IMG/VR virus record: IMGVR_UViG_3300021431_000076
Span: 256,001 to 320,000 of that record
Origin: a virus
Taxonomy: Duplodnaviria; Caudoviricetes
Strand: one strand, 5' to 3'
DNA length: 64,000 nt
Shown here: positions 1 to 64,000 of the stretch, piece after piece
Numbering within the stretch: position 1 is the stretch's first letter
Layout: each line of letters opens with the position of its first letter
Position numbers and translations under genes: made by a program
Notes under the pieces: model-generated
The model's database searches: none
Told to the model about the DNA's origin: nothing
What the model saw: only the letters and a program-made list of their open reading frames with translations

Positions 1-102
1 ATATGTCTCTCAAAGGAATATCCTATAGTGACTACAAATACTTCACTCATCAGCTAAAGATGTTCCTAAAAACTATAAATTACGATAGAGGAGGAGAGAA
101 GG

Positions 103-387
103 TTGTATTATGTAGTTAATAGTAAGTATATCAATAGCAAGTCAGTTTACGATATTCTATATGAAGCTGCTACTATAAGAGATGCTTATGATTTTCTATA
201 TAATAATGGATACAAGCCTAATGTTCAAAGTGAATACAAAACACCCCATTATCATAATGGGGTGTTTAACAATGCTTCAATATGGAAAGAATCAGATTTA
301 GAGCAGATTCTAATAGACTATGTAAATTTAATAATTAATCAAAAGGAGGATTATCTTGGATACAAAGTTAATGGATTCGAAGAGTGA
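103..387 (+). CDS. hypothetical phage protein
   Basis: ORF with TTG start after strong SD GGAGGAG; no recognisable motif. Confidence 0.6.
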   Translation: MYYVVNSKYINSKSVYDILYEAATIRDAYDFLYNNGYKPNVQSEYKTPHYHNGVFNNASIWKESDLEQILIDYVNLIINQKEDYLGYKVNGFEE

Positions 388-826
388 AGAAACTCCTATG
401 GCTGATGGAAAATGGGGTCAAATTAAATATGACAAAGTCCAGATAGTTATTAATCAATATAACTATATAACCTTACCAAAAGACTTAGTAGAGTTCTATA
501 TGGACTATAAATCTCTAAGATGGTTAATAAAGTTACCAGAAGAGAAATGGTCTAGAATGTGTATAGAAAAACATTTTGGTGGTTCTAATTCAAATATATT
601 AAGATGGCAATATGAATGTTACGTTAAAGACGAAGTTCGTTATAATAAGAACTGGTGCTTTGGCATTTTGCTTAAAGATAATTCAATTGAAGGAGGATAT
701 CTTCTTTGTGCTCTTAAAGCAATCAACAAAGTTGATTTCATAAATTTTGCTATGTTCTTAATCAATCAAGCAAAACTGATTAGCTCTAAAAAGGAGGAAA
801 AGTTAGTTGAATTACTTAAAATTTGA
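356..826 (+). CDS. hypothetical phage protein
   Basis: SD AAGGAGG upstream; translationally coupled operon. Confidence 0.65.
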   Translation: MDTKLMDSKSEETPMADGKWGQIKYDKVQIVINQYNYITLPKDLVEFYMDYKSLRWLIKLPEEKWSRMCIEKHFGGSNSNILRWQYECYVKDEVRYNKNWCFGILLKDNSIEGGYLLCALKAINKVDFINFAMFLINQAKLISSKKEEKLVELLKI

Positions 827-1274
827 AGATGAAGAAGAAAAATCTAAAGATATTTATACAGATAAAGAATGGGTTAAATTATCTCAAGATGGAGTTACTT
901 GGTACGGGTATATTAAAGAACAAGAATTTAAGATTCCTCAATGTGAGTTATTCTGTAATGTAAATGGTAGAGATATATTGCTCCACGATCAAACTGAAGA
1001 GTTTAAAGAAGATGATAGTTGGTTTGAAGGAACAATAAGAGAGAGATTTGTTGAACCAGGAGTAGATAATCTGGCTGAAATGAGAGAATGGTTTGAAGAA
1101 TACTCAGCTCCATTTACTACTGGTATTGGTTTTGAACAATGGTTACCAGACCAAAAAGTATTGTTCCCAACCTATTATGTGATTAAATTTAAAGATTTTA
1201 GTACTCATAATAGATGGATACAATACGCCATACTCAAGTCATTAGAATCAATCAAAGGAGAAGAAGTCAAATGA
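807..1274 (+). CDS. hypothetical phage protein
   Basis: SD AAGGAGG, overlaps previous ORF. Confidence 0.65.
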   Translation: MNYLKFEDEEEKSKDIYTDKEWVKLSQDGVTWYGYIKEQEFKIPQCELFCNVNGRDILLHDQTEEFKEDDSWFEGTIRERFVEPGVDNLAEMREWFEEYSAPFTTGIGFEQWLPDQKVLFPTYYVIKFKDFSTHNRWIQYAILKSLESIKGEEVK

Positions 1275-1996
1275 CTAAAAAAGTATTGATTAGTTTAGAA
1301 GAAGGAATCAAAATATTATCTGATGATATAACAGATGAGATGATCAATAAATACAATCAGACAATAAACTTCATACCTATGCGTACAAGTAATGTCACAG
1401 ATGCTGAAGTACTTACTGTTGAGGATATCAACTCTTTTAATACTAGAAAAATAAGTGAAGAGGTTAATACTTTATTTAATGAAGGATGTGTTCCAACAGT
1501 AGAAGTTAAAATACCAGAAATGGATATACTTGGATGGGATAAGGATCTTAAACTAAAAGATTCTAATTTTCATCTCTCATTCTATTCAATGGATAACTTC
1601 ATAAACAATAATCAGTTATCAACCGTCATCTCCTATATGCCAGATTATAATAAACAGAGAGTTGATTATGCTGGTACAGTAAATGTTTTACACGCCTGTG
1701 ATAATCGTTATATAAAGATAGGCTCTAATGCGTATAGAAGAGATTGGGGTACTATGTTTGATCATAGAGTCTCAATCTTAGATAAGTATAATAGTCTAAA
1801 AGATATGGATGATATATTTACAGACATAGGTACTTGTATGAGAGTCTATAAAGCTTTTGTTAAGCAACTTCGAGAAACATATAATGTATCTCTCTTTAAG
1901 AAGATTGTAGATGAGACTATACCTAAAATTGAAGAAATACTAAACAAAGATGAGAACTTTGACTATGAAGCTCTAGAAGCAAATGATGAGTTTTAG
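1271..1996 (+). CDS. hypothetical phage protein (start revised to ATG 1271)
   Basis: ATGA overlap with the previous stop; SD AAGGAG upstream. Confidence 0.65.
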   Translation: MTKKVLISLEEGIKILSDDITDEMINKYNQTINFIPMRTSNVTDAEVLTVEDINSFNTRKISEEVNTLFNEGCVPTVEVKIPEMDILGWDKDLKLKDSNFHLSFYSMDNFINNNQLSTVISYMPDYNKQRVDYAGTVNVLHACDNRYIKIGSNAYRRDWGTMFDHRVSILDKYNSLKDMDDIFTDIGTCMRVYKAFVKQLRETYNVSLFKKIVDETIPKIEEILNKDENFDYEALEANDEF

Positions 1997-2018
1997 AATT
2001 GAGTAAGGAGAATGTAAA

Positions 2019-2762
2019 ATGAAAAGCAAATCTGTCTATATACCAGAAGAATATAGTTACGAATTGAGTAATGCTGAAGAACTTATATTCGAGTGCGAAG
2101 AAGATGCTAAGAAATATATAGAACTTCGTTATATATTTGATGATGAAGTATCATATAACCCAGTAGAGTCTTTCCGGTTTAGTATAAATGAAGAAAAACC
2201 TAAACCAACTAAATTCGTCATTATCCCTAAAGGCCATCAGCCTCCTATATTAGAGGAAGAGCTTGAGTTTGGCCCTAACTACTGTAAAAATATAGCCTAT
2301 CTCAAATCTTTCAAACTTGTCATAGATGGAGAAGGATTAAAAACCTATGTTGATCCTGGATGCCATATTACTAGTATACCAAATCTGGATAAGTTTACTC
2401 AAGGAGGAGGCCAATTAAATTATAATTTAACCGATAATAATGAGTTCAGACTAATAAGAACTATTAAACTGGACGATAAAGAAGATGATCATGCTTGGCA
2501 TGACTACATTATGTTGAGATATACAGAAACGCCAGCATTTAAATCAAAGACAGTTGATATTGTTATATTCCGAGTATTTGATAAAGATACGTTTAAAGAA
2601 ACTCATAAAGGAATGAGCAAAGTACAAGTTGCTGATGATTGTAAGAAACTCACTGATACTTTTGAAGGTTGGTATAAAGACAAAATCTCTTTCTATGCTG
2701 GTGAATGTGTTGGTAAAGTTCAAAAACTTAGAAGAAGTATTAATGATATTCTGAATGACTAA
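2019..2762 (+). CDS. hypothetical phage protein
   Basis: SD AAGGAG; 247 aa ORF followed by terminator hairpin. Confidence 0.7.
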   Translation: MKSKSVYIPEEYSYELSNAEELIFECEEDAKKYIELRYIFDDEVSYNPVESFRFSINEEKPKPTKFVIIPKGHQPPILEEELEFGPNYCKNIAYLKSFKLVIDGEGLKTYVDPGCHITSIPNLDKFTQGGGQLNYNLTDNNEFRLIRTIKLDDKEDDHAWHDYIMLRYTETPAFKSKTVDIVIFRVFDKDTFKETHKGMSKVQVADDCKKLTDTFEGWYKDKISFYAGECVGKVQKLRRSINDILND

Positions 2763-2774
2763 TTGCTAAAAGTG

Positions 2775-2808
2775 GAAAGGTGAGTATTCTCTCTCACCTT
2801 TCTTTTTT
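2775..2808 (+). terminator. intrinsic terminator
   Basis: GAAAGGTGAG/CTCACCTTTC stem plus T-run. Confidence 0.7.
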
Positions 2809-2825
2809 ATAAGGAGGATAAAATC

Positions 2826-3317
2826 ATGGTATTAGTATATTCTATTCCTATAGTGGTAACTCCAGTAAACTATTCTTTTAGTAAAGATAAATCTCATTAT
2901 GGAGCATTTGAACACAATGAAGTGTATTGCTCTATGCTTACTAAAGAATATGAACAAGTAGTTCCAAATCTTAAAAATATTGGGGTAAATGAAACTAATT
3001 ACTTAACAGATCCTGATAGATTAGTAGGCACTAGAATATTTACAGATCTTGGTGTTCATGGTGATGGTGATATATTTGATTATAGTATGAAAGATAGCAT
3101 TACTATCTATAAATTCCCTGAGAATACATCTATATCTTCTACATGGTTATATTTAGTTCCACAGAAAGATGAAGTAACTGATGAAGAGATAGAAACAGAA
3201 ATAGATAAAGTATATAATGATCTTCTTAATGATGGTCCTATTGATAATGCTATAATTGAAAATCATCTAAAATACTTAGAAGTTCTGGCAATATCAGCTA
3301 AGAATAAGTTTATCTAA
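2826..3317 (+). CDS. hypothetical phage protein
   Basis: SD AAGGAGG. Confidence 0.65.
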   Translation: MVLVYSIPIVVTPVNYSFSKDKSHYGAFEHNEVYCSMLTKEYEQVVPNLKNIGVNETNYLTDPDRLVGTRIFTDLGVHGDGDIFDYSMKDSITIYKFPENTSISSTWLYLVPQKDEVTDEEIETEIDKVYNDLLNDGPIDNAIIENHLKYLEVLAISAKNKFI

Positions 3318-3323
3318 TATAAT

Positions 3324-3353
3324 AATCCCCTAGAGCATATTCTCTAGGGGATT
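3324..3353. terminator. terminator hairpin
   Basis: AATCCCCTAGAG/CTCTAGGGGATT perfect inverted repeat. Confidence 0.7.
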
Positions 3354-3365
3354 GACTTTTTAATA
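3354..3365 (+). promoter_or_regulatory. late-type phage promoter GACT-N6-TA
   Basis: matches the NAC(A/T)-N6-T(A/G) motif recurring before structural operons. Confidence 0.5.
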
Positions 3366-3400
3366 AGAATAATATTTATTTTAAAGGAGGTTAATATAAA

Positions 3401-3856
3401 ATGCCTGATACTAGAAAGGGTTATAAAGTTCCTGCTACAGTTATCCCAGGACATGATTCTTTTCCTGTAGTAGATTCTAATGATGTTGCAGGAAATATTA
3501 TGTTTTTTGATTCTCCAGATAAGCTTACTACTATTCCTGCTTCTAAGCGTAAATTAGGTATGTTTGTTTATATATCTAATGAAGGAAGACACTATAAGCT
3601 TATCAATAATAAAGCTGTTTTAGATGCTTCTTGCTGGGAACCATACGAATTAGTAAGCAAAGATTATATTGATAATGTGACTAGCAATTTTGTTACTAAA
3701 GAATCATTTGAACAAATAATTTCTTCTATTCCTAAAACACAAAGTAAATCTTTTGCAATAAATGAAAATACTACATACCCAGCTTCATTTGAAATTGAAT
3801 TACCAGAAGGAGCTTCAATAGTTCAAGTAAATGCAATAGCTGAAATAGATGAATAA
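3401..3856 (+). CDS. putative virion (tail fibre/decoration-type) protein
   Basis: FPVVDSNDVAG...IPASKRKLGMFVY segment resembles modules common in phage fibre proteins; late-type promoter. Confidence 0.45.
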   Translation: MPDTRKGYKVPATVIPGHDSFPVVDSNDVAGNIMFFDSPDKLTTIPASKRKLGMFVYISNEGRHYKLINNKAVLDASCWEPYELVSKDYIDNVTSNFVTKESFEQIISSIPKTQSKSFAINENTTYPASFEIELPEGASIVQVNAIAEIDE

Positions 3857-3871
3857 AGGGAGTGAAATAGT

Positions 3872-4498
3872 GTGAAAAAATTAGTTCCAATAAGTTCTGA
3901 ATATATATCATATACAGTAACTACTCAGACTAAACCAGTTCCTAAATTAGACCCAATTACTAATTTGCCAATTTGGGTAAATGCAGAAACAGGGGAGCAA
4001 ACATCTTCACAGTCTAATCCAAATCCTGCTAGTAATCTTTGGGTTTCTGTTATGGAAAATAAAGAAGTTCCTGTAGTAACTATAACAGTGGCTCAAGAAG
4101 GTATTCCAGAAGGAGCTAAAAGTATAAAGCTATTATATCTATATATAGATAAAGAGGATGAAGAAACAGATGAGCCAGATGCAGAACAACCTGCGCCTGG
4201 TGTTAGTGCAGTTGGAGCTGAAATAAATATAGATGAAAATACAACTTATCCATTAACAGGTGAATTTATTATAGATGGAACTCCAGAATCTATAGAACCA
4301 ATCATAAATAAGAAAGTACAATATGAGAAATTCCAGTCAGGTTATTATTGGTATGGTTTTAATAACCAATTTAATGATTTAAATACAGATGAGAACTCTC
4401 AATTAGAAGTCATAGATGCTAACCTTTATTCATCTTATGGTGGAATTTCTATAAGAGGATCAAAGATTGGAATTCCTGTTATAGAAGGAGGTGAATAA
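3872..4498 (+). CDS. putative virion structural protein
   Basis: shares an INENTTYP / IDENTTYP motif with the preceding ORF; acidic, beta-rich. Confidence 0.45.
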   Translation: MKKLVPISSEYISYTVTTQTKPVPKLDPITNLPIWVNAETGEQTSSQSNPNPASNLWVSVMENKEVPVVTITVAQEGIPEGAKSIKLLYLYIDKEDEETDEPDAEQPAPGVSAVGAEINIDENTTYPLTGEFIIDGTPESIEPIINKKVQYEKFQSGYYWYGFNNQFNDLNTDENSQLEVIDANLYSSYGGISIRGSKIGIPVIEGGE

Positions 4499-5534
4499 AA
4501 TGCATCATTTAAGTTTTCAATTATTAGATGTTACTAAAGTTCTAAATAGTATAGATGAACATAGATATACTCCACCAACAGGTGCTGTAAAACCTGTAAC
4601 AAATGGAGAATATGATAATACAGAAAATATTCTTAATAGATTATCGACTTTAGGTGGTACTGCTCAACTTGGATTTGGATGTGCAATTGGTTATATCTTA
4701 GAATCATATAAATTTAATGATTTGGTTAATAATAATAATCAGTTTGATTTCTATAATGATGATCTATTTTCTTTCCATGAATTCTACGATCCATCTATGC
4801 TTTGCCAATGTATTTCTTCAATAGAAAATTATAATAATATAGGTGGAAAAACGTCTATTTTTTCTTTACCTTTAGACAGTTACTTTTTCAAAGGAGTAAA
4901 TATTCAATTAGGTGATACAATTGATTTAGATGGTAAATCTAGTAAAAATGATTTTAATTTAGAAAATTCTATTGGGTGTTTTAATGCATATATTGATGCA
5001 GCTTTAAATGCAGTTTCTAATAGTGATATGGAAGAAGATAAAAAGAATATACTATTACGAGACTTAAAATTACTAAAATCTGGAAACAATGAATATATAC
5101 CATCAGAAGAATTTTTGCAACAAATAGGCGGTAATTATACTGTATATCATGGTCAAACTGCTGGTCCTAGATTAGTTTCATCTTTTTGGAGTCCAGTTGC
5201 TGGTAAATATGAAGCCAGTATTTATTCTGGTTTTAATTCAGAATTGTTAAAATCTATCAATTTAGATGAAGGATATTTAGAGAATAATCTTCAGTTTAGA
5301 TTATATGCACTTTTTGTTTCATTTGGAGAAGAAGGAGTAGATGATAATTGTACATTGATAAAAACAAATTTAGGAAACCCTTCTTATTATGAAACTATTA
5401 TTCCAGAAACTGCAGATGAAACAAATGTATCAGTAATAATAGAGACTTTGCCAAAGAATAGAGTTAATGTTAAATATACTATAAAAGCAGTTCCAGATGG
5501 AACAGATTCGATCTCATTTAAAGTAAACTATTAA
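4491..5534 (+). CDS. putative virion structural protein
   Basis: coupled to the previous ORF; C-terminus resembles a segment of ORF 3872. Confidence 0.45.
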   Translation: MNKMHHLSFQLLDVTKVLNSIDEHRYTPPTGAVKPVTNGEYDNTENILNRLSTLGGTAQLGFGCAIGYILESYKFNDLVNNNNQFDFYNDDLFSFHEFYDPSMLCQCISSIENYNNIGGKTSIFSLPLDSYFFKGVNIQLGDTIDLDGKSSKNDFNLENSIGCFNAYIDAALNAVSNSDMEEDKKNILLRDLKLLKSGNNEYIPSEEFLQQIGGNYTVYHGQTAGPRLVSSFWSPVAGKYEASIYSGFNSELLKSINLDEGYLENNLQFRLYALFVSFGEEGVDDNCTLIKTNLGNPSYYETIIPETADETNVSVIIETLPKNRVNVKYTIKAVPDGTDSISFKVNY

Positions 5535-5544
5535 ACACAATAAT

Positions 5545-5574
5545 TTCACCCTAGGGATTTCTCCCTAGGGTGAA
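5545..5574. terminator. terminator hairpin
   Basis: TTCACCCTAGGGA/TCCCTAGGGTGAA. Confidence 0.7.
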
Positions 5575-5582
5575 TTACACGG

Positions 5583-5788
5583 AAAAAAAATTTAATTTGA
5601 GCTGGACGATAGACAACTCAATCAGGTTTATCTAAGGGACTCGAACCCATAGATAATAAGGCTTCCTTATTTATACGTACCATAAGGAATAGATTCTTAT
5701 CAAGAAAGTGTTACGAGCCAATCTTAATAAGAAGATTTTGAATGTTTTTTGAAGCGTTTTAGGCCATTAAGGTGCCAACATAATGGTT
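5583..5788 (-). ncRNA. putative structured small RNA (about 200 nt) with a T-loop hairpin
   Basis: minus-strand promoter CACA-TAGATA-TA (5799-5788); about six consecutive hairpins including TTATCTA-TGGGTTCGAGTCCCT-TAGATAA; ends in a hairpin plus U-run; no ORF. Confidence 0.45.
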
Positions 5789-5800
5789 ATATCTATGTGC

Positions 5801-5891
5801 AAACAATAATATATCACTAGGGACCTCCATCCCTAGTGATATACATATATTGTTTTGTCCAAAAACAATAGAACCAGACCAACTGACTCTT
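5801..5891 (-). ncRNA. putative small RNA (about 90 nt)
   Basis: minus-strand promoter AACT-ATATAA-TA (5902-5891); hairpin TATTGTTTT/AAAACAATA, then terminator-like ATATCACTAGGGA/TCCCTAGTGATAT. Confidence 0.4.
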
Positions 5892-5906
5892 ATTATATAG
5901 TTATAA

Positions 5907-6010
5907 CAAAAATAATCCACTACAGGTGGCAGCCTGTAGTGGAACGTTCAAGGGGAATACTTAAACGATTAAGAGGAATGTAAAATGAAAAACAAAAAGC
6001 TTTTCGGCCT
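5907..6010 (-). ncRNA. putative antisense small RNA carrying anti-SD and anti-start sequence
   Basis: minus-strand promoter GACA-ATATAG-TA (6021-6010); terminator TCCACTACAGG/CCTGTAGTGGA plus U-run; body contains TTTTTCATTTTACATTCCTCTT. Confidence 0.45.
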
Positions 6011-6053
6011 ACTATATTGTCTATACTTAATTAAAATTATAATAACTCTCTAG
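5985..6053 (+). CDS. possible 22-aa hydrophobic peptide MKNKKLFGLLYCLYLIKIIITL
   Basis: SD-like AAGAGGA a few nt before ATG; no plus-strand promoter seen, so it may only be the complement of the sRNA. Confidence 0.25.
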   Translation: MKNKKLFGLLYCLYLIKIIITL

Positions 6054-6069
6054 TAACTTTTATTACATT

Positions 6070-6079
6070 TATATACTAT
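6070..6079 (+). promoter_or_regulatory. early-type phage promoter TATATACTAT (representative of about 21 copies)
   Basis: same motif at 10535, 12053, 12498, 12957, 13738, 17981(-), 21905(-), 22317, 23712, 23967, 24646, 28101, 31470, 36655, 37871, 40087, 43136, 45682, 48990 and 61597, in each case upstream of a transcription unit. Confidence 0.75.
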
Positions 6080-6114
6080 TTATATGGAGGATTATAAAAG
6101 AAAGAAGGAGACAT

Positions 6115-6606
6115 ATGAAAATTGATAGACCTTCCATTATATTCAATGGATATTTCAAGGGAACTATTGATAGAGAAGCTAATCTAAGAACATTTACATC
6201 TCTTTCTGGAAATGCTGCTCTATCTGTTCTTGAGAATGAAGACGCTGTATATCATTCATATAAGAGAGATAATAATCAATCTGCTCTTAGATATATGAAT
6301 AATGTTCTCATGGTGAGAAATATGATGAGAATTTATAATGAAGAAGACGGTAGTATAACTTTCATTACTGTAAATTGCAGTAAGAGTGGTGCTAAGAATA
6401 GTCAATGGCATTATACATATTCTGTATCAATAGTGATTGTCAAGTTTGATGACCCTTTAAAATATCTCTATAAACCAGCTAAGGTTAAGGAGATGTGTTT
6501 CTATGCTGTGTCTAATGTCTTTGATAAGTATAGAACCGAGATCAATAACTTTAGAGATATTGGTTTCGATACTATAAAAAAGAAAGATCAAGAGGAGGAA
6601 TTGTAA
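6115..6606 (+). CDS. hypothetical phage protein
   Basis: SD AAGGAG after early promoter. Confidence 0.65.
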   Translation: MKIDRPSIIFNGYFKGTIDREANLRTFTSLSGNAALSVLENEDAVYHSYKRDNNQSALRYMNNVLMVRNMMRIYNEEDGSITFITVNCSKSGAKNSQWHYTYSVSIVIVKFDDPLKYLYKPAKVKEMCFYAVSNVFDKYRTEINNFRDIGFDTIKKKDQEEEL

Positions 6607-6607
6607 A

Positions 6608-7267
6608 ATGAAGTTGATTGTAGTAGTAGATTTACAGAATGAATTCCTTGGTTGGCAACCTGAAGAGATTAAGAAATCTCTTCCAAAGAAAGTGGTGGAT
6701 TATCTAAAAAATCAAATGGAAAAGAGTGATCATACAAGAATAATATGTACTCGTGATACACATCTTGAAAAAGATTATAATGAATATTTTGAATCTTGGA
6801 CTTATCCAATTCATTGTGTTCGTGGTACTTGGGAATGGGAATTAGCAGATGAGCTTGAGGCATTCATGAATGATAGAGCCTATAAAAAGTGCTGGGTAGT
6901 CAATAAACCTACTTATGGAGACTATTCTGATATACTGGGACTTAAAAGACTCTTTAGATGGGAATTTGACGAAATTGAAGTAGTTGGTCTTACAACAGAT
7001 ATTTGTGTATTGGCTACTATGGTTATGCTCAACTGCCTATTCCCTAAAGCAGAATTATCTGTTATTGATGAGCTTACTTATGGTACTTCTGAAGAGAAGA
7101 AACAGCATGCTTATCAAATAATTAATTCTATGGGATTCCATATCAAGACACTTCAGGGATTTGATTATAATACTCCTGAAGCATGGGAAGATGAAGCTAT
7201 CGAAAATAAAGTTATTGATAAGTGTTTTGAGATGGCTGACAATCTTAAAGAGAAGGATGATGAATAA
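6608..7267 (+). CDS. pncA: nicotinamidase / isochorismatase-family cysteine hydrolase
   Basis: VVDLQNEF, TRDTH, PIHCVRGT, NKPTYG and GLTTDICV motifs (D-K-C triad with metal ligands). Confidence 0.8.
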   Translation: MKLIVVVDLQNEFLGWQPEEIKKSLPKKVVDYLKNQMEKSDHTRIICTRDTHLEKDYNEYFESWTYPIHCVRGTWEWELADELEAFMNDRAYKKCWVVNKPTYGDYSDILGLKRLFRWEFDEIEVVGLTTDICVLATMVMLNCLFPKAELSVIDELTYGTSEEKKQHAYQIINSMGFHIKTLQGFDYNTPEAWEDEAIENKVIDKCFEMADNLKEKDDE

Positions 7268-9870
7268 TGAGAAAAATGATCATCATGAGGGGCTTACCTG
7301 GTTCTGGTAAGTCCACATGGATTAGACAACATGACCTAGAGGACTATACTCTATCTCCTGATAATATTAGAAAGATTGTTGCTAATCCTGTCATGAGAAT
7401 AGATATTCCATACTTCACTGTAGATCAGACTAGAGATTTCATTGCATGGGGTATTCTGTTTGATGTTCTGGAGCAGAGAATGCAGAGAGGTAACTTTACT
7501 GTTATTGATGCTACAACTCTTACTGCAGACCAGTTCAATAGATATAAAAAGCTTATTGAGAGATATAAGTATAGAGCATTGATAGTAGACTTTACTGATA
7601 TGCCTCTAGAAGAGATCAAGAAGCAGAATGCAGAAAGAGCTAATACAGTAGGTTATGTTCCTGAATGGGCTATTGATAGGCTCTATACCAGATGGGAGAA
7701 TACTGAAGAGTTTATTAAGTCTAATAAGTTTAAGATTATTAAGCCTACCGACTTCTATGAGTTTGATAAGTTCATGTCTATGAAACCTCTTCAGCTAGAT
7801 GAAATGGGTTTCAAGAAAGTAGTATTCATTGGTGATATTCATGGTTGCTGGTCTGCATTGAATAACTACTTTAAGGATACTACTCCTAATGATCATCCTG
7901 ATACATTCTATATATTCTTAGGTGATTATTTGGATAGAGGCCCTGAGAATGTGGAGACTTTCAAACACTTATACGATTGGAGGGAATGCAAGAACGTCTT
8001 ATTACTGCAAGGTAATCATGAAGATCATTGGAAGAATTTTGTTCATGATAATATACCAGATGATGCTTATGAGAAGATTGATTTCTTTAAAGAAACTCTT
8101 CCTCAGTTAACTGAAGCTGGTATCACTAAGAAAGATATCGCTAGATTAGCTGATAGACTTGGTCAGTGTGCTTACTTGCAGAATAAGTTTACTCAAATTT
8201 TAGCTACTCATGCTGGTATCAATGGTATGATTAAAACTTATGAAGATGGTAAGAAGATAGCTACTAGCTTCTATGATTCTTATTTCCTTACTAAGATGAA
8301 TACCTATCAAATGGTACATGGTGTTGGTGGATATGGTGATGTAAATAAGATTGCTGAACAGTGGGAAGAATTCATCAATGTTTCTAAAGGTCAAATCAAA
8401 GGTGGAGAATTCAAATTCTACCAAATCTTTGGTCATAGAAATGATGATAAACTTCCTGTTCAAGTATCTGAACATGTCTTCAATTTAGAGGGTGGAGTAT
8501 CTATCCTTCTCAATGAGAATGCTAGACTTAGAATAGTAGAGTATGATGTTGAGAATGATACTATGACTCCTGTGGAGGTCATAAATCCTAAGTGGAATAT
8601 AGGTTATGAGAATACTCCTAATCCTCATACTGCTCTTATCAAAGATAGAATGATTAGAGCTAAGGGTCTTATCAATGTGAAGAGATTGCATGATAATGTA
8701 TGTGCATTCAACTTCTCTCATGATGCTTGGTATTCTAAAGGGTGGAATAGTCTTACTTGTACTGCAAGAGGATTGTTCATAGACGTGGAAAAGAATGAAG
8801 TAGTTGCTAGATCTTACGATAAGTTCTTCAATTACAAAGAAAGAAGAGAGACAAAAGATCTTGATCAGATGCTTAGACATATCAAGTATCCTGTAAGTGT
8901 ATATGAAAAATATAATGGCTTCCTTGGTATTCTTTCTACATACAATGGAGAATTACTGTTTTGCAGTAAGTCTGAGGATCATTTATCCACTTACAAGAGT
9001 AATAGCGATTATGTACCTCCTCTTGGTAAGAAGATTGAGTATGCCATTAAGGATGGTCTGCGGGCTATTATCCCAAAAGAGAAGCAAGAAAAGTTAAAGC
9101 ATTGGTTTGATGAGCATGAATATTATTCCATGTCTAGAATAGTAAATAAACATCTTATCGACCATAGACAACCATCTAACTGCATGGCTCTTCTCTTCAA
9201 AGAGAACTTTGAAAAGCTTGTTCCTATAGAAACTCAGGAGAAGATTAAGAAGTTCTTACTAGAAAAGAACTGCTCTATGCTATTTGAAGTAATTGATCCT
9301 GAAAGAGATCCTCATATCGTTGTATATGATAAACCTAGAGTAGTATTACTTGATATCGTATATAATGATATTGAGAAGCCAGCAACTCTCTTCAGTTATA
9401 AGAATCTGCAGAATCTAAATAATGGTGTCTTCCATATTGATCTCAAAGAGCAAGTAGAAGTCATTAAAGATGAAGAACATTTTAGAGCATTTGTAGAAGG
9501 ATTCTATGGTTCTACTCATCTTAACAAAGAAGGATTTGTATGTAAAGATGCTGAAGGATTCATGCTCAAGTTCAAGACAGCAGATTATAAGTTCTGGAAA
9601 TGTATAAGAACTATGCTTGATAGTATCAATGATAGTGAGTATGGAGCTGTTCCTACATTCAAGCATACTTGTCCTTACTTATCTGCTGAATTTGATTCTA
9701 CTGTGGTTCAATACTATAGTGAAAAGTTTGATAATCTACTAGAATTCTTATTAGAAAAGTTTGGTCAAGAGAGAAGAGATGAACGTATAATATTACCTCC
9801 TAACTTCTTAATCAAACCAGATGGTAGTAGATACAATCTTATCGAAATTCGTAAAATGGCAAACATGTAA
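7267..9870 (+). CDS. polynucleotide kinase / metallophosphoesterase / RNA ligase (Rnl1-type) RNA repair enzyme
   Basis: GLPGSGKS and VIDAT kinase; GDIHG, GDYLDRG, GNHE phosphoesterase; ARGLF..VVARSYDKFFN, EKYNG, EGFV and LKFK ligase motifs. Confidence 0.88.
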   Translation: MRKMIIMRGLPGSGKSTWIRQHDLEDYTLSPDNIRKIVANPVMRIDIPYFTVDQTRDFIAWGILFDVLEQRMQRGNFTVIDATTLTADQFNRYKKLIERYKYRALIVDFTDMPLEEIKKQNAERANTVGYVPEWAIDRLYTRWENTEEFIKSNKFKIIKPTDFYEFDKFMSMKPLQLDEMGFKKVVFIGDIHGCWSALNNYFKDTTPNDHPDTFYIFLGDYLDRGPENVETFKHLYDWRECKNVLLLQGNHEDHWKNFVHDNIPDDAYEKIDFFKETLPQLTEAGITKKDIARLADRLGQCAYLQNKFTQILATHAGINGMIKTYEDGKKIATSFYDSYFLTKMNTYQMVHGVGGYGDVNKIAEQWEEFINVSKGQIKGGEFKFYQIFGHRNDDKLPVQVSEHVFNLEGGVSILLNENARLRIVEYDVENDTMTPVEVINPKWNIGYENTPNPHTALIKDRMIRAKGLINVKRLHDNVCAFNFSHDAWYSKGWNSLTCTARGLFIDVEKNEVVARSYDKFFNYKERRETKDLDQMLRHIKYPVSVYEKYNGFLGILSTYNGELLFCSKSEDHLSTYKSNSDYVPPLGKKIEYAIKDGLRAIIPKEKQEKLKHWFDEHEYYSMSRIVNKHLIDHRQPSNCMALLFKENFEKLVPIETQEKIKKFLLEKNCSMLFEVIDPERDPHIVVYDKPRVVLLDIVYNDIEKPATLFSYKNLQNLNNGVFHIDLKEQVEVIKDEEHFRAFVEGFYGSTHLNKEGFVCKDAEGFMLKFKTADYKFWKCIRTMLDSINDSEYGAVPTFKHTCPYLSAEFDSTVVQYYSEKFDNLLEFLLEKFGQERRDERIILPPNFLIKPDGSRYNLIEIRKMANM

Positions 9871-9925
9871 ATGTTAAGAGTAGGGATCATTAGATCCCTA
9901 CTTATTTTATTAAGGAGATGATAAT

Positions 9926-10498
9926 ATGATAGAAGCTATAATTATAGATAAACTTATCGGAATGGCCAAATGGTTTAATTTCATTGGCTGGGTTATATCT
10001 ACATTGATATTTATATGGACACTTTCACGAGGAATAAGAGATACAGGTTATGGTGGAGAAGAATGGTCTATAGATTATTATAATATAGCTCAAAGAGAAG
10101 ATAGATTTACAAATCTTACAATTCTTTTCTGTATCATACAAACAATCATTTTATTTAATCCATTAACATTAAATGGATTTCCTCACACACAAGCTATTTA
10201 TGATGCATTTGAAGGGGTGTATTGTTATCTAGTTATGTTTAGTATAAATCATATACCATATAGGATTTTCAGTATACCAATGCTAGCATTATTATTACTA
10301 CACTATAGATCTATTCTTTCTAATAATAAGGGTAAAGGAACATGTTATGATTATGAAGAACAAATAACCAGATCTAAGTTTATAAATACTACAATGATCA
10401 TAATAGTAGCGCTATTCATTCAAGTAGCAGCATATTTGTTAGTTCCATCAAATGATTTTATAATACACAATATAGCTGGAATAGATTTAGAATTGTAA
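9926..10498 (+). CDS. multi-pass membrane protein
   Basis: about four hydrophobic segments. Confidence 0.65.
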   Translation: MIEAIIIDKLIGMAKWFNFIGWVISTLIFIWTLSRGIRDTGYGGEEWSIDYYNIAQREDRFTNLTILFCIIQTIILFNPLTLNGFPHTQAIYDAFEGVYCYLVMFSINHIPYRIFSIPMLALLLLHYRSILSNNKGKGTCYDYEEQITRSKFINTTMIIIVALFIQVAAYLLVPSNDFIIHNIAGIDLEL

Positions 10499-10581
10499 AA
10501 AGCTACATTTATGCAGACTAATATTTAGAACAGTTATATACTATATACATGTAAAGTTTAAACGTATAGGAGGTTTGTATT

Positions 10582-11283
10582 ATGGCTACTAAAGAAGTGC
10601 TTACTATTGCTCAGATTATTGCTGAGTGTAAGTCTACACAAAATAAAATCTTCACTGTCATTGGTGATAGAGATTTTCGTCTAGTAGAATATTATATTAA
10701 GGCTAAGCCTTATATTGGTGCTCGTAACATTGCAGAAGAAGAAGAAAGAATCACTTCTGATGCTGATAAGATCTCTGATCTTATGGTTCGCCTTGATGCT
10801 CTTACTAAAGCTCGCATTAAGGCTAATGCTGAAACTATGGTTAAAGTTCCTGAGCAGCTTTCCCTCAAAGATCTCTTTGCAGGTAAAGAAGCTAAGGTAG
10901 AAGAGATCAGCATTGCTGAAGCTATTAATCGTAAGAAGTACTATATAAACTTCATGAAGTCTATTATAGCTAACTTCGAACGTCAGCTTTCTAATGCATC
11001 TTCTCGGAAAGGTCAGCTTGAATATGAGGCTGCTAATCTTGTCAATCATGACCTTGACCAGCAGTTCCCTCGCGATGTTCAAAAGAACTGGTCTACGGAT
11101 GCACAGAAAAAAGCTCGTGAAGAGCTTGAAAAGAAGTATGAAGTAGTTCGTCTTGATCCTAAAAACATCATTTCGAATGACTCTATTAATAAGCTCAAAA
11201 CTTCGGTAATGGACTATATTGATAAGATAGATACTACTCTGTCTATCATTAATGCTAAGACTGAAGTCACCATTGAGTACTAA
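10582..11283 (+). CDS. alpha-helical coiled-coil protein (resembles DUF6847/DIP1984-like hypothetical proteins), candidate RNA-binding oligomer
   Basis: LTIAQIIAE, SIAEAINRKK, LDPK and IDTTLSIINAKTEVTIEY pattern; own early promoter at 10535; frequent CGT/GCT codons suggest high expression. Family assignment is from memory, not a search. Confidence 0.6.
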   Translation: MATKEVLTIAQIIAECKSTQNKIFTVIGDRDFRLVEYYIKAKPYIGARNIAEEEERITSDADKISDLMVRLDALTKARIKANAETMVKVPEQLSLKDLFAGKEAKVEEISIAEAINRKKYYINFMKSIIANFERQLSNASSRKGQLEYEAANLVNHDLDQQFPRDVQKNWSTDAQKKAREELEKKYEVVRLDPKNIISNDSINKLKTSVMDYIDKIDTTLSIINAKTEVTIEY

Positions 11284-11287
11284 TATC

Positions 11288-11995
11288 TGATAAGTTTATT
11301 GCTTGGGAGACCAAAATATAAAATCAATCAACCCTTTTCTTTACTTGAGAAGTTGGTTCTTTTGGGGTTATAAAAGAACTTAAATTCTCTTAATGAATTC
11401 TTTAGAAAAAAAGAATCAGCGACTCATAATCGCTACATAATAAGGCAGATAAAGCAACGATCTTTTAAATCGTGTTAGCTTATCACATCTGGCATTAATA
11501 TAAAGATATGCCACCAGGAGACTTTAAACCTTTAAAGATTTAAATTTATAAAGTCTAAACTTTTAAACCTTTAAAAAGCCCCTCCAGAATTGACAGGCTC
11601 ATATAGATACCTAATAGCAAAGGGGCACTTTAACTTTATAAACTTTTATAAACGATTGGCAATAATATAATTTAAAACTTCCAATCATTATAAACCTTTA
11701 AAGATTTAAACTTATAAACCAAATCCTATACTAGCAACACTGTTACTCGAAGAGGGTCACTGAGGTGTTTGATTGACCTCAAATATCAGTTATAGGTGAT
11801 TAACCTGAGCATAAATTTATAAATAAAATGAGATTGCAATTTATTATCATCTTTGTAGCGAATCAAATGCTGCATGGTAGCTACGGTAATTTTTCCAGAA
11901 CCTAGCTCTAGTTTACATTTAAATTTAATCTCATTGATTTGCCGTTAAATTAAATTATTGATTGGATGGCAAAGTCGCGTAACTTAAAAAATCAT
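11288..11995 (+). ncRNA. putative large structured ncRNA with internal AAA-periodic repeat tracts
   Basis: no ORF of 60 aa or more over about 760 nt; more than 10 stems; 5-prime TAAGTT (11291) can pair with 3-prime AACTTA (11981); terminator directly after. Confidence 0.7.
11521..11723 (+). repeat. three tracts of about 8-nt (NNNNT-AAA)n repeats
   Basis: 11521-11577, 11627-11652, 11687-11723; exact 20-mer TAAACCTTTAAAGATTTAAA at 11525 and 11691. Confidence 0.8.
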
Positions 11996-12000
11996 ACACT

Positions 12001-12048
12001 AAATACAGGTAGACTCCTTGTGAGTCTACCTGTATTTTTTCTTTTTTT
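12001..12048 (+). terminator. intrinsic terminator
   Basis: AAATACAGGTAGACTC/GAGTCTACCTGTATTT plus long T-run. Confidence 0.85.
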
Positions 12049-12105
12049 CAAGCATATATTATAGTAGTGATGAATGAATGTATTAAAAGAAAGGAAGGAT
12101 TCATC

Positions 12106-12450
12106 ATGATGGAAAACAAAGTAGTCGTAAACCTCTGCCCGCATCCGATTAACATTATTGCTTCTGATGGGAGCATCCGTAACTTTCCTAAATGTGAGGT
12201 ACCTGCAAGGGTATCCCAGTCTGAGGAAGTGGTTGGAAACATCCTTGGGGTGGAAATCACTCGCCAGAAGTTTGGCAAAGTTGAAAACCTTCCCGAGCCA
12301 CAGGAAGGTACTTATTTGGTTGTATCTCGCCTGGTTGTTGCGGCAGCTCAGGCAGAAGGGAGGGATATATCTGATCTGCTAATTCCTGGTCCTGGTGTAC
12401 GGGACGAAGAGGGACGGATAATAGGAGCCAAAGGCTTCTCCGTCCTGTAA
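12106..12450 (+). CDS. small conserved-looking phage protein (NLxPHxI...DLLxPG..VRDxxGRIIG), function unknown
   Basis: SD AAGGAAGG; own promoter and GGGGCTTCGGCCCC terminator; visibly GC-richer than neighbours. Confidence 0.7.
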   Translation: MMENKVVVNLCPHPINIIASDGSIRNFPKCEVPARVSQSEEVVGNILGVEITRQKFGKVENLPEPQEGTYLVVSRLVVAAAQAEGRDISDLLIPGPGVRDEEGRIIGAKGFSVL

Positions 12451-12548
12451 TTTACTCGGGGGCTTCGGCCCCTTTATTTTTTCTTTTTAATTTCAATTAT
12501 ATATTATATTAGTGATCCAATCAATTTATTTCAATGGAGGATGATATT

Positions 12549-12908
12549 ATGTATCAAAATTTAAATTCAAATCAAAACACGTTTGGTTATTCTTATCAGG
12601 ATAATCAACAATATGTGTCTGCTCCTTTGGTAGAGCAAACACTTGTCCATGATCAGCAACAACAAATGTATGGTTATGGAATGCATAATGTAGAATCAAA
12701 TAACAATCCTGTTCCAATACAGATGCAACCAAGTTATACTATAAACTATTATAATACTTATAATATAACAAATTCTGGCAATACATACACTAATACTAAC
12801 TGTAATAATAAGAATCTTGATCTGAGTATAGAGTTTTTTAAACCTTTAGCTAAAGGTGCTGGTATCGCAACTTTAGCTTTTATAGGTAGAAAACTACTTA
12901 AATTGTAA
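12549..12908 (+). CDS. Q/N/Y-rich low-complexity protein with hydrophobic/basic C-terminal helix
   Basis: SD GGAGG; own promoter and terminator. Confidence 0.6.
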   Translation: MYQNLNSNQNTFGYSYQDNQQYVSAPLVEQTLVHDQQQQMYGYGMHNVESNNNPVPIQMQPSYTINYYNTYNITNSGNTYTNTNCNNKNLDLSIEFFKPLAKGAGIATLAFIGRKLLKL

Positions 12909-13036
12909 TTTACAAAACAAGGGCTAAAAGCCCTTGTTTTTTTATATTTTTTTATCTATATATTATAACTATGATAAAGTCAAAGACCTGCATCATGGTG
13001 GTGCAGGCATGTTTATTTTGAAAGGAGGACTTTATC

Positions 13037-13687
13037 ATGGAAATGTTCGTATTCTCGAAAAAGGTTGATCAGAAATTAGTTGAATTAGGAGGTGTATTCA
13101 CGCAAGCAATTGTTTCTTGGCAGGAAACAGATTGGTACTGGAGCAAGTACCATGATAACTTTGAGGTTCTCGGTCACACGAGAAAATCAAAGAATGGATT
13201 CAAATTTAATGAGGGTAGAGTAGCCCTCTACCAGCCTGAAAAAGGCAAAGTCATGCTATTCAATAAATATGACAAAGAAACTGAAATGGAGGTGACTAAA
13301 GAGGAGTTTTTCTCTGATCCTGAAGTATGGATCGAATTAATGGATTCAGAAAAAGGAAAAGAGAAATTTAGGGAAGAACAAGAATATCTAGAAAAAAGAA
13401 GAAAGGAGGCTGAAGAAAAAGCTAAGCAATTACAAGCTTTAGCAGATAAATTGAATGAAGCACTCAAAAAGAAAGGAGGATTTAAATTTAAAGATAGTTT
13501 CTATGGAAGTGAGTATACTATTGAATATGTCACTGCTATAGGCAGTGCTTACATAGAAGCCACCGTGTGGAATGGTGGCTACGCCTACGGTCACAAATCT
13601 TGTTATGAATCGCTATTGTCGAAAATAGCAGATGCAACAAAAGAATACGGTTCTAAACAGGAATTGATTGAGGCAATACTCAAATAA
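13037..13687 (+). CDS. hypothetical protein with central coiled coil
   Basis: SD AAGGAGG; own promoter, 5-prime hairpin and terminator. Confidence 0.7.
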   Translation: MEMFVFSKKVDQKLVELGGVFTQAIVSWQETDWYWSKYHDNFEVLGHTRKSKNGFKFNEGRVALYQPEKGKVMLFNKYDKETEMEVTKEEFFSDPEVWIELMDSEKGKEKFREEQEYLEKRRKEAEEKAKQLQALADKLNEALKKKGGFKFKDSFYGSEYTIEYVTAIGSAYIEATVWNGGYAYGHKSCYESLLSKIADATKEYGSKQELIEAILK

Positions 13688-13777
13688 TGCTGTGGGGGCT
13701 TCGGCCTCCTTTTTTCTTTTTTAAATTTATTTTTATTTATATATTATATAGGTGTAGATGGAAGGAGGTGAAAGTTT

Positions 13778-14269
13778 ATGATTGATAAAGAGTCATTGTT
13801 TGATCTTTTTGAACAAATTAATGGTGTTAAACCACCAAAGAAGGTTGTCAAATCCGTTTCTAAATATTGCAAAGATAGAAAGAAACAATTATATGAAAAT
13901 AAGAGTTCAGAAATTGCTAATATAGTCTATAAGACTAAATTGAATTCTTATTATCTAAATAATGACAACCAAAAGGTTTCCGTTAAAGTAAATATAGAAT
14001 ATACGAACCATGCGTACAACCGCATAGCTTTACGGGAACTTAATCGCTTAGATCTAGAAACTGCTATTAAGAGGGGAATAAGCAAACTTTTTAGACTAAG
14101 TGATCGACTAGAAAGCGATTTTCAAATCTACTCTTCAAGATACTTTACTGTAATACCAGGTGCAGTATACTTTGATAGAGATAGACGGGTAATGAGAATA
14201 GTTATTAAGACTGCATTCACAGCTCCTAAACCTAATTTCAATATCCAAGATAAGCTGATCTATGTCTAA
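13778..14269 (+). CDS. hypothetical protein, possible RelE/DUF4258-like (BECR) RNase fold in the C-terminal half
   Basis: YTNHAYNRIALR motif and terminal IVIKTAF strand. Confidence 0.4.
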   Translation: MIDKESLFDLFEQINGVKPPKKVVKSVSKYCKDRKKQLYENKSSEIANIVYKTKLNSYYLNNDNQKVSVKVNIEYTNHAYNRIALRELNRLDLETAIKRGISKLFRLSDRLESDFQIYSSRYFTVIPGAVYFDRDRRVMRIVIKTAFTAPKPNFNIQDKLIYV

Positions 14270-14443
14270 AAAGTATGCTTGCTTAATCCTCAACCAGAGC
14301 AGCATTCTTTTTTGTAATTTTGATATTCTTTGCTTATATATTATAGGGTTGATATTTACCATTAGTGGTAGGCCTATGAGCCTACACTTACAGCTTTTTG
14401 TTTTTTTAGCGCCACATTCATATAATGAGAAAGGAGGACTATT

Positions 14444-15868
14444 ATGGATCCTAATACTATTAAAGTTCTATCTACAGAGGATCTTATCAATAGATTTGGA
14501 AGAACTGATTTATTACCTATACAGATAGATAGAGATTTCTATAAGAAAATGAGAACTAACTTAGTTGTACCTTCTACTAATCAATCATTCTCTATGGTAG
14601 TAGAATATATGACTAAATGGTTTTATGATAAATTCCCAGAGAAGTTCTTTAGAACTAAATATCTAGAAGCATCTCATATAATGGATTCATTAAGATCTAT
14701 AACACAAAAACAATTAGTAGGAAATGTAAAACCTGCAGCTACTATTGTGGCTGATCTAGATATGTCTTATACTAGAGAAAATCTAGACCTATATAATATG
14801 GGTATGCTCTTATATCAAAATAAATGCCATTATAAGGATGCCTTTTTTATAGATAGAGACAAACATCTCTTTGTTTCTCTTGCTACTGAATTGATACTGA
14901 TGAATTTTACCTTTAAGATAAGAGTGGATACTAGATCTATGCAAATTGATGTAGCTAAAATGTGTCAGTTAGCATTTAGAGCTGGAGGATCAGAGAAGCA
15001 TTATAATGATATAGACTTTCCTATTCCTAATGAGTTAATAATGCAAATAGCAGATGATGCTGGTTTTTGTCCTTGTACTTGTATGATGGATAACATTGAG
15101 TTGATGAAATACTTAAACTCTCATTCCAAACTACCATTCTTCTACAAACTAAATACTGCTACACAAAATATGGAATGGTTCATTAAGATTCCCCAATCTA
15201 TAATACATATCAAAGTAGGAGATGTACAGATTGGTTCTGGTATAATGAAAGGAATGATTAATGTTGACCATGATATTACATTTGATGCACAAGTTAGGTT
15301 CCCAGCGCCTAAGTTCTATGCGTATTACTCTATTATTGCTAGAGAAAACGTTAAGTCTATACATCAAATCAGCTCAGGTATGTATATACAGACTGTTACT
15401 AACCTATCTAGAGTTCCAGAGAAAGATGAGCATGGATGGCAATGGACAGTCCATACCGAATATGCTTTTAATGAAGAAAAAGAAATTGATGATATCAAAC
15501 ACGGAAGATATGAAGGATTAAAGATCTGTTTTGATGAGTTAATAGGAGATCTAAGAACAGTAATAGATTATACTAAGTCTATTGCTATATCTCCAGAGGT
15601 ATTCTTAAATATAAGGCTCTATAGTTTTGATAAGTTGGTTAAGACTCATATAGATTGGCAGACTTATACTATTCATATAGATGAACCTATAGAGTCTGCT
15701 AATTGTTATCTGATTATCTATATGGATAATAATTATATGAATGAACAGATATCCAATATTAAAGAGTATAGTAAGAATAGAATACAACCATCTGATAATC
15801 AGATTGGTCCTAATATAACTCCTAGAACAAGAACTCCTCAGTCTTCTAGTAGTTTAAGTAATCTATAG
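14444..15868 (+). CDS. probable virion structural protein
   Basis: 474 aa; late-type promoter CACA-TTCATA-TA at 14413; no enzyme motif recognised. Confidence 0.5.
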   Translation: MDPNTIKVLSTEDLINRFGRTDLLPIQIDRDFYKKMRTNLVVPSTNQSFSMVVEYMTKWFYDKFPEKFFRTKYLEASHIMDSLRSITQKQLVGNVKPAATIVADLDMSYTRENLDLYNMGMLLYQNKCHYKDAFFIDRDKHLFVSLATELILMNFTFKIRVDTRSMQIDVAKMCQLAFRAGGSEKHYNDIDFPIPNELIMQIADDAGFCPCTCMMDNIELMKYLNSHSKLPFFYKLNTATQNMEWFIKIPQSIIHIKVGDVQIGSGIMKGMINVDHDITFDAQVRFPAPKFYAYYSIIARENVKSIHQISSGMYIQTVTNLSRVPEKDEHGWQWTVHTEYAFNEEKEIDDIKHGRYEGLKICFDELIGDLRTVIDYTKSIAISPEVFLNIRLYSFDKLVKTHIDWQTYTIHIDEPIESANCYLIIYMDNNYMNEQISNIKEYSKNRIQPSDNQIGPNITPRTRTPQSSSSLSNL

Positions 15869-15881
15869 GAGGTGAAATTAG

Positions 15882-16487
15882 TTGTCATATCTTTCTATCC
15901 AAAAAGATGATTTATTTAAAAGAATAAAACAAAGAAATCAAGAACTTAATCATTATGATTATGGGTTTATCTATAAAGGAAAAAAAGAATCAGAAAATTT
16001 CGATCATTATAGAACCATATCACCTGAAGATTTTGAAAAACATAAACTTGGAGTTTGTTGGGATTATGTAGAACAAGAAGCTAGAGATTTTAAATCTTTT
16101 GGATTTAAGAATACTAATAAACCATTAGAAGATATGCAATTCTCACTTTACTATATTTGCCATACTACAGAGGATGGAATAAATCCAACTCATACATGGC
16201 TAGGATTTAAATATAATGGAAATGTATATGCATTTGAATCTTCATGGTTGTCACATCAAGGAATTCATAAATTTAAAGATGAAAAAAGCATGATATCTAC
16301 TTATGCTAAATGGCATAAATCTGGTATAAAATCCAAAATAATTAACCAGTATATTATAAAGTATGCCCCTAGGATTAAATTCGGTAAGACTCCTCAGCAA
16401 TATATGAATGACATACATTATTCTTCTGGTATATATTATAGCACTACTGATCCTAAATATAAAAATAAAATTAAATATAGATTATAG
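15882..16487 (+). CDS. transglutaminase/papain-like cysteine-triad protein with MSYL leader
   Basis: GVCWD, THTW and FESSW motifs; TTG start with SD GGAGGTG. Confidence 0.55.
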   Translation: MSYLSIQKDDLFKRIKQRNQELNHYDYGFIYKGKKESENFDHYRTISPEDFEKHKLGVCWDYVEQEARDFKSFGFKNTNKPLEDMQFSLYYICHTTEDGINPTHTWLGFKYNGNVYAFESSWLSHQGIHKFKDEKSMISTYAKWHKSGIKSKIINQYIIKYAPRIKFGKTPQQYMNDIHYSSGIYYSTTDPKYKNKIKYRL

Positions 16488-16500
16488 GAGGTGAAATTAG

Positions 16501-17595
16501 TTGTCATATCTTAAATTTAATGAATCTAATTCTCCTTGGTCTACAAGAATGAATACTTTTATATCAGAAGATGATATTGGTGTAAATTTATCTAGTTGGA
16601 ATTCTGGCGAGATTAATACATTATTCATCACTGGTATTTCTGGATCTGGTAAAACTACTCTTGCTAGAAAATATGCTAAAGATTTTAAATGTACTAAAGT
16701 ACATCTAGATACATTTTGGCATATGGGATATTTATCTTTAGATAAGATTAAAGCTTGGTGTCCATTAATATACCAATATATAGATGAAGGTAGAGTAGAT
16801 AAAAATTGGCTAAAACCATATTTAGCGAAGAAAAAGAAATCTTGTATTTCTATTTCCGATTATAAGGAAATAAGAAATACTCTTTATAAATTTTTAGATT
16901 GGTGTCTTAAAAAGAAAGAAAGAAAAGTAATAGAGGGTGTAGATGTTCCTGAATATATTATAATTAGACAATTATTCGAATATCCTATAATACTTAAAGG
17001 AACTTCTAAATATCATTCTTTGGCTAGACGTTGGTCAAGAGATTGGGATAGAATAAAGAAAGATGATAAATCTATTTTAGATCAACTAATAGACGATAAA
17101 ATTGTTTATGATATATGGGAAACTGAGCAAAATCATCTAAGACAAATCATACTTAATAGGAATGCAGAAATGACAACCTTAAAAGAATCTGTAGGAACCT
17201 ATCAAGATTCTTTGGTTATTTATAACTCTCTTACAGATCAAGAAAAACATTGGTGTTCTCCTTCTGGTAGATTTATAGATTCTCCTATATTGATCAGTAG
17301 GCAAATAATCTATGATAGAAATAAACCTGCAGCATTTGGTGAAGTATATAAATGGAATGGTAAATCTAAAAATGTTGGATTCATAGTATTAGCTGTACAT
17401 AAAAATCATAGAGGAAAAGGTTATGCTAGACAAGTCATAGATAGATGTATAGCCGAGATAAAACAATTAGGTTATAGTAAGCTTATCTATAGAGTGGATA
17501 TAGAAAATACTGCATCTATTAGACTTGCTGAAAAATATGGATTTGAACTTACTAAAGAGAGTAAAGGCTATAAGTCTTATAAATTAGATATTTAA
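16501..17595 (+). CDS. P-loop kinase fused to a GNAT acetyltransferase, MSYL leader
   Basis: GISGSGKT, HLD, VIEG; C-terminal LAVHKNHRGKGYA and NTASIRLAEKYGF. Confidence 0.75.
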   Translation: MSYLKFNESNSPWSTRMNTFISEDDIGVNLSSWNSGEINTLFITGISGSGKTTLARKYAKDFKCTKVHLDTFWHMGYLSLDKIKAWCPLIYQYIDEGRVDKNWLKPYLAKKKKSCISISDYKEIRNTLYKFLDWCLKKKERKVIEGVDVPEYIIIRQLFEYPIILKGTSKYHSLARRWSRDWDRIKKDDKSILDQLIDDKIVYDIWETEQNHLRQIILNRNAEMTTLKESVGTYQDSLVIYNSLTDQEKHWCSPSGRFIDSPILISRQIIYDRNKPAAFGEVYKWNGKSKNVGFIVLAVHKNHRGKGYARQVIDRCIAEIKQLGYSKLIYRVDIENTASIRLAEKYGFELTKESKGYKSYKLDI

Positions 17596-17742
17596 GATAA
17601 ATTATACCTATATATAAAAAGAATAGGTTGGTGCCGGATAATCTATTCTATGAAGAGTAAATCTGAATAACATGAAACCGAGTATTTAGATTTGCTGTTA
17701 AATATACCTCCTTAAAGGTAGACAAGTATATAAATTAACTGT

Positions 17743-17937
17743 CTAATTATGAGTCTTCATGAAATCATGAATATCATTAAGAACAGCTAATTTGATAAAC
17801 TCTTCAGCAATGCCTGATGATTCAGCTTGGTGGGTTGGACCAAAATTGAATACTTCAGGCATTTCATACTCTTTATCTAATACAGACAAAGGGTTCTTAC
17901 GTCCACTTAGGACAAACCGATTGTACACAGTTATCAC
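17743..17937 (-). CDS. small hypothetical early protein
   Basis: minus-strand early promoter at 17990-17981 and SD AAGGAGG; start may be GTG 17928. Confidence 0.55.
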   Translation of the reverse strand: MITVYNRFVLSGRKNPLSVLDKEYEMPEVFNFGPTHQAESSGIAEEFIKLAVLNDIHDFMKTHN

Positions 17938-18044
17938 CTCCTTTAGTTTCAGAGGTTATTCTTATTCATTCTTCGTGTATATAGTATATATCTGAAACTA
18001 AAGATTCCCTAGGGTATAAATACCCTAGGGAAAAATTAAACTAA

Positions 18045-18164
18045 AACTACCCCTAGATCCATATGGATCTAGGGGTATTAAAAAAGAAAGGAAGAAATAA
18101 AATGAATGTAATAATGTGGAGAAATTTATGAGAAATCATAGAAAGGAATTGATTAAATATAAGT
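18045..18164 (-). ncRNA. putative small RNA with multiple anti-SD segments
   Basis: promoter AACA-GAGTTG-TA (18175-18164); terminator TACCCCTAGATCC/GGATCTAGGGGTA; CU-rich body. Confidence 0.4.
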
Positions 18165-18182
18165 ACAACTCTGTTTACTTTT

Positions 18183-18602
18183 TTATTTTTCTAATTTATA
18201 AACATTACTTTTTCCATTATCTTTCTTCCAAGCAAAATTAAACCCATTATGTTTGGCTAATTTATTACTAGCTACATTGTTTATATCACAAGGCCAAAAT
18301 AAAAAGTCAAATTCACTTTTCTTAAACCACGATATTCCAGACTTTACTAGTTGACTAGCAATTCCTTGTCCTCTAGCTTCTGGAGATACAGCTAGTATAA
18401 CATAACTATCTTTATACTTACTACTAGGATCTTTCTTAATAGCAAAAAATCCTACTGGTTTATTTTGAAGATAATGAACTTTAAGAAACACTAAATTTTT
18501 TGATGTCAAACTATCAACATCTTTTTTCTCTTCAGAAGATAAGGATTTGCATACTATATTAGCATCTTTTAATTTTGCAGTATTAAAAGCTAAATAGCTC
18601 AT
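18183..18602 (-). CDS. GNAT acetyltransferase, MSYL leader
   Basis: LAVSPEARGQGIA and NVASNKLAKHNGF motifs. Confidence 0.8.
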   Translation of the reverse strand: MSYLAFNTAKLKDANIVCKSLSSEEKKDVDSLTSKNLVFLKVHYLQNKPVGFFAIKKDPSSKYKDSYVILAVSPEARGQGIASQLVKSGISWFKKSEFDFLFWPCDINNVASNKLAKHNGFNFAWKKDNGKSNVYKLEK

Positions 18603-19339
18603 TCTCTATGCAATCCTTTCTGTTCTGCATTTTGTTTCTTCAATGTTCTTGGTAAGAAGTAATCTGTGTTTACCAAGTTAGATTGAATATGTGCAGATAA
18701 TAAATATGCTGATATAAGATTTCTTGCTATGGAATCAGAATTGGTAATTTCTACTTCTTTCATACTAACCTGACCTTTAGCATTGATTTCATTGTAGAAT
18801 TCATTCTTTGCATTCATTGCATCTGCACGGACTGTTATCAATTCATCCATAGTATTATCTAGATTCATGACTGCTAATGATTCTACTTCTCTATCTGATA
18901 GCTGTGAGTTCTTATCTGTATCAATAAGATTACCAGTCTTATAATCTCTCTTAGATATATCAGTAGAGAATGCTGATTTCTTTACAACCATCTGTTTCAT
19001 TCTCTTAAGAGGTAAATATACTACACAGACTTTCTGACTCTTTACTGGTACACCATCAGAGTTGGTGTATAAGAATGGCATATTTACTTCTTCATTTATT
19101 GGTACATTAATATATTGTAAAGCTTTCATAATAGTATCCATAGTAGGATCTATCTCAAATGGTTTATACTGGAACTTAAGAGGGAAGTCTTGCTTAAAGA
19201 AATCATAGAATTGTTTATCATTCATCTTAGCAAACTTCTTCTTATAGTATTCAGTGTTTTGACCAGTTGGATCCATAATATTCATAACATCATAGATCTT
19301 CTTCTCTACTTTTAATCTCTTATCTTTTGTTATAGCCAA
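18599..19339 (-). CDS. split RNA polymerase beta-subunit C-terminal fragment, probably virion RNAP
   Basis: VYLPLKRMKQMVVKK...RDYKTG...SQLSDREVESL parallels the beta C-terminal YMLKLxHxVxDK...GQRFGEMEVWAL region; lies in a late operon. Confidence 0.65.
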   Translation of the reverse strand: MAITKDKRLKVEKKIYDVMNIMDPTGQNTEYYKKKFAKMNDKQFYDFFKQDFPLKFQYKPFEIDPTMDTIMKALQYINVPINEEVNMPFLYTNSDGVPVKSQKVCVVYLPLKRMKQMVVKKSAFSTDISKRDYKTGNLIDTDKNSQLSDREVESLAVMNLDNTMDELITVRADAMNAKNEFYNEINAKGQVSMKEVEITNSDSIARNLISAYLLSAHIQSNLVNTDYFLPRTLKKQNAEQKGLHRE

Positions 19340-19351
19340 TGATAATCACCC

Positions 19352-20392
19352 CTAATATCTAACAAAATACCCATTAGTCTTTCTTATATCTGCTATCTTC
19401 TTATTCATTGCTGTAGGATCAGCCAACTTAGCAGAGTTATTATTACTAAAATAATTAGATGGAAGATAACCTTCAATCTTATTATAGTAAAACTTAATGA
19501 TACTATCTCTAACACTGTCATCTTTTGTATTGAATACTTGGTCTACATATCTTTTACATGCAATAATATTACTCTCTAATTCTTTTTTACTTTTAGATGA
19601 TAAAGAAGGATCATTCTTAAGATCAGATTCCATTTGTCTGATTTGAACCATTAGTCTTTCTTTTGTATTAGGATGACAATCCATATCAGTAATAGATTTA
19701 GCAGCTGCCCAAATTACTTGTTTAACTGCTCCTAGTATATTTAATACAGGTACATCTTTAAATGTTCTATCTAAAGCACTAGTATTCATTCTCTTAAGAA
19801 TATCGCCATTCATAGTTACTACTTCCATGATCTCTTTACTATATCCATACATTCCTGCAAATTGATCTGCAAACTTTTCATCTACTCTATCGGTTAGTTT
19901 TTCTTTATTTAATAAGAATGGAGAAAATGCATGTCCTATTTCATGCATTAAAACAGCAACTATTTGAGCTGGACTAAATGTTAGTTTTCCATCATCTCGT
20001 GGGAAAAATAATCCTAATGTAGCTAAAATAACAATATTCATTTGCATTGTATTTTTATCAAACGAAAATCCATACTTGCTTACATTTACTCTAGTAGCAG
20101 GTTTGTTTTGTTGTTCTTTTATTGGATATACTATACTAGATGCATTTATGGAAGTTGTTCTATGAAGTCCTAATGCTACATCATTAAAACCAAATGTTTT
20201 TACCAAACATTCTGGTATTTTCTTCATTAATACTTCATCTCTAAGAAGTTCTTTATATTCTTCATTATGAGTTACTAAATACTTAGATGAGTATGGATAT
20301 CTAGCTCTTAATTCTGTTATATAATCTTCTAAATCTAATAATGCTTGTGTCTTACCAAAATACGCTTCATTAAGTGATTTTAATTCTTCCAA
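19352..20392 (-). CDS. zinc metallopeptidase-like putative virion protein (HExxH)
   Basis: VLMHEIGHAF, EKFADQFAGMYGY and HPxxxER (M48-like). Confidence 0.65.
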   Translation of the reverse strand: MEELKSLNEAYFGKTQALLDLEDYITELRARYPYSSKYLVTHNEEYKELLRDEVLMKKIPECLVKTFGFNDVALGLHRTTSINASSIVYPIKEQQNKPATRVNVSKYGFSFDKNTMQMNIVILATLGLFFPRDDGKLTFSPAQIVAVLMHEIGHAFSPFLLNKEKLTDRVDEKFADQFAGMYGYSKEIMEVVTMNGDILKRMNTSALDRTFKDVPVLNILGAVKQVIWAAAKSITDMDCHPNTKERLMVQIRQMESDLKNDPSLSSKSKKELESNIIACKRYVDQVFNTKDDSVRDSIIKFYYNKIEGYLPSNYFSNNNSAKLADPTAMNKKIADIRKTNGYFVRY

Positions 20393-20416
20393 ATTTCATC
20401 ACCTTCTTATTTTTAC

Positions 20417-20495
20417 CATATATGTGCTCCAGAAGTTCCCACCCTCGGGAACTTCTGATCGTCTCATTTCTCAAAAACGAGTTTAAACGACTATG
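20417..20495 (-). repeat. dispersed 80-bp element, copy A
   Basis: reverse complement aligns with 25250-25330. Confidence 0.7.
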
Positions 20496-20508
20496 CGTGT
20501 ATACTTCC

Positions 20509-21714
20509 TCACTTATTAGCTGCTATAATTGTTAAAGTGAAATAAGTAAGAAGAGATTTAATATAACTCTGTTTGGTAGCTTCTCTAGACTTTCTCTTTC
20601 TAAATCTAACAGAATTATCTTCTAATAATTCCATTACTATATCTTTAATTCTGTTAATGGTTTCATCTTTAGAATTTGGTTTAGGTCTAGTAGCATAAGA
20701 AAAAAATGCAGTTGATACTACATCTTTATTTGTAGATTGGTTCATATAAGATCCAATCATACTAGTTACCAACTCTCTTATTAGTTTTATATTATCTCTA
20801 TTATTCAATATAGACTCTACAATTTGTTTAACTTCTTCTGTCTTTACATTAGCATCAGCAGAATATTTGCATGTTTTATAATCTACTTGAGAGGTGTTTA
20901 TTCTTTCCATTGCCTTCTGAGTATACTTCTGTAACTTAAACATGTCATTATCTGTTAAGTGGTATGCTCCTCCTGATTCTCCTTCAGGTATAGCATCATT
21001 ATCATAAGTAATATACTCCTTATTATCATATGCTTCATAATAAAGAGTAGCTATGTTCTTCATGAAAGATTTAATACGATTATGGATCTGCTGAACCACA
21101 TAAACTACATCTTCATCATCAAAATCCATAAATTCTTTCTTATATGAATCTACCCATAATAATGATATAGTCTTTATAGCACCTATTACAGTTCCTGATC
21201 TCTTTAACTCATACTTATTCGTTAATCTAGTATTTACTACATACTCCATTATGTGTCTATACTTAGTAGGAGCAAAAGTAAATGATCCAGAATGAATAGA
21301 TGGATATAGTTTACCAGAAAAAGAAAGATAGATTACTGCTAGATCTAGATTTTTCTGATCTTTCTTAATAAGAAAATATCTTACTACACAAAGAGCTACT
21401 ATTGTAGTAGAATCTTTAGCAGCTTGTGGATTAAACTTCTTTATATCTGCATAGTATGTATGCTTCATGCAGGTATTTATATCTTTCATATCTAATCCCA
21501 ACGCATCAAAGAGTATTTCCCTATCAGAATCATGATAATATATTCTATCTACTGGCATAGAATCAAATAATGCTTGAGATCTATCATGAATGAATCTAGA
21601 TATACACTGTTTCCATTGAGCTAGTCTTTTAGATAATCCTTGCTCTATTTTAGGATATATCTCTTTAAGAACAGCCTCAGAATTATAATTAGACTTCTTA
21701 TGTCCTACAGCCAT
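20509..21714 (-). CDS. jumbo-phage hypothetical protein (late)
   Basis: 401 aa; promoter AACA-ATAAGG-TA at 21763-21752. Confidence 0.65.
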   Translation of the reverse strand: MAVGHKKSNYNSEAVLKEIYPKIEQGLSKRLAQWKQCISRFIHDRSQALFDSMPVDRIYYHDSDREILFDALGLDMKDINTCMKHTYYADIKKFNPQAAKDSTTIVALCVVRYFLIKKDQKNLDLAVIYLSFSGKLYPSIHSGSFTFAPTKYRHIMEYVVNTRLTNKYELKRSGTVIGAIKTISLLWVDSYKKEFMDFDDEDVVYVVQQIHNRIKSFMKNIATLYYEAYDNKEYITYDNDAIPEGESGGAYHLTDNDMFKLQKYTQKAMERINTSQVDYKTCKYSADANVKTEEVKQIVESILNNRDNIKLIRELVTSMIGSYMNQSTNKDVVSTAFFSYATRPKPNSKDETINRIKDIVMELLEDNSVRFRKRKSREATKQSYIKSLLTYFTLTIIAANK

Positions 21715-21781
21715 ATTTCACATTCCTCTCTATAAAATCCTTGATTTTGCTTACCTTATTGTTTTCCCAAGCAGTATTCAG

Positions 21782-21898
21782 AAAAAAAAATAACTAGAAA
21801 GGGATATCAAGTCAATCTAGTTATTTTCGTTTGTAGGAAGCCTAGATACCATAAGTTAGTTTTTATAGTATAATACGAATCTCCTACCGACTCATATC
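21782..21898 (-). ncRNA. putative early small RNA
   Basis: early promoter at 21914-21905; GTAGGAG/TTCCTAC stem; terminator AAAATAACTAGA/TCTAGTTATTTT plus U-run; no credible ORF. Confidence 0.4.
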
Positions 21899-21973
21899 AT
21901 TATAATAATATATAAATGAAATTTTGTTTACTTTTCAAAATTTAATAATTTATTATTGAACGTACACTATAGT

Positions 21974-22204
21974 ACAAGATAAAGTCGCGAGGGTTAAGAT
22001 GTACATAGTATAACTATGGATATCGAAGACTATAAAAACCCTTGATTCATACGAATCAATTTTCTTATGTTGTTAAGTCAAACATAGGCGGCATCAGAGA
22101 CATAATTGCTTTGGTGATTCACACATGAAGATTGAATTAAAACTCAATTTTTATGTGTGACCGGGGGAAGATAGGGTAGAGGGGGGTCACCCTTTGTTTT
22201 TTTC
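21974..22204 (+). ncRNA. putative structured RNA (about 230 nt)
   Basis: TACA-CTATAG-TA promoter-like site; at least five stems; G-rich 3-prime part and terminal hairpin plus T-run. Confidence 0.45.
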
Positions 22205-22362
22205 AGGCTTTTGGAAATTCAATCAAATTTCTCTAGGAGAATATCTCTCCTAGAGAATATTTTTGTTTTATAAACTTTAATCCTATTAATATATTCTTAT
22301 TAAACTAAAAAATAGAAATATACTATTCTATTGAGGGTGAGTTAGAGAGAGGAGTAGTTAAA

Positions 22363-22686
22363 ATGATTATTGGGAAAGATTCAGAAGAAATGAAATTACT
22401 AGGAGAAAGATTAGATAATATTCTAGAAAGAGCTAATACTATCTATTGGATTAAATCTAAGAAATATAATCAAGAAAGAGATATACTCAATGTAGTAAGA
22501 TATAATCTAGTTATATCTAATACAGATTATACTAAGATAGATTCTATTTTTGATATGACTAAACCTAAAGAGTTATATGATATTTGTATTAAATCTCTAG
22601 ATGAGATTATACAAGATGCTATAAATGATAGAAAAAGAGAGATTATTCTAGGAAGAGATACTGTATCTGATAGGAGGATAAAGTAA
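22363..22686 (+). CDS. hypothetical early protein
   Basis: early promoter plus SD GAGGAG. Confidence 0.6.
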   Translation: MIIGKDSEEMKLLGERLDNILERANTIYWIKSKKYNQERDILNVVRYNLVISNTDYTKIDSIFDMTKPKELYDICIKSLDEIIQDAINDRKREIILGRDTVSDRRIK

Positions 22687-22944
22687 ATGGAAAAAGTTAA
22701 GTTACTCAAATTAAAAGATATGAATAAAGATATCTTCAAGGAAATAATGAATACCTGTATGAAGATAAATAATGAGATAGTAACTATCAAAGAATATTCT
22801 AAATCTGATCCTAGTAATCCAATATTCAGAATAGATGAAGATAAATTGATTGATAGATACTATGAAGTGATAGAGTTATTGTTTATAATGGATAATTCTA
22901 TAAATTATCAACTAAATAAGAAAGAGGAGAATGAGAATGAGTGA
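22687..22944 (+). CDS. hypothetical protein
   Basis: SD AGGAGG. Confidence 0.6.
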   Translation: MEKVKLLKLKDMNKDIFKEIMNTCMKINNEIVTIKEYSKSDPSNPIFRIDEDKLIDRYYEVIELLFIMDNSINYQLNKKEENENE

Positions 22945-23215
22945 TAATGTAATTAACTTCAATGCAATATTACAAAAGAAAAAGAAAGGAATGACTAGAG
23001 AACAAGCTATAGAGTTATGTATGCATATGTATGAACTCTCTGATGATTTATCCTATGGATTAACTAAACTTACAGATTACATAGAAGAAGATATAGGACA
23101 TGATGAATTTGTTAAAACAATGAAATTGATAGGTGCTAAACAATATATTCTTACTAATGGTATTCAATTGAATAACGTTCTGAATATTATAGGAGAATAT
23201 GTAAAAGGAGAATAA
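22931..23215 (+). CDS. hypothetical protein
   Basis: SD GAGGAG; start may be ATG 22937. Confidence 0.6.
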   Translation: MRMSDNVINFNAILQKKKKGMTREQAIELCMHMYELSDDLSYGLTKLTDYIEEDIGHDEFVKTMKLIGAKQYILTNGIQLNNVLNIIGEYVKGE

Positions 23216-23219
23216 AATA

Positions 23220-23450
23220 ATGGATATAAAAGAAGACTATGAAGAATTAGAAAAGTCATATAGTAATTTTCTAGATCATCTATTTCAATTACAGAAAAAT
23301 TGTAATGATAAGATGACATTTCTAGAAAGTTATACTATACGACTTCAGATAAATACTATTGGTAATTCTATGAAATCTATTAGAAATGTATTAGGTAATT
23401 ATATTACTAGAGAGAATGGTATATATGATAAAAGAAGAAGTATTGAATAA
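23220..23450 (+). CDS. hypothetical protein
   Basis: SD AAGGAG. Confidence 0.55.
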   Translation: MDIKEDYEELEKSYSNFLDHLFQLQKNCNDKMTFLESYTIRLQINTIGNSMKSIRNVLGNYITRENGIYDKRRSIE

Positions 23451-23643
23451 TATGAGTAAAGAAGAGCTTATAAAAAAGATTAGAGAATTAGAAGAAAAGA
23501 ATGAAATACTAGAAATAAGAGTCAATAACTATTCTAATTCATATTTCTCTATATTATATACTCTAGATAATATACTTCAACAAACAGGATATAGAAGAAT
23601 GACAGATGTATCTAGAATATCTTCAAATAACTTCTATATGTAA
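23416..23643 (+). CDS. small coiled-coil protein
   Basis: MSKEELIKKIRELEE segment; start uncertain. Confidence 0.5.
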   Translation: MVYMIKEEVLNNMSKEELIKKIRELEEKNEILEIRVNNYSNSYFSILYTLDNILQQTGYRRMTDVSRISSNNFYM

Positions 23644-23756
23644 ATCTAGTATAATAAGAGTAGAGAATATTCTCTACTCTCTATTTTTTGTAAAGTAAAA
23701 ATTTTTTCAGTTATATACCATTCCTATGAGTATGAGTTCGAGGAGGAATAGTTAAA

Positions 23757-23909
23757 ATGAATAATGAATATACCAAAGAGAGTTTAGAAAAGTTATCTAA
23801 AAAAGAATTGATATCTATTATTTTAGAATTACAAGAAGAATATGAAGAGTTAGATAAAGATTTTACAGAATATATGGATAATGATCCATTTTCTAATTTA
23901 TCTACTTAA
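23757..23909 (+). CDS. 50-aa coiled-coil protein not in the ORF track
   Basis: early promoter 23712, SD GAGGAGG; MNNEYTKESLEKLSKKELISIILELQEE, similar to ORF 23416. Confidence 0.65.
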   Translation: MNNEYTKESLEKLSKKELISIILELQEEYEELDKDFTEYMDNDPFSNLST

Positions 23910-24064
23910 GTATAAAAAGTATACTCTAAATAGAGTATACTTTTTTTGAGTAAAAAATTTTTTAGTTATATACTATTCTATTGAGTGTGAGTGTGAGAGA
24001 GGTATACTCTCTACACCTCATATTCATATATCTAATTTATTTTCTACTAAAGGAGTTTTGTTAC

Positions 24065-24574
24065 ATGACAAAAGAACAAAAGTTACTGAATCAGATGGTT
24101 AAGGTCACTAATAAGTATTGTAACCTTTTGGAAGAGTTCCATAAGACTATGGACGAGAGAGATTACGAGTATACTGAGGAACAATTACAGAAATTGGAAA
24201 CTCTCAGAGATTATACTGATACTATCTATGACAACATGAGTGTTATCAAAGACCATCAGGATATCATAGTCAAGACTCTTGAAGATATCAAGACTGCTAT
24301 TGGTTATGAAGAAGAGAAAAAATATCTGTACATCGTTGATGGTTGTGATAAGGAAAATCTTACTAAGGACTACAAACTTTGTAGAACCTTGGAAGAGAAG
24401 TTCAGCAAAGATGGTGTGAATGCCATGGTAGTAGTTTCAGGCATGCTTGAAGATATAATTAAAAGCATTGAAGAACAGAATAAGAGAGGTGCAGAGTTAT
24501 TCAAGAATCTGATTAAAGAGAGAGAAGAAAAACACATTACTCATGACCAGCTTGTAGAGATGGTTAATAACTAA
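24065..24574 (+). CDS. hypothetical early protein (start revised)
   Basis: SD AAGGAG before ATG 24065. Confidence 0.65.
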   Translation: MTKEQKLLNQMVKVTNKYCNLLEEFHKTMDERDYEYTEEQLQKLETLRDYTDTIYDNMSVIKDHQDIIVKTLEDIKTAIGYEEEKKYLYIVDGCDKENLTKDYKLCRTLEEKFSKDGVNAMVVVSGMLEDIIKSIEEQNKRGAELFKNLIKEREEKHITHDQLVEMVNN

Positions 24575-24690
24575 TTTCTATTATTCTACTATTATAAAGA
24601 TAGACTATATTAGTCTATCTTTTTTTGAGTAAAAGAAAAAATAGAGATATACTATCTATATGAGGTCAGGTTGAGAGAGGAGTATTTAAA

Positions 24691-25254
24691 ATGAACAAAA
24701 TTTTATGTAAGTATATTAAAGACTATATCAAGAGATTAGAACATCAAGTTCTAACCTCTAATGAAAGTAATCTTAGAGTACACTTTGTATTTTTTCCTAA
24801 AGAGATAGAAAGATTAAAAATGAAATGGGAATATGCTAAAACTATAGGAAACTATACTACTGATAGAGGATTGATCTATTGTGATATGTATTTCAATATT
24901 CCTAAGATATCTAAGTTCTTATCTAGTGCTTATAAATATAATAATATATTAGAAAAAGAAGTAGTAGATTCATTTATAGAGAGAATATTCTATCATGAAT
25001 ATAGACACTATCAACAACTGAACTATATTAAGACTCTTCATAAACTAATAATGATACCAGATAAGATGAATGAAGTATTAGAAACAGATGCTGATAATTA
25101 TGCTATGATGAAGATAAAGAATAATCAAGATATATCAATAGAAGTACCAGATAAGATGATAAAGGATATGAAAGACTATATAAAAATCCTATATCATAAA
25201 AACCTCAATATAACGAGTTTAAACGTGTATAAGGGTACAACCATACTGACATAG
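24691..25254 (+). CDS. putative zinc metallopeptidase (HEYRH)
   Basis: IFYHEYRHYQQ...LETDADNYA. Confidence 0.55.
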   Translation: MNKILCKYIKDYIKRLEHQVLTSNESNLRVHFVFFPKEIERLKMKWEYAKTIGNYTTDRGLIYCDMYFNIPKISKFLSSAYKYNNILEKEVVDSFIERIFYHEYRHYQQLNYIKTLHKLIMIPDKMNEVLETDADNYAMMKIKNNQDISIEVPDKMIKDMKDYIKILYHKNLNITSLNVYKGTTILT

Positions 25255-25330
25255 TCGTATGAGAACGTTTTTAGCATATAAGGGTATCCAGAAGTTACCG
25301 ATAGTGGGAAGATCTGGAGACACATATATG
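25250..25330 (+). repeat. dispersed 80-bp element, copy B
   Basis: CATAGTCGT-N7-CGTTTTT...CAGAAGTT.CCGA..GTGGGAA..TCTGGAG.CACATATATG. Confidence 0.7.
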
Positions 25331-25354
25331 AAAAATTTAATAGGAGGAGAAAAA

Positions 25355-27730
25355 ATGAAAGAGAATATTGAGAATGTCAATATTGAAGTTCAATCTAGAG
25401 AGGATATGAAAGCATATGCTATTTATGTAGCAAGATGTAGAGCAATACCAGATGCTATAGATGGATTGAAACCAGTAATTAGAAGAATACTATGGTGTGT
25501 TGCTCATGACTTTAAAGGACAAGGTAGTGTTAAGACTGCAGCAGTATTAGGTGAAGTTATTAAGTCATATAATCCACATGGTGATACTTCAGTACATACA
25601 GCTATAAGAAATATGATTAATGATTTCAGTACTAAGTATCCTACAATGGTTGGTGTTGGTGGTTGGGGAAGTAAAGTAAATCCTAATATAGCAGCACCAC
25701 GATATTCTCATTGTGGAATATCTAAGTTTTCATTAGATGTATTCATGAGAGATATCATGGATGATAGAAGAGCAACAGACTGGATGAATAACTATTCTAA
25801 TACTAAACAAGAACCAGTATATCTTCCAGCTAAGATTCCTACATTACTTATATTAGGTCAGATGGGTATAGGTGTAGGAATGAAATCTTCTATTCCATCT
25901 CATAATCTAGGAGAAGTAATAGATACTACTATTAAGCTTATACAGAATCCTAGAGCTAAGTTCTGTTTGATTCCAGATGAGTGTATGCCATGTGAAATCA
26001 TAGATACAGATTGGCAAGCAATAAATGATAAAGGAAAAGGAAACTATATTGCTCAAGGGATAGTTGATATAGGGGAATATAACAACCATCCAGCATTATA
26101 TGTAAGATCTCTTCCAGACTTTACATTCTATGAATCTATCAAAGAAAATATATGCAAATTAGTAGAATCTAAGAAGATGCCATATATAATAGATTTGATT
26201 TCTAGAACTAAGACTGATCTTAAGTCTTTAGATAATAAGACTAAGTTTGAAGAGATTATAGTTCTTAAGAAAGGAACAGATCCTAACTTTGTAAAAGAGT
26301 TCTTATATGCTAATACACAGATGAGACAAACTAGACAAGTATCTGTGATTGTATTAGACCATAATCATCTTAAGGGATATAATTATAGACAGTATCTTTT
26401 AGGATTCATAGAATTTAGAAGAGCTTCTATAGCAAGATCTCTAAATGCTAGATTGCAGAAATGCAATACTATCATTCATCAGAAGATTCCATATCTTAAG
26501 TTATTGAACTCTAAAGATTGTGATAAGATTATATCTGCAATCAGATCTCAATCTGGAACAGATGATCAGAAACTTATAGATTATCTGATTAAGAAACTTA
26601 ATATAACTCCATTACAAGCATCTTATCTTATAGATCTTAAATTAAAGAACTTATCTAAAGGATATCTACAGAAAGCAGCAGAAGATGTAAAAAGATATCA
26701 AGCAGAAGCTAATCGAATAATGGATATCTTGTTAGATCCTAAGAAGATAGATAAGGTAATGATAGATCAGATGCTAGAGATAAAAGCTAAGTATAATTCT
26801 CCTATACTTAGAAAGATGATATCTAAAGGTCAAGCATCTGGTATAGCTCCTGGTACATTCAAACTTGTATTTACTAAGAAGAACTTTATAAGAAAAATAG
26901 GAGAGAATGAACTTATAGGTTCTCTTGGTAATGATGAGTATAACTTCTCTTTGATATCTGAAAATCAAGATAATATTATGGTCTTTAGTGTATTAGGAAA
27001 AGTATTCAAGATTCCTACTCATAAGATTCCTATAACAGCTAAAGGATCTAATGGTATGGATATAAGATTACTCAACAAGTATGCTACGAGTAATATGTGT
27101 TGTGCTGCTACTGAGAGTTTATTAACTGCTTTCAGTAAAAAATCTAAGATGCATAATTTCATATTCGTATGTACTAGAAATGGATATATTAAGAAGATAG
27201 ATATAGCAGATATATTAACAGCTCCCACTAGTGGAATAATATATTCTAAAGTAGAAGAAGGAGATTATGTACAATCTATCTTGTTTGGTCCAGATAAGAT
27301 GGATCTCTTAGTATTAATGGGAAATAAAGTATTAAGAGTTCCTGGTAAACAAATTCCATATCTTAAGAGATCTACCAGAGGAGCTAGAATATCTACTGGT
27401 ACTTCATTAATAGATTCTATGAGCTTTATTAATCCTAATTGCATAGATTTGGTTGTAGTAACTAAATCTGGTATGGTTAATAAGTTAGGGATTAATACAA
27501 TAGAACCTAGTAATAGAGGTAGAGCAGGTATAAAAGTGATCAAATTAAAGAAAGATGATCAAATTATATCTGCTATTCCAGCATTACCTAATTCTAGTTT
27601 AGTAGTATATGAAGGTGGAAGAAGCAATACTGTTATAAAGCTTGATAATATTCCTTATGGTACTACTGCTAGTGCTGGAGTTAAGTTATTAAAGAATCCT
27701 ATAAGAGTGATGGTAAGTCAGAATCAATAA
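25355..27730 (+). CDS. gyrA: DNA gyrase/topoisomerase IV subunit A
   Basis: RAIPDAIDGLKPVIRRIL, YNPHGD, catalytic AAPRY, IPSHNL; C-terminal beta-pinwheel repeats. Confidence 0.88.
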   Translation: MKENIENVNIEVQSREDMKAYAIYVARCRAIPDAIDGLKPVIRRILWCVAHDFKGQGSVKTAAVLGEVIKSYNPHGDTSVHTAIRNMINDFSTKYPTMVGVGGWGSKVNPNIAAPRYSHCGISKFSLDVFMRDIMDDRRATDWMNNYSNTKQEPVYLPAKIPTLLILGQMGIGVGMKSSIPSHNLGEVIDTTIKLIQNPRAKFCLIPDECMPCEIIDTDWQAINDKGKGNYIAQGIVDIGEYNNHPALYVRSLPDFTFYESIKENICKLVESKKMPYIIDLISRTKTDLKSLDNKTKFEEIIVLKKGTDPNFVKEFLYANTQMRQTRQVSVIVLDHNHLKGYNYRQYLLGFIEFRRASIARSLNARLQKCNTIIHQKIPYLKLLNSKDCDKIISAIRSQSGTDDQKLIDYLIKKLNITPLQASYLIDLKLKNLSKGYLQKAAEDVKRYQAEANRIMDILLDPKKIDKVMIDQMLEIKAKYNSPILRKMISKGQASGIAPGTFKLVFTKKNFIRKIGENELIGSLGNDEYNFSLISENQDNIMVFSVLGKVFKIPTHKIPITAKGSNGMDIRLLNKYATSNMCCAATESLLTAFSKKSKMHNFIFVCTRNGYIKKIDIADILTAPTSGIIYSKVEEGDYVQSILFGPDKMDLLVLMGNKVLRVPGKQIPYLKRSTRGARISTGTSLIDSMSFINPNCIDLVVVTKSGMVNKLGINTIEPSNRGRAGIKVIKLKKDDQIISAIPALPNSSLVVYEGGRSNTVIKLDNIPYGTTASAGVKLLKNPIRVMVSQNQ

Positions 27731-27744
27731 GAGGAGATTTCAAT

Positions 27745-28059
27745 ATGGAGTATATTTATAAAGAAGAGATAATGGATATACTTGGTTTAGACAAGAACAA
27801 AGCAGGAGATTGGAAAACATATTTTGAGTTATTTGAAACAGCATCAGATGATATCATATATGGGAAACCAAAATTTATACAAAAAGATATAGGATATAGC
27901 TCTTCAGAATATATAAAAAAGAGAAAGAAGTATAAGAGCAATGAACTTCCAACTTTATTAAAAGGATATGAATATCTAAGTAAAGCTATGGTAAAACTTA
28001 TGATCATGAGAGCAGATACAGAAAAAGCTAGAAAACAAAGATTGAAATCAGTGTTTTAA
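27745..28059 (+). CDS. hypothetical protein
   Basis: SD GAGGAG. Confidence 0.6.
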   Translation: MEYIYKEEIMDILGLDKNKAGDWKTYFELFETASDDIIYGKPKFIQKDIGYSSSEYIKKRKKYKSNELPTLLKGYEYLSKAMVKLMIMRADTEKARKQRLKSVF

Positions 28060-28132
28060 TAATCAATATCAGTAGAAGAGAAATCCTCTACTGATTTAAT
28101 TATATACTATATAGATGAGGAGGAGATGCAAA

Positions 28133-28528
28133 ATGGAAAAGCAATCCATATTGAATGAATTATATCTTTTAGATAAGGGGGTTAGAGATTGTTTCTGTGA
28201 GACAGTTATAGATCCTGAAGATTTAGACTTCATCATTGAAGAAGCTGTACATCATAATTACTATGTATATACTCATGAATTTGAGGATAAGTGTGATAAA
28301 AAAACAATCTATATTGCTTATGTATGTAAATACAACTATCAGAAGATTATGCTGCATAAAATGTATACAGACTCAAATATAGACAAATTCACCAAAGAGT
28401 ATATAGAAGGAACTTTATTAGGCTATTCTGCTCAATCAATGGAAGAATATCTAATAAAAATGATAGTAAATGATAGTATTGATCCTGTTGAAAGTGGGAA
28501 ACCTGTTAAAATATCTGCTCCAGTATAA
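28133..28528 (+). CDS. hypothetical early protein
   Basis: early promoter 28101, SD GAGGAGG. Confidence 0.6.
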   Translation: MEKQSILNELYLLDKGVRDCFCETVIDPEDLDFIIEEAVHHNYYVYTHEFEDKCDKKTIYIAYVCKYNYQKIMLHKMYTDSNIDKFTKEYIEGTLLGYSAQSMEEYLIKMIVNDSIDPVESGKPVKISAPV

Positions 28529-28663
28529 TAACTAAATAGCAGAGGACTTCTCCTCTGCTATTTTTTTTGATATTGATAATAAACATACTAACTAACACTT
28601 AGGTGTCAGAGACAAAACAATAACTAAATGGTATCTAATTATTTAAGAAGGGATGATGATAAG

Positions 28664-31408
28664 ATGAAGAAACCGATTAAGAAAAAATTGGCATTGGCAG
28701 TAGCTCTTAGTCTTATGACTAGTGGTACTTGCTTCGCTTTGCCAAAAGGAGAGAATGTTCGATCTGGTGATGCAGTCATAACTAGAGTTGGTAATGATAT
28801 GAATATTACCCATACTGGTAAAACTGCTATTGATTGGACCTCTTTCAGTATTGGTGCTGGAGAAAAAGTAAACTTTATTCAAAATGGAGGTATAGCTCTT
28901 AATAGAGTTATTAGTAATAATCCTTCTAATATCCTTGGTCAATTAAATGCTGATGGTACTGTAATACTTCTCAATCCTAATGGTATTCTTTTTGGTAATG
29001 GTGCAGTTATTAATGCTGGATCTTTCTATGCATCTACTGCAAAAGTATCTGATGATTTCATGGACAAATTTAGTACTATGAATTTAGATATGAGTAAATA
29101 TAAAGACGTTATGTTTACTTATGTAACAGATACTGATGGTAGTGTAATCAATGTAGATGGTATTGTTAAAGCAGATAAGCTAGAAATCTCTAACAATGGT
29201 AAGCTCTATTTGAAGAGTGATGGCAAAGTAGAAACCTCTGGTCTTATTAATACTACCAATCTTGCTATTGGTGGTACAAAAGACGTAGATATCAATTCTC
29301 AGATAGAAAATACTGGTGAATTAGTATTAGGATCTAAGAGAAATCTTAATGTTAAGAATACTTTAACTTCTACTGGTGATATCACTCTTATTGGTGATCT
29401 TGATAAAGATGGTAAAGGTATGGTTGACCTTGAAGCCGATGTTAAAACTGGTGGTAATTTTGTATCTTATGCTCCTTCTACTGGTACTTATGCTAAGTAT
29501 GAAGGTGGTGAAGGTAAGATTGATGCAGAGAATGGTACTACTACTTTCTATGGTAATGTTGCTGTAGATAATAGTACTATGAATATTACTACTAAAGATT
29601 TTAAAGTTGTTAGTGGTAATGTAGATTCTGCTAACTCTTATAAGATTCTTGCTAATATTAATAGAAATGGAACTTTTGTAAAGGATAATCCAGATATCAA
29701 GAACATCGCTAAGTATTATTATGATGGCAATCTTAAAAATGTAGTATATAAAGATTTTGAAGATCTTACTGAAGCAGAATACAATACTATCAAAAATAGA
29801 TGCCTTGATACTTATCAGGGATATAAACATAGAACTCTTCCTACTACAGAAGAAGCTACTAGAGAAGCAGTAAAGGCTTATTTCAATACTTATGTAAAGA
29901 TTAATGGTCTTACTGAAGCTACAGATTTTGATAATCTGACTGATACTCAGTATACTCAGTTAGCTAAACATATTCTAGATACTCATAACTATACTGAAAC
30001 TGACAATAGAGAATCTATTCTCAATAACTGGGGTAATGCTGTAGAATCATCTAAAGAAGGATCTGCAGGTGGAGCAGATGTTGGTGATAAGTACTTATCT
30101 ACTATTACTGATTCTCTCGAAAACTGGAGAGTTACTTCTATGATTGAAGATCAAGGTCTAAAAGGATATGAATATCTTCTTGGTGGCAGAACAGCTATAG
30201 TTGGCAAAAATGTTAAAGATGGTAGAGAGTTCTATTGGCTTACTGGTATTGAAGGTGCAAAGAATAATGGTGCTGGTACTAAATTCTTCACATCTTCTGG
30301 TATAGGTAAAGGTACAACTCATACATATGCTGCTTGGTCTAAAGATCCTAAAGGATTATTCAATTATTTATTTGATGAACCAAATAACAATGGTACATAT
30401 GATCAACCTTATGTAGCTATTGGTTGGCATGATATTACTGGTAATGGTTGGGCTGATGTAGATCAGCAGAAAAATACTGTTAGAGGTCTTGTTCAGGAAA
30501 ATAACAATGTACGTTCAATTATCAATGTTACTTTAACTGGCGATACTGAAACTGGTACTATTGATGGCAAAGTTGGTGATTCTGTTCCTATAACTATCAA
30601 TTATTTTAGACCACAACAGGATCCTGAGCCTGTTAACCCTGAACCTGTAAATCCAGAACCTCAAAACCCAGATCCAGTGAATCCTGAACCAGTCAATCCT
30701 GATCCAGTGAACCCAGAGCCTGTAGATCCTGAACCTCAAAATCCAGAGCCTGTAGATCCAGAACCACAAAACCCAGATCCAGTGAATCCTGATCCTCAAA
30801 ATCCTGAACCTGTAAATCCAGAACCACAAAACCCAGATCCAGTGAATCCTGAACCAGTCAATCCTGATCCAGTGAACCCAGAGCCTGTAGATCCTGAACC
30901 TCAAAACCCCGAACCAGTAAATCCAGAGCCTGTAGATCCAGAACCTACTCCTGGTCCAGTAGATCCAACTCCAACTATTCCAGAAAAACCATATACTAAT
31001 GATGATAACAATAATGGTCCTTCAGTTCCTGAAGAAAAAGGTGTTATCATCCTCAATGAAAAGAATGGTAATATTGAAGCTCAAGGTAAATATGAAGTCT
31101 TTGTAGATGATAGCAATCATATTACTATGAGACAACTTCAAAAGAAACCTTCTGTTTCTTCTAATCTAAATGAAGGAACATTGGTTAAACAGACTGTTAC
31201 TGTTGATGGTGGTAAATATGAAGTAGGTTATAATGGTTCCCTACTTAGTATTGAACCTATTAACAAAACTGCACAGAAGACAGTTCAGCAAGGAAACGAC
31301 GACGTTAAGCATAATGTGGATGTTATTCTTAAGGTGATGAACGCTTCCTTTAGCGATACTGGCTTAGATGTAGAAACACTCAATTATATTTGCATTCATA
31401 TTAAATAA
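28664..31408 (+). CDS. filamentous-haemagglutinin (TPS secretion domain) exoprotein with a C-type lectin-like domain and Pro-rich linker
   Basis: Sec signal MKKPIKKKLALAVALSL..CFA; LNRVISNNPSNILGQL...LLNPNGILFG TPS motif; YLSTIT..EN, FYWLTG, YAAW, EPNN and WAD lectin-like motifs. Confidence 0.8.
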   Translation: MKKPIKKKLALAVALSLMTSGTCFALPKGENVRSGDAVITRVGNDMNITHTGKTAIDWTSFSIGAGEKVNFIQNGGIALNRVISNNPSNILGQLNADGTVILLNPNGILFGNGAVINAGSFYASTAKVSDDFMDKFSTMNLDMSKYKDVMFTYVTDTDGSVINVDGIVKADKLEISNNGKLYLKSDGKVETSGLINTTNLAIGGTKDVDINSQIENTGELVLGSKRNLNVKNTLTSTGDITLIGDLDKDGKGMVDLEADVKTGGNFVSYAPSTGTYAKYEGGEGKIDAENGTTTFYGNVAVDNSTMNITTKDFKVVSGNVDSANSYKILANINRNGTFVKDNPDIKNIAKYYYDGNLKNVVYKDFEDLTEAEYNTIKNRCLDTYQGYKHRTLPTTEEATREAVKAYFNTYVKINGLTEATDFDNLTDTQYTQLAKHILDTHNYTETDNRESILNNWGNAVESSKEGSAGGADVGDKYLSTITDSLENWRVTSMIEDQGLKGYEYLLGGRTAIVGKNVKDGREFYWLTGIEGAKNNGAGTKFFTSSGIGKGTTHTYAAWSKDPKGLFNYLFDEPNNNGTYDQPYVAIGWHDITGNGWADVDQQKNTVRGLVQENNNVRSIINVTLTGDTETGTIDGKVGDSVPITINYFRPQQDPEPVNPEPVNPEPQNPDPVNPEPVNPDPVNPEPVDPEPQNPEPVDPEPQNPDPVNPDPQNPEPVNPEPQNPDPVNPEPVNPDPVNPEPVDPEPQNPEPVNPEPVDPEPTPGPVDPTPTIPEKPYTNDDNNNGPSVPEEKGVIILNEKNGNIEAQGKYEVFVDDSNHITMRQLQKKPSVSSNLNEGTLVKQTVTVDGGKYEVGYNGSLLSIEPINKTAQKTVQQGNDDVKHNVDVILKVMNASFSDTGLDVETLNYICIHIK
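30620..30976 (+). repeat. 15-bp coding tandem repeat P-(V/Q)-(N/D)-P-(E/D)
   Basis: more than 20 consecutive pentapeptide units. Confidence 0.9.
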
Positions 31409-31500
31409 TTCAAACACTTAAAAATCAGTAGGGAGAAATCCCTACTGATTTTCTAATATTAAAAATAAGCATATACTATTTTAATAGATAGAGAAAGGAG

Positions 31501-32187
31501 GTGATAAGAATGAATATAACTTTTAGACAGCATTTAATAGAGAATATAGGATGTACTTGGTTTTGGTTTCCTAAACATAGAATAGATGCATTTCTTAAAA
31601 ATGAAATATTTCTAGATTTTATATTAGGATATCAAAGAATAAGTGGAGATAAAGAATTATGGAGAATGCATAGAGAGGGACTTAAACATGAATGCGAAAA
31701 AATATTAAACATCTTAGATCCAATTGTAAATAATGAAGAAGATTACGATAACTGTAGAAAAATAGATATAGGAATGCTTAAATCCATCTTCTGCGTAAAT
31801 TTATATCCTATTCTTAAAGATGAAGAAAAATATAATGTATTAAAGGAGTTGATGACTGCTTATATACGAGAATTCTCTGATGCTGGATTTCTTTATTATG
31901 AAATGGGTAGATGCTTGATGAATAGTGATAATGATACTTATGAAAAATTGCTATATAAATCAAGACAAATATACCCATATAATCATTCTGAAAGCAGAAG
32001 TAGTTCATTAAGAAATATTATAGAGAGTTTTCAGTACACTTTATTGAAATTACATCCTTGGATATTGATCTTTGTAGATGTAGACGATATCATGGTATCA
32101 GACAAGCATCTAAAAATAGTGTTTCAAAAATTAGGAGATCAAATACACATATTTAACAATATGCCAGATTGGTTTCTTGGGTTATAA
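31501..32187 (+). CDS. hypothetical early protein
   Basis: early promoter 31470; SD AAGGAGG favours ATG 31510. Confidence 0.6.
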   Translation: MIRMNITFRQHLIENIGCTWFWFPKHRIDAFLKNEIFLDFILGYQRISGDKELWRMHREGLKHECEKILNILDPIVNNEEDYDNCRKIDIGMLKSIFCVNLYPILKDEEKYNVLKELMTAYIREFSDAGFLYYEMGRCLMNSDNDTYEKLLYKSRQIYPYNHSESRSSSLRNIIESFQYTLLKLHPWILIFVDVDDIMVSDKHLKIVFQKLGDQIHIFNNMPDWFLGL

Positions 32188-32204
32188 AAGAAGGAGAAAG
32201 TAAA

Positions 32205-32687
32205 ATGAAAGAGAAAATTGATTTAAGTATCTACTTATTCAAAGTAGATCTTCCTAGAAAGAAATTGAAGAAGCTTGGTATAAACAGGTATACTGGTATG
32301 ATTAAAGGAGACGACAAATTCTGTTCTATGCCAGAATCATATAATAGGCTTGGTTATACCATCTATATGATGAAAGATCTTCTTACTTGTTGTATAAGTA
32401 AAGAAGATGGCACTATAGATCATGAAGGATTAGATTTATGGATTCATGATAGCTGGAAAGAAATCACTGATGAATTTGAAGATATTATGCTTGACAATAA
32501 ATCTATTGAATATACAAAGAAAAGAATTAGTACTACAGTTAACATTGATAATCAAGGAATGGAAGTGTTTGATAAGCATAAAATGAAATGCCCTTGGTCT
32601 GAGGCATCTACTACTCCTAAGATTAGAAATGCTAGAAATCGTAATGTAGTAAAGGCATACAACTTATCTTATATGGGTACATTTTAA
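32205..32687 (+). CDS. hypothetical protein (start revised)
   Basis: SD AAGGAG before ATG 32205. Confidence 0.6.
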   Translation: MKEKIDLSIYLFKVDLPRKKLKKLGINRYTGMIKGDDKFCSMPESYNRLGYTIYMMKDLLTCCISKEDGTIDHEGLDLWIHDSWKEITDEFEDIMLDNKSIEYTKKRISTTVNIDNQGMEVFDKHKMKCPWSEASTTPKIRNARNRNVVKAYNLSYMGTF

Positions 32688-32702
32688 AAGGAGATATAGA
32701 AA

Positions 32703-33269
32703 TTGATTGAAGAAAAGAACATGGAACAAAACTTTGAAAAATTTAAAGAAAAAGAGTTGAACTTTATTAAAGATCTTTACTTTGGTAATGATAATAAAGA
32801 TAAAAACAGTTTTGAATGTGATTTAAATGAATATGGTTTCTTGAATGATGATCATCTTGAAAGATTTAGATCATGTTTTAATAGATACTATAGTAGTACT
32901 ATCAATGCTAAGTTTGGTTATATTGATAAGATGGATACAGTACATTTTATCTTACAAAGAAATAAGTATTGTTTCCTCATGAGTTTGTTTAAAGGTTTAA
33001 TGTCTGCTTATTATAGCCATAGCATTACTAAAGATCAATTAAAAGAAGAGTTTAAGAAACTCTTTGATGAAGAATTTTATAGAGTTCCTATCTTTATGAA
33101 AGAAGAATGGGATAACTATGATGTATTCGATATCAAGAATAAACTGTATATTGCTGCTAGACAAGAATTAGATTCATATATAAATGAATATCCTAGTTTG
33201 TTAGGTAAACATTACAAACAGGTTATGTATGAAATTCTTACTAGAAGTATTGAGTGTGATATGTATTAA
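32703..33269 (+). CDS. hypothetical protein
   Basis: SD AAGGAG; terminator 33281-33315. Confidence 0.6.
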   Translation: MIEEKNMEQNFEKFKEKELNFIKDLYFGNDNKDKNSFECDLNEYGFLNDDHLERFRSCFNRYYSSTINAKFGYIDKMDTVHFILQRNKYCFLMSLFKGLMSAYYSHSITKDQLKEEFKKLFDEEFYRVPIFMKEEWDNYDVFDIKNKLYIAARQELDSYINEYPSLLGKHYKQVMYEILTRSIECDMY

Positions 33270-33353
33270 GGAATGAAGGTATCTCATGGTCATATGACCA
33301 TGAGATGTTTTTTTTTGTTTGACTTTTAGATAATACTAGAAAGGAGAGATAAA

Positions 33354-34709
33354 ATGGCTATCCTTGAAGATTATGAACATATAAAGGCTTATTATACAGG
33401 AACTGGGAGATGGGGTATTTTAGGAAATTTTACTTTCTCTGTTCCTGAAAATGCTGTAGAACTACCTTGGAAATATGTCCCTTCGTATGATGCTATAACT
33501 GATGGTAATGGAAATGCAATTTGTTCATCTACTTGTAGACATAATAGTTCTTTAATGTATTATACTGAATCCCCAAATTCAACAGCTGGTTGGTTTTATT
33601 TTATTAATGTAAATGGTTTATGGATTGCAGATAGACCAGTAATAACTTATGTAACTTGGGATGAATTAGATGCCGCTGGATATACAAATGGCGATTTAAG
33701 ATTGCTAACATATGAAGAATATGGACAAACAATATCACAAAATCCTGATCCTGCTATATGGAATAATATACCACAATATAGCAGTCTAGGAGATTATAAA
33801 GGTGCATATGGTGAATGGACATCAACTCCACATCCTTCTGATAATAATATGATTACTTGTATCAGTAATCTTAAACAAGAGAGTGATGGAGATAAAATTT
33901 GCTATGGAGATTACTATTATACTCAAACAGCTAATAAATATAATTCTAAATCAATAAGAAATTTTTTAAATGGTGCAAATAATGGCATAGGACAATATAT
34001 ACCAGCTGTGTATAGACCTGTATTTGATGATGAAAATCTTATAAGTAAAATAAATATTACGGCGACTTATCCTAAGAAACTCTGGAAAAGCTTTGCTATC
34101 ATGGACTATCCAATGGCTGGTGGAAACACATCAAACAAAGCTACATCTCCAGCAAAAGTGGATTTTTCTAAATTGGCTGGTTCATATGATAAATCAATGG
34201 ATGCTTGGTATCTTAATGGATTAGCATCTGTAAGAAACTACGCAATGGACCTCACTGGAGATTTTATTTTACAATTTGATTATTATTTAGATTCTACTAA
34301 TTATCATGTACCTATTGGTGGCTGGAGCTGGTTCTGGTTTGATATATTTGCATTTGGTACTCATAATAATGGTGGAGATAAACCTACTGCAGCAATATCA
34401 GTATACAAGAATAGAGCAGTTACTACTATTTATAATTTTTCTGAAGGAGAGGCTGATGCTAATTTATATCACAAATGGCATACATTTACTATTAAAGGCA
34501 CCAAAGGAGACAATACAGAATTTTACCTAGATGGACAACTTAAAAATAGAATAAGTAATTTAGGAATACAAAATGATTTCTATTTAAATGGTAAATGTAG
34601 TGGAGAAGTTTTCTCTTCATATATTAGAAATTTTAAATTCGCTATAGGAAAAAATTCAATTGATCTTTATAGAGTATTAATAGATAATTTTAAATTGGAT
34701 GGTGAATAG
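33354..34709 (+). CDS. putative tail/receptor-binding protein: N-terminal domain shared with 34712, C-terminal LamG/concanavalin-like domain shared with 36027
   Basis: late promoter GACT-TTTAGA-TA at 33321; WHTFTIKG..TEFYLDG...YIRNFKF LamG-like pattern. Confidence 0.55.
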   Translation: MAILEDYEHIKAYYTGTGRWGILGNFTFSVPENAVELPWKYVPSYDAITDGNGNAICSSTCRHNSSLMYYTESPNSTAGWFYFINVNGLWIADRPVITYVTWDELDAAGYTNGDLRLLTYEEYGQTISQNPDPAIWNNIPQYSSLGDYKGAYGEWTSTPHPSDNNMITCISNLKQESDGDKICYGDYYYTQTANKYNSKSIRNFLNGANNGIGQYIPAVYRPVFDDENLISKINITATYPKKLWKSFAIMDYPMAGGNTSNKATSPAKVDFSKLAGSYDKSMDAWYLNGLASVRNYAMDLTGDFILQFDYYLDSTNYHVPIGGWSWFWFDIFAFGTHNNGGDKPTAAISVYKNRAVTTIYNFSEGEADANLYHKWHTFTIKGTKGDNTEFYLDGQLKNRISNLGIQNDFYLNGKCSGEVFSSYIRNFKFAIGKNSIDLYRVLIDNFKLDGE

Positions 34710-34711
34710 AT

Positions 34712-35485
34712 ATGAGCCTATCTGCAATACAAAATGCTGGTTATGAATGTATTAAAATGCTCTATACTCCTGGTACAGAACAAAATCCTATAGGCACATT
34801 CTCTAAAGCTCCATCTGATATAAGTGATGAATTAGAATTAAAATATATTTATGATCCTAATACTCAACCAGCGCAAGGACATGGAGGAACTGGAGGTATT
34901 AGAGTTTGGGATTGGTATGTGCAAGGTTCTAAAGATAAAGATCCAAATGTAAAATATAATGTTTGGGGTGGTATATTTAAAACTCACATGTATCATTCAT
35001 CTGCAACTATAATTAATGAATCTGGTTGGTTCTATGCTATAGATTGTGGTGATGTTTATATTGCCGATAGACCAGTATGTATAATGTGTACTTATAATGA
35101 GATACAGCAAGCAGGATATATTGGTAGTAATAAACCTATACACCTTATAACTAAAAATGAATATGAAACTTATATAAAGACCAATCCTATATCTACTGTA
35201 TGGAATAACGATAATAGAAATGATTCATATGCTGCGCATTTTGGAGAATGGATAGATGAAGTAGATGAAAATGAACAAGTAATGATAGCTACAAGGCTAA
35301 ATGATCTAGGTACTGGTGAACGTAATGATTATTATAACACACAATCGTGTAGTGGCTTGCAACCTAAAAATACAAGAAGTTTATTAACAAATCCACATGA
35401 TGCTATTTATGTTCCGACAGCATTTAGACCAGTATTTAATAATAAAAAATCTATAATTTATTATAATATGAAATTGAATGAGTGA
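34712..35485 (+). CDS. putative tail-associated protein, paralogue of the 33354 N-domain
   Basis: GWFY..IADRPV..AGY..WNN..GEW..RPVF shared. Confidence 0.55.
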   Translation: MSLSAIQNAGYECIKMLYTPGTEQNPIGTFSKAPSDISDELELKYIYDPNTQPAQGHGGTGGIRVWDWYVQGSKDKDPNVKYNVWGGIFKTHMYHSSATIINESGWFYAIDCGDVYIADRPVCIMCTYNEIQQAGYIGSNKPIHLITKNEYETYIKTNPISTVWNNDNRNDSYAAHFGEWIDEVDENEQVMIATRLNDLGTGERNDYYNTQSCSGLQPKNTRSLLTNPHDAIYVPTAFRPVFNNKKSIIYYNMKLNE

Positions 35486-35515
35486 TTTATGATAGACAAA
35501 GGTGTGTGATAAAAA

Positions 35516-35617
35516 ATGAATATGAATAATATATATATATATATATATGATATAGGACGATAAACATCATTAGATTTAGGAAGTAAAGTATTTATGAATT
35601 GTAAAGTAACAGAATAA
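35516..35617 (+). pseudogene. decayed paralogue remnant containing an (AT)10 microsatellite
   Basis: ATG 35516, (AT)10 at 35529-35548, in-frame TAA, then ...VFMNCKVTE stop resembling neighbouring C-termini (YNMKLNE, DNFKLDGE). Confidence 0.35.
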
Positions 35618-35636
35618 AATGAGGTAGTGATAATTC

Positions 35637-36008
35637 ATGACGCTAACTGAATATAAAGAGCGGAGAGCAGCTTTATTAAATGACTTAGCAGCTTTAGATT
35701 CTGAATTTAATGGTGGTTCTTTCTCTGTAAATAATAAAGAGAAACAATTAATTATGGGATTATCTACAGATTATATGAAAATATATAATGTTTGGAATTT
35801 AAATTATTTTTATTTAAGTTCAGATTCAAATGAATCCTATCAAATACGACCATGTATTCAAGATAATAATAACCAATATTTTAAGTTTAAAGCAAATAGT
35901 GGAACTGGAACGATTATAGATAAAAATAAAACTTCAGATAGTAGTAAAGATTATTATAATAGAACATATTATCGATTCCCATCTTTTATGCCGATATTTA
36001 AATGTTAA
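35637..36008 (+). CDS. hypothetical (tail-associated) protein
   Basis: SD GAGG; C-terminal FMPIF resembles the RPVF ends. Confidence 0.5.
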   Translation: MTLTEYKERRAALLNDLAALDSEFNGGSFSVNNKEKQLIMGLSTDYMKIYNVWNLNYFYLSSDSNESYQIRPCIQDNNNQYFKFKANSGTGTIIDKNKTSDSSKDYYNRTYYRFPSFMPIFKC

Positions 36009-36026
36009 TGTTTGGACGTGATATAA

Positions 36027-36635
36027 TTGGCAAAATCTAATGAATTTATAATAATGGATTACCCATGGACTGATGGAATTACAGCAAATCAATCAGTATC
36101 ACCCAATAAGACCAATTTTAATACTATTAGAGGTTCATTTGATTCTAATATGAATGCATTAAATGCTTCAGGTTTATTATCTAAAAGAAACTATTCTATG
36201 AATTTATCTGGAGATTGGATTATACAATTTGATTATTATTTGAATGATACATCTTATGCAGATTGGTTTAACATGTTTGCATTTGGTACTCATAATAATG
36301 ATGGTGGAGATAAACCTACTGCAGCAATATCAGTAATCAACAATAGAGAAGTTACTGTTATTTATAATTTCTCTAAAACAGAGGCTGATAACATTTTATA
36401 TCACAAATGGCATACATTTACAATCAAAGGATCTTCAGGTAAGACTGAATTTTATTTAGATGGAGAACTTAAAAATAGTCTAGGTTCTATAGGTAATCAA
36501 AGTGATTTTTACTTGAATGGTAAAGGTGGAGGAAGAGAAATTTATTCTTATATAAGAAATTTCAAATTCGTTATAGGAATTAATGAATTTAAACCTCCAT
36601 ATAATTTATTGATAGATAATTTTAAAACTTCTTAA
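36027..36635 (+). CDS. stand-alone LamG/concanavalin-like domain, duplicate of the 33354 C-terminus
   Basis: long identical stretches (FAFGTHNN, GGDKPTAAISV, LYHKWHTFTIKG). Confidence 0.6.
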   Translation: MAKSNEFIIMDYPWTDGITANQSVSPNKTNFNTIRGSFDSNMNALNASGLLSKRNYSMNLSGDWIIQFDYYLNDTSYADWFNMFAFGTHNNDGGDKPTAAISVINNREVTVIYNFSKTEADNILYHKWHTFTIKGSSGKTEFYLDGELKNSLGSIGNQSDFYLNGKGGGREIYSYIRNFKFVIGINEFKPPYNLLIDNFKTS

Positions 36636-36711
36636 AACCAAACTTAATTTCATACATATATTATAATAGTGATGTGTGTAAATGGTTTAATGTGAAAAGG
36701 AGGCGATTCCA

Positions 36712-36867
36712 ATGCCTGATGAAGAAGTGCTTTGTTCACTTACAGAGCAAGGTAATTTTGGTCTTGGTGTTGGAGAAGTAACTAACAAGAAAGACCAGGA
36801 AGCTATAAGAGCTATGCAAGAGAGACAGAAACAACTCTCTGAGCAAGCTAAAAAGAAGAATCAGTAA
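36712..36867 (+). CDS. 51-aa protein not in the ORF track
   Basis: early promoter 36655, SD AAGGAGG; MPDEEVLCSLTEQGNFGLG... Confidence 0.6.
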   Translation: MPDEEVLCSLTEQGNFGLGVGEVTNKKDQEAIRAMQERQKQLSEQAKKKNQ

Positions 36868-36989
36868 ACTCTTCTTTAAGGTGATATTTCATATCACTAT
36901 CGTCGCGACGAATAAGAGTTTAAATTCTCTATACCTTAGGTGGTATAGAGACCTCTTATTTCGTCTTGTAATCTGCCCGAAAGGATGGT

Positions 36990-37769
36990 TTGATGTTAAG
37001 TCATGAAAAAATTAGTGCTCAGGTAAAGAAATATGAAGGGAAATTTAAGAAAACAGTATTCTTACTGAGCCTAATCCTAGTAGCAAGTGTTGGTGTCAAT
37101 GTCTATTCTATCTATAAGATAGTAGATATACAGAAGCAGGTTGTTACTATGCATGATGAAGTGCAACAATCAAGGGAAGCAAATAGGGAAGTCCTTGCTA
37201 TGCTTAAGGACGTAAGAAACACTCAGGAGAAGCAAAATCAAGCCTTGCAAATCTCTCTGAGAAGAAAAGCAGAACAGAAAGTACAGAAAAACAATATTCT
37301 CCTTTTGAAATCTACTGGACTTCATGGAGACATGGATTTAGGTCAATATTCTAATATATCCGTAGAGGTTATGGATAGAATTATAGACTATTATGATGCA
37401 AAGTGTGGTGGAAGTAGATTTAAAGGTAAAGGTTATGTATTCGTAAAAGCAGCACAAGAGACCGGATTAAATCCGGTGTACTTGTTTGCCCATGCAGCAT
37501 GCGAGTCTGCATATGGTAATTCATATTTAGCAAGAACTCGCAACAACTTCTTTGGAATCAATGCAGTAGATTCCAATCCAGGAAGAGCTGATGTCATGGG
37601 AGATTCTGTTGATGAAGGGATTATCAATGGTGCACATTGGATCAAATCCAACTTCTACGACCATGGATACAAAACTTTACAACAAATGCATGATGCAGGA
37701 TATGCATCTAGTGCAGATTGGAGTAATGAAATTCAGAGTATTGCCAATGGTGGATTGGCAGTAATCTGA
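36990..37769 (+). CDS. membrane-anchored GH73 glucosaminidase (peptidoglycan hydrolase)
   Basis: N-terminal TM, coiled coil, AHAACESAYG, NNFFGINA, YASSADW. Confidence 0.82.
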   Translation: MMLSHEKISAQVKKYEGKFKKTVFLLSLILVASVGVNVYSIYKIVDIQKQVVTMHDEVQQSREANREVLAMLKDVRNTQEKQNQALQISLRRKAEQKVQKNNILLLKSTGLHGDMDLGQYSNISVEVMDRIIDYYDAKCGGSRFKGKGYVFVKAAQETGLNPVYLFAHAACESAYGNSYLARTRNNFFGINAVDSNPGRADVMGDSVDEGIINGAHWIKSNFYDHGYKTLQQMHDAGYASSADWSNEIQSIANGGLAVI

Positions 37770-37889
37770 GTGTAATAGAGAATCCTTGTATTGGGATTCT
37801 CTTTTTGGGAAGGTATTGATAAGCAACATAATCACTGAGAGTATATCTCTCAGTGATTAAAATTTTGAAATATATACTATCTATTAGAG

Positions 37890-38723
37890 GTGATTAGAAT
37901 GAGAGAAGAACATGACTCTGTATTTGACTATGCTCCAGAAGCTACTATTATAACTGAAAAGGTAGATTTTGAAGAAGAAATAGAGCCTAAAGAAGAAAAA
38001 GAAAAGGAAGAAAAGAAAAAACCAAGTAGAACTGAGTTGGTTGTACAAGAAGATGGATCCAAGTATAGATCTTTCAAACTTGGTAGATGTCCTCATGAGC
38101 CAGGATTGCAAGTATATAAGAGAGCATTTCTATCATTTAAACCAGGTATATCTATTCTAGTTGGTTGTAATGGTAGTGGTAAATCTACAGCTTTTGGTTA
38201 TATTCAAGATATTCTTAAAGAGAATGATATTCCTGTGTTTAAATATAGTAATCTTACAGAGGGTGGAAATACTGCTAGAGAATCTGCATTATTCTATGGT
38301 AATTTAAATTTATTAGCAGAACAAATGACTTCCTCTGAAGGAGAAAATATTTTAATCAATATAGGAACAATGGCTAGAAGATTAGGATCATTTGTTAAAA
38401 GGAATAAAGAAAAAGGAGAATTATGGATTCTTTTAGATGCCATAGATAGTGGTTTATCTATAGATTATATTGAAGAGGTAAAAGGATTCTTACATGATCA
38501 ATTGATAGATAAGCTCACTGATATAGATCTTTACATTCTTATTTCTACTAATAACTATGAACTCTGCATAGGAGAAGCATGTTATAATGTTCAAGATTGT
38601 CAATATATAGAGATAGACTCTTATGAAACATTCAAAAAGATAGTAAAGAAAACTAGAGAGAACAAGTCTAAATTCATTAAGAAATATAATGACTTGAAAG
38701 AAAGGAAGCCAGAACTGTTTTAA
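37890..38723 (+). CDS. ABC/AAA-type ATPase
   Basis: GCNGSGKS Walker A, SSEGE signature, LLDAIDSGLS Walker B/D-loop. Confidence 0.75.
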   Translation: MIRMREEHDSVFDYAPEATIITEKVDFEEEIEPKEEKEKEEKKKPSRTELVVQEDGSKYRSFKLGRCPHEPGLQVYKRAFLSFKPGISILVGCNGSGKSTAFGYIQDILKENDIPVFKYSNLTEGGNTARESALFYGNLNLLAEQMTSSEGENILINIGTMARRLGSFVKRNKEKGELWILLDAIDSGLSIDYIEEVKGFLHDQLIDKLTDIDLYILISTNNYELCIGEACYNVQDCQYIEIDSYETFKKIVKKTRENKSKFIKKYNDLKERKPELF

Positions 38724-38834
38724 CAGTTCTGGATTTATATAAGTAAGTACTTTGTGTACTTACTTTTTCTTTTTTCAAAATCTATAAGACAACCTATTAT
38801 AGGTAGTAGTATCTTTAATATGAGGAGTGGTATA

Positions 38835-40073
38835 ATGGCTAATTCATTATTAGCAGATATGTTTAGACAAAAGGTTGCTAAAATGGGATGGGATATGAGT
38901 GGTGAAGCTACAGCAGATATTTCATATCCTACTGGATTTCTTAATTTTGATTACCTTAATGGATATATTGCAACGGAGCGATTAGAAGATGGAACGCTAC
39001 ATGATTATTACGATCTTGGTATTACTGATGGATCATATGTGTCATTCATTGCCAACACTGGAGTGGGAAAATCTACTCTTGTTTGTCAAATCGCTGCTAA
39101 TATAGCTAGAAGATTTCAAACAACTACTATATTTGAAGATCAGCTAGAGTCTAAAGGTCTAAATCAATCTAGACGTCTACAGTTGTCTGGATTTTCTATG
39201 GATGAATATAACAAAAGATATATTATCAGAAATACTAATATAACAGTAGAATCTATATATCAGAGAATAAGACAAATCCATGATATGAAATTACAGAATG
39301 CTTCTGATTTCATGTATGATACTGGTAGAAGAGATTTCTTAGGTCAACCTATTCTTAAATTAGAACCTACGATATACATCATAGATTCTATTGCTATGCT
39401 TATGCCTAAAGATTTCATTGAGGATGAGGATATGAAAGGCAAAGCATCTGGTGCTGCTTCTGCTTTGATCGCTTCTAATGTGTTTAAGATGATTATTCCT
39501 CTTCTTGGTGCTGCCAATATTATTCTCTTTGGTATAAATCATATACTAGAAGATGTGCAGATGACAATGATGCCTAAGAAAAATCCTGTTCCATACTTAA
39601 AACAAGGTGAACGCATTCCTAAAGGAAGAACTGCTACATTCTTAGCAAATAATATTGTCCGTCTAGATAATGCTGGTAAACTGAAACCAGAAGAAGGATA
39701 TCATATTGCTGGTCATATTGTAGAAGCTTCTTTAGTAAAATCACGTTCTTCTGGTATTAAAACTCCTACTAGAATGGTATTTGATTTTGCTAATGGATTT
39801 GATCCTTGGCTTTCTCTTTTAGAAACAATGAAATATAATAAACTGCTTTATGGTGGTGGAGCATCTTTAGCAGTAGATCCTGAAAAGGATTTTAAGTTCT
39901 CTCTTGGTAATTTTAAAGAGAAAATAAGAACTAATCCAGATTTCAAAGCAGCTTTTATGAGTCGAGTTATGCCTTACTTAAAATCTACAGTTATGAAACC
40001 TCAACAAACTACATACTCTGTTTCTCAAGCTGCAGATGATATTCTTGTTACCCCTGGTCTGTATGAAGTCTAA
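38835..40073 (+). CDS. uvsX: RecA/UvsX-like recombinase
   Basis: YPTGFLNFDYL, ANTGVGKS, YIIDSIA, FGINH and VKSR motifs; start revised to ATG 38835. Confidence 0.82.
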   Translation: MANSLLADMFRQKVAKMGWDMSGEATADISYPTGFLNFDYLNGYIATERLEDGTLHDYYDLGITDGSYVSFIANTGVGKSTLVCQIAANIARRFQTTTIFEDQLESKGLNQSRRLQLSGFSMDEYNKRYIIRNTNITVESIYQRIRQIHDMKLQNASDFMYDTGRRDFLGQPILKLEPTIYIIDSIAMLMPKDFIEDEDMKGKASGAASALIASNVFKMIIPLLGAANIILFGINHILEDVQMTMMPKKNPVPYLKQGERIPKGRTATFLANNIVRLDNAGKLKPEEGYHIAGHIVEASLVKSRSSGIKTPTRMVFDFANGFDPWLSLLETMKYNKLLYGGGASLAVDPEKDFKFSLGNFKEKIRTNPDFKAAFMSRVMPYLKSTVMKPQQTTYSVSQAADDILVTPGLYEV

Positions 40074-40157
40074 ATCTATTTTCAGGTATATACTATCTTA
40101 ATGAGAGCTGGAAGACTACACTTCCAGCTCTTAATATATCATAGAGGAGAAATAGAT

Positions 40158-40616
40158 ATGAGAAATGAAGAGATTGGAAGGATAATCTTAGCCACTAACA
40201 AAGATATCAAATCATTGTTAGATGATCCTTATTACTGGCAGAACTATTACACTGGATTGGGGAAACTTTCAGAATATGAAAGAAAGAATGTAGAGGAGCA
40301 GAATTCAAATTATCTGGTTGTAGTACATGATATAGATGACAGTTCTATAGTTCTGTTTGTCTGTGTTGGTAATGAAGACCAGGTCAATTATACTTCTCTT
40401 ATAGATTCTATTAAGACTCTTAGAAAACTTGCTTTAGATATGATTGAAGCATGTGATATGCCTGTAGAAATCAATCTGAAGAATCTGTGTTCTAAGAAAG
40501 AAGTTCATATAGATGATGATGCTATAGAAGAACTCTTTAGAATCTATTTTACAGGAGTATACAAAAAATTTAATTTCATAAAGAATGAGGAGGGACCTAA
40601 AATCTATGGTGATTGA
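40158..40616 (+). CDS. hypothetical early protein (start revised)
   Basis: SD GAGGAG before ATG 40158. Confidence 0.6.
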   Translation: MRNEEIGRIILATNKDIKSLLDDPYYWQNYYTGLGKLSEYERKNVEEQNSNYLVVVHDIDDSSIVLFVCVGNEDQVNYTSLIDSIKTLRKLALDMIEACDMPVEINLKNLCSKKEVHIDDDAIEELFRIYFTGVYKKFNFIKNEEGPKIYGD

Positions 40617-40695
40617 TTTCCATTAGGAGATCAAGCAAATTAATAAAGTATACCTTAACCGGTATACTTTTTTTATTAGGAGAAGGAGAAGTAAT

Positions 40696-43122
40696 ATGAA
40701 ACAAACGACTTTGAATCTGTCTAAAGAAATAGAAAAGATAGAAGAAAAGTATCCTGTTCCTGAGTTGATACTTTGTAAAGGTCTTAAGCAACCATTTAAC
40801 AATACCAACTCAGGACCAAGAAAGATAATGCAAGGAACTCAGATGGAACAAGCAACTCAATTGCTTAATGCTGAAGCTCCTATCATTTCTACTGGATATG
40901 AAAATAAGTTAGCTGAAGAATCATCTAACTTCATTACTGCAGATAGAGATTATCAGGTAGTCACCAAGATACCTAAATTCTCCACTCTTCCTAATTATCA
41001 TTATTGGTTGATTCTTTATGATAAGGAGAATGGGTATTTAGATTGTATAGAGAGGGTATCATATAAGCATGTATCTGAGTTTTATGGGTATCTGTATGAT
41101 AATGCATACTTAGATAATCTTACAACTGGTGCAATAGTTCATAAGGATGATGTTCTTCAGAAACCTATATCATTTGATGCATTCAATAACAAAGCAGAAG
41201 GACTAAACTTGACCACCATGTATATTGCATGTGAACATGTTAAGGAAGATCCTATTGTTATATCTGAATCTGCTGCTAAGAGATTTGAATGCCCTCTCAT
41301 TGATAAGATGGAGATAAGAATCAATGACAATGATATTCTCTTGAATCTGTATGGTGAAGGAAAACAATATAAGACCTTCCCTGATATTGGTGAAAATATA
41401 AAACAGTCTATCTTATGTGCATTAAGACGAGAGTTGAAAGATGAGGAAGCCTTATTCTCTCAGTCTTGGGATAGATTAAAAGAACTGATGATGAATGATA
41501 AACCATTCATTTGTGATAATGGTACTGTTATTGATATAGATGTATATTGCAACAATCCTGAGAAGTTACAAACGTCTATGTATAATAATCAGATTAAGAG
41601 ATACTATGATGAAACTATTAGATTTGCTAATGATTTCGTGTCTGCTCTTAAGCCATTTCTGTTTACTGAGACTGGAGAAGAAACTGGTATTAAAATGAGC
41701 TATGATCTTCAGAAAATGTATTATAGATCTGAAGCTGTAGCAAATGGAACTCAGTATATCTATGATAAGGTATTCTCTAATATAATCATGGATGTATATG
41801 TTCTTCATACTAAACCTCTCCATCAAGGTGATAAAATTACAGATAGATATGGTGGTAAAGGATGTATCTCTGTTGTACTTCCAGACAATATGATGCCTCA
41901 TTATCTTAAAAATGGTAAATGGGTACCAGTAGATGTATTGTATTCTATGAATACCTGCATCAATCGTCTTAATGATGGTCAGTTATTTGAGACTTCTATA
42001 ACTTATATTGGCTGGCAGTTATTACAGTATATCTTACAGAACAATCTTACTTATGATGATGCGTTTGTATTGATTCATAAGTATATTAGTCTGCTGAATC
42101 CAGAACAAGCTCAAATGCTATCCACTATGTATAAATTCTCTTATGGCAAACCAGATTATAGAATTGATTCTCCATCTGAATGTGAAATGGATGACGAACA
42201 GTTCAATAGAGATTTGTTTATAGAGAAGATGTTGCATGATGGATATATAATGCTCTCTATGAAACCAATATCTTCTAAGATGAGTATAGATAAAGTGAGA
42301 GAGTTGTATCATGCTTTCCCATTCATAAACAAATATTGTCCTGTATGTGTTCCTCAGAAAGACTCTAATGGGAACTATCGTATGGTTCATACTAGAAGAC
42401 CAGTAGTTATAGGATATAAGTACATATTTAGACTGAAACAGTTAGCAGAAGAGAAATTCTCTGCTGTATCTTTAGCATCTACTAATATCCGTAATGAAAA
42501 CTCTAAGTCTAGATTAAGCAAGACTCACAACGCTAGATTCCCGTCTACACCAGTTCGTATCTTTGGTGAAATGGAATCTTCTACATTAACAGCTCATTTA
42601 GGAATAGACTACTTCCTTACAGAGTTCCTTATAACTTCTGCTTCACCACAGGCAAGAAGAAAACATCAGAAACTCTTAACAGGAGATCCTTTCGAGTTCA
42701 ATATTGATGTAGATGAAGATGCTACTTCTCAGTCTGCTGATATTGCTCAAGCATATCTTAAGACTCTTGGCTGTAAGTTTAGATTCATTAAACTGAAGAA
42801 ATATAGACTTGCTCCAGTAAGAAGAGAAGTAGTAAGATTTAGTCCTAGACCTCAGAAACTGGTAGCAGATAATCTCTTCAATCACTTTACTAGAGAAGAA
42901 CTTATGAAAGATCCATACTATGAAGATTATCTTAATAGAAAATTGGATTATTCTAAATCTTCTCCTATATATGATTATATCAAACAACAGAAAGATCTCT
43001 ATGATCCGAAGAGACAAGAGAAATTGAAAGATGTAGTAGAGTTTGTTCCTGGTGTAGCTAGAGACAATAAAGAATGGGAAGACTATAAGAAGAAACTTAA
43101 AGAATTGAAGTTGACTAGATAA
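40696..43122 (+). CDS. split multisubunit RNA polymerase beta subunit, C-terminal part (probably non-virion RNAP)
   Basis: PFNNTNSGPRKIM..QMEQA, EDPIVISE, GDKITDRYGGKG, NRLNDGQLFE, YIFRLKQ, RIFGEME. Confidence 0.9.
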   Translation: MKQTTLNLSKEIEKIEEKYPVPELILCKGLKQPFNNTNSGPRKIMQGTQMEQATQLLNAEAPIISTGYENKLAEESSNFITADRDYQVVTKIPKFSTLPNYHYWLILYDKENGYLDCIERVSYKHVSEFYGYLYDNAYLDNLTTGAIVHKDDVLQKPISFDAFNNKAEGLNLTTMYIACEHVKEDPIVISESAAKRFECPLIDKMEIRINDNDILLNLYGEGKQYKTFPDIGENIKQSILCALRRELKDEEALFSQSWDRLKELMMNDKPFICDNGTVIDIDVYCNNPEKLQTSMYNNQIKRYYDETIRFANDFVSALKPFLFTETGEETGIKMSYDLQKMYYRSEAVANGTQYIYDKVFSNIIMDVYVLHTKPLHQGDKITDRYGGKGCISVVLPDNMMPHYLKNGKWVPVDVLYSMNTCINRLNDGQLFETSITYIGWQLLQYILQNNLTYDDAFVLIHKYISLLNPEQAQMLSTMYKFSYGKPDYRIDSPSECEMDDEQFNRDLFIEKMLHDGYIMLSMKPISSKMSIDKVRELYHAFPFINKYCPVCVPQKDSNGNYRMVHTRRPVVIGYKYIFRLKQLAEEKFSAVSLASTNIRNENSKSRLSKTHNARFPSTPVRIFGEMESSTLTAHLGIDYFLTEFLITSASPQARRKHQKLLTGDPFEFNIDVDEDATSQSADIAQAYLKTLGCKFRFIKLKKYRLAPVRREVVRFSPRPQKLVADNLFNHFTREELMKDPYYEDYLNRKLDYSKSSPIYDYIKQQKDLYDPKRQEKLKDVVEFVPGVARDNKEWEDYKKKLKELKLTR

Positions 43123-43211
43123 TTTATAAAATAAGCATATACTATAAACATGAAGAGTAGGAGAGTGATCTCCTACTCTTTCATTGTAGTATAATAGAAT
43201 GAGGTGATTTT

Positions 43212-45641
43212 TTGACTACGCAAATTGAATTGGTATATCAGAGATTGCTAAATGGTGATCCAAGGATATATCCAAGCGAAGTACAAGACATGGTTAATCT
43301 AGTAAACTATACTCTTCAGAATGGTATACAGACTAACCAAGTACAAAATCTACTAACTATCTTAAAGATATCTAATCTGTTGTATAATAACAATACCAAT
43401 GGATATCTAATCTTAGATGATGATCTGTATGATAGATTAGTAGTATTGATGAAGAATGCTGGTATACAAACTCCCATAGGAGCACCTAATGTAATCTTCA
43501 ATAACTTTGAACAATCTACTGGATTTACTGAAGAACCTAAACAAGAACTGAAACAAGTTGTATCATTTGTAGATAACAGACAAAGTATGCAGTATTTTGA
43601 TATCTTTGCCACTAATCCAACTCCATTAGAATCTGACTTTACTATTCATCCAGATTCACAGATGATAGAGAAAGGAGCTAGAAATAGATCTCATGAACAT
43701 GACTTATGTGGAACATTAGACAAATGTAAGTATACCCTTGATAATGAAGCTAGAGCAGATGGAAGATATGATGATAATAGTGTCATGATATTTGAAAGGG
43801 ATTTCTTAGCTAAGCATATACAACAAGGATTTGTAAATCCAAATGATATACATCTTATTGTATCGCTTAAGTATGATGGAATATCTGTAGAGAATACCAT
43901 TGTAAATGATACTATAGTATCATCTTGTTCTAGAGGAGATATGCTGAATAATGAAGCAAGAGATCTAACTCCATTATTTGGTGGAATGCAATTTGAAAGA
44001 GCTACTGGAAGATTTAAGACAGATAAGTCTGGTATAGGAGTTAAGTTTGAGTATATTATAACAGACTATAACAAACAGAGATTAGAAAAAGCTACTGGTA
44101 TTCAATATGCTAATAAGAGAAATGCAGTAATTGGTCTTATTGGTAGACTAGATGCTAGAAAGTTCAGAGATTATCTCACTCCTGTTCCACTAGAATCTAC
44201 ATTAGGAATATTCCATAATGATCTTACTGAAACATTTGGTATGGGTGGATTTGGCAGAATAGATGAGATAAACTTCTTAAATCAGTTCTTTAATAAGGGA
44301 ATAGATCTTAAGTGGACCTATATTCATGGAGACTATACATCTGTACTATTCCAACTGAATAACTTTGTTAGAGAAGCGGAATATATGAGAGACTTTATGC
44401 CATTTGCATATGATGGTGTAGTGGTTGAATATGCTCAGACTTCTATAAGAAAGAATTTAGGTAAACTAAATTCCATTCCTAGATATGCTATAGCAATTAA
44501 GTTCAATCCAGCAGTAAGATATAGCACATTTACAGGATATAGTTTCTCTGTAGGACAATCTGGTGTTATAGTACCAATGGCTCATTTTGAACCAGTAGAA
44601 TTCTTTGGAGCTATTCATAATAAGACTACTGTTCATAGTCTAAAGAGATTTAACAATCTCAGGCTCAAAAGAGGAGAGAAGGTTAAACTCACTCTAAATA
44701 ATGATGTCATAGTCTATCTACATAAATTACCAGCAGAGATGCAAGATCCTGGAGTCTTATTAGGACAATATGAAGAATTTCCTACTGTTTGTCCTAGCTG
44801 CGGTCAACCTCTCTATGAATCTGATTCTGGAGATACAGCATATTGTACAAACTTCATATGCCCAGATAGATGTGTAGCTAGAACATCTAACTTCCTAGCT
44901 AAGATGAATATAAGAGACTTCTCAGATGCTACAGTAAGAGCTCTTCATCTATCCTCTCCAGGAGAGTTATTCCATCTAGATCCAGATAAAGTTAAAAATA
45001 TCATAGGAGAAGTTTTAAGAGATAAGCTATTCCAAAGAATAGAAGAACTGAAATCAAACCCATATCCAGATTATAGAATCATTGGTTCTGTAGGATTTTC
45101 TAATATAGCAATTGCTACTTGGAAGACAATCTTACAACATTATGAGGTTAAGAGATTGATAGAACTACATGATCCAGATGAGATAAATTGTCTATCTGGT
45201 ATTAAAGGTATTGGACCCAAGACTGTTCAGACTATCTTAAATGAGTTGAGATTCTTCGTGTGGGATTTGACTGAGTTATTCTCTCGTATGAATGTAATTT
45301 ATACTCCACTTCTAGGAAACCAACAAGAAAAACCTAAGCAAGTAGTATTTACTGGATTTAGAGATCCATCAATAGAACAACAGTTAGAGAAATTAGGATT
45401 TGAAATCAAACCTAATGTAACTAACGATACTATGTTCTTGGTAGTTCCTTATATTGGGTTTAAATCTACTAAAGTAGATAGAGTCTTTAAGATATTGAGT
45501 AATAAGATGAGTAAAATGACTGGAAAACCAGTAGCAGTAGATTATACTCATATGCCTAAAGATGTATATCCTACTATTGTAGATCAAGCTATAGTCGAAG
45601 ATACGATATCAAAACTTACAAATTCTGAGACTAAAATTTAA
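43212..45641 (+). CDS. ligA: NAD-dependent DNA ligase
   Basis: LKYDGIS adenylation motif, YDGVVV, AIAIKF, CPSC zinc finger, HhH GIGPK, BRCT VVFTGFR. Confidence 0.9.
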   Translation: MTTQIELVYQRLLNGDPRIYPSEVQDMVNLVNYTLQNGIQTNQVQNLLTILKISNLLYNNNTNGYLILDDDLYDRLVVLMKNAGIQTPIGAPNVIFNNFEQSTGFTEEPKQELKQVVSFVDNRQSMQYFDIFATNPTPLESDFTIHPDSQMIEKGARNRSHEHDLCGTLDKCKYTLDNEARADGRYDDNSVMIFERDFLAKHIQQGFVNPNDIHLIVSLKYDGISVENTIVNDTIVSSCSRGDMLNNEARDLTPLFGGMQFERATGRFKTDKSGIGVKFEYIITDYNKQRLEKATGIQYANKRNAVIGLIGRLDARKFRDYLTPVPLESTLGIFHNDLTETFGMGGFGRIDEINFLNQFFNKGIDLKWTYIHGDYTSVLFQLNNFVREAEYMRDFMPFAYDGVVVEYAQTSIRKNLGKLNSIPRYAIAIKFNPAVRYSTFTGYSFSVGQSGVIVPMAHFEPVEFFGAIHNKTTVHSLKRFNNLRLKRGEKVKLTLNNDVIVYLHKLPAEMQDPGVLLGQYEEFPTVCPSCGQPLYESDSGDTAYCTNFICPDRCVARTSNFLAKMNIRDFSDATVRALHLSSPGELFHLDPDKVKNIIGEVLRDKLFQRIEELKSNPYPDYRIIGSVGFSNIAIATWKTILQHYEVKRLIELHDPDEINCLSGIKGIGPKTVQTILNELRFFVWDLTELFSRMNVIYTPLLGNQQEKPKQVVFTGFRDPSIEQQLEKLGFEIKPNVTNDTMFLVVPYIGFKSTKVDRVFKILSNKMSKMTGKPVAVDYTHMPKDVYPTIVDQAIVEDTISKLTNSETKI

Positions 45642-45759
45642 GACAACTAATTTGGGTTGTCTTGGTAAACTATTTTTCAAGCATATACTATAATAGTGTA
45701 ATTCTGAGAGTAATCTCAGATTACGATAAGAGTTTATTCGTATTAGGAGGTAATTTTTT

Positions 45760-46383
45760 ATGAAAAACTTACTCGAGTCCAGCATCTATGAAAACGTTAT
45801 GAAGGAAATGACGCAGATTCGTACTTATCGTTGGGACGATAACACAACTGCATCTATCATTTTCTCCACCTTGGAAGGTATGGCAGATTTCCTTGGTAAG
45901 AAAAAGTCCAAAGATAATCCAGTAGCAGTAGTTATCTTGGATAAGAATGGTGGTTTCCATTTTGGTGCTAGCGTAGAATTCGATAAGGAAGCAGAGTCCG
46001 AGGAAGGTTCTTGGTCCTTGAATTATACGTTCAAAGAAAGTGATATTGACACTACCAATACAACTGTCTATAAGATCCCTGAATCTCAGGAAGCAGATAA
46101 GTGTTTGGTAGATGCAGCATTTAAGTCTTACGGCATGAGATATACTTTTATGGATAATGACGATAAGACTGTGCAAAACGATGGTTCTCCGAATGAATTA
46201 ATCACGACTGTATTTGATATTATTCGTGATTATATGAAAGCGAATGTTACTATTGACCCTCAGTTGGATATCACCAACTATTGTGTGATGACTGCTCGTG
46301 CTGATGGTACTGATGTTGCTATTGGTATCGAACCTGATGCTAAACTCAAGCAGCATGTCAAAGATGACAAAGAAAATGCATAA
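45760..46383 (+). CDS. acidic hypothetical protein, possibly highly expressed
   Basis: early promoter 45682, 5-prime hairpin, SD AGGAGG, long terminator. Confidence 0.7.
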   Translation: MKNLLESSIYENVMKEMTQIRTYRWDDNTTASIIFSTLEGMADFLGKKKSKDNPVAVVILDKNGGFHFGASVEFDKEAESEEGSWSLNYTFKESDIDTTNTTVYKIPESQEADKCLVDAAFKSYGMRYTFMDNDDKTVQNDGSPNELITTVFDIIRDYMKANVTIDPQLDITNYCVMTARADGTDVAIGIEPDAKLKQHVKDDKENA

Positions 46384-46492
46384 TTAAGCAAGTAGACTTA
46401 TATTAGATTATATCTGAGATAAGCTCTACGGGGCTTATCTCAATATGATCTAATGAAATTTTTGGTATATTTTTTGAAAAGGAAGAAATAGA

Positions 46493-46609
46493 ATGGCAAC
46501 TGAAAAGAAAGAATCGCTGAAAGAGAAAGCAGAAATTTGGGCTTATATTATTTTAGTATTTGTATCAATGTTTGGTATGCTTGTATTATTTGAGTATAGT
46601 AAGAAGTAA
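46493..46609 (+). CDS. 38-aa single-TM peptide not in the ORF track
   Basis: SD AAGGA; MATEKKESLKEKAEIWAYIILVFVSMFGMLVLFEYSKK. Confidence 0.55.
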   Translation: MATEKKESLKEKAEIWAYIILVFVSMFGMLVLFEYSKK

Positions 46610-46625
46610 TAGGAGGAGAGTAGTT

Positions 46626-47261
46626 ATGAAGAAGATTAGTATTGGGAACAAAATTTATGATGTCATAGATGAGAAAGAATATATCAGAAGAGCTCAATAT
46701 GACAGACAGATGACTGAAGAATTAGCATCTGATACTGCTGTTGATCCTGGAGATGGATATGTATATCCTGTAGTGAATAGATATAGTAAAGATAATATGG
46801 GAATGACTGATTATGGTCCTGTATTAAAATATTCTAATCCAGAGAATTTTCCTAACAAGGAAGAATACAAAGCAGAGAATGTCATTGACTTTGAGAAACC
46901 TCAAACAGGTGGATTTAAAGAAAGAATACAACAGATAGCTAGATTAGAAGAAGCTGAAAGAAATGTGCTAATCTCTAAAGATAATATCTATCATGTAGCA
47001 GTTAGAGATACTGATACTCCTGAAATGCAGATATTCAAAGAAGCATTGAATAAGAAGAATATTGATATCTTAGCTTACAAACCTAGATTTTTATCTGATT
47101 ATTCTAATGATGTGAGAGTTATTCAAGGAGATTCTATTACATTTGGTAAGCTTAAGAAACTTGCTACTATCTTTGATATGGATATAACTATGAGTATTAA
47201 AGATAAACCTGGTGCAGTTAATCCTATAGGAGAAGAATTAACAGCTAAGATTAATGAGTAA
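46626..47261 (+). CDS. hypothetical protein with a possible C-terminal HTH
   Basis: SD AGGAGG before ATG 46626; ITFGKLKKLATIFDMDI. Confidence 0.6.
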   Translation: MKKISIGNKIYDVIDEKEYIRRAQYDRQMTEELASDTAVDPGDGYVYPVVNRYSKDNMGMTDYGPVLKYSNPENFPNKEEYKAENVIDFEKPQTGGFKERIQQIARLEEAERNVLISKDNIYHVAVRDTDTPEMQIFKEALNKKNIDILAYKPRFLSDYSNDVRVIQGDSITFGKLKKLATIFDMDITMSIKDKPGAVNPIGEELTAKINE

Positions 47262-47278
47262 TATCAGGAGGAAGTAGA

Positions 47279-48991
47279 ATGGATCAGAGACAATTCATAC
47301 ATGAGTTTAACAAAACTCAGATAGAACCATTTAATGAAGAAATCTTTACCAGATCTTCTGATAAGATTATCTATTATTTGGAACTTATGCTCTTATCCTG
47401 TCAACGTAAAATGGGAATTGATGGTTACTTCACTTTAGAGATAGAAAACTTTGAAGTGATAGATGACTATAAGCAGTGTCAACAGATATTGGGTAGATAT
47501 CTCGATGCTGTATTGAAAAGATCTGCTAAGATCAAAGCAGCTATGGATAATAGATATGAATATATTGATCTTAAGCCAACAGATCTTAAACTTCTTACAT
47601 TGACTTATAAGTTTGAAACTTATGAAGGTGTAGATAGATATGAGCAGATCTTTGCTATTCCTAGAATAGTAAATAAGTTCTTTGTGAATATCAATGACAA
47701 TCAGAGAACACTCATGTTCCAGTTAGTAGAGTCTACTTATAATAATGCTACATCTACATCTAAGCATACAATGGTAACAATGAAGACAATCTTCAATGCT
47801 ATTCGTATCTTTAGACACACTGATGTTAGAACTACTACTCAAGGAGAAGATGTAGCATTAACTTCATATGATGCAGATCTCTTTAAGAAGTCTGTACCTG
47901 TAGTAGTATATCTCTTTGCTAAGATGGGATTCATTCCTACAATTCAATTCTTAGGATTAGATGGATTCATAATCTTGACTACATATGATCCTCAGAATGA
48001 TTACTACTATACATTCTGTCCTAGAAAGACAGCAGGAATGTATATCAGTTGTCCTAAAGACTTCTTAAAAGTAAATCAAGTAGCACAGCATGTAATCAAT
48101 GCTTTGTGTATTGAGTTTACTAAGAAGACTGCTGTATTCCCAGATATACTTGGAAGACAAGCATGGATATATCTGCTAGGAAGACATTTCAACTTAGCTA
48201 CTCCATATGATAAGGGTATATCTGTATTGAGTTCTCTTTCTCTTATCTATGATAAGATTACCCAAGAAACTATCTATCTTCCTGAAGTAGATAAGAAAGA
48301 TATCTTCTGTATCTTTAGATGGATGCTCTATGAGTATGATTCCCTCTATCTGAAGAATAACTTAGATATGAGACTTAAGAGAATAAGATGTGAGGAATAC
48401 ATTCCTGCTATGCTTGCTCCTAAGATCTCTAAAGCAATCTATGCATTATCTGATATGGGAGATAGAGTAACTCTTAAACAGATAAAGAAGAGACTTACAA
48501 TAGACCCATTGTATATAATCAATGAACTTGCTAAGTCTAGTCTATCTAACTTCCATGATATGGTATCTGATGTAGATTGTTTTGTTGCTACTAAAGAGAC
48601 CAATCAAGGTGTATCTGGTATCTCAGATGGTACTTCACAATCATTACCAGAATGCTATTTGTATTTGAATGAATCTCATATAGGAATTATGGGATTATCT
48701 GAATCTTCTGCTTCTTCTGTTGGTTCTTCATCTAACCTAACTCCATTTACTAAGTTTGACCAGAATGGATATTTCACTACATGGAATTTCCAAGAACCAG
48801 ATACATACAGAGAGAAATTAGAAGCTCAAGTAAAAGAAGCTAAAGAAAATAGTCCTCTTAAGACAGTAGTAGAGTTTGTTAAACCTCTTAATATAAGAGA
48901 TGAAACAACAGTACCAGAATTAGATATTGGTAAACTCACTATAGACCAAGAGACTATAGAAAAGCTGAAATTGATAAATAAAAATCAATGA
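47279..48991 (+). CDS. split RNA polymerase beta subunit, N-terminal part (probably non-virion RNAP)
   Basis: AIPRIVNKFFVNINDNQRTLMFQL parallels IPxMT..FIINGxERVIVSQL; LNESHIGIMGLSESS..VG parallels VHxSHYGRICPIETPEGxNIG. Confidence 0.75.
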   Translation: MDQRQFIHEFNKTQIEPFNEEIFTRSSDKIIYYLELMLLSCQRKMGIDGYFTLEIENFEVIDDYKQCQQILGRYLDAVLKRSAKIKAAMDNRYEYIDLKPTDLKLLTLTYKFETYEGVDRYEQIFAIPRIVNKFFVNINDNQRTLMFQLVESTYNNATSTSKHTMVTMKTIFNAIRIFRHTDVRTTTQGEDVALTSYDADLFKKSVPVVVYLFAKMGFIPTIQFLGLDGFIILTTYDPQNDYYYTFCPRKTAGMYISCPKDFLKVNQVAQHVINALCIEFTKKTAVFPDILGRQAWIYLLGRHFNLATPYDKGISVLSSLSLIYDKITQETIYLPEVDKKDIFCIFRWMLYEYDSLYLKNNLDMRLKRIRCEEYIPAMLAPKISKAIYALSDMGDRVTLKQIKKRLTIDPLYIINELAKSSLSNFHDMVSDVDCFVATKETNQGVSGISDGTSQSLPECYLYLNESHIGIMGLSESSASSVGSSSNLTPFTKFDQNGYFTTWNFQEPDTYREKLEAQVKEAKENSPLKTVVEFVKPLNIRDETTVPELDIGKLTIDQETIEKLKLINKNQ

Positions 48992-49062
48992 TATACTATA
49001 TATAAGATAACCAGTAGGAGGAAAACTCCTACTGGTTAAATTTTTGGAAAGAGATGATATAA

Positions 49063-49494
49063 ATGATTAATGTGAATCCAGATGTTTATACGAGTATTAT
49101 ACTCCAATCAAAAAATTTGAATGTTCAAGTAGAAGCTAAATTCTTGAATGGAAAATTGTATGTCAATATAGAAAGCGCATCAGAGCTATTAGGATTTTAT
49201 AATGATGAAACAAAGAAAGTTGATTGGAAAAAGTTCAATAAACAATTTAAAGAATGTATAAAATATAATAGATCAGTTGTTGAGGATATACTTTCATTTT
49301 ATAATGGATCAAATAGAAAGAATATTAAAAATAAAGATAGAAAGCAATTACCAGATTTTATTCCATTGGAAATAATATGGGAGATGAGAGATAAATCTAA
49401 TTTTGAACAATGTGATGATATCTATACATTACATGAGCACGAATTAGAATTGCAAAAAACAAATTTATATAATTATCTAAAGCCAACCATATGA
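49063..49494 (+). CDS. hypothetical protein, antirepressor/Bro-like N-terminus
   Basis: VEAKFLNGKLYVNIESASELLGF pattern. Confidence 0.4.
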   Translation: MINVNPDVYTSIILQSKNLNVQVEAKFLNGKLYVNIESASELLGFYNDETKKVDWKKFNKQFKECIKYNRSVVEDILSFYNGSNRKNIKNKDRKQLPDFIPLEIIWEMRDKSNFEQCDDIYTLHEHELELQKTNLYNYLKPTI

Positions 49495-49580
49495 GAGTCA
49501 AAACAAACAAAAAGAAAAACTTACCAGTAGGAATATCCATACTGGTATTTTTATCAATATTATTTAGGAGGAAAAAGAAA

Positions 49581-49874
49581 ATGGCGTTTCCAATTACTAT
49601 TCATTTCAACGTAAAAAAGAAAGGTTGTGAATATATCTGCACTCCAACATTTATTCATCATAATGCTAGCAATTTTAATCAAATTCCTTGCAAACCTGGA
49701 AAAGGAGTGGCTTTTGGATATAGAGAAAGTGATTGGCCAGAGCACTACTTTTATTTGAACACTGGTATATTATTTAAAGATGATTCAGGAATCATAGATC
49801 AACTTGAATTTACACATGGGCATTATAGAAATTTTGAAATAGGTGTGTCTTATGTTTTATATGAGGTGAGATGA
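49581..49874 (+). CDS. hypothetical protein (start revised)
   Basis: SD AGGAGG before ATG 49581. Confidence 0.55.
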   Translation: MAFPITIHFNVKKKGCEYICTPTFIHHNASNFNQIPCKPGKGVAFGYRESDWPEHYFYLNTGILFKDDSGIIDQLEFTHGHYRNFEIGVSYVLYEVR

Positions 49875-50182
49875 GAATGATATATGGGAAATTTGAAGAA
49901 ATAACTTTATGGTACAAACATACACAAGAGCTAGTTGGTTATGAAGAAATCAAAACAGTATGGGAATTTAATCATTTGGAAAATGGTCATGTAGATTTTC
50001 ATCAACGTAGACCTTTACCAATAAAACCAGAATTTAAAGAACAAGCAAAAGAATGGAAACATGGTATTTGGGGTAAGGTATCTGGGTATCTTGTAGATGG
50101 TAAGGTGGTAGAAGTATCTGATTTAGTTGTAATAGATGAGAATGGAAAATCAAAATTTATAGATAGGGATGAATTAAAATGA
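49871..50182 (+). CDS. hypothetical protein
   Basis: ATGA coupling, SD GAGGTG. Confidence 0.6.
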   Translation: MRMIYGKFEEITLWYKHTQELVGYEEIKTVWEFNHLENGHVDFHQRRPLPIKPEFKEQAKEWKHGIWGKVSGYLVDGKVVEVSDLVVIDENGKSKFIDRDELK

Positions 50183-50478
50183 AGATGTTAAAATTCTTTA
50201 TAAGCAATATAATAGATGATATTTTAGACTTACCTGGACCATTATTAGAAGTATTGTTTTGTGTTGTATTCTTTGGTCTTTGGATTTTAATTGGAAGCAT
50301 ATTATATAGTTTTGGTTTTAGTCCAGATTTATCGGCAATACTTGGATTAACCATAACAGTTATGCTATTTCTCATAATTCCTATATATAAGTATCTTAAT
50401 GGAATATATGAAAGATACCAAGAAGAAGAATCTGAAAACTATGTTGAAGAGATAGAAAGAAAGGTTAAGAAAAGATGA
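50179..50478 (+). CDS. two-TM membrane protein
   Basis: two hydrophobic helices, charged C-terminus. Confidence 0.6.
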   Translation: MKMLKFFISNIIDDILDLPGPLLEVLFCVVFFGLWILIGSILYSFGFSPDLSAILGLTITVMLFLIIPIYKYLNGIYERYQEEESENYVEEIERKVKKR

Positions 50479-50762
50479 TTGGGTATTTCATTAAAAGAAT
50501 AAGACAAGACTGGAGTGAGGAATTAGGTCTCATCACTGGTTGTGGTCTACTTTTTCTAATACTCTTTATTAATAAAAATATAGTAGAGTATACTGGATGG
50601 TGTACTGATGAAAGAGCTATTTTCTGGGGAGCTTTGATGATATTTCCAGAAGCTTTCATTCTATATTTTATATGCTATTTGACTGATGTATATGAAGACT
50701 ATCAGAGAGATAAGTTTAATAAGAGTATAAGAGAAGTGAGAGAGGAGAAATATCATGATTAA
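50475..50762 (+). CDS. two-TM membrane protein
   Basis: two hydrophobic helices; YLxxxYExYQ segment shared with the previous ORF. Confidence 0.6.
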   Translation: MIGYFIKRIRQDWSEELGLITGCGLLFLILFINKNIVEYTGWCTDERAIFWGALMIFPEAFILYFICYLTDVYEDYQRDKFNKSIREVREEKYHD

Positions 50763-51285
50763 TAAAGGAAGAATAAAACAGAAGTATGGTAGATATTTTA
50801 ATAAGAAGAAGAGAATGCATAGATCTTGGGATTTGTTCTCCTACATGGCTAAAGAGATAACACAAGATTTAAAGTACTTTAAAAAGTATAATGTAAACTC
50901 AGTGCCTGGTGAGTTACATCTTGAAATATGTAATAAATATGGATTTGAGGAAGGGTCCATGACTGATGAACAATATAAGATAATAGATGAAGAATGTACT
51001 AAGAAATGGCATGAGATAATAGATAAGATGATATGGTCTTTTGAGGAGATTAGTCTAGAGTATCCTGATGATCCTATGTTAAAGACCATATCTGAATATC
51101 ATGAAAGATATCCTCAATTACCAGGAGAATCTTTTGAAGACTTCTTTAATAGTAAAACTAATAGACCTGATTTATGGGAAGTATATAACTATGAAGAAGT
51201 AAAAAAGAAAAAAGAAGAATATGAAGATAGAAAATATGAAGGGTTGCGTTTGTTTGCTAAATGGTTTGAGTATCTATGGGATTAA
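50755..51285 (+). CDS. phage hypothetical protein
   Basis: WHEIIDKMIWSF...EGLRLFAKWFEYLWD pattern. Confidence 0.6.
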   Translation: MINKGRIKQKYGRYFNKKKRMHRSWDLFSYMAKEITQDLKYFKKYNVNSVPGELHLEICNKYGFEEGSMTDEQYKIIDEECTKKWHEIIDKMIWSFEEISLEYPDDPMLKTISEYHERYPQLPGESFEDFFNSKTNRPDLWEVYNYEEVKKKKEEYEDRKYEGLRLFAKWFEYLWD

Positions 51286-51368
51286 ATACGAGACTTAAAT
51301 ATAAGGGGTTGACTCCCCTTATATTTTTTTAGTATATAATAAAATCTAACCATAGGAGGTGACACTCA

Positions 51369-51947
51369 ATGATTAAAGGTGTAGATGTCAGTGAGCATAA
51401 CTCCATGACATTACAAGACTTTCAAAGTTTAGTAGACAATGGATATTCTTTTGCTGTTGTAAGATTAGGATTTGGTTCTCATACTATGGATGAGGATTTT
51501 GTTAAGAATGTAGAAAATGCTAAACTAGCAGGTATGAGGGTATCTGTATATCACTTCTCTGAAGCATTAGATCCTTGGCAAGCTGTAGAAGAGGCTAAGT
51601 TTGTTAAAGAGACTTTAGAACAAAATGGGGTCGCTTGTGAGAGAGTATGGTTTGATATGGAGAATTCACATTGGAAAGAATCTAATGACTTTGATTACTC
51701 CATGGAGAACTGTACTGAAATATGTAGAGCTTTCATTGAAGAGATGGGAGACTATAAAGTAGGAATATATGCTAACTATGATTGGTTTACTAATCGTATA
51801 GATTGGGAAAGCTTAGGAGTTCCTATCTGGGTAGCTCAGTATGGCAGTAGTGATGATATTGGTGGATTAATGTGGCAATATACAGAATCCGAATGGATTA
51901 ATGGTAAATATTATGATGCTAATATATCATATAATGACTATATTTGA
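51369..51947 (+). CDS. GH25 muramidase (endolysin-like)
   Basis: GVDVSEHN, YHFS, WFDME (DxE), IWVAQY, WQYT; late promoter at 51292. Confidence 0.85.
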   Translation: MIKGVDVSEHNSMTLQDFQSLVDNGYSFAVVRLGFGSHTMDEDFVKNVENAKLAGMRVSVYHFSEALDPWQAVEEAKFVKETLEQNGVACERVWFDMENSHWKESNDFDYSMENCTEICRAFIEEMGDYKVGIYANYDWFTNRIDWESLGVPIWVAQYGSSDDIGGLMWQYTESEWINGKYYDANISYNDYI

Positions 51948-51967
51948 AATATGAGGAGAGATGATGA

Positions 51968-52513
51968 ATGGCATATCTTTCTATAAAAAGAATATCTATT
52001 GATGAATCTTTCTTTGGTAATGGATTTGAGATGCTTACAGAAGAAGCTCAAGAGAATAAAGTAAGATCTAGTATTGAAAAAACCATTAAAGATGCACAAT
52101 CTAAACCAAAAAGCTGGGTTGCTAATAAAATTTTATCTTTTAGAAAATTATACAGTACTTATTTAGATAAACTAAATAGGGAAAAAGATCAAAAAAAGAT
52201 AGGTTTTATCCAAAATATAATTAGATTGATTTTGTTGGCTATAGATAAATTGGCATCCTTGATGCAAGATGTTACAGATATTGATATTAAAAATAGTAAG
52301 AGTAAAATCAGAAACTCTTCTAAGAAATTTAGAAATAGGGTAAACGATAAGATATTATTCCAACAACAACAGCAGCAATTTATAGATAATCAAATAAGAG
52401 ACTCTCAGTTACATCAGCAGATGGTTGATCAAAATAATTTAATGCATCAGCAGATGGTTGATCAACATAACCAAATACACCAAAATTTTATGATGAATAA
52501 TGGAATGATGTAA
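51968..52513 (+). CDS. putative internal virion protein (MAYL leader, Q/H/M-rich tail)
   Basis: N-terminal 100 aa paralogous to 54538. Confidence 0.55.
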   Translation: MAYLSIKRISIDESFFGNGFEMLTEEAQENKVRSSIEKTIKDAQSKPKSWVANKILSFRKLYSTYLDKLNREKDQKKIGFIQNIIRLILLAIDKLASLMQDVTDIDIKNSKSKIRNSSKKFRNRVNDKILFQQQQQQFIDNQIRDSQLHQQMVDQNNLMHQQMVDQHNQIHQNFMMNNGMM

Positions 52514-52514
52514 A

Positions 52515-53267
52515 ATGAGCTATTTGAATATTAATACTTATGATAAAAATTTGGATTCATTTATAGAATCCTGTTTTAATATTGCTTTAGAGCAAGAAAA
52601 TGAAAAGTTGTTAGAGTATTCATTGCTTAATGAATTAAGTGATGATATCAAACTTAATGCTGCTGAAAAAACTTATTACGAGCTAGGTCTAAATGGACCA
52701 TCTAATTATCCAGAACTTAATTATCAATTTATAGGATTAAATAATATTCGTAGAGGGATAAAAAATGCAGAAGATGATTATATTGAGAAAAAAAGTTTGA
52801 ATGCTCAATTGCAGTATAAGCTAAACAAGGCTAAAACAGCTCATGGCAGAAAAAGACTTTTATCTTATTATACTAATATTCCAACTGGAACAGAATTTGC
52901 TTCTTCATATAAATCCTTACATGGTGAGAGAATACCAACTAAAGGAAAGACATCTGATGATGTTAAAGATATTTTCAACTATGCTCTTAATAATGAAGCA
53001 AAAATAAAAAAAGAGTTTGAAGATATACAAAATGAGATAAATAAAACGAAACAAGAAATTGAAGATAATGCGTCTCCTTGGCAGAGATTAAGCATTAAAG
53101 TTAGACAAAAAATCAGAAAGTTTATTAACTATCTAACTAAGAAGTATCATGATTTTAGAAAAAAGTATAGAAATACCCCTCCTGAAAAGAGAGGAATAAT
53201 AGATAGATTGTTATTCGGTATTACAGAGATAATAGAATATCTGACAGATATTATCTATATGAGATAG
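52515..53267 (+). CDS. putative internal virion protein (MSYL leader)
   Basis: ALE/LNE sites; C-terminal TPPEKRG module shared with 58823. Confidence 0.55.
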   Translation: MSYLNINTYDKNLDSFIESCFNIALEQENEKLLEYSLLNELSDDIKLNAAEKTYYELGLNGPSNYPELNYQFIGLNNIRRGIKNAEDDYIEKKSLNAQLQYKLNKAKTAHGRKRLLSYYTNIPTGTEFASSYKSLHGERIPTKGKTSDDVKDIFNYALNNEAKIKKEFEDIQNEINKTKQEIEDNASPWQRLSIKVRQKIRKFINYLTKKYHDFRKKYRNTPPEKRGIIDRLLFGITEIIEYLTDIIYMR

Positions 53268-53281
53268 AGGAGAGATGGTGA

Positions 53282-53866
53282 ATGGCATACTTGACTTTTG
53301 ATAATAATCTTAATGAAGACTTAAAGACAGTTGCTCATAATTTAATAACAAGAACATTTACAGACCCTCATGCTTTAAATATGAAAAATATTCCTATAAA
53401 TCCCCATCCGTTTCAAATATTCACCAAATTAGTTGGAGCTACTGATATGATTGATAAATCTTATTTTAATGCACATTGGGAATTGACCAAAGATATTAAA
53501 TCAAAAATAGCTTCATGGTGTAAACAAGCTGGAGGATATTTAGCGGATACTTTAGCTAAACAAAATAAGCATACTGGTCCAATGTCTTTATCTGTAAATG
53601 TTGCTAATAGACAACATACAGCTGGTTATACTAATACACGATTAGCTACTAGTAGTTTTGGACAGGGTGTATTAACCAAATCTACAACATGTCTTCCAAT
53701 AAATACTGGTAAGGGATATTATTACGTGTATCCAACTTTTGATTCTACTGATATATATGATTTAAAGGTTTTATGTAATACAGAAGCAGATGGTAGTGGA
53801 AAATTTAGTGTTAAAAAATTGACTCAATGGAATTCTATAGATCATGAGCAATTTAAAAAAGATTAA
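53282..53866 (+). CDS. putative internal virion protein (MAYL leader)
   Basis: MAYLTFDNNLNE N-terminus. Confidence 0.55.
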   Translation: MAYLTFDNNLNEDLKTVAHNLITRTFTDPHALNMKNIPINPHPFQIFTKLVGATDMIDKSYFNAHWELTKDIKSKIASWCKQAGGYLADTLAKQNKHTGPMSLSVNVANRQHTAGYTNTRLATSSFGQGVLTKSTTCLPINTGKGYYYVYPTFDSTDIYDLKVLCNTEADGSGKFSVKKLTQWNSIDHEQFKKD

Positions 53867-53952
53867 TTTTTAAAGAAAATCCAGAGCCTATACAGGCTCT
53901 GGATTTTCTTATTGGAAACATTGAGGTAAGCATACTATAAGGAGGTTTTAAT

Positions 53953-54525
53953 GTGATCTATAAACAAGAAGACATTCAACTTGTTAAAGAAGAGTATGTA
54001 GATACTGAACTAGAACAAGCTATACAAGAAGATAGATTGATTGAGTTCATTTTAGAAGATTTATATGGGAATTCTCTTACCTTAGAAGAACAGTTTACTT
54101 ATAAACAAGAAATCTTATCTGAAGAAGTTGGAGAGAGAGAGATTGCTAATTTTATTGGTACCACTCCAGAGAAGATGAAAAATATGGTATCTATTAGAAA
54201 ATGGACTAGTTGTATAGATAGATTAAACAAACAGGAACGAGAAACTGAAGAAAAATTAGATAGAGCTAGAGCAGAAGATAAAGGAAAACTAGCTACTTTA
54301 ATTCATATTATTAAACAAGCTATTCAGTGGATTAAAAGAAAGATAATAAGTATAAAAGATAGTGCTATGGATATGATTCAAAGATCTCCTAATGGATATC
54401 ATGCTGCTGTTAGAGGTTATTCTGCAGTCCAAGATCGCTTAGCATCTCCAGATTCTGTTAAAAGACGTATATTGGACGCACAACCAAAGAAAGATAATGT
54501 TGTACAGTTCCCAAATAAGAAATGA
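53953..54525 (+). CDS. putative internal virion protein
   Basis: late promoter AACA-TTGAGG-TA at 53917; acidic N-half, basic C-half. Confidence 0.55.
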   Translation: MIYKQEDIQLVKEEYVDTELEQAIQEDRLIEFILEDLYGNSLTLEEQFTYKQEILSEEVGEREIANFIGTTPEKMKNMVSIRKWTSCIDRLNKQERETEEKLDRARAEDKGKLATLIHIIKQAIQWIKRKIISIKDSAMDMIQRSPNGYHAAVRGYSAVQDRLASPDSVKRRILDAQPKKDNVVQFPNKK

Positions 54526-54537
54526 GATGATATTAAG

Positions 54538-55293
54538 ATGAGTTATCTTTCTACAAAAAGAATATCTATTATTGAATCTTTCTTTGGTAATGACTTTGAG
54601 CTTCTTACAGAAGAAGCTCAAGAGAATAAAGTGAAAGAGAAACTAGACGATGTTATAGAAAATGCTGCCGATAAACCTAAAGGGTGGATATCTAATAAAA
54701 TTCATTCCTTTAGGCAATTATATAAAACTTACCTTGATAAAGCCAATAGAGAACATGACTCTGGTAAGATTGGTTTCTTTAAGAACATTGCTAGAATGAT
54801 ATTATCTTGTATAGATAAACTTGCTAAATTCTTACAGAATGCTACTGATCAAAGATCTAGTACTGAAAAAATGATGGATCATTTAAAGCCATCATTAAAA
54901 AATATGGATAGCCAGTTTAAAGATACTATTAAAAATGCTACTGATAGTATAAAAATAACTAAAACTTTTAAACCAACGACAACAGATAATTTTAGAAATA
55001 ACTTGTTTAGTAATAAAAATACTCAAACTGAAAAAGATAAAAGAGAACAAGAATCAAAAGATGCAAGATCAGAAATTACCAGATTACAAAATAAGGCAGC
55101 CGCATTATATAAAAATAATTCAACAACAGAGCATAAAGGAAATGGAAATAATGTTATAACGTGGAATAATGACGAATCTGGTAAAAAAGCCAAAGAAGAA
55201 TATAGAAATATATATAATAAAATATCTGAACTAGATAAAAAGTATAACTTTGGCGTTGATTATAAATTTATGCAGCCTGTAGCGAATAGTTAA
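54538..55293 (+). CDS. putative internal virion protein (MSYL leader), paralogue of 51968
   Basis: KRISI.ESFFGN.FE.LTEEAQENKV shared. Confidence 0.6.
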   Translation: MSYLSTKRISIIESFFGNDFELLTEEAQENKVKEKLDDVIENAADKPKGWISNKIHSFRQLYKTYLDKANREHDSGKIGFFKNIARMILSCIDKLAKFLQNATDQRSSTEKMMDHLKPSLKNMDSQFKDTIKNATDSIKITKTFKPTTTDNFRNNLFSNKNTQTEKDKREQESKDARSEITRLQNKAAALYKNNSTTEHKGNGNNVITWNNDESGKKAKEEYRNIYNKISELDKKYNFGVDYKFMQPVANS

Positions 55294-55314
55294 ATATATA
55301 AAGGAGAGAAACAT

Positions 55315-56043
55315 ATGATTTATAATTCTAGAGAATTAGATACAAGAGATACATTTGATCTCTTAGATGACTTTGGTTATCTAACAGAATCAGACACTTA
55401 TTTTCCTGCATCTATGGTAAATGTAAAGTATAGTAGTCGTTTAGATCAGAATATGATTCAGTTAGAGTCTATGGTAGACTATGCTTTAGCGAATGGCATT
55501 GATAATGCTAGTATTGCTATGCAAAATATATGCGAAGCTAATCATGTAGATGAATCTATTCTTTCTGTATGTGTAAATGAGGATACTCTATATGCAGATG
55601 AAGAGATGGTTGATACTGTTAGATGTATGAAAGAAACAGGATATAGAGTTAATGTAATGCCTATTCCTAGTACATCAGTTTATTATACTAAACTTCAAGA
55701 AGCATTAGAACTAGACGAAGGATATGACTTTGAATCATCTGAGCATCTACAGTATTATCTTAATGAGAATATCTTAGAAGATATTAGAGATAAAGCATCG
55801 GATACATTCTCTTCTGCTAAGAAGTATGTAGGAAGAAATGTAGATAATATGAAGAATGCTTATCAGAATACCAAATCAGGTATTGCTAAGAAGTATGCTG
55901 CTCTTAAGAAGACTATATCCGAGAAATATGCCGCTGCTAAAAAGACTACAGGAGAGGCTAAAGTTGCATTATTGAAACAAATAGATAAGCTGAAATCTGC
56001 AGCTGCTAATCTTAAAAACAAATTACCTCTTGTAGGTAAATGA
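55315..56043 (+). CDS. putative internal virion protein, paralogue family A
   Basis: YALxNGI..A..ICEANxVD..DEEMxDT module shared with 58041; K/A-rich tail. Confidence 0.6.
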   Translation: MIYNSRELDTRDTFDLLDDFGYLTESDTYFPASMVNVKYSSRLDQNMIQLESMVDYALANGIDNASIAMQNICEANHVDESILSVCVNEDTLYADEEMVDTVRCMKETGYRVNVMPIPSTSVYYTKLQEALELDEGYDFESSEHLQYYLNENILEDIRDKASDTFSSAKKYVGRNVDNMKNAYQNTKSGIAKKYAALKKTISEKYAAAKKTTGEAKVALLKQIDKLKSAAANLKNKLPLVGK

Positions 56044-56068
56044 TAGTTTATAAGGAGGGATTTAACTA

Positions 56069-56983
56069 ATGAGTATTTTTAATACTGCAATTCAAACCCT
56101 CTCTAATGTAGCTATACAAGAAGCTGGTATCACTCTTCCAGATGTTGTTACTACAAATCTGGCAGAAGAAATGCAAGCTAAACTTGATGGTATGGATTAT
56201 CTCACAGAAGATGAAATGAGATTCACTGTTGAGATGGTTCCTGTTAGAGAAAATCGCAGACTAGGTAAATATCTCATTGAGATGGAAGACCTTTCTAGAT
56301 ATATGATTACTAATAGAATCACTTCTATAAGTGAGGCTGTAGGTTATATTCTGGAATGCAATGATCTTGTAGGTCAGTATGATAATGTAGCATTAGTTAT
56401 TGATGAAGCGTCTATCTTAGATGAATTAGCAGCCTTAGGAATTGATCCTAAGGATGGAGAATATCCTGAAGTTCAGCCAGGTATTGGTCAAACTGTGTTT
56501 GGTAATCCTCAGGCTCTTAGAGATATTCGTAGAATTGCTAATTCTAAAGAAGTATTAGACAAGCTATTCAATAATTATGGTCTTTCTTTCATTAAGAAGA
56601 ATTACAAACAGGTAGGTCTATTGGAAACAGTAGAAGATGTTAAGATGGAAGCTAAACCTGGTGATAAAGTTCTTCAAGAGAAGGATAAGAAACCTGATGC
56701 TACTGCAACCGTTAATGAAGGTGAAATACTGGATCATATTCGCAATGGCGGCAAAGCATCTGACTTTGCTAAACCAACAGGGTATGAAAAGTTTAACGAT
56801 ACTAAAATTGGTTTTAATAAAGGTGATATGTTTACCAGTACAAAAACACCTAGTGGTAAAGATGCTTTGGTTATGACTAATCCAAACCCATCTTCAACAA
56901 ATGAAGATACGGAACTTAGTGAGCATGAACAGCATCTTCAGTATTTGAGAGATATTGTTTCTGGTAAGTATGATGAGAGATAA
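56069..56983 (+). CDS. putative internal virion protein, paralogue family A
   Basis: MVPVREN..LIEMEDL..Y..ILECN module. Confidence 0.55.
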   Translation: MSIFNTAIQTLSNVAIQEAGITLPDVVTTNLAEEMQAKLDGMDYLTEDEMRFTVEMVPVRENRRLGKYLIEMEDLSRYMITNRITSISEAVGYILECNDLVGQYDNVALVIDEASILDELAALGIDPKDGEYPEVQPGIGQTVFGNPQALRDIRRIANSKEVLDKLFNNYGLSFIKKNYKQVGLLETVEDVKMEAKPGDKVLQEKDKKPDATATVNEGEILDHIRNGGKASDFAKPTGYEKFNDTKIGFNKGDMFTSTKTPSGKDALVMTNPNPSSTNEDTELSEHEQHLQYLRDIVSGKYDER

Positions 56984-56992
56984 GGTGGTATT

Positions 56993-57307
56993 ATGTATTT
57001 TTCTACTATAGGAGAAGCTAATACTGCTCAGGTTGTATTGCCTAAACCAAGTCAACAAAGACCCATTAGTCAATCACCTCAACCTCATCAACCTACTAGA
57101 CAGCAACAACCTACCACTCAGGTTATTCAATCACAACCTAGTCAGGCACAACCAACACCTCAAATGCAACAGCAGAATCAACAACAGCAACCTGCTGGTA
57201 ATAAGTTGAATGCTGTTGCTATGAATAAAAGACAAATACCTAATGGGAGTAAGAATACTGTCAATGCTTTAAGACAGGCTCAACAACCATTAAATATACG
57301 AAAGTGA
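56993..57307 (+). CDS. Q/P-rich low-complexity protein
   Basis: composition; SD AAGGTGG. Confidence 0.55.
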   Translation: MYFSTIGEANTAQVVLPKPSQQRPISQSPQPHQPTRQQQPTTQVIQSQPSQAQPTPQMQQQNQQQQPAGNKLNAVAMNKRQIPNGSKNTVNALRQAQQPLNIRK

Positions 57308-57317
57308 GGTAATATAA

Positions 57318-57950
57318 ATGGGACTATTTAGACCCTTGGATGAAGAAATCTCCCCAGAAAAAGTCTTGGCATATAAAAAAATGCGAGCACAAAAGGATGA
57401 TAAATATTTAGAAAAAGTTCATAATGATAGACATAAAAGAATAAATCAAGCTTTAGGATTTGGTACGCATACACATACAAAATTTATTAAATCCAATTCT
57501 TCAAAATCATCAATTATTAAACCTTATAAAGAATCTGCGGCAGCATCTCTTCTTGGTCTTTCTGATGAAGAACTTTATGAGTTAAATGAAGGAAACTGCG
57601 ATTCTGATACCTGCAAATGTAAAGGTGGTACTTGCCCAGTATCTGTTACTGATGGTATCTCCACTTCTTCATATGCTGCTAAGAAGCTAGCTAATGCTGG
57701 TTCTTCAAATCAGACTGATCTAAATGCAGTTGTACCTAATGCAGAATATAGCAGACAGAATGATGCACTCTTTATTGGTGATGGTGATTCTCCTGAGACA
57801 TCTAAAACCAATATTCCTGCTATCTTAGCTGCTAAGACTGCTGGTGGTTCTCCTCATGGCTGGACTACTGACAATGGTATTAATGGTACTAGCAACAATG
57901 TCTTTAAACTTAGAAAGCTTAGAGATGATGATGACGGTCCAAATGGCTAA
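57318..57950 (+). CDS. hypothetical late protein
   Basis: SD GAGGT; LNE site followed by a Cys cluster. Confidence 0.55.
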   Translation: MGLFRPLDEEISPEKVLAYKKMRAQKDDKYLEKVHNDRHKRINQALGFGTHTHTKFIKSNSSKSSIIKPYKESAAASLLGLSDEELYELNEGNCDSDTCKCKGGTCPVSVTDGISTSSYAAKKLANAGSSNQTDLNAVVPNAEYSRQNDALFIGDGDSPETSKTNIPAILAAKTAGGSPHGWTTDNGINGTSNNVFKLRKLRDDDDGPNG

Positions 57951-58040
57951 TATAACACATCTATAAAGAAATAGGAAACCAACTTATGCACATAGTAATA
58001 ATGGTTTCCTTAATCTTTATAGAGAGGAGGTATATGTTCA

Positions 58041-58802
58041 ATGCTGTTTAATCAGAATGAACTAACTAATCCTTTAGATGAAGCTTCTCAACTTTTAGAA
58101 TCTTCTCAGTTTCTAAATGAGTCTGAATCTAGTTATCAACCGTTTATGGTTCCTATTAGAGAATCTAAACAGTATGAAGCTAATTTAATCAGAGTAGAAG
58201 ATCTTGTAGAGTATGCTCTTACAAATGGTATCACTGATGCTAATTATGCTATTGATTCTGTTTGTGAAGCAAATGATGTAGATCAATCTACAGTAGCTTT
58301 CTCTATTGATGAATCTATGGCTATTTATGATGAGGAAATGCTTGACACTGCTAGATGCCTACGGGAAGCTGGTTATAGTGTTATGGTTGCTCCCATCTCA
58401 AATATGAATCCAGTATATCAGCTTGTAGAATCTGTTGTAGATACTATGGCTGAATATACAGGAACCGAAAATGAGGGTTATTGTGACTCCTTGTTTGAGG
58501 CTTTAATCTCAGATGATTATGACACAGTATTCTCTGAAGCTGCCATTCTAGACAAAGCTAAAGCTGGTGCCAAAAGCATCAAGAATAGTGTAGTTAGTGG
58601 TGCTAAGAATGCTAAGAAATTTGCATCTGATAAACTCGCTGCCTTGAGAAAGAAATATCGTGAACTTAAAGCTAAAGCAGCTAGTGCTTATGGCTCTGCT
58701 AAAAAGAAGTTCCTAGCAGCTGCCGCTAAAGTTAAACAGGGTATTGATCATCTCGTTGCTAAAGGCAAGAGTGCTGCAAGGGCAGTTAAGTCTAAATTCT
58801 AA
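58041..58802 (+). CDS. putative internal virion protein, paralogue family A
   Basis: late promoter AACA-CATCTA-TA at 57954; acidic N-part, then FSE/A followed by a K/A-rich (DNA-binding-like) tail. Confidence 0.6.
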   Translation: MLFNQNELTNPLDEASQLLESSQFLNESESSYQPFMVPIRESKQYEANLIRVEDLVEYALTNGITDANYAIDSVCEANDVDQSTVAFSIDESMAIYDEEMLDTARCLREAGYSVMVAPISNMNPVYQLVESVVDTMAEYTGTENEGYCDSLFEALISDDYDTVFSEAAILDKAKAGAKSIKNSVVSGAKNAKKFASDKLAALRKKYRELKAKAASAYGSAKKKFLAAAAKVKQGIDHLVAKGKSAARAVKSKF

Positions 58803-58822
58803 TTGTTTGGAGGTACATAAAT

Positions 58823-59998
58823 ATGTTATTTAAACCTGAAGATATGTATTATAATTCTTATGATCCTATTCAGGAAGCTGCTGATATTCTGAATGAATCT
58901 GTATATCTTAATGAAAACGAATGCGTACTTTCTCCAAGAGCTATTCCTGTTGTAGAAAATTCTCGTATTGGTGCGTGTGTAGTTGCATTTGATGATGTAG
59001 AGCGTCTTGCTGAAGATCATGGTGTAGATTATATTACTTCTATGATAGCTATCGCTGAAGCTAATGATATTTATATGGATGAACTCGCAGTGTCTGTACC
59101 AGAATGGAGAATTATTGCTGAACCAAGAGTTGTAAATGAGCTTAGCAATGTTATTGTTGCTCCAATGAGTCCAGATAATCCAATCAATCAATTCTGCAAC
59201 CTTTGTGTTGATCTTGCTATTCAAGAAGATAATGAAGGTTTTATTGATGATATTTTAATGGGTGTAATTACAGAAGCTCTCATTACTGGCGGGGTCTCTA
59301 AAAAAGCTGGTAGCAGCGGTGATGATTTAGATGCTAATGAATATGTTAGCACTGGTACTTATAGCGGTGATATGAAGAGAGTCCAATCAGGTATGATATC
59401 AAAACTTGAAAAGAAGGTAAATGATGCTAATGCCGCATTAAAGAGAGCTAAAAAGAGTGGTAATAAAGCTCAACAGATGACTGCTGAAGCAGATCTGAAA
59501 AAAGCAACTAGCCTACTTACTAAGTATAGAGACATGGGTGGCGGAGTAGATAAACGTTTTAAAGGAGCCGAAAGAGCTGAAAAAGCAGCTGCTGATGCCC
59601 ATGCAGCAAATACTGGTAAGGAAGCACAAGATTTCTATAGAAAGCAGCATGAAAAAGAGTTAGAAGCTCAGAAAGAGAAAAATAAAGAAGACATGCTGGC
59701 TATTAGATACGGCGAAAAGAAAGATGAGGAAACTCCTGCTGCTTCTACTCCTGCTGTAGATACTCAGACTAAATCTTTGCTTGATAGAGTAAAAGATGCA
59801 GCTAAATGGCCAGTTAAGAAAATTTCTCAGGCTATTGAATCTCTGAAAACAAGATATCAGGCTATGAAGGCCAAGATTCAGAGCACTCCCCCTGAAAAAC
59901 GTTCTATTTTCCAGAAATTTATGAATCTTATCATGAGCGCTATTGATAAACTTAGCAATCTTCTTTCTTCTAAACAGAAAGAGGGAGCAACAGCTTAA
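58823..59998 (+). CDS. putative internal virion protein, paralogue family A
   Basis: IPVVENSR..FDDVE..IAEAND module; ITE/A site; TPPEKRS C-module. Confidence 0.6.
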   Translation: MLFKPEDMYYNSYDPIQEAADILNESVYLNENECVLSPRAIPVVENSRIGACVVAFDDVERLAEDHGVDYITSMIAIAEANDIYMDELAVSVPEWRIIAEPRVVNELSNVIVAPMSPDNPINQFCNLCVDLAIQEDNEGFIDDILMGVITEALITGGVSKKAGSSGDDLDANEYVSTGTYSGDMKRVQSGMISKLEKKVNDANAALKRAKKSGNKAQQMTAEADLKKATSLLTKYRDMGGGVDKRFKGAERAEKAAADAHAANTGKEAQDFYRKQHEKELEAQKEKNKEDMLAIRYGEKKDEETPAASTPAVDTQTKSLLDRVKDAAKWPVKKISQAIESLKTRYQAMKAKIQSTPPEKRSIFQKFMNLIMSAIDKLSNLLSSKQKEGATA

Positions 59999-60154
59999 TT
60001 AATAATTAACTGTGAATCTGATCCTCCAAGGCTATATGCCTTGGAGGATATATTAATGATTTTATATATCTACTTATACTAATGAATAAGACAAACAGTA
60101 TAGAGAAGACTGCAAGTCTTCTCTACATCTTTTTCATTAGAAGGAGGTATTCAT

Positions 60155-60622
60155 ATGTGTATCTATGGTATTACTGTATTAGGATTGTTTGGTACATGCA
60201 ATGAATCTAAGTGGAGAGAAGAGCTATTATCTAAGTTAGACAAAGAGATTACTTATTTTAATCCTGTCGTAGATGATTGGAATGAAGAAGCTCAAGCTAA
60301 TGAAGACAAACATAAGAAGTCTGATACTTTCATTCTTATTACTCTTACTCCAGAAATGAAAGGGTTCTATACTATAGCAGAGATTATAGAGACTGCTTAT
60401 TCTACTCCATCCAGACTCATATTTTGTCATCTAGATGAATATGGTGGTAAGAAGTTTGATGAAGCTCAATTAAGAGGAATTAAAAAGATCTGTAAAGATA
60501 TAGAAGCAGTAGGAGTAACTCATATATATAATAACTTAGATGATGTAGCAGATTTTGTTAATATATATTCTCGTACAATGTATAACTATAGATATGATAT
60601 CAAAGATGTATCTAATAAGTGA
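60155..60622 (+). CDS. nucleoside 2-deoxyribosyltransferase-like protein
   Basis: GLFGTCNESKWRE, YFNPVVDDW and YTIAEI pattern. Confidence 0.6.
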   Translation: MCIYGITVLGLFGTCNESKWREELLSKLDKEITYFNPVVDDWNEEAQANEDKHKKSDTFILITLTPEMKGFYTIAEIIETAYSTPSRLIFCHLDEYGGKKFDEAQLRGIKKICKDIEAVGVTHIYNNLDDVADFVNIYSRTMYNYRYDIKDVSNK

Positions 60623-60951
60623 GGTATATAATGACCAAAGAACAATTCGAAGAGATAATCAAAACTAAAGGTGCTTTAGGAGAAGGATATATTATAGAAT
60701 CTATTCCTGAACTTTACCAAGAGAGTAATTTAACTGGTATATCTTATAAAATAAAGTTTAAGAATTGCATGAATGCTAATTGGTCTAAGATGCAAGGCAG
60801 AATAAAATATACAATAAAAGAATTAAGAGATATTTTAGATGCTAAAGTGTCTCTATTCAAATTTGAAGTATTCAATGGGTCTAACAATAAATTCTATAAT
60901 ATAGTTTTAATGGTTAAAGGTATTGAATATGATAAACTTCCAGAAAGATAA
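60619..60951 (+). CDS. hypothetical protein
   Basis: SD GAGGT suggests ATG 60631. Confidence 0.5.
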   Translation: MRYIMTKEQFEEIIKTKGALGEGYIIESIPELYQESNLTGISYKIKFKNCMNANWSKMQGRIKYTIKELRDILDAKVSLFKFEVFNGSNNKFYNIVLMVKGIEYDKLPER

Positions 60952-60967
60952 TAAAGGAGAGATATAT

Positions 60968-61354
60968 ATGTTGACTGGTGAAATAATAAAAGATGAAAAA
61001 GCAATAAGAGATATAGTAATAAGAGATATATGTGAGAAACATCATCTTATATATTCTCATTTAGTAAATGAAACTATACATAGTATTGGTGATATAAGAT
61101 ATGGTTATGATGATGATGACGAACCAGATTATAGTCATATGATAATTACTTTTTATGGTGGAGATAATTCTGGTACTGGTGATAAAGGTAAATGGGTTAG
61201 ATATCTAACAGCTATAAAAGAACTAGTAGAAAGCCTAGAAACTGAGTTTGATAAAGTGTGGTTAATAAAACTAGATGTAGACTGTCCAGATGATGTATTC
61301 TCTGTACAAATAGCCGTACATAATGAAGAAGATGAAGGTGAACTAGATGGCTGA
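60968..61354 (+). CDS. hypothetical protein (start revised)
   Basis: SD AAGGAG before ATG 60968. Confidence 0.55.
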   Translation: MLTGEIIKDEKAIRDIVIRDICEKHHLIYSHLVNETIHSIGDIRYGYDDDDEPDYSHMIITFYGGDNSGTGDKGKWVRYLTAIKELVESLETEFDKVWLIKLDVDCPDDVFSVQIAVHNEEDEGELDG

Positions 61355-61583
61355 TGTAAACAAAAGATATTTCTATTACTCTCCAACAGCAGCAATAGAT
61401 ATTAAAAAGGTTGAAAGAGGAATGTCTGCTAAAGAGTTTCAGTTACCATGGGTAGTAGTATCTGGAGTAAGAAAGAATTACACTGAAATGGTAGCATCCC
61501 CTGAGAACCTAAGATATGCTGATTCTACTAAAGTAGCTGAAGGAGATATAAGAAGAATGTCATTCTCACAGTTAGATGACTAA
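61347..61583 (+). CDS. small hypothetical protein
   Basis: SD AAGGTG, coupled to the previous ORF. Confidence 0.55.
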   Translation: MADVNKRYFYYSPTAAIDIKKVERGMSAKEFQLPWVVVSGVRKNYTEMVASPENLRYADSTKVAEGDIRRMSFSQLDD

Positions 61584-61630
61584 ACTAACTTTCACACATA
61601 TACTATAGATATGGAGTGGAGGTGAAAAGA

Positions 61631-61942
61631 ATGGAAGAACCAAAGAATGTAGTGGAGTTTAATCTTTCAAAATGTCCTATGTGTGGAGGTGAAATGTTTG
61701 TACTAGAATCTAGATATGATGCTTATCGTCTAGATCCTCATTATGGTAAATTTGTAACAGGTAAGTTTAAAGAAGACAACCTAACTGAGCTAGTTTGTTC
61801 TGAATGTGGATACAATGTAGAAGCTGCTCATTGTGTCTATGGTATCTTACCAGTACAATCTAAAGTGTATCAAAGATATCAAGAACAATTAAAATCTGGA
61901 AAAGATCTAGTAAAAGAGATAGGTTATGTAGAAGAGGATTAA
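61631..61942 (+). CDS. zinc-ribbon protein
   Basis: CPMC...CSEC; early promoter 61597; SD GGAGGTG. Confidence 0.65.
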   Translation: MEEPKNVVEFNLSKCPMCGGEMFVLESRYDAYRLDPHYGKFVTGKFKEDNLTELVCSECGYNVEAAHCVYGILPVQSKVYQRYQEQLKSGKDLVKEIGYVEED

Positions 61943-61945
61943 GAT

Positions 61946-63046
61946 ATGATATACTTAGATAATCCATATACATTAGTAGACATCATAGACTATCTTATCT
62001 ATGATAAAGATCTAACAAAATCAAATCCAGTAACAAAACAAGTTCAAAAAGTAACTGAAGATGATGAGCTTATCGTTAAAACTCTTTTGACTCTTCATGG
62101 AGATGAGAGAGTATGTTTTAACGGTAAATCATTAGATCCAGAAAAATCTGATTATAAACCTATAGAAGATGTAATGACAAGAGATCTAGAAATAAGAAAG
62201 TTTAGACTGACGGTCTCACCAGACCGATCGCCTGATGCTGATTATATAGCTCCAGTCAATCTCTTTTTGGTTTCATATGTCTCTACTAATATAGCAAAAC
62301 AGATTAAATATTATCAAGACGTAGAGAAAGCAGGAGGAGAAGAGTTTGTTCCTATAGAGAATTATATTGAATTGACTGAATCTTGTCATATGCATTGGGT
62401 AGATTCTCATGGTATTGAATGCACTTGTTTATTTAGAGATGAATTACTATTAGCTCTAATAGGATTTATCTCATTGCATGCACCTACAGGAAAATACTTA
62501 TCTAAGTATAAGAAGAATTCTGTTTTCTATAATACTAATCAATATTGGCTAGGAGAGATATGTAGATATATAGTAGAAAGTACTTTCTATTCTACTATAG
62601 GACCTCAGATTTTTAAACATCTTCCTCAGATATATGCTGAATCTGAATCTAGTTTTGATATTACTGTTATTGATGATTCTAATCCAGATGATCCATCAGA
62701 TTTCACATGGCATTGTACAGCAATTGGAATATATGCTGGAATAGAAAGAGCATTAATGGTAACAAGAAATATATTTCAACCTCAAGCATCTGTACTAATG
62801 AGAGGATTATTATTTGATACTATATCTAATGATCCATATGCTGCTAAAGATATATCTAAAGATGTATATTATCAGGTTACTCAATTCATGGATCTTGTCG
62901 ATACTTTCTTAAAAGACAAGATGCATACAGTAGAATTTGATATTATGCAAGCTAGATTAGCTCAATTAGCAACGGGAGATAGATGTCAATCAAGAATTTT
63001 TAAAGTTCATTCAAATAATATGGACAAAAAGGAGTCTAATAAATGA
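61946..63046 (+). CDS. hypothetical protein
   Basis: 366 aa ORF, SD GAGG. Confidence 0.65.
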   Translation: MIYLDNPYTLVDIIDYLIYDKDLTKSNPVTKQVQKVTEDDELIVKTLLTLHGDERVCFNGKSLDPEKSDYKPIEDVMTRDLEIRKFRLTVSPDRSPDADYIAPVNLFLVSYVSTNIAKQIKYYQDVEKAGGEEFVPIENYIELTESCHMHWVDSHGIECTCLFRDELLLALIGFISLHAPTGKYLSKYKKNSVFYNTNQYWLGEICRYIVESTFYSTIGPQIFKHLPQIYAESESSFDITVIDDSNPDDPSDFTWHCTAIGIYAGIERALMVTRNIFQPQASVLMRGLLFDTISNDPYAAKDISKDVYYQVTQFMDLVDTFLKDKMHTVEFDIMQARLAQLATGDRCQSRIFKVHSNNMDKKESNK

Positions 63047-63957
63047 ACCCATTAGAAAATCTATCAAAGAAAGAGTCTAGACAATATGAAAATATACTAG
63101 ACTTTCCAAGATTTATAATCAATGAGATTTTACCAGATTGGAAATCTTATCAAACACTCAAAATATCAGATAAGCGTAGAAAAACTTTACTAAGATATAT
63201 TAAAGCAAGATGGAGAATGGATAATCTTCAAGGTAGATCTTATTTCAAGTATACAGATGAAGAACATGTTGCTATTAAAGAAACTAAATTCATGGATAAA
63301 ACATTCTATCTAGTAAGCGGAGTTACTAGAAGTGAATCTTATATGAAGAAGTATTCCTTTAATAAAAATAGCACAGATAATATAACCTATCAATTCTTGG
63401 AAGATGGAACTAGAGATACAGTGATTCTCTTTGTAGATCCTATTAGAGAATTCTATTGTAATCCTAGAACTATTGTATCTAGAGATCTTAAAACATATGA
63501 TACTGAATATGCAGATTCTCAATCAGAAAAGAATATATATTCTTGGCACTATAGAATATATTTAGATTTATCTGATCTTGTTATTGATATGACAGATGAC
63601 TTTATAGAATATAGTATAGGTTCTGATCAAATGGATAAGATCTATCTTAGCAAACTTCTAGTAGAATCTGTCTTTACTTGGTATTGGAGTTATGAAGAAG
63701 ATCTTCATTCTAGTATCATAAGAGTTGATGATAAAAAATATAATCCTATCAATAACATATTGATGATATTAAAATCTCTTCATATGTATCGAATTATACA
63801 TGATGAAGATAAATGGATGACAGAAGAATTTGATAAATCAATTATCAATACACTTAAATTAACAAAGGTATTCGTAACAGATAAGTTTAAGAATGCCAAT
63901 GTTTTAGAAAGATCTATGATGATTAAAGAAAAGGAGTTTGAAATTAACCATGAGTGA
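63043..63957 (+). CDS. hypothetical protein
   Basis: SD AAGGAG, coupled to the previous ORF; a further ORF starts at 63950 and runs off the window. Confidence 0.65.
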   Translation: MNPLENLSKKESRQYENILDFPRFIINEILPDWKSYQTLKISDKRRKTLLRYIKARWRMDNLQGRSYFKYTDEEHVAIKETKFMDKTFYLVSGVTRSESYMKKYSFNKNSTDNITYQFLEDGTRDTVILFVDPIREFYCNPRTIVSRDLKTYDTEYADSQSEKNIYSWHYRIYLDLSDLVIDMTDDFIEYSIGSDQMDKIYLSKLLVESVFTWYWSYEEDLHSSIIRVDDKKYNPINNILMILKSLHMYRIIHDEDKWMTEEFDKSIINTLKLTKVFVTDKFKNANVLERSMMIKEKEFEINHE

Positions 63958-64000
63958 AAAGATTATCGGATTTAAAGACAAGTATGAGTTCCTTTCTAAT

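Follow-up and report, generated by a model that had tools for sequence, protein, structure and literature searches.

A phage gene for a predicted DIP1984-like protein is followed by a conserved, apparently doubly knotted RNA with periodic A-rich repeats

The DNA analysed here, called the window throughout, is a stretch of 64,000 nt covering positions 256,001-320,000 of the virus record IMGVR_UViG_3300021431_000076, from a phage genome of 333 kb. It contains a locus that looks like one transcription unit, from which a helical protein and a ~512-nt structured RNA would be made, with the following elements:

10537..10547, plus strand: promoter-like motif TATACTATATA, 35 nt 5′ of the start codon, recognised at motif level only
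10568..10573, plus strand: ribosome-binding site AGGAGG, 8 nt 5′ of the ATG, read from the sequence
10582..11283, plus strand: open reading frame for a 233-aa helical protein of the phrog_1491, T5.085 / PVP-SE1 gp082 family
11300..11811, plus strand: conserved RNA of about 512 nt, beginning 16 nt past the stop codon
11812..12000, plus strand: non-conserved 3′ tail from the RNA to the terminator, 56% identical to the sister phage L001 compared with 91% for the RNA core
12001..12048, plus strand: intrinsic terminator with a perfect 16-bp stem (12001-12037), a 5-nt loop and a T run

The window has 12 copies of the motif TATAYTATAKW (4.5 ± 2.1 in shuffled sequence), most of them about 10-70 nt 5′ of the starts of open reading frames (at 10537, 12055, 12500, 13740, 28103, 48992 and 61599). 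The motif is absent between 10547 and 12055, in agreement with the initial annotation, which had placed a single promoter ahead of gene and RNA, as far as a motif can indicate one. The gene for the 233-aa protein is present where it had been read, and the region behind it is indeed the longest non-coding stretch of the window, with no open reading frame of at least 50 aa in 11284-11965 and 783 nt to the next one of at least 90 aa (the runner-up, 23216-23980, has 765 nt). Because all six frames of 11284-12066 hold 20-24 stops of all three kinds, a coding region hidden under another genetic code was rejected. The strong terminator that had been noted keeps 96% identity in L001, and L002 has a stem like it. 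Since a single promoter-like motif and a single terminator enclose both gene and RNA, which are separated by a 16-nt gap, we infer a dedicated, probably co-transcribed pair, which is well supported by comparative genomics. The codon bias of the gene is ordinary (ENC 34.6 compared with a median of 35.6, rank 88 of 246) and so gives no argument for very high expression, while its GC3 is raised (0.31 compared with 0.20). The window DNA had no blastn match among deposited phages. A 474-aa protein encoded downstream is a conserved neighbour, 48% identical between clades, with no match in a Pfam search and a pLDDT of 34 in a single-sequence AF2 model; probably it is no more than one of the phage group's core genes.

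The RNA itself is made up as follows:

11300..11307, plus strand: 5′ strand of the closing helix P1 (UGCUUGGG), which pairs with 11804-11811
11325..11331, plus strand: 5′ strand of pseudoknot PK2 (CAAUCAA), which pairs with the hairpin loop 11769-11775
11330..11335, plus strand: 5′ strand of pseudoknot PK1 (AACCCU), which pairs with the loop GGGGUU at 11364-11369
11356..11379, plus strand: hairpin H2 (GUUCUUUU / AAAAGAAC), whose loop forms PK1
11386..11518, plus strand: variable region with hairpins 11397-11416, 11418-11434, 11448-11484 and 11490-11513
11521..11577, plus strand: repeat tract 1, seven octads nnnnUAAA
11578..11626, plus strand: inter-tract hairpin GCCCCU / AGGGGC, with a compensatory change to GCCCUU/AAGGGC in L001
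11627..11653, plus strand: repeat tract 2, three units, 100% identical to L001
11654..11686, plus strand: inter-tract hairpin GAUUGG / CCAAUC, in the window and L001 only
11687..11722, plus strand: repeat tract 3, four octads
11725..11796, plus strand: 3′ domain, a three-way junction of Px, Py, a GAAGA-loop hairpin and Hk
11725-11730 with 11791-11796, plus strand: Px, part of the junction
11740-11742 with 11787-11789, plus strand: Py, part of the junction
11745-11757, plus strand: hairpin with the GAAGA loop, part of the junction
11761-11781, plus strand: hairpin Hk, part of the junction, whose loop forms PK2
11804..11811, plus strand: 3′ strand of P1 (CCUGAGCA), where the conserved RNA ends

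The initial annotation had drawn a closed domain of 700 nt, shut by pairing of 11291-11302 with 11977-11986 and rich in stems throughout. Comparison with L001, whose protein is 96% identical and whose gene is 93% identical, led us to redraw these limits: the conserved closed domain spans only the ~512 nt of 11300-11811, the proposed closing pair is without a partner in L001, and the stems at 11827-11935 and 11936-11976 fall in the poorly conserved tail and are not themselves conserved. Most of the other listed stems exist. The stems given as GTTCTTTT/AAAAGAAC (11356-11379), CCTATA/TATAGG (11725-11730 with 11791-11796) and TGAGGT/ACCTCA (11761-11781) are conserved; relatives keep a hairpin at the position of the first, and the second and third covary on the model-fitted alignment. 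The stems of the variable region are found in the window and L001 and could not be aligned in the other lineages.

The closing helix and the two pseudoknots carry the evidence for the fold. In a plain alignment P1 is paired in 98.8% of cells over 10 sequences, with compensatory changes in four of its eight pairs; PK2 is 88% paired and PK1 76%, and 10 of the 19 pairs of the three elements covary. Cognate P1 strands had a duplex energy of -13.1 kcal/mol compared with -8.5 kcal/mol for non-cognate strands, and among 5000 permutations only 2 for P1, 4 for PK2 and 13 for PK1 equalled the cognate duplexes. PK2 changes on both sides to CUUAUCAA/UUGAUAAG in L008, UAUUUAG/CUAAAUA in L013 and UCAAAUUAG/CUAGUUUGA in L016; PK1 changes to ACUCC/GGAGU in L002 and AAUCUU/GAGGUU in L008, and its purine and pyrimidine strands are swapped in L013 (AGGAGA/UCUCUU). 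Covariation of both pseudoknots extends over the window's clade together with L013 and L016. Hairpin H2 reads GAUUCUUUU/AAAAGAAUC in L005 and is replaced by a different stem in the same place in L008 and L010; it was left out of the formal pair count because its columns are inconsistent between subgroups. For this reason, and because the MAFFT columns of PK1 and PK2 lie one position off in L013, L015 and L016, the plain-alignment counts are conservative.

Similar results were obtained for the 3′ domain, where 93.3% of cells are paired compared with 72% in shuffles and 34-48% with the partners slid, both sides have changed in 12 of 18 pairs, and the covariation score (0.638 compared with 0.246) was reached by none of 500 shuffles. 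A covariance model of this domain, R1, has one match in the genome, with a score of 109 bits. Searched at E ≤ 1 among the relatives, it matched the seed clade and L015 only, leaving L022, L023, L026 and L031 unmatched, so the case for homology with the distant clades is made by the protein and the common architecture, and not by a sequence model of the RNA. The plus strand folds with z = -4.1 relative to shuffles and the minus strand with -2.6, and one conserved G.U pair in P1 indicates an RNA of the plus strand, as had been argued from G-U pairs at the outset. Together, these comparisons of sequence indicate that the gap encodes a real structured non-coding RNA, doubly knotted.

The three repeat tracts hold 14 A-rich octads (nnnnUAAA) with a period of 8 nt. 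The element has 21 copies of TAAA compared with 10.6 ± 2.4 in shuffles, a 2-fold excess, and pairs of TAAA exactly 8 nt apart occur 8 times compared with 0.2 expected (0 of 1000 shuffles); tract 3 contains a 28-nt copy of 11525-11552 with 96% identity. The tract design is common to all lineages and the unit sequence is lineage-specific, being yUUUAAAC in the window, CUGAUAAn in L016, CUAUUAAC in L023, UUAAUCn in L026 and L031, UGUAA in L022 and nnnnAAA in T5 and PVP-SE1, a pattern that co-evolution of the units with a specific binder would produce. The period is 7 nt in L031, in PVP-SE1 and mostly in T5, compared with 8 nt in the window, and follows the length of the protein (8 nt with 232-243 aa, 7 nt with 212-221 aa), a correlation that may rest on a single phylogenetic split. 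Tracts 1 and 3 are 81% complementary over 27 nt, and because the UUUAAA core is self-complementary in the window's clade the two might form a duplex with one another and so not be single-stranded. This objection does not apply to clades with non-palindromic units.

The linkage between gene and RNA extends far beyond the window. Wherever homologues of the protein with 35-97% identity come with downstream DNA, the RNA follows, and gene-free stretches of 709-855 nt lie after the gene in the window, L001, L002, L005/6, L008/9, L010, the P0019 contig and L013-15. The expectation that homologues would be followed by a long, covarying non-coding region with A-rich repeats was borne out over this range of identity, in that these regions are conserved in blocks, covary and carry periodic repeats. 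P1 begins 7-17 nt past the stop codon in all lineages except L016, where a 92-aa open reading frame is inserted. Distant homologues (27-31% identity), PVP-SE1 and a T5 relative have the same design with 7-nt units, with closing helices that join 3171-3184 to ~3512-3525 in L026 and 3152-3162 to 3491-3501 in the T5 relative; the adjacency of gene and RNA is kept down to 27% protein identity. In the window the RNA directly follows the homologous protein gene in the same orientation, a helix joins a strand within 20 nt of the stop codon to one 350-520 nt downstream, each of two hairpin loops forms a pseudoknot with the 5′ strand, and the A-rich units of fixed period number 14, where the pair as defined here has ~10-15. 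The initial proposal of a dedicated protein-RNA system thus stands in its linkage, covariation and repeats, and falls in its RNA extent and closing helix. By comparative genomics, the pair is one branch of a very wide phage family tied to tRNA arrays, a setting that the initial annotation does not mention, and is not unique to the window phage.

Arrays of tRNA genes lie 3′ of the RNA in L024, L026, L027, L030, L031 and PVP-SE1, and in the distant homologues (27-31%), PVP-SE1 and the T5 relative the RNA usually stands just ahead of such arrays. True tRNAs are found inside the region equivalent to the variable region in L016 and L018. The RNA is kept without downstream tRNAs in the window, L002, L005, L008, L010 and L013. 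ARAGORN found no tRNA or tmRNA gene in the window, and Rfam likewise none; since the only tRNA gene of the window phage is ~134 kb away, any tRNA role must be independent of linked tRNAs. An 867-aa kinase-phosphatase-RNA ligase is encoded two genes upstream in the window phage, and RtcB is a neighbour in Dulem virus 39.

The initial annotation had been unable to match the RNA to tmRNA, RNase P, SRP, 6S or a group I/II intron, and Rfam gave no match at the gathering threshold over the whole window and nine rows at chance level over 11200-12120 at E ≤ 10. RAGATH-27 (RF03100) was absent from the window (E ≤ 10), from 10 related loci (E ≤ 0.5) and from the T5-relative gap (E ≤ 1). RAGATH-19 (RF03096) did not match the window at its gathering score of 85.6 bits or at E ≤ 10, and L013, L016, L022, L023 and T5 were likewise unmatched. 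It lies directly after the protein gene in L026 (3217-3360; 116 bits compared with the gathering 85.6) and scores 75 bits in L024 and 53 bits in L031, both below gathering; the clade in question consists of phages of roughly 53-66 kb. The single Rfam match to YrlA was weak and lay over true tRNAs in L022. Literature searches on RAGATH-19, T5 stable RNAs, phage structured RNAs and DIP1984/DUF6847 turned up no description of the pair.

The 233-aa protein is matched by phrog_1491 (E 2e-18; residues 7-232 aligned with positions 5-210 of 211 of the profile), and tblastn connects it with PVP-SE1 gp082 (2e-5). A profile search at E ≤ 1e-3 gathered 787 protein clusters (50% identity). The family is present in 749 cultured phage records, mostly labelled 'tail fiber protein', a label of phrog_1491 that we consider unsupported and mistaken, as the gene sits among tRNA and early-type genes. 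Atlas clusters include bacterial members; a profile scan of bacterial genome contigs with the close-family alignment gave no relative. Searches of Pfam and NCBIfam with the 233-aa protein gave no match and no recognisable RNA-binding domain, and PF20935 was not found at E ≤ 1 in this protein and 12 close relatives, being matched weakly by 2 of 45 distant relatives (best E 0.0019).

The AF2 model of the protein (pLDDT 88) was used for comparisons of fold. Foldseek placed 3kdq first (E 4.6e-3), and VIA-align gave 3kdq a Z of 11.4 (rmsd 6.0, 152/152 residues aligned; next best Z 7.3), a value that helical folds can reach without kinship. An Atlas cluster bearing the name DIP1984, with DUF6847 in 36% of its members, had TM scores of 0.52/0.69 to the protein. 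The resemblance to DUF6847/DIP1984 proteins that the initial annotation suggested is therefore not seen in sequence and is supported at the level of the modelled fold. The DIP1984/DUF6847 family (PF20935; crystal structure 3kdq) is the sole outstanding fold match; a literature search gave no function for it, and the phage protein is ~80 residues longer than 3kdq. Modelling of the oligomeric state, which had been suggested at the start, predicted a symmetric homodimer with an ipSAE of 0.67 compared with 0.00 for the best control; among proteins of solved structure, 20 of 30 same-chain pairs and 1 of 23 single chains attain this value. The dimer runs shared at least 95% of contacts (pLDDT 87), and the conserved R117-K118 is predicted to lie outside the interface.

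We propose, with about an even chance of being right, that several copies of the protein bind the spaced units and form a defined protein-RNA particle tied to tRNA biology. P1 joins both ends of the RNA and the 5′ strand is knotted twice, through PK1 to the loop of H2 and through PK2 to the hairpin loop of the 3′ junction, giving a compact scaffold that would hold out the ~14 A-rich 8-nt units in three tracts parted by two hairpins. The protein, for which a symmetric dimer is modelled, would bind the units in several copies, at roughly one site per unit, and the particle may by analogy resemble the ring- and filament-forming proteins that measure out RNA, such as TRAP and viral nucleocapsids. 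Because the RNA heads or contains tRNA genes in relatives and an RNA-repair enzyme is encoded nearby, the likeliest role of such a particle would be to handle or protect the tRNA pool during infection.

It is fairly unlikely, in our judgement, that the RNA works alone like the GOLLD and ROOL cages and that the protein is a conserved neighbour or folding helper. The context is as for those RNAs (phage genomes, tRNA islands, embedded tRNAs and pseudoknots; PMC12286853) and an RNA-binding domain is not detectable in the protein, yet GOLLD and ROOL lack a fixed protein neighbour (PMC12286853), whereas here the short spacer after the gene is kept among distant homologues. Moreover, phased, lineage-specific, single-stranded units resemble binding sites and not tertiary contacts, and Rfam matched neither GOLLD nor ROOL in the window, nor OLE nor raiA, at the gathering threshold or even at E ≤ 10. 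We also judge it unlikely that the element is a cis-acting leader or 3′ UTR, in which repeat-bound protein would feed back on its own mRNA or gate read-through in the manner of TRAP. The RNA does lie between the protein gene and tRNA arrays in L024, L026, L027, L031 and PVP-SE1, a strong terminator stands 3′ of it in the window, and its periodic repeats recall, by analogy, TRAP's 11 triplet repeats; however, the repeats sit in a closed, knotted domain with the terminator ~190 nt downstream past the unconserved tail, a conserved alternative antiterminator pairing is absent, and the element is kept in phages that have no downstream tRNAs.

Phages use tRNA repair and tRNA genes against tRNA-cleaving defences (T4 Pnk/Rnl1), and the element lies beside tRNA-repair and tRNA genes with a unit sequence that varies by phage lineage, as a target-matched decoy might. 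A sponge of this kind, formed by the RNA alone or together with the protein, would use its A-rich units to sequester a host RNA-binding factor or endoribonuclease, for example in a toxin or anticodon-nuclease defence; we consider it rather improbable, since the case is purely circumstantial, we know of no host factor with a 7-8-nt register, and the need for a conserved partner protein is left unexplained. Plasmid partition and replication sites have 7-8-bp direct repeats flanking inverted repeats, and the locus is A+T-rich, which would suit repeats that act at the DNA level, serving the neighbouring protein as binding sites in the manner of iterons, a centromere or an origin, with the stems incidental. 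This we regard as very improbable, because G.U covariation in the flanking domains would be an A.C mismatch on the other strand, long-range helices and loop-strand pseudoknots covary, the plus strand folds better than the minus strand relative to shuffles, and no skew shift is seen at the locus.

The proposed particle can be stated more fully as an undescribed class of phage ribonucleoprotein, in which DIP1984-like dimers, one per 7- or 8-nt unit, would sit on an RNA loop ringed by a double-pseudoknot scaffold. Hundreds of phages, T5 relatives among them, would carry this particle, and its action would be on the tRNA pool or against host defences that target tRNA or RNA. We put this fuller version forward tentatively, as somewhat less than an even prospect. 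A true particle would be a widespread and hitherto uncharacterised phage machine, a protein-dependent counterpart to RNA-only GOLLD/ROOL cages with the tRNA-island context in common, and its phased 7/8-nt units would make it a rare natural RNA that may measure out protein copies; the orphan Rfam motif RAGATH-19 would then be a fragment of a larger knotted RNA. Since the family occurs in T5-like phages, which are among the oldest model groups, its function is directly testable. The public catalogues searched miss the window's RNA, so annotation pipelines leave 0.5 kb blank.

Several known systems are comparable. The Rfam model of RAGATH-19, an orphan candidate sRNA of 141 positions without a partner protein, describes a partial element, corresponding to the 5′ third of one with the window's design (closing helix, periodic units and 3′ junction), with units of 7 nt in its clade compared with 8 nt in the window. 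Ro-Y RNA particles consist of Rsr and YrlA beside rtcB RNA-repair genes, and YrlA RNA is closed at its ends and sometimes has tRNA-like modules. The window protein is not a Ro/TROVE protein, but the pair likewise combines a dedicated protein with an end-closed structured non-coding RNA, sometimes with tRNA modules, beside RNA-repair genes. The TRAP ring reads 11 triplets, and the nucleocapsid protein of negative-strand RNA viruses covers 6-9 nt per protomer. The window RNA similarly has evenly spaced units, ~14 of 8 nt, with its ends tied, an analogy of putative mechanism only, as the proteins have no relation in sequence or fold, the knotted scaffold is found only in the window RNA and binding is putative. 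ROOL was first discovered in rumen samples. GOLLD and ROOL are phage and prophage RNAs of 500-800 nt that often lie near tRNA islands, sometimes have tRNAs in their variable part and contain multiple pseudoknots (PMC12286853; PMC5737381). The window RNA is like them in being phage-encoded with multiple pseudoknots, and its relatives lie near tRNAs or have tRNAs in the variable part; whereas GOLLD and ROOL are RNA-only cages without phased short repeats, the window RNA has both such repeats and a neighbouring protein gene.

The gap after the 233-aa gene, up to the next ORF of at least 90 aa at 12067, is the longest of such gaps in the window, and it ends at a strong terminator, both as the initial annotation had described for this virus record (332,775 bp, complete by CheckV). 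All six frames of the gap contain 20-24 stop codons each, of all three kinds, which rules out coding under a reassigned stop. The motif TATAYTATAKW, a candidate phage promoter element, occurs 12 times in the window compared to 4.5 expected, mostly a short distance upstream of ORF starts. Since it is found at 10537 and then at 12055 with no copy between, the gene and the gap look like one unit at the level of motifs. Searching the whole window against Rfam gave 0 families at threshold and only chance-level rows at E <= 10 over 11200-12120, and no tRNA or tmRNA was found in the window.

10582-11283, + strand: 233-aa ORF, preceded by an AGGAGG site at a distance of 8 nt
12001-12048, + strand: terminator-like site, a perfect 16-bp hairpin plus T run, the strongest in the region
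10537, 12055, 12500, 13740, 23550, 28103, 48992, 61599, + strand: copies of TATAYTATAKW ahead of ORF starts (motif search)

A gene-free stretch of 709-855 nt follows every homologue with readable downstream DNA (44-97% protein identity, from rumen and gut metagenomes, contigs of 209-352 kb included), and such a stretch also follows the gene in IMG/VR relatives at 35% protein identity. Alignment of the gap across homologues revealed three conserved blocks with variable parts between them. The sister phage L001, whose protein is 96% identical, matches this locus at 93% in the gene, 96% in the terminator and 91% in the core at 11296-11815 (5′ domain 98%, 3′ domain 95%), while the tail at 11816-12000 shows only 56% identity. 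The closed RNA of about 700 nt proposed initially was thus correct as a conserved RNA and too long in extent: because the tail diverges and the 3′ partner of the proposed closing pair is missing from L001, the conserved element spans about 11300-11811.

A closing helix and two pseudoknots shape this element:

11300-11307 with 11804-11811, + strand: closing helix P1, 98.8% of cells paired in 10 sequences
11325-11331 with the 3′ hairpin loop 11769-11775, + strand: pseudoknot PK2, with lineage-specific partner pairs
11330-11335 with the loop 11364-11369 of hairpin H2, + strand: pseudoknot PK1, with a purine/pyrimidine strand swap in L013

In P1, 4 of the 8 pairs changed on both sides and one G.U was retained in 9 of the 10 sequences; by this retained G.U, the + strand is the RNA. 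The PK2 partners are CAAUCAA/UUGAUUG in the window, CUUAUCAA/UUGAUAAG in L008, UAUUUAG/CUAAAUA in L013 and UCAAAUUAG/CUAGUUUGA in L016. Plain MAFFT columns were 88% paired for PK2 and 76% for PK1, values that are conservative since the columns of L013, L015, and L016 are shifted there by one position. Cognate duplexes were more stable than non-cognate ones for P1 (-13.1 versus -8.5 kcal/mol; 2/5000 permutations), PK2 (-7.4 versus -4.6 kcal/mol; 4/5000), and PK1 (-5.0 versus -3.0 kcal/mol; 13/5000), counts that are not true probabilities because the lineages are related. The 3′ domain forms a three-way junction with a GAAGA-loop hairpin. On the alignment made with R1, our covariance model of this domain, it was 93.3% paired compared to 72% when shuffled and 34-48% with partners slid, with both-side changes in 12 of 18 pairs, figures biased towards R1 by the fitting of the alignment to the model. 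An R1 search of the phage genome returned one copy.

The element is rich in TAAA (21 copies versus 10.6 ± 2.4 in dinucleotide shuffles), with 8 pairs at exactly 8-nt spacing against 0.2 expected (0/1000 shuffles). Fourteen A-rich octads (nnnnUAAA) form three tracts of 7, 3, and 4 units separated by two G+C-clamped hairpins, the first of which shows a compensatory change even relative to L001. Such repeats could be read as DNA iterons, an explanation that the G.U covariation speaks against. At the sequence level, these comparisons show a conserved, knotted + strand RNA with phased units. Unit sequence differs by lineage and, across the wider family, units recur every 7 or 8 nt. A period of 8 nt accompanies proteins of 232-243 aa (the window, L002, L005, L008, L010, L013, L016, L022, L023), and a period of 7 nt accompanies proteins of 212-221 aa (L026, L031, a T5 relative, PVP-SE1). 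The lineage-specific units and this link fit co-evolution with a binder; one phylogenetic split may account for the link.

The 233-aa protein had no match in Pfam or NCBIfam, and PHROGs assigned it to phrog_1491 (E 2e-18), labelled "tail fiber protein". A profile search with it gathered 787 clusters at 50% identity, and a bridging search through the PVP-SE1 homologue traced the family to 749 records of cultured phages, including T5-like phages, Vequintavirinae, and Bacillus, Vibrio, Pseudomonas, and Lactococcus phages. Members in the cultured records are mostly named "tail fiber protein" in RefSeq and GenBank; nothing we found supports this name, and the gene's neighbours are tRNA and early-type genes. 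The AF2 model (pLDDT 88) packs long helical hairpins against a small sheet. Its sole outstanding structural match, ranked first by Foldseek, is 3kdq, a DIP1984 protein of unknown function (VIA-align Z 11.4 across the full 152-residue target; next match 7.3), and an ESM Atlas cluster named DIP1984 (36% with DUF6847) gave TM 0.52/0.69. PF20935 made weak contact in 2 of 45 distant relatives. The resemblance to DIP1984/DUF6847 noted in the initial annotation therefore holds for the fold and fails as sequence membership, for which Pfam and NCBIfam gave nothing. A two-copy model reached an ipSAE of 0.67 (best control 0.00), passing a binding mark attained by 20/30 proteins solved as one-chain pairs and 1/23 solved as single chains; at least 95% of contacts agreed between runs (pLDDT 87), which supports a predicted symmetric dimer.

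Distant homologues (27-31% identity) occur in IMG/VR phages, some of about 53-66 kb and others of about 227-290 kb, and keep the order of gene, closing-helix strand about 10 nt past the stop, structured 5′ part, row of short phased units, "AAAUCC", and junction. In the T5 relative, an unannotated 442-nt gap after the gene is closed by an 11-bp helix and contains about 10 A-rich units along with the 3′ junction of the other relatives; Rfam gave no match on this gap. RAGATH-19 of Rfam corresponds to the element's 5′ third in the clade of L026, L024, and L031 (116, 75, and 53 bits; contigs of about 53-66 kb). Sequence comparison shows that gene and RNA are obligate neighbours even in phages that are very distant from each other. 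L016 is the only break of direct adjacency seen. There, a 92-aa ORF (3229-3507) is inserted between gene and RNA, and the closing helix begins 7 nt past its stop.

Same-strand tRNAs follow the element in L024, L026, L027, L030, L031, and Salmonella phage PVP-SE1. Most of these phages have an array there, with 13 genes at most, and L030 has one gene; in the smaller relatives (about 53-66 kb), arrays of 9-13 lie directly behind the RNA. True tRNA genes also lie within the variable part of the element in the distant relatives L016 (3672-3757) and L018 (1112-1187, 1202-1276). A T-arm-like fragment occupies the equivalent place in L023 (about 3320-3365). The whole 333-kb phage genome (G000) has a sole tRNA, Arg-tct (C1:132161-132235, - strand).

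The neighbouring genes are:

7267-9870, + strand: 867-aa polynucleotide kinase-metallophosphatase-T4-type RNA ligase fusion (PHROG "RNA ligase", 7e-170)
12067-12450, + strand: small ORF directly past the terminator, matching only PHROGs of unknown function
14444-15868, + strand: 474-aa protein without a Pfam family, 48% identical in L013 and L022

The 867-aa fusion is an RNA-repair enzyme two genes upstream of the gene-RNA pair, and L002, L005, and the P0011 contig share the order isochorismatase-like gene, 867-aa enzyme, small ORF, pair. The 474-aa protein (single-sequence fold, pLDDT 34) is better conserved than the 233-aa protein and, in the large-phage clades, is always encoded a short distance past the RNA. 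The ORF past the terminator has a G+C of 0.47-0.50 compared to about 0.30 in its surroundings and may be a recent acquisition. In L024, the gene upstream of the pair contains a sub-threshold group I intron match (765-922; 32 bits, E 1.7e-4).

We propose that protein and RNA would be made from one transcript, that several protein copies would bind the units to give a defined particle, and that the scaffold would tie together both ends of the unit-bearing part. The tRNA context and the nearby RNA-repair enzyme point to tRNA-pool handling or counter-defence. Of all the steps in the proposal, this one is the least secure, since the phage has one tRNA only, about 134 kb away. The element could alternatively act as a cis-acting leader or as a decoy. 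Our literature search found no paper on the gene-RNA pair; what is catalogued so far is fragments only, as orphan motifs, none of which matches the window. Another rival to the protein-bound particle is an RNA-only machine, similar to GOLLD or ROOL (their context taken from PMC12286853).

Follow-up and report, generated by a model that had tools for sequence, protein, structure and literature searches.

Ring-shaped RNA-binding proteins read short triplets repeated at a fixed spacing on single-stranded RNA, with TRAP recognizing (G/U)AG units 5-6 nt apart in the trp leader and HutP recognizing UAG units 7 nt apart in hut RNA, where the sites are also split into two blocks. A second kind of repeat-bearing RNA is represented by the CsrB/RsmZ and CrcZ sponges, in which many copies of a GGA motif or of A-rich ARN stretches without strict phase lie in unpaired segments between hairpins and titrate host CsrA or Hfq. 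ROOL and GOLLD are large, ornate RNAs of phages or prophages, often next to tRNA genes and of unknown function (PMC5737381), with no reported phased 8-nt tract and no fixed protein-gene partner. Finally, RAGATH-27 (Rfam RF03100) is an 86-nt orphan motif of unknown function whose unpaired 5' part already contains A-rich units. Here we examine a locus that recalls each of these systems in part, namely, a set of evenly spaced UAAA repeats within a 64,000-nt stretch (henceforth the window) corresponding to positions 256,001 to 320,000 of the 332,775-bp IMG/VR jumbo phage record IMGVR_UViG_3300021431_000076 (about 30% G+C).

Phased UAAA repeats in a gene-free region of a jumbo phage

The repeats lie in an 820-nt gene-free gap between a 233-aa gene (10582-11283, + strand) and a 114-aa gene (12106-12450). 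The former matches phrog_1491 (2e-18), which is wrongly labelled "tail fiber protein," and has no Pfam family. Between positions 11521 and 11723, 14-15 units with a UAAA core, mostly 8 nt apart, form three tracts: tract 1 (11521-11577), with seven 8-nt units; tract 2 (11627-11653), with three units spaced by 8-10 nt; and tract 3 (11687-11723), with four units and a terminal A-run. They are separated by two GC-clamped hairpins, hairpin A (11578-11626; GC-rich stem of 5-6 bp) and hairpin B (11654-11686; 6-bp stem and variable loop). Tandem Repeats Finder reported a period of 8 over 11522-11575, and a 28-nt block at 11525-11552 recurs at 11691-11718 with 96% identity. The observation made in an earlier note is thus confirmed, as all three tracts read exactly as it had transcribed them, and only its description of the core as T-AAA requires correction: the conserved core is UAAA preceded by U at position -2 and followed by C or G.

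Chance can be excluded as the source of this pattern. A chain of seven UAAA at 7- to 10-nt spacing occurs once in both strands of the genome, against only two stray four-unit chains elsewhere, and the density of T[TA]TAAA also peaks here. The autocorrelation of A-runs at lag 8 is 0.56, above all 100 shuffles, whose maximum was 0.47. In agreement with the earlier note, the repeats are not a CRISPR array, in which direct repeats of 23 nt or more alternate with unique spacers of similar length, because the units are 8 nt long with 2- to 4-nt spacers. The possibility that the UUUAAAC units are -1 frameshift heptamers was dropped because no ORF runs across them.

A closed, pseudoknotted RNA surrounds the tracts

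To place the tracts in context, we searched with the upstream protein and retrieved contigs encoding its homologs, which yielded 13 homologous loci (designated here by L numbers) from rumen and gut metagenomes, with the partner protein 43-97% identical and a 700- to 850-nt gap right after the gene in each. Alignment of these loci and analysis with RNAalifold define a closed structured RNA of about 513 nt (11299-11811, + strand), starting 15 nt after the stop of the 233-aa gene. It is closed by helix P1 (11300-11313 with 11797-11811), which shows compensatory U-G to G-C and G-C to A-U changes, contains G-U pairs that fit only the + strand, and has 100% of cells paired in six other clades. A pseudoknot, PK1 (11331-11335 with 11364-11368, the latter in the loop of hairpin 11356-11379), shows C-G to U-A changes in five sequences, with 97% of cells paired in other clades. 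Hairpin A displays many compensatory changes, and a core hairpin (11761-11781) shows covariation. The conserved core is enclosed by a long-range helix, Px (11725-11730 with 11791-11796), into which the terminal A-run of tract 3 leads and in which one pair changes from C-G to U-A between clades. Both strands fold better than their shuffles (z of -5.25 and -6.16), so that fold energy alone does not give the strand, whereas the G-U pairs and an intrinsic terminator do. The latter comprises a perfect 16-bp stem followed by a U run (12001-12047).

The 3' tail between P1 and the terminator (11812-12000) is variable and is not conserved even in the sister phage, which has a 342-kb genome and is 87% identical over the RNA. 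Within this tail, a 60-nt stretch (11852-11911) is 87% complementary to the mRNA of the phage's own PhoH-like ATPase gene (G000:171521-172234, where G000 is the phage genome; PF02562 at 7e-31) at G000:C1:171660-171719. The sister phage has the phoH gene but lacks this segment in its RNA tail; the segment may be a recently acquired antisense module. A conserved internal motif (GAGAAU-like on the 5' side and CCUAUAGCA-like on the 3' side) recurs in hairpin A of all clades, with a copy in hairpin B of the L063 clade, and may be a second recognition element.

No Rfam family matched the window or seven related loci at gathering or permissive thresholds, with only a nonsignificant RAGATH-35 alignment (E of 5.5). 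ROOL and GOLLD gave no covariance model match in the window or in the seven related loci. Searches of GenBank phages with blastn and megablast found no match. Scans of IMG/VR with the repeat pattern returned mostly simple 8-nt minisatellites, and scans of IMG/VR and JGI metagenomes with a core pattern returned only the sister phage and false positives. The loci reached through the downstream 114-aa gene (L010 to L014) carry no such RNA. No tRNA lies in the window or in the related loci, and the genome has one tRNA-Arg. Literature searches found no description of this RNA.

Conservation of the repeats across homologous loci

The absence of the repeats at homologous loci had been put forward in the earlier note as an outcome that would overturn its proposal; we find instead that the repeats, their 8-nt phase, the tract lengths, and the unit number are conserved in the 13 loci, down to 43% identity of the partner protein. 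Every one of about seven clades keeps the phase, with lag-8 identity of 0.54-0.69, and the invariant alignment columns in tract 1 are the U and A of UAAA, while the spacers drift. The unit logo is [C>U][U>C]U[U/A]UAAA[C>G], and 44 of 58 spacings are exactly 8 nt. Tract 1 measures 56-61 nt, with 6-8 A-runs, and tract 2 measures 24-29 nt in all members, whereas tract 3 measures 37-41 nt in 12 of 13 members and 26 nt in L054, for a total of 12-16 A-runs. In contrast, hairpins A and B vary from 48 to 89 nt and from 16 to 73 nt, respectively. In the sister phage, the spacers change while UAAA stays, and the hairpin A stem changes in a compensatory way. The most divergent member, L100 (partner protein 43% identical; truncated contig), keeps the core but has much shorter A-rich tracts, together with a stretch (within L100:772-1267) that resembles a tRNA T-arm, although ARAGORN calls no tRNA.

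The strand-specific, covarying helices around the repeats also bear on whether they act on double-stranded DNA as iterons, a partition site, or a packaging site. TTTAAA is a palindrome, and AT-rich direct repeats are typical of origins. However, besides being embedded in an RNA with G-U pairs that work on one strand only, the repeats have an 8-bp phase that does not match the DNA helical repeat, which also led us to discard DNA bending; no replication initiator gene is found among the neighbors, and distant relatives (see below) keep only the A-run on one strand. A DNA-level role is therefore very unlikely.

Are the tracts paired or single stranded?

An alternative with some support is an RNA-only role, in which the tracts form long, imperfect A-U helices (tract 1 with tracts 2 and 3, that is, 7 units against 3+4) or donate A-minor or strand-swap contacts, either of which could build a compact fold or a homo-oligomeric RNA assembly as seen for ROOL, GOLLD, and OLE. 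Minimum free energy folds do pair tract 1 with tracts 2 and 3, the arms 11523-11549 and 11684-11710 are 81% complementary, and the unit count of 7 against 3+4 and the matching strand lengths are conserved. Further, large phage RNAs near tRNA genes self-assemble (bioRxiv 10.1101/2024.12.08.627333; PMC5737381).

Several results nevertheless argue against specific tract-tract helices. RNAalifold leaves all tracts unpaired while recovering P1, PK1, hairpin A, and the core hairpin with compensatory changes, and no covariation is seen between tracts. The spacers are C-rich and G-poor on all tracts, with a G/C ratio of 0.47 against 1.09 in the rest of the RNA, so that they have no G partners. In the window, four pairing registers tie for best, and at aligned columns only 60-63% of cells pair in six other clades, against 83-100% for P1, PK1, hairpin A, and the core hairpin. 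Cognate tract pairs form duplexes no better than noncognate pairs taken from different clades (-8.95 versus -8.22 kcal/mol and -20.0 versus -18.2 kcal/mol). In the sister phage, UUUAAA changes to GAUAAA with no compensating change. U3A3-type units can still pair with each other in many registers (about -20 kcal/mol in cofolding), so weak or transient helices are not excluded; the comparative data thus favor unpaired tracts while thermodynamic folds can pair them, and without probing data, this analysis does not choose between the two states. On balance, we consider the RNA-only reading unlikely, though it is the strongest competitor of the one presented below.

A wider family behind phrog_1491 homologs in distant phages

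A tblastn search with the homolog from PVP-SE1 found relatives in 749 phage records, spanning Gram-negative and Gram-positive hosts; the gaps behind this full set were not collected or aligned clade by clade, and R-scape was not run on them to test for covariation between tract halves. In T5_ev212, JBP901, Vibrio phage Bennett, phiPsa347, Lactococcus phage P1048, PVP-SE1, and XaC1, the gene is followed by an unannotated gap of 360-500 nt. The locus lies among or next to tRNA genes in six of the eight distant phages examined, next to a peptidyl-tRNA hydrolase in XaC1, and next to an RtcB ligase in Dulem virus 39. Significant A-run phasing at 7-8 nt is present in T5, PVP-SE1, Dulem virus 39, phiPsa347, and P1048, but it is not detectable in 4 of 12 gaps tested, namely, those of XaC1, JBP901, Bennett, and one jumbo clade (L061). 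In T5 and PVP-SE1, the tract is one uninterrupted run of 8-11 YAAA(G) units that has neither the U3A3 palindrome nor a complementary strand and lies just 5' of a Px-like helix inside an RNA closed by a 19- to 20-bp helix. This is the strongest argument that the A-run, rather than a U3A3 duplex, is the functional unit and that the hairpins of the jumbo clade are insertions into one ribbon, which fits the suggestion in the earlier note that the hairpins loop out of a contiguous tract.

In Dulem virus 39, RF03100 scores 77.2 bits (gathering score, 76.1) at a position 11 nt after the stop of the phrog_1491 homolog, equivalent to that of the 5' end of the window RNA. The window RNA itself does not match RF03100 at the gathering threshold, at E values up to 10 over 11200-12200, or over 11284-11400. 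The Rfam motif covers only the first 86 nt, and the closed 350- to 520-nt RNA, its phased tract, and its protein partner are not part of that description. A covariance model built from Px and the core of the jumbo clade finds only L100 (E of 0.0016) and not the T5 or PVP-SE1-type RNAs; hence, the deep relationship rests on synteny and shared architecture, not on a scored match.

The gene and the RNA stay adjacent in every locus examined, whatever lies upstream, although this adjacency was found by searching with the protein, so RNA copies lacking the gene would have been missed. Two genes upstream of the RNA in the window is an 867-aa fusion (7267-9870) of a P-loop kinase, a metallophosphatase, and a T4 Rnl1-type RNA ligase, i.e., a Pnkp-RNA ligase RNA repair enzyme, which is conserved at this position in several clades but is replaced by NrdD/NrdG genes in others. 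Downstream, the first gene after the RNA in L065 (L065:1648-1989) codes for a STIV_B116-like protein (PF08960; E of 1.5e-7), a family that includes viral ring nuclease anti-CRISPRs. The 114-aa gene of the window in the equivalent position has no Pfam hit and no similarity to the L065 protein.

The candidate binding protein

The AlphaFold model of the 233-aa protein (pLDDT of 87) shows long helical hairpins clasped by a small four-stranded sheet, with no recognized RNA-binding fold. Foldseek and VIA searches with this model gave only 3kdq, a protein of unknown function (Z of 11.5), and generic helical hairpins, and PDB sequence, Pfam, and Atlas searches gave nothing useful. The protein has conserved basic residues but a near-neutral pI of 5.9-8.5, and modeling of three copies as a complex gave no verdict. 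Nothing identifies it as an RNA-binding protein, and nothing excludes that either. It is not a TRAP, HutP, or Hfq relative, and Pfam finds no TRAP, HutP, or Sm/Hfq domain in the 10 neighboring genes.

Phased registers for a phage ribonucleoprotein?

On the basis of these observations, we suggest that the three tracts are one functionally continuous, largely single-stranded ribbon of about 120 nt, carrying 14-15 phased registers with the consensus [C/U][U/C]U[U/A]UAAA[C/G], one every 8 nt, and held in a fixed frame by the closed RNA, with the two hairpins as clade-specific insertions that loop out. In this view, each register most likely serves as a docking site for one copy of a protein, so that the tract would act as a ruler fixing how many copies load, and the most likely binder is the phrog_1491 protein encoded just upstream on the same transcript. 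We assign this reading a probability of only about 0.42. The repeats, their phase, their conservation, the surrounding RNA structure, and the gene-RNA linkage are demonstrated by the analysis, and single-strandedness is an inference from it, but protein binding was not assayed, and the identity of the binder, the stoichiometry, and the biological role, which is possibly related to tRNA or RNA repair given the genomic contexts, are not shown by these data. The interpretation in the earlier note, that each unit is a register for one protomer of the upstream protein by analogy to ring-shaped binders such as TRAP and Hfq, is therefore partly supported: conservation, linkage, and the comparative evidence favoring unpaired tracts agree with it, while evidence that the protein binds the RNA, forms a ring or any oligomer, or reads one unit per protomer is lacking. 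Relative to TRAP and HutP targets, the locus shares a short conserved core at fixed spacing with variable spacers, but the core is UAAA at 8 nt, the candidate binder is an unrelated helical protein, and there is no attenuator logic, as the tract sits inside a stable closed RNA.

A further possibility is a decoy or sponge, in which repeated single-stranded A/U-rich sites titrate a host RNA-binding protein or nuclease, such as S1, Hfq, an endoribonuclease, or an anticodon nuclease, while the coencoded protein acts otherwise, for example, as a chaperone or in processing. The layout of short motifs between hairpins resembles that of CsrB/RsmZ and CrcZ, the genomic context is rich in tRNA or RNA repair genes, and some units read like anticodon loops (e.g., CUUUUAA), a resemblance only. 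However, the motif is neither the GGA of CsrA nor the ARN triplets of the Hfq distal face; the tracts contain 5% G and no GGA repeats, the A-runs are 8 nt apart rather than in triplet phase, and phase and tract length are strictly conserved. Further, the breadth of hosts would require a single host target to be universal, and the strict linkage to one phage protein is left unexplained. We regard this reading as unlikely, and slightly less so the RNA-only role considered above; the remaining probability belongs to explanations not listed here.

The broadest version of our proposal, which is doubtful but not excluded, is that the phrog_1491 protein and this closed RNA form a previously unrecognized, widespread phage ribonucleoprotein, in which about 8-15 protomers would line up on the phased YAAA ribbon, one per 7-8 nt, with the RNA as a molecular ruler and the particle working in tRNA or RNA repair biology. 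If the reading is right, hundreds of sequenced phages, including T5-like, PVP-SE1-like, Bastille-like, Vibrio, Pseudomonas, and Lactococcus phages and gut or rumen jumbo phages, encode an abundant, defined-size ribonucleoprotein of unknown function, present even in classic, tractable phages such as T5, whose RNA has so far been seen only as an 86-nt orphan motif. The recurring placement among tRNA genes and RNA repair enzymes suggests a link to the contest between phage and host over tRNAs and translation.
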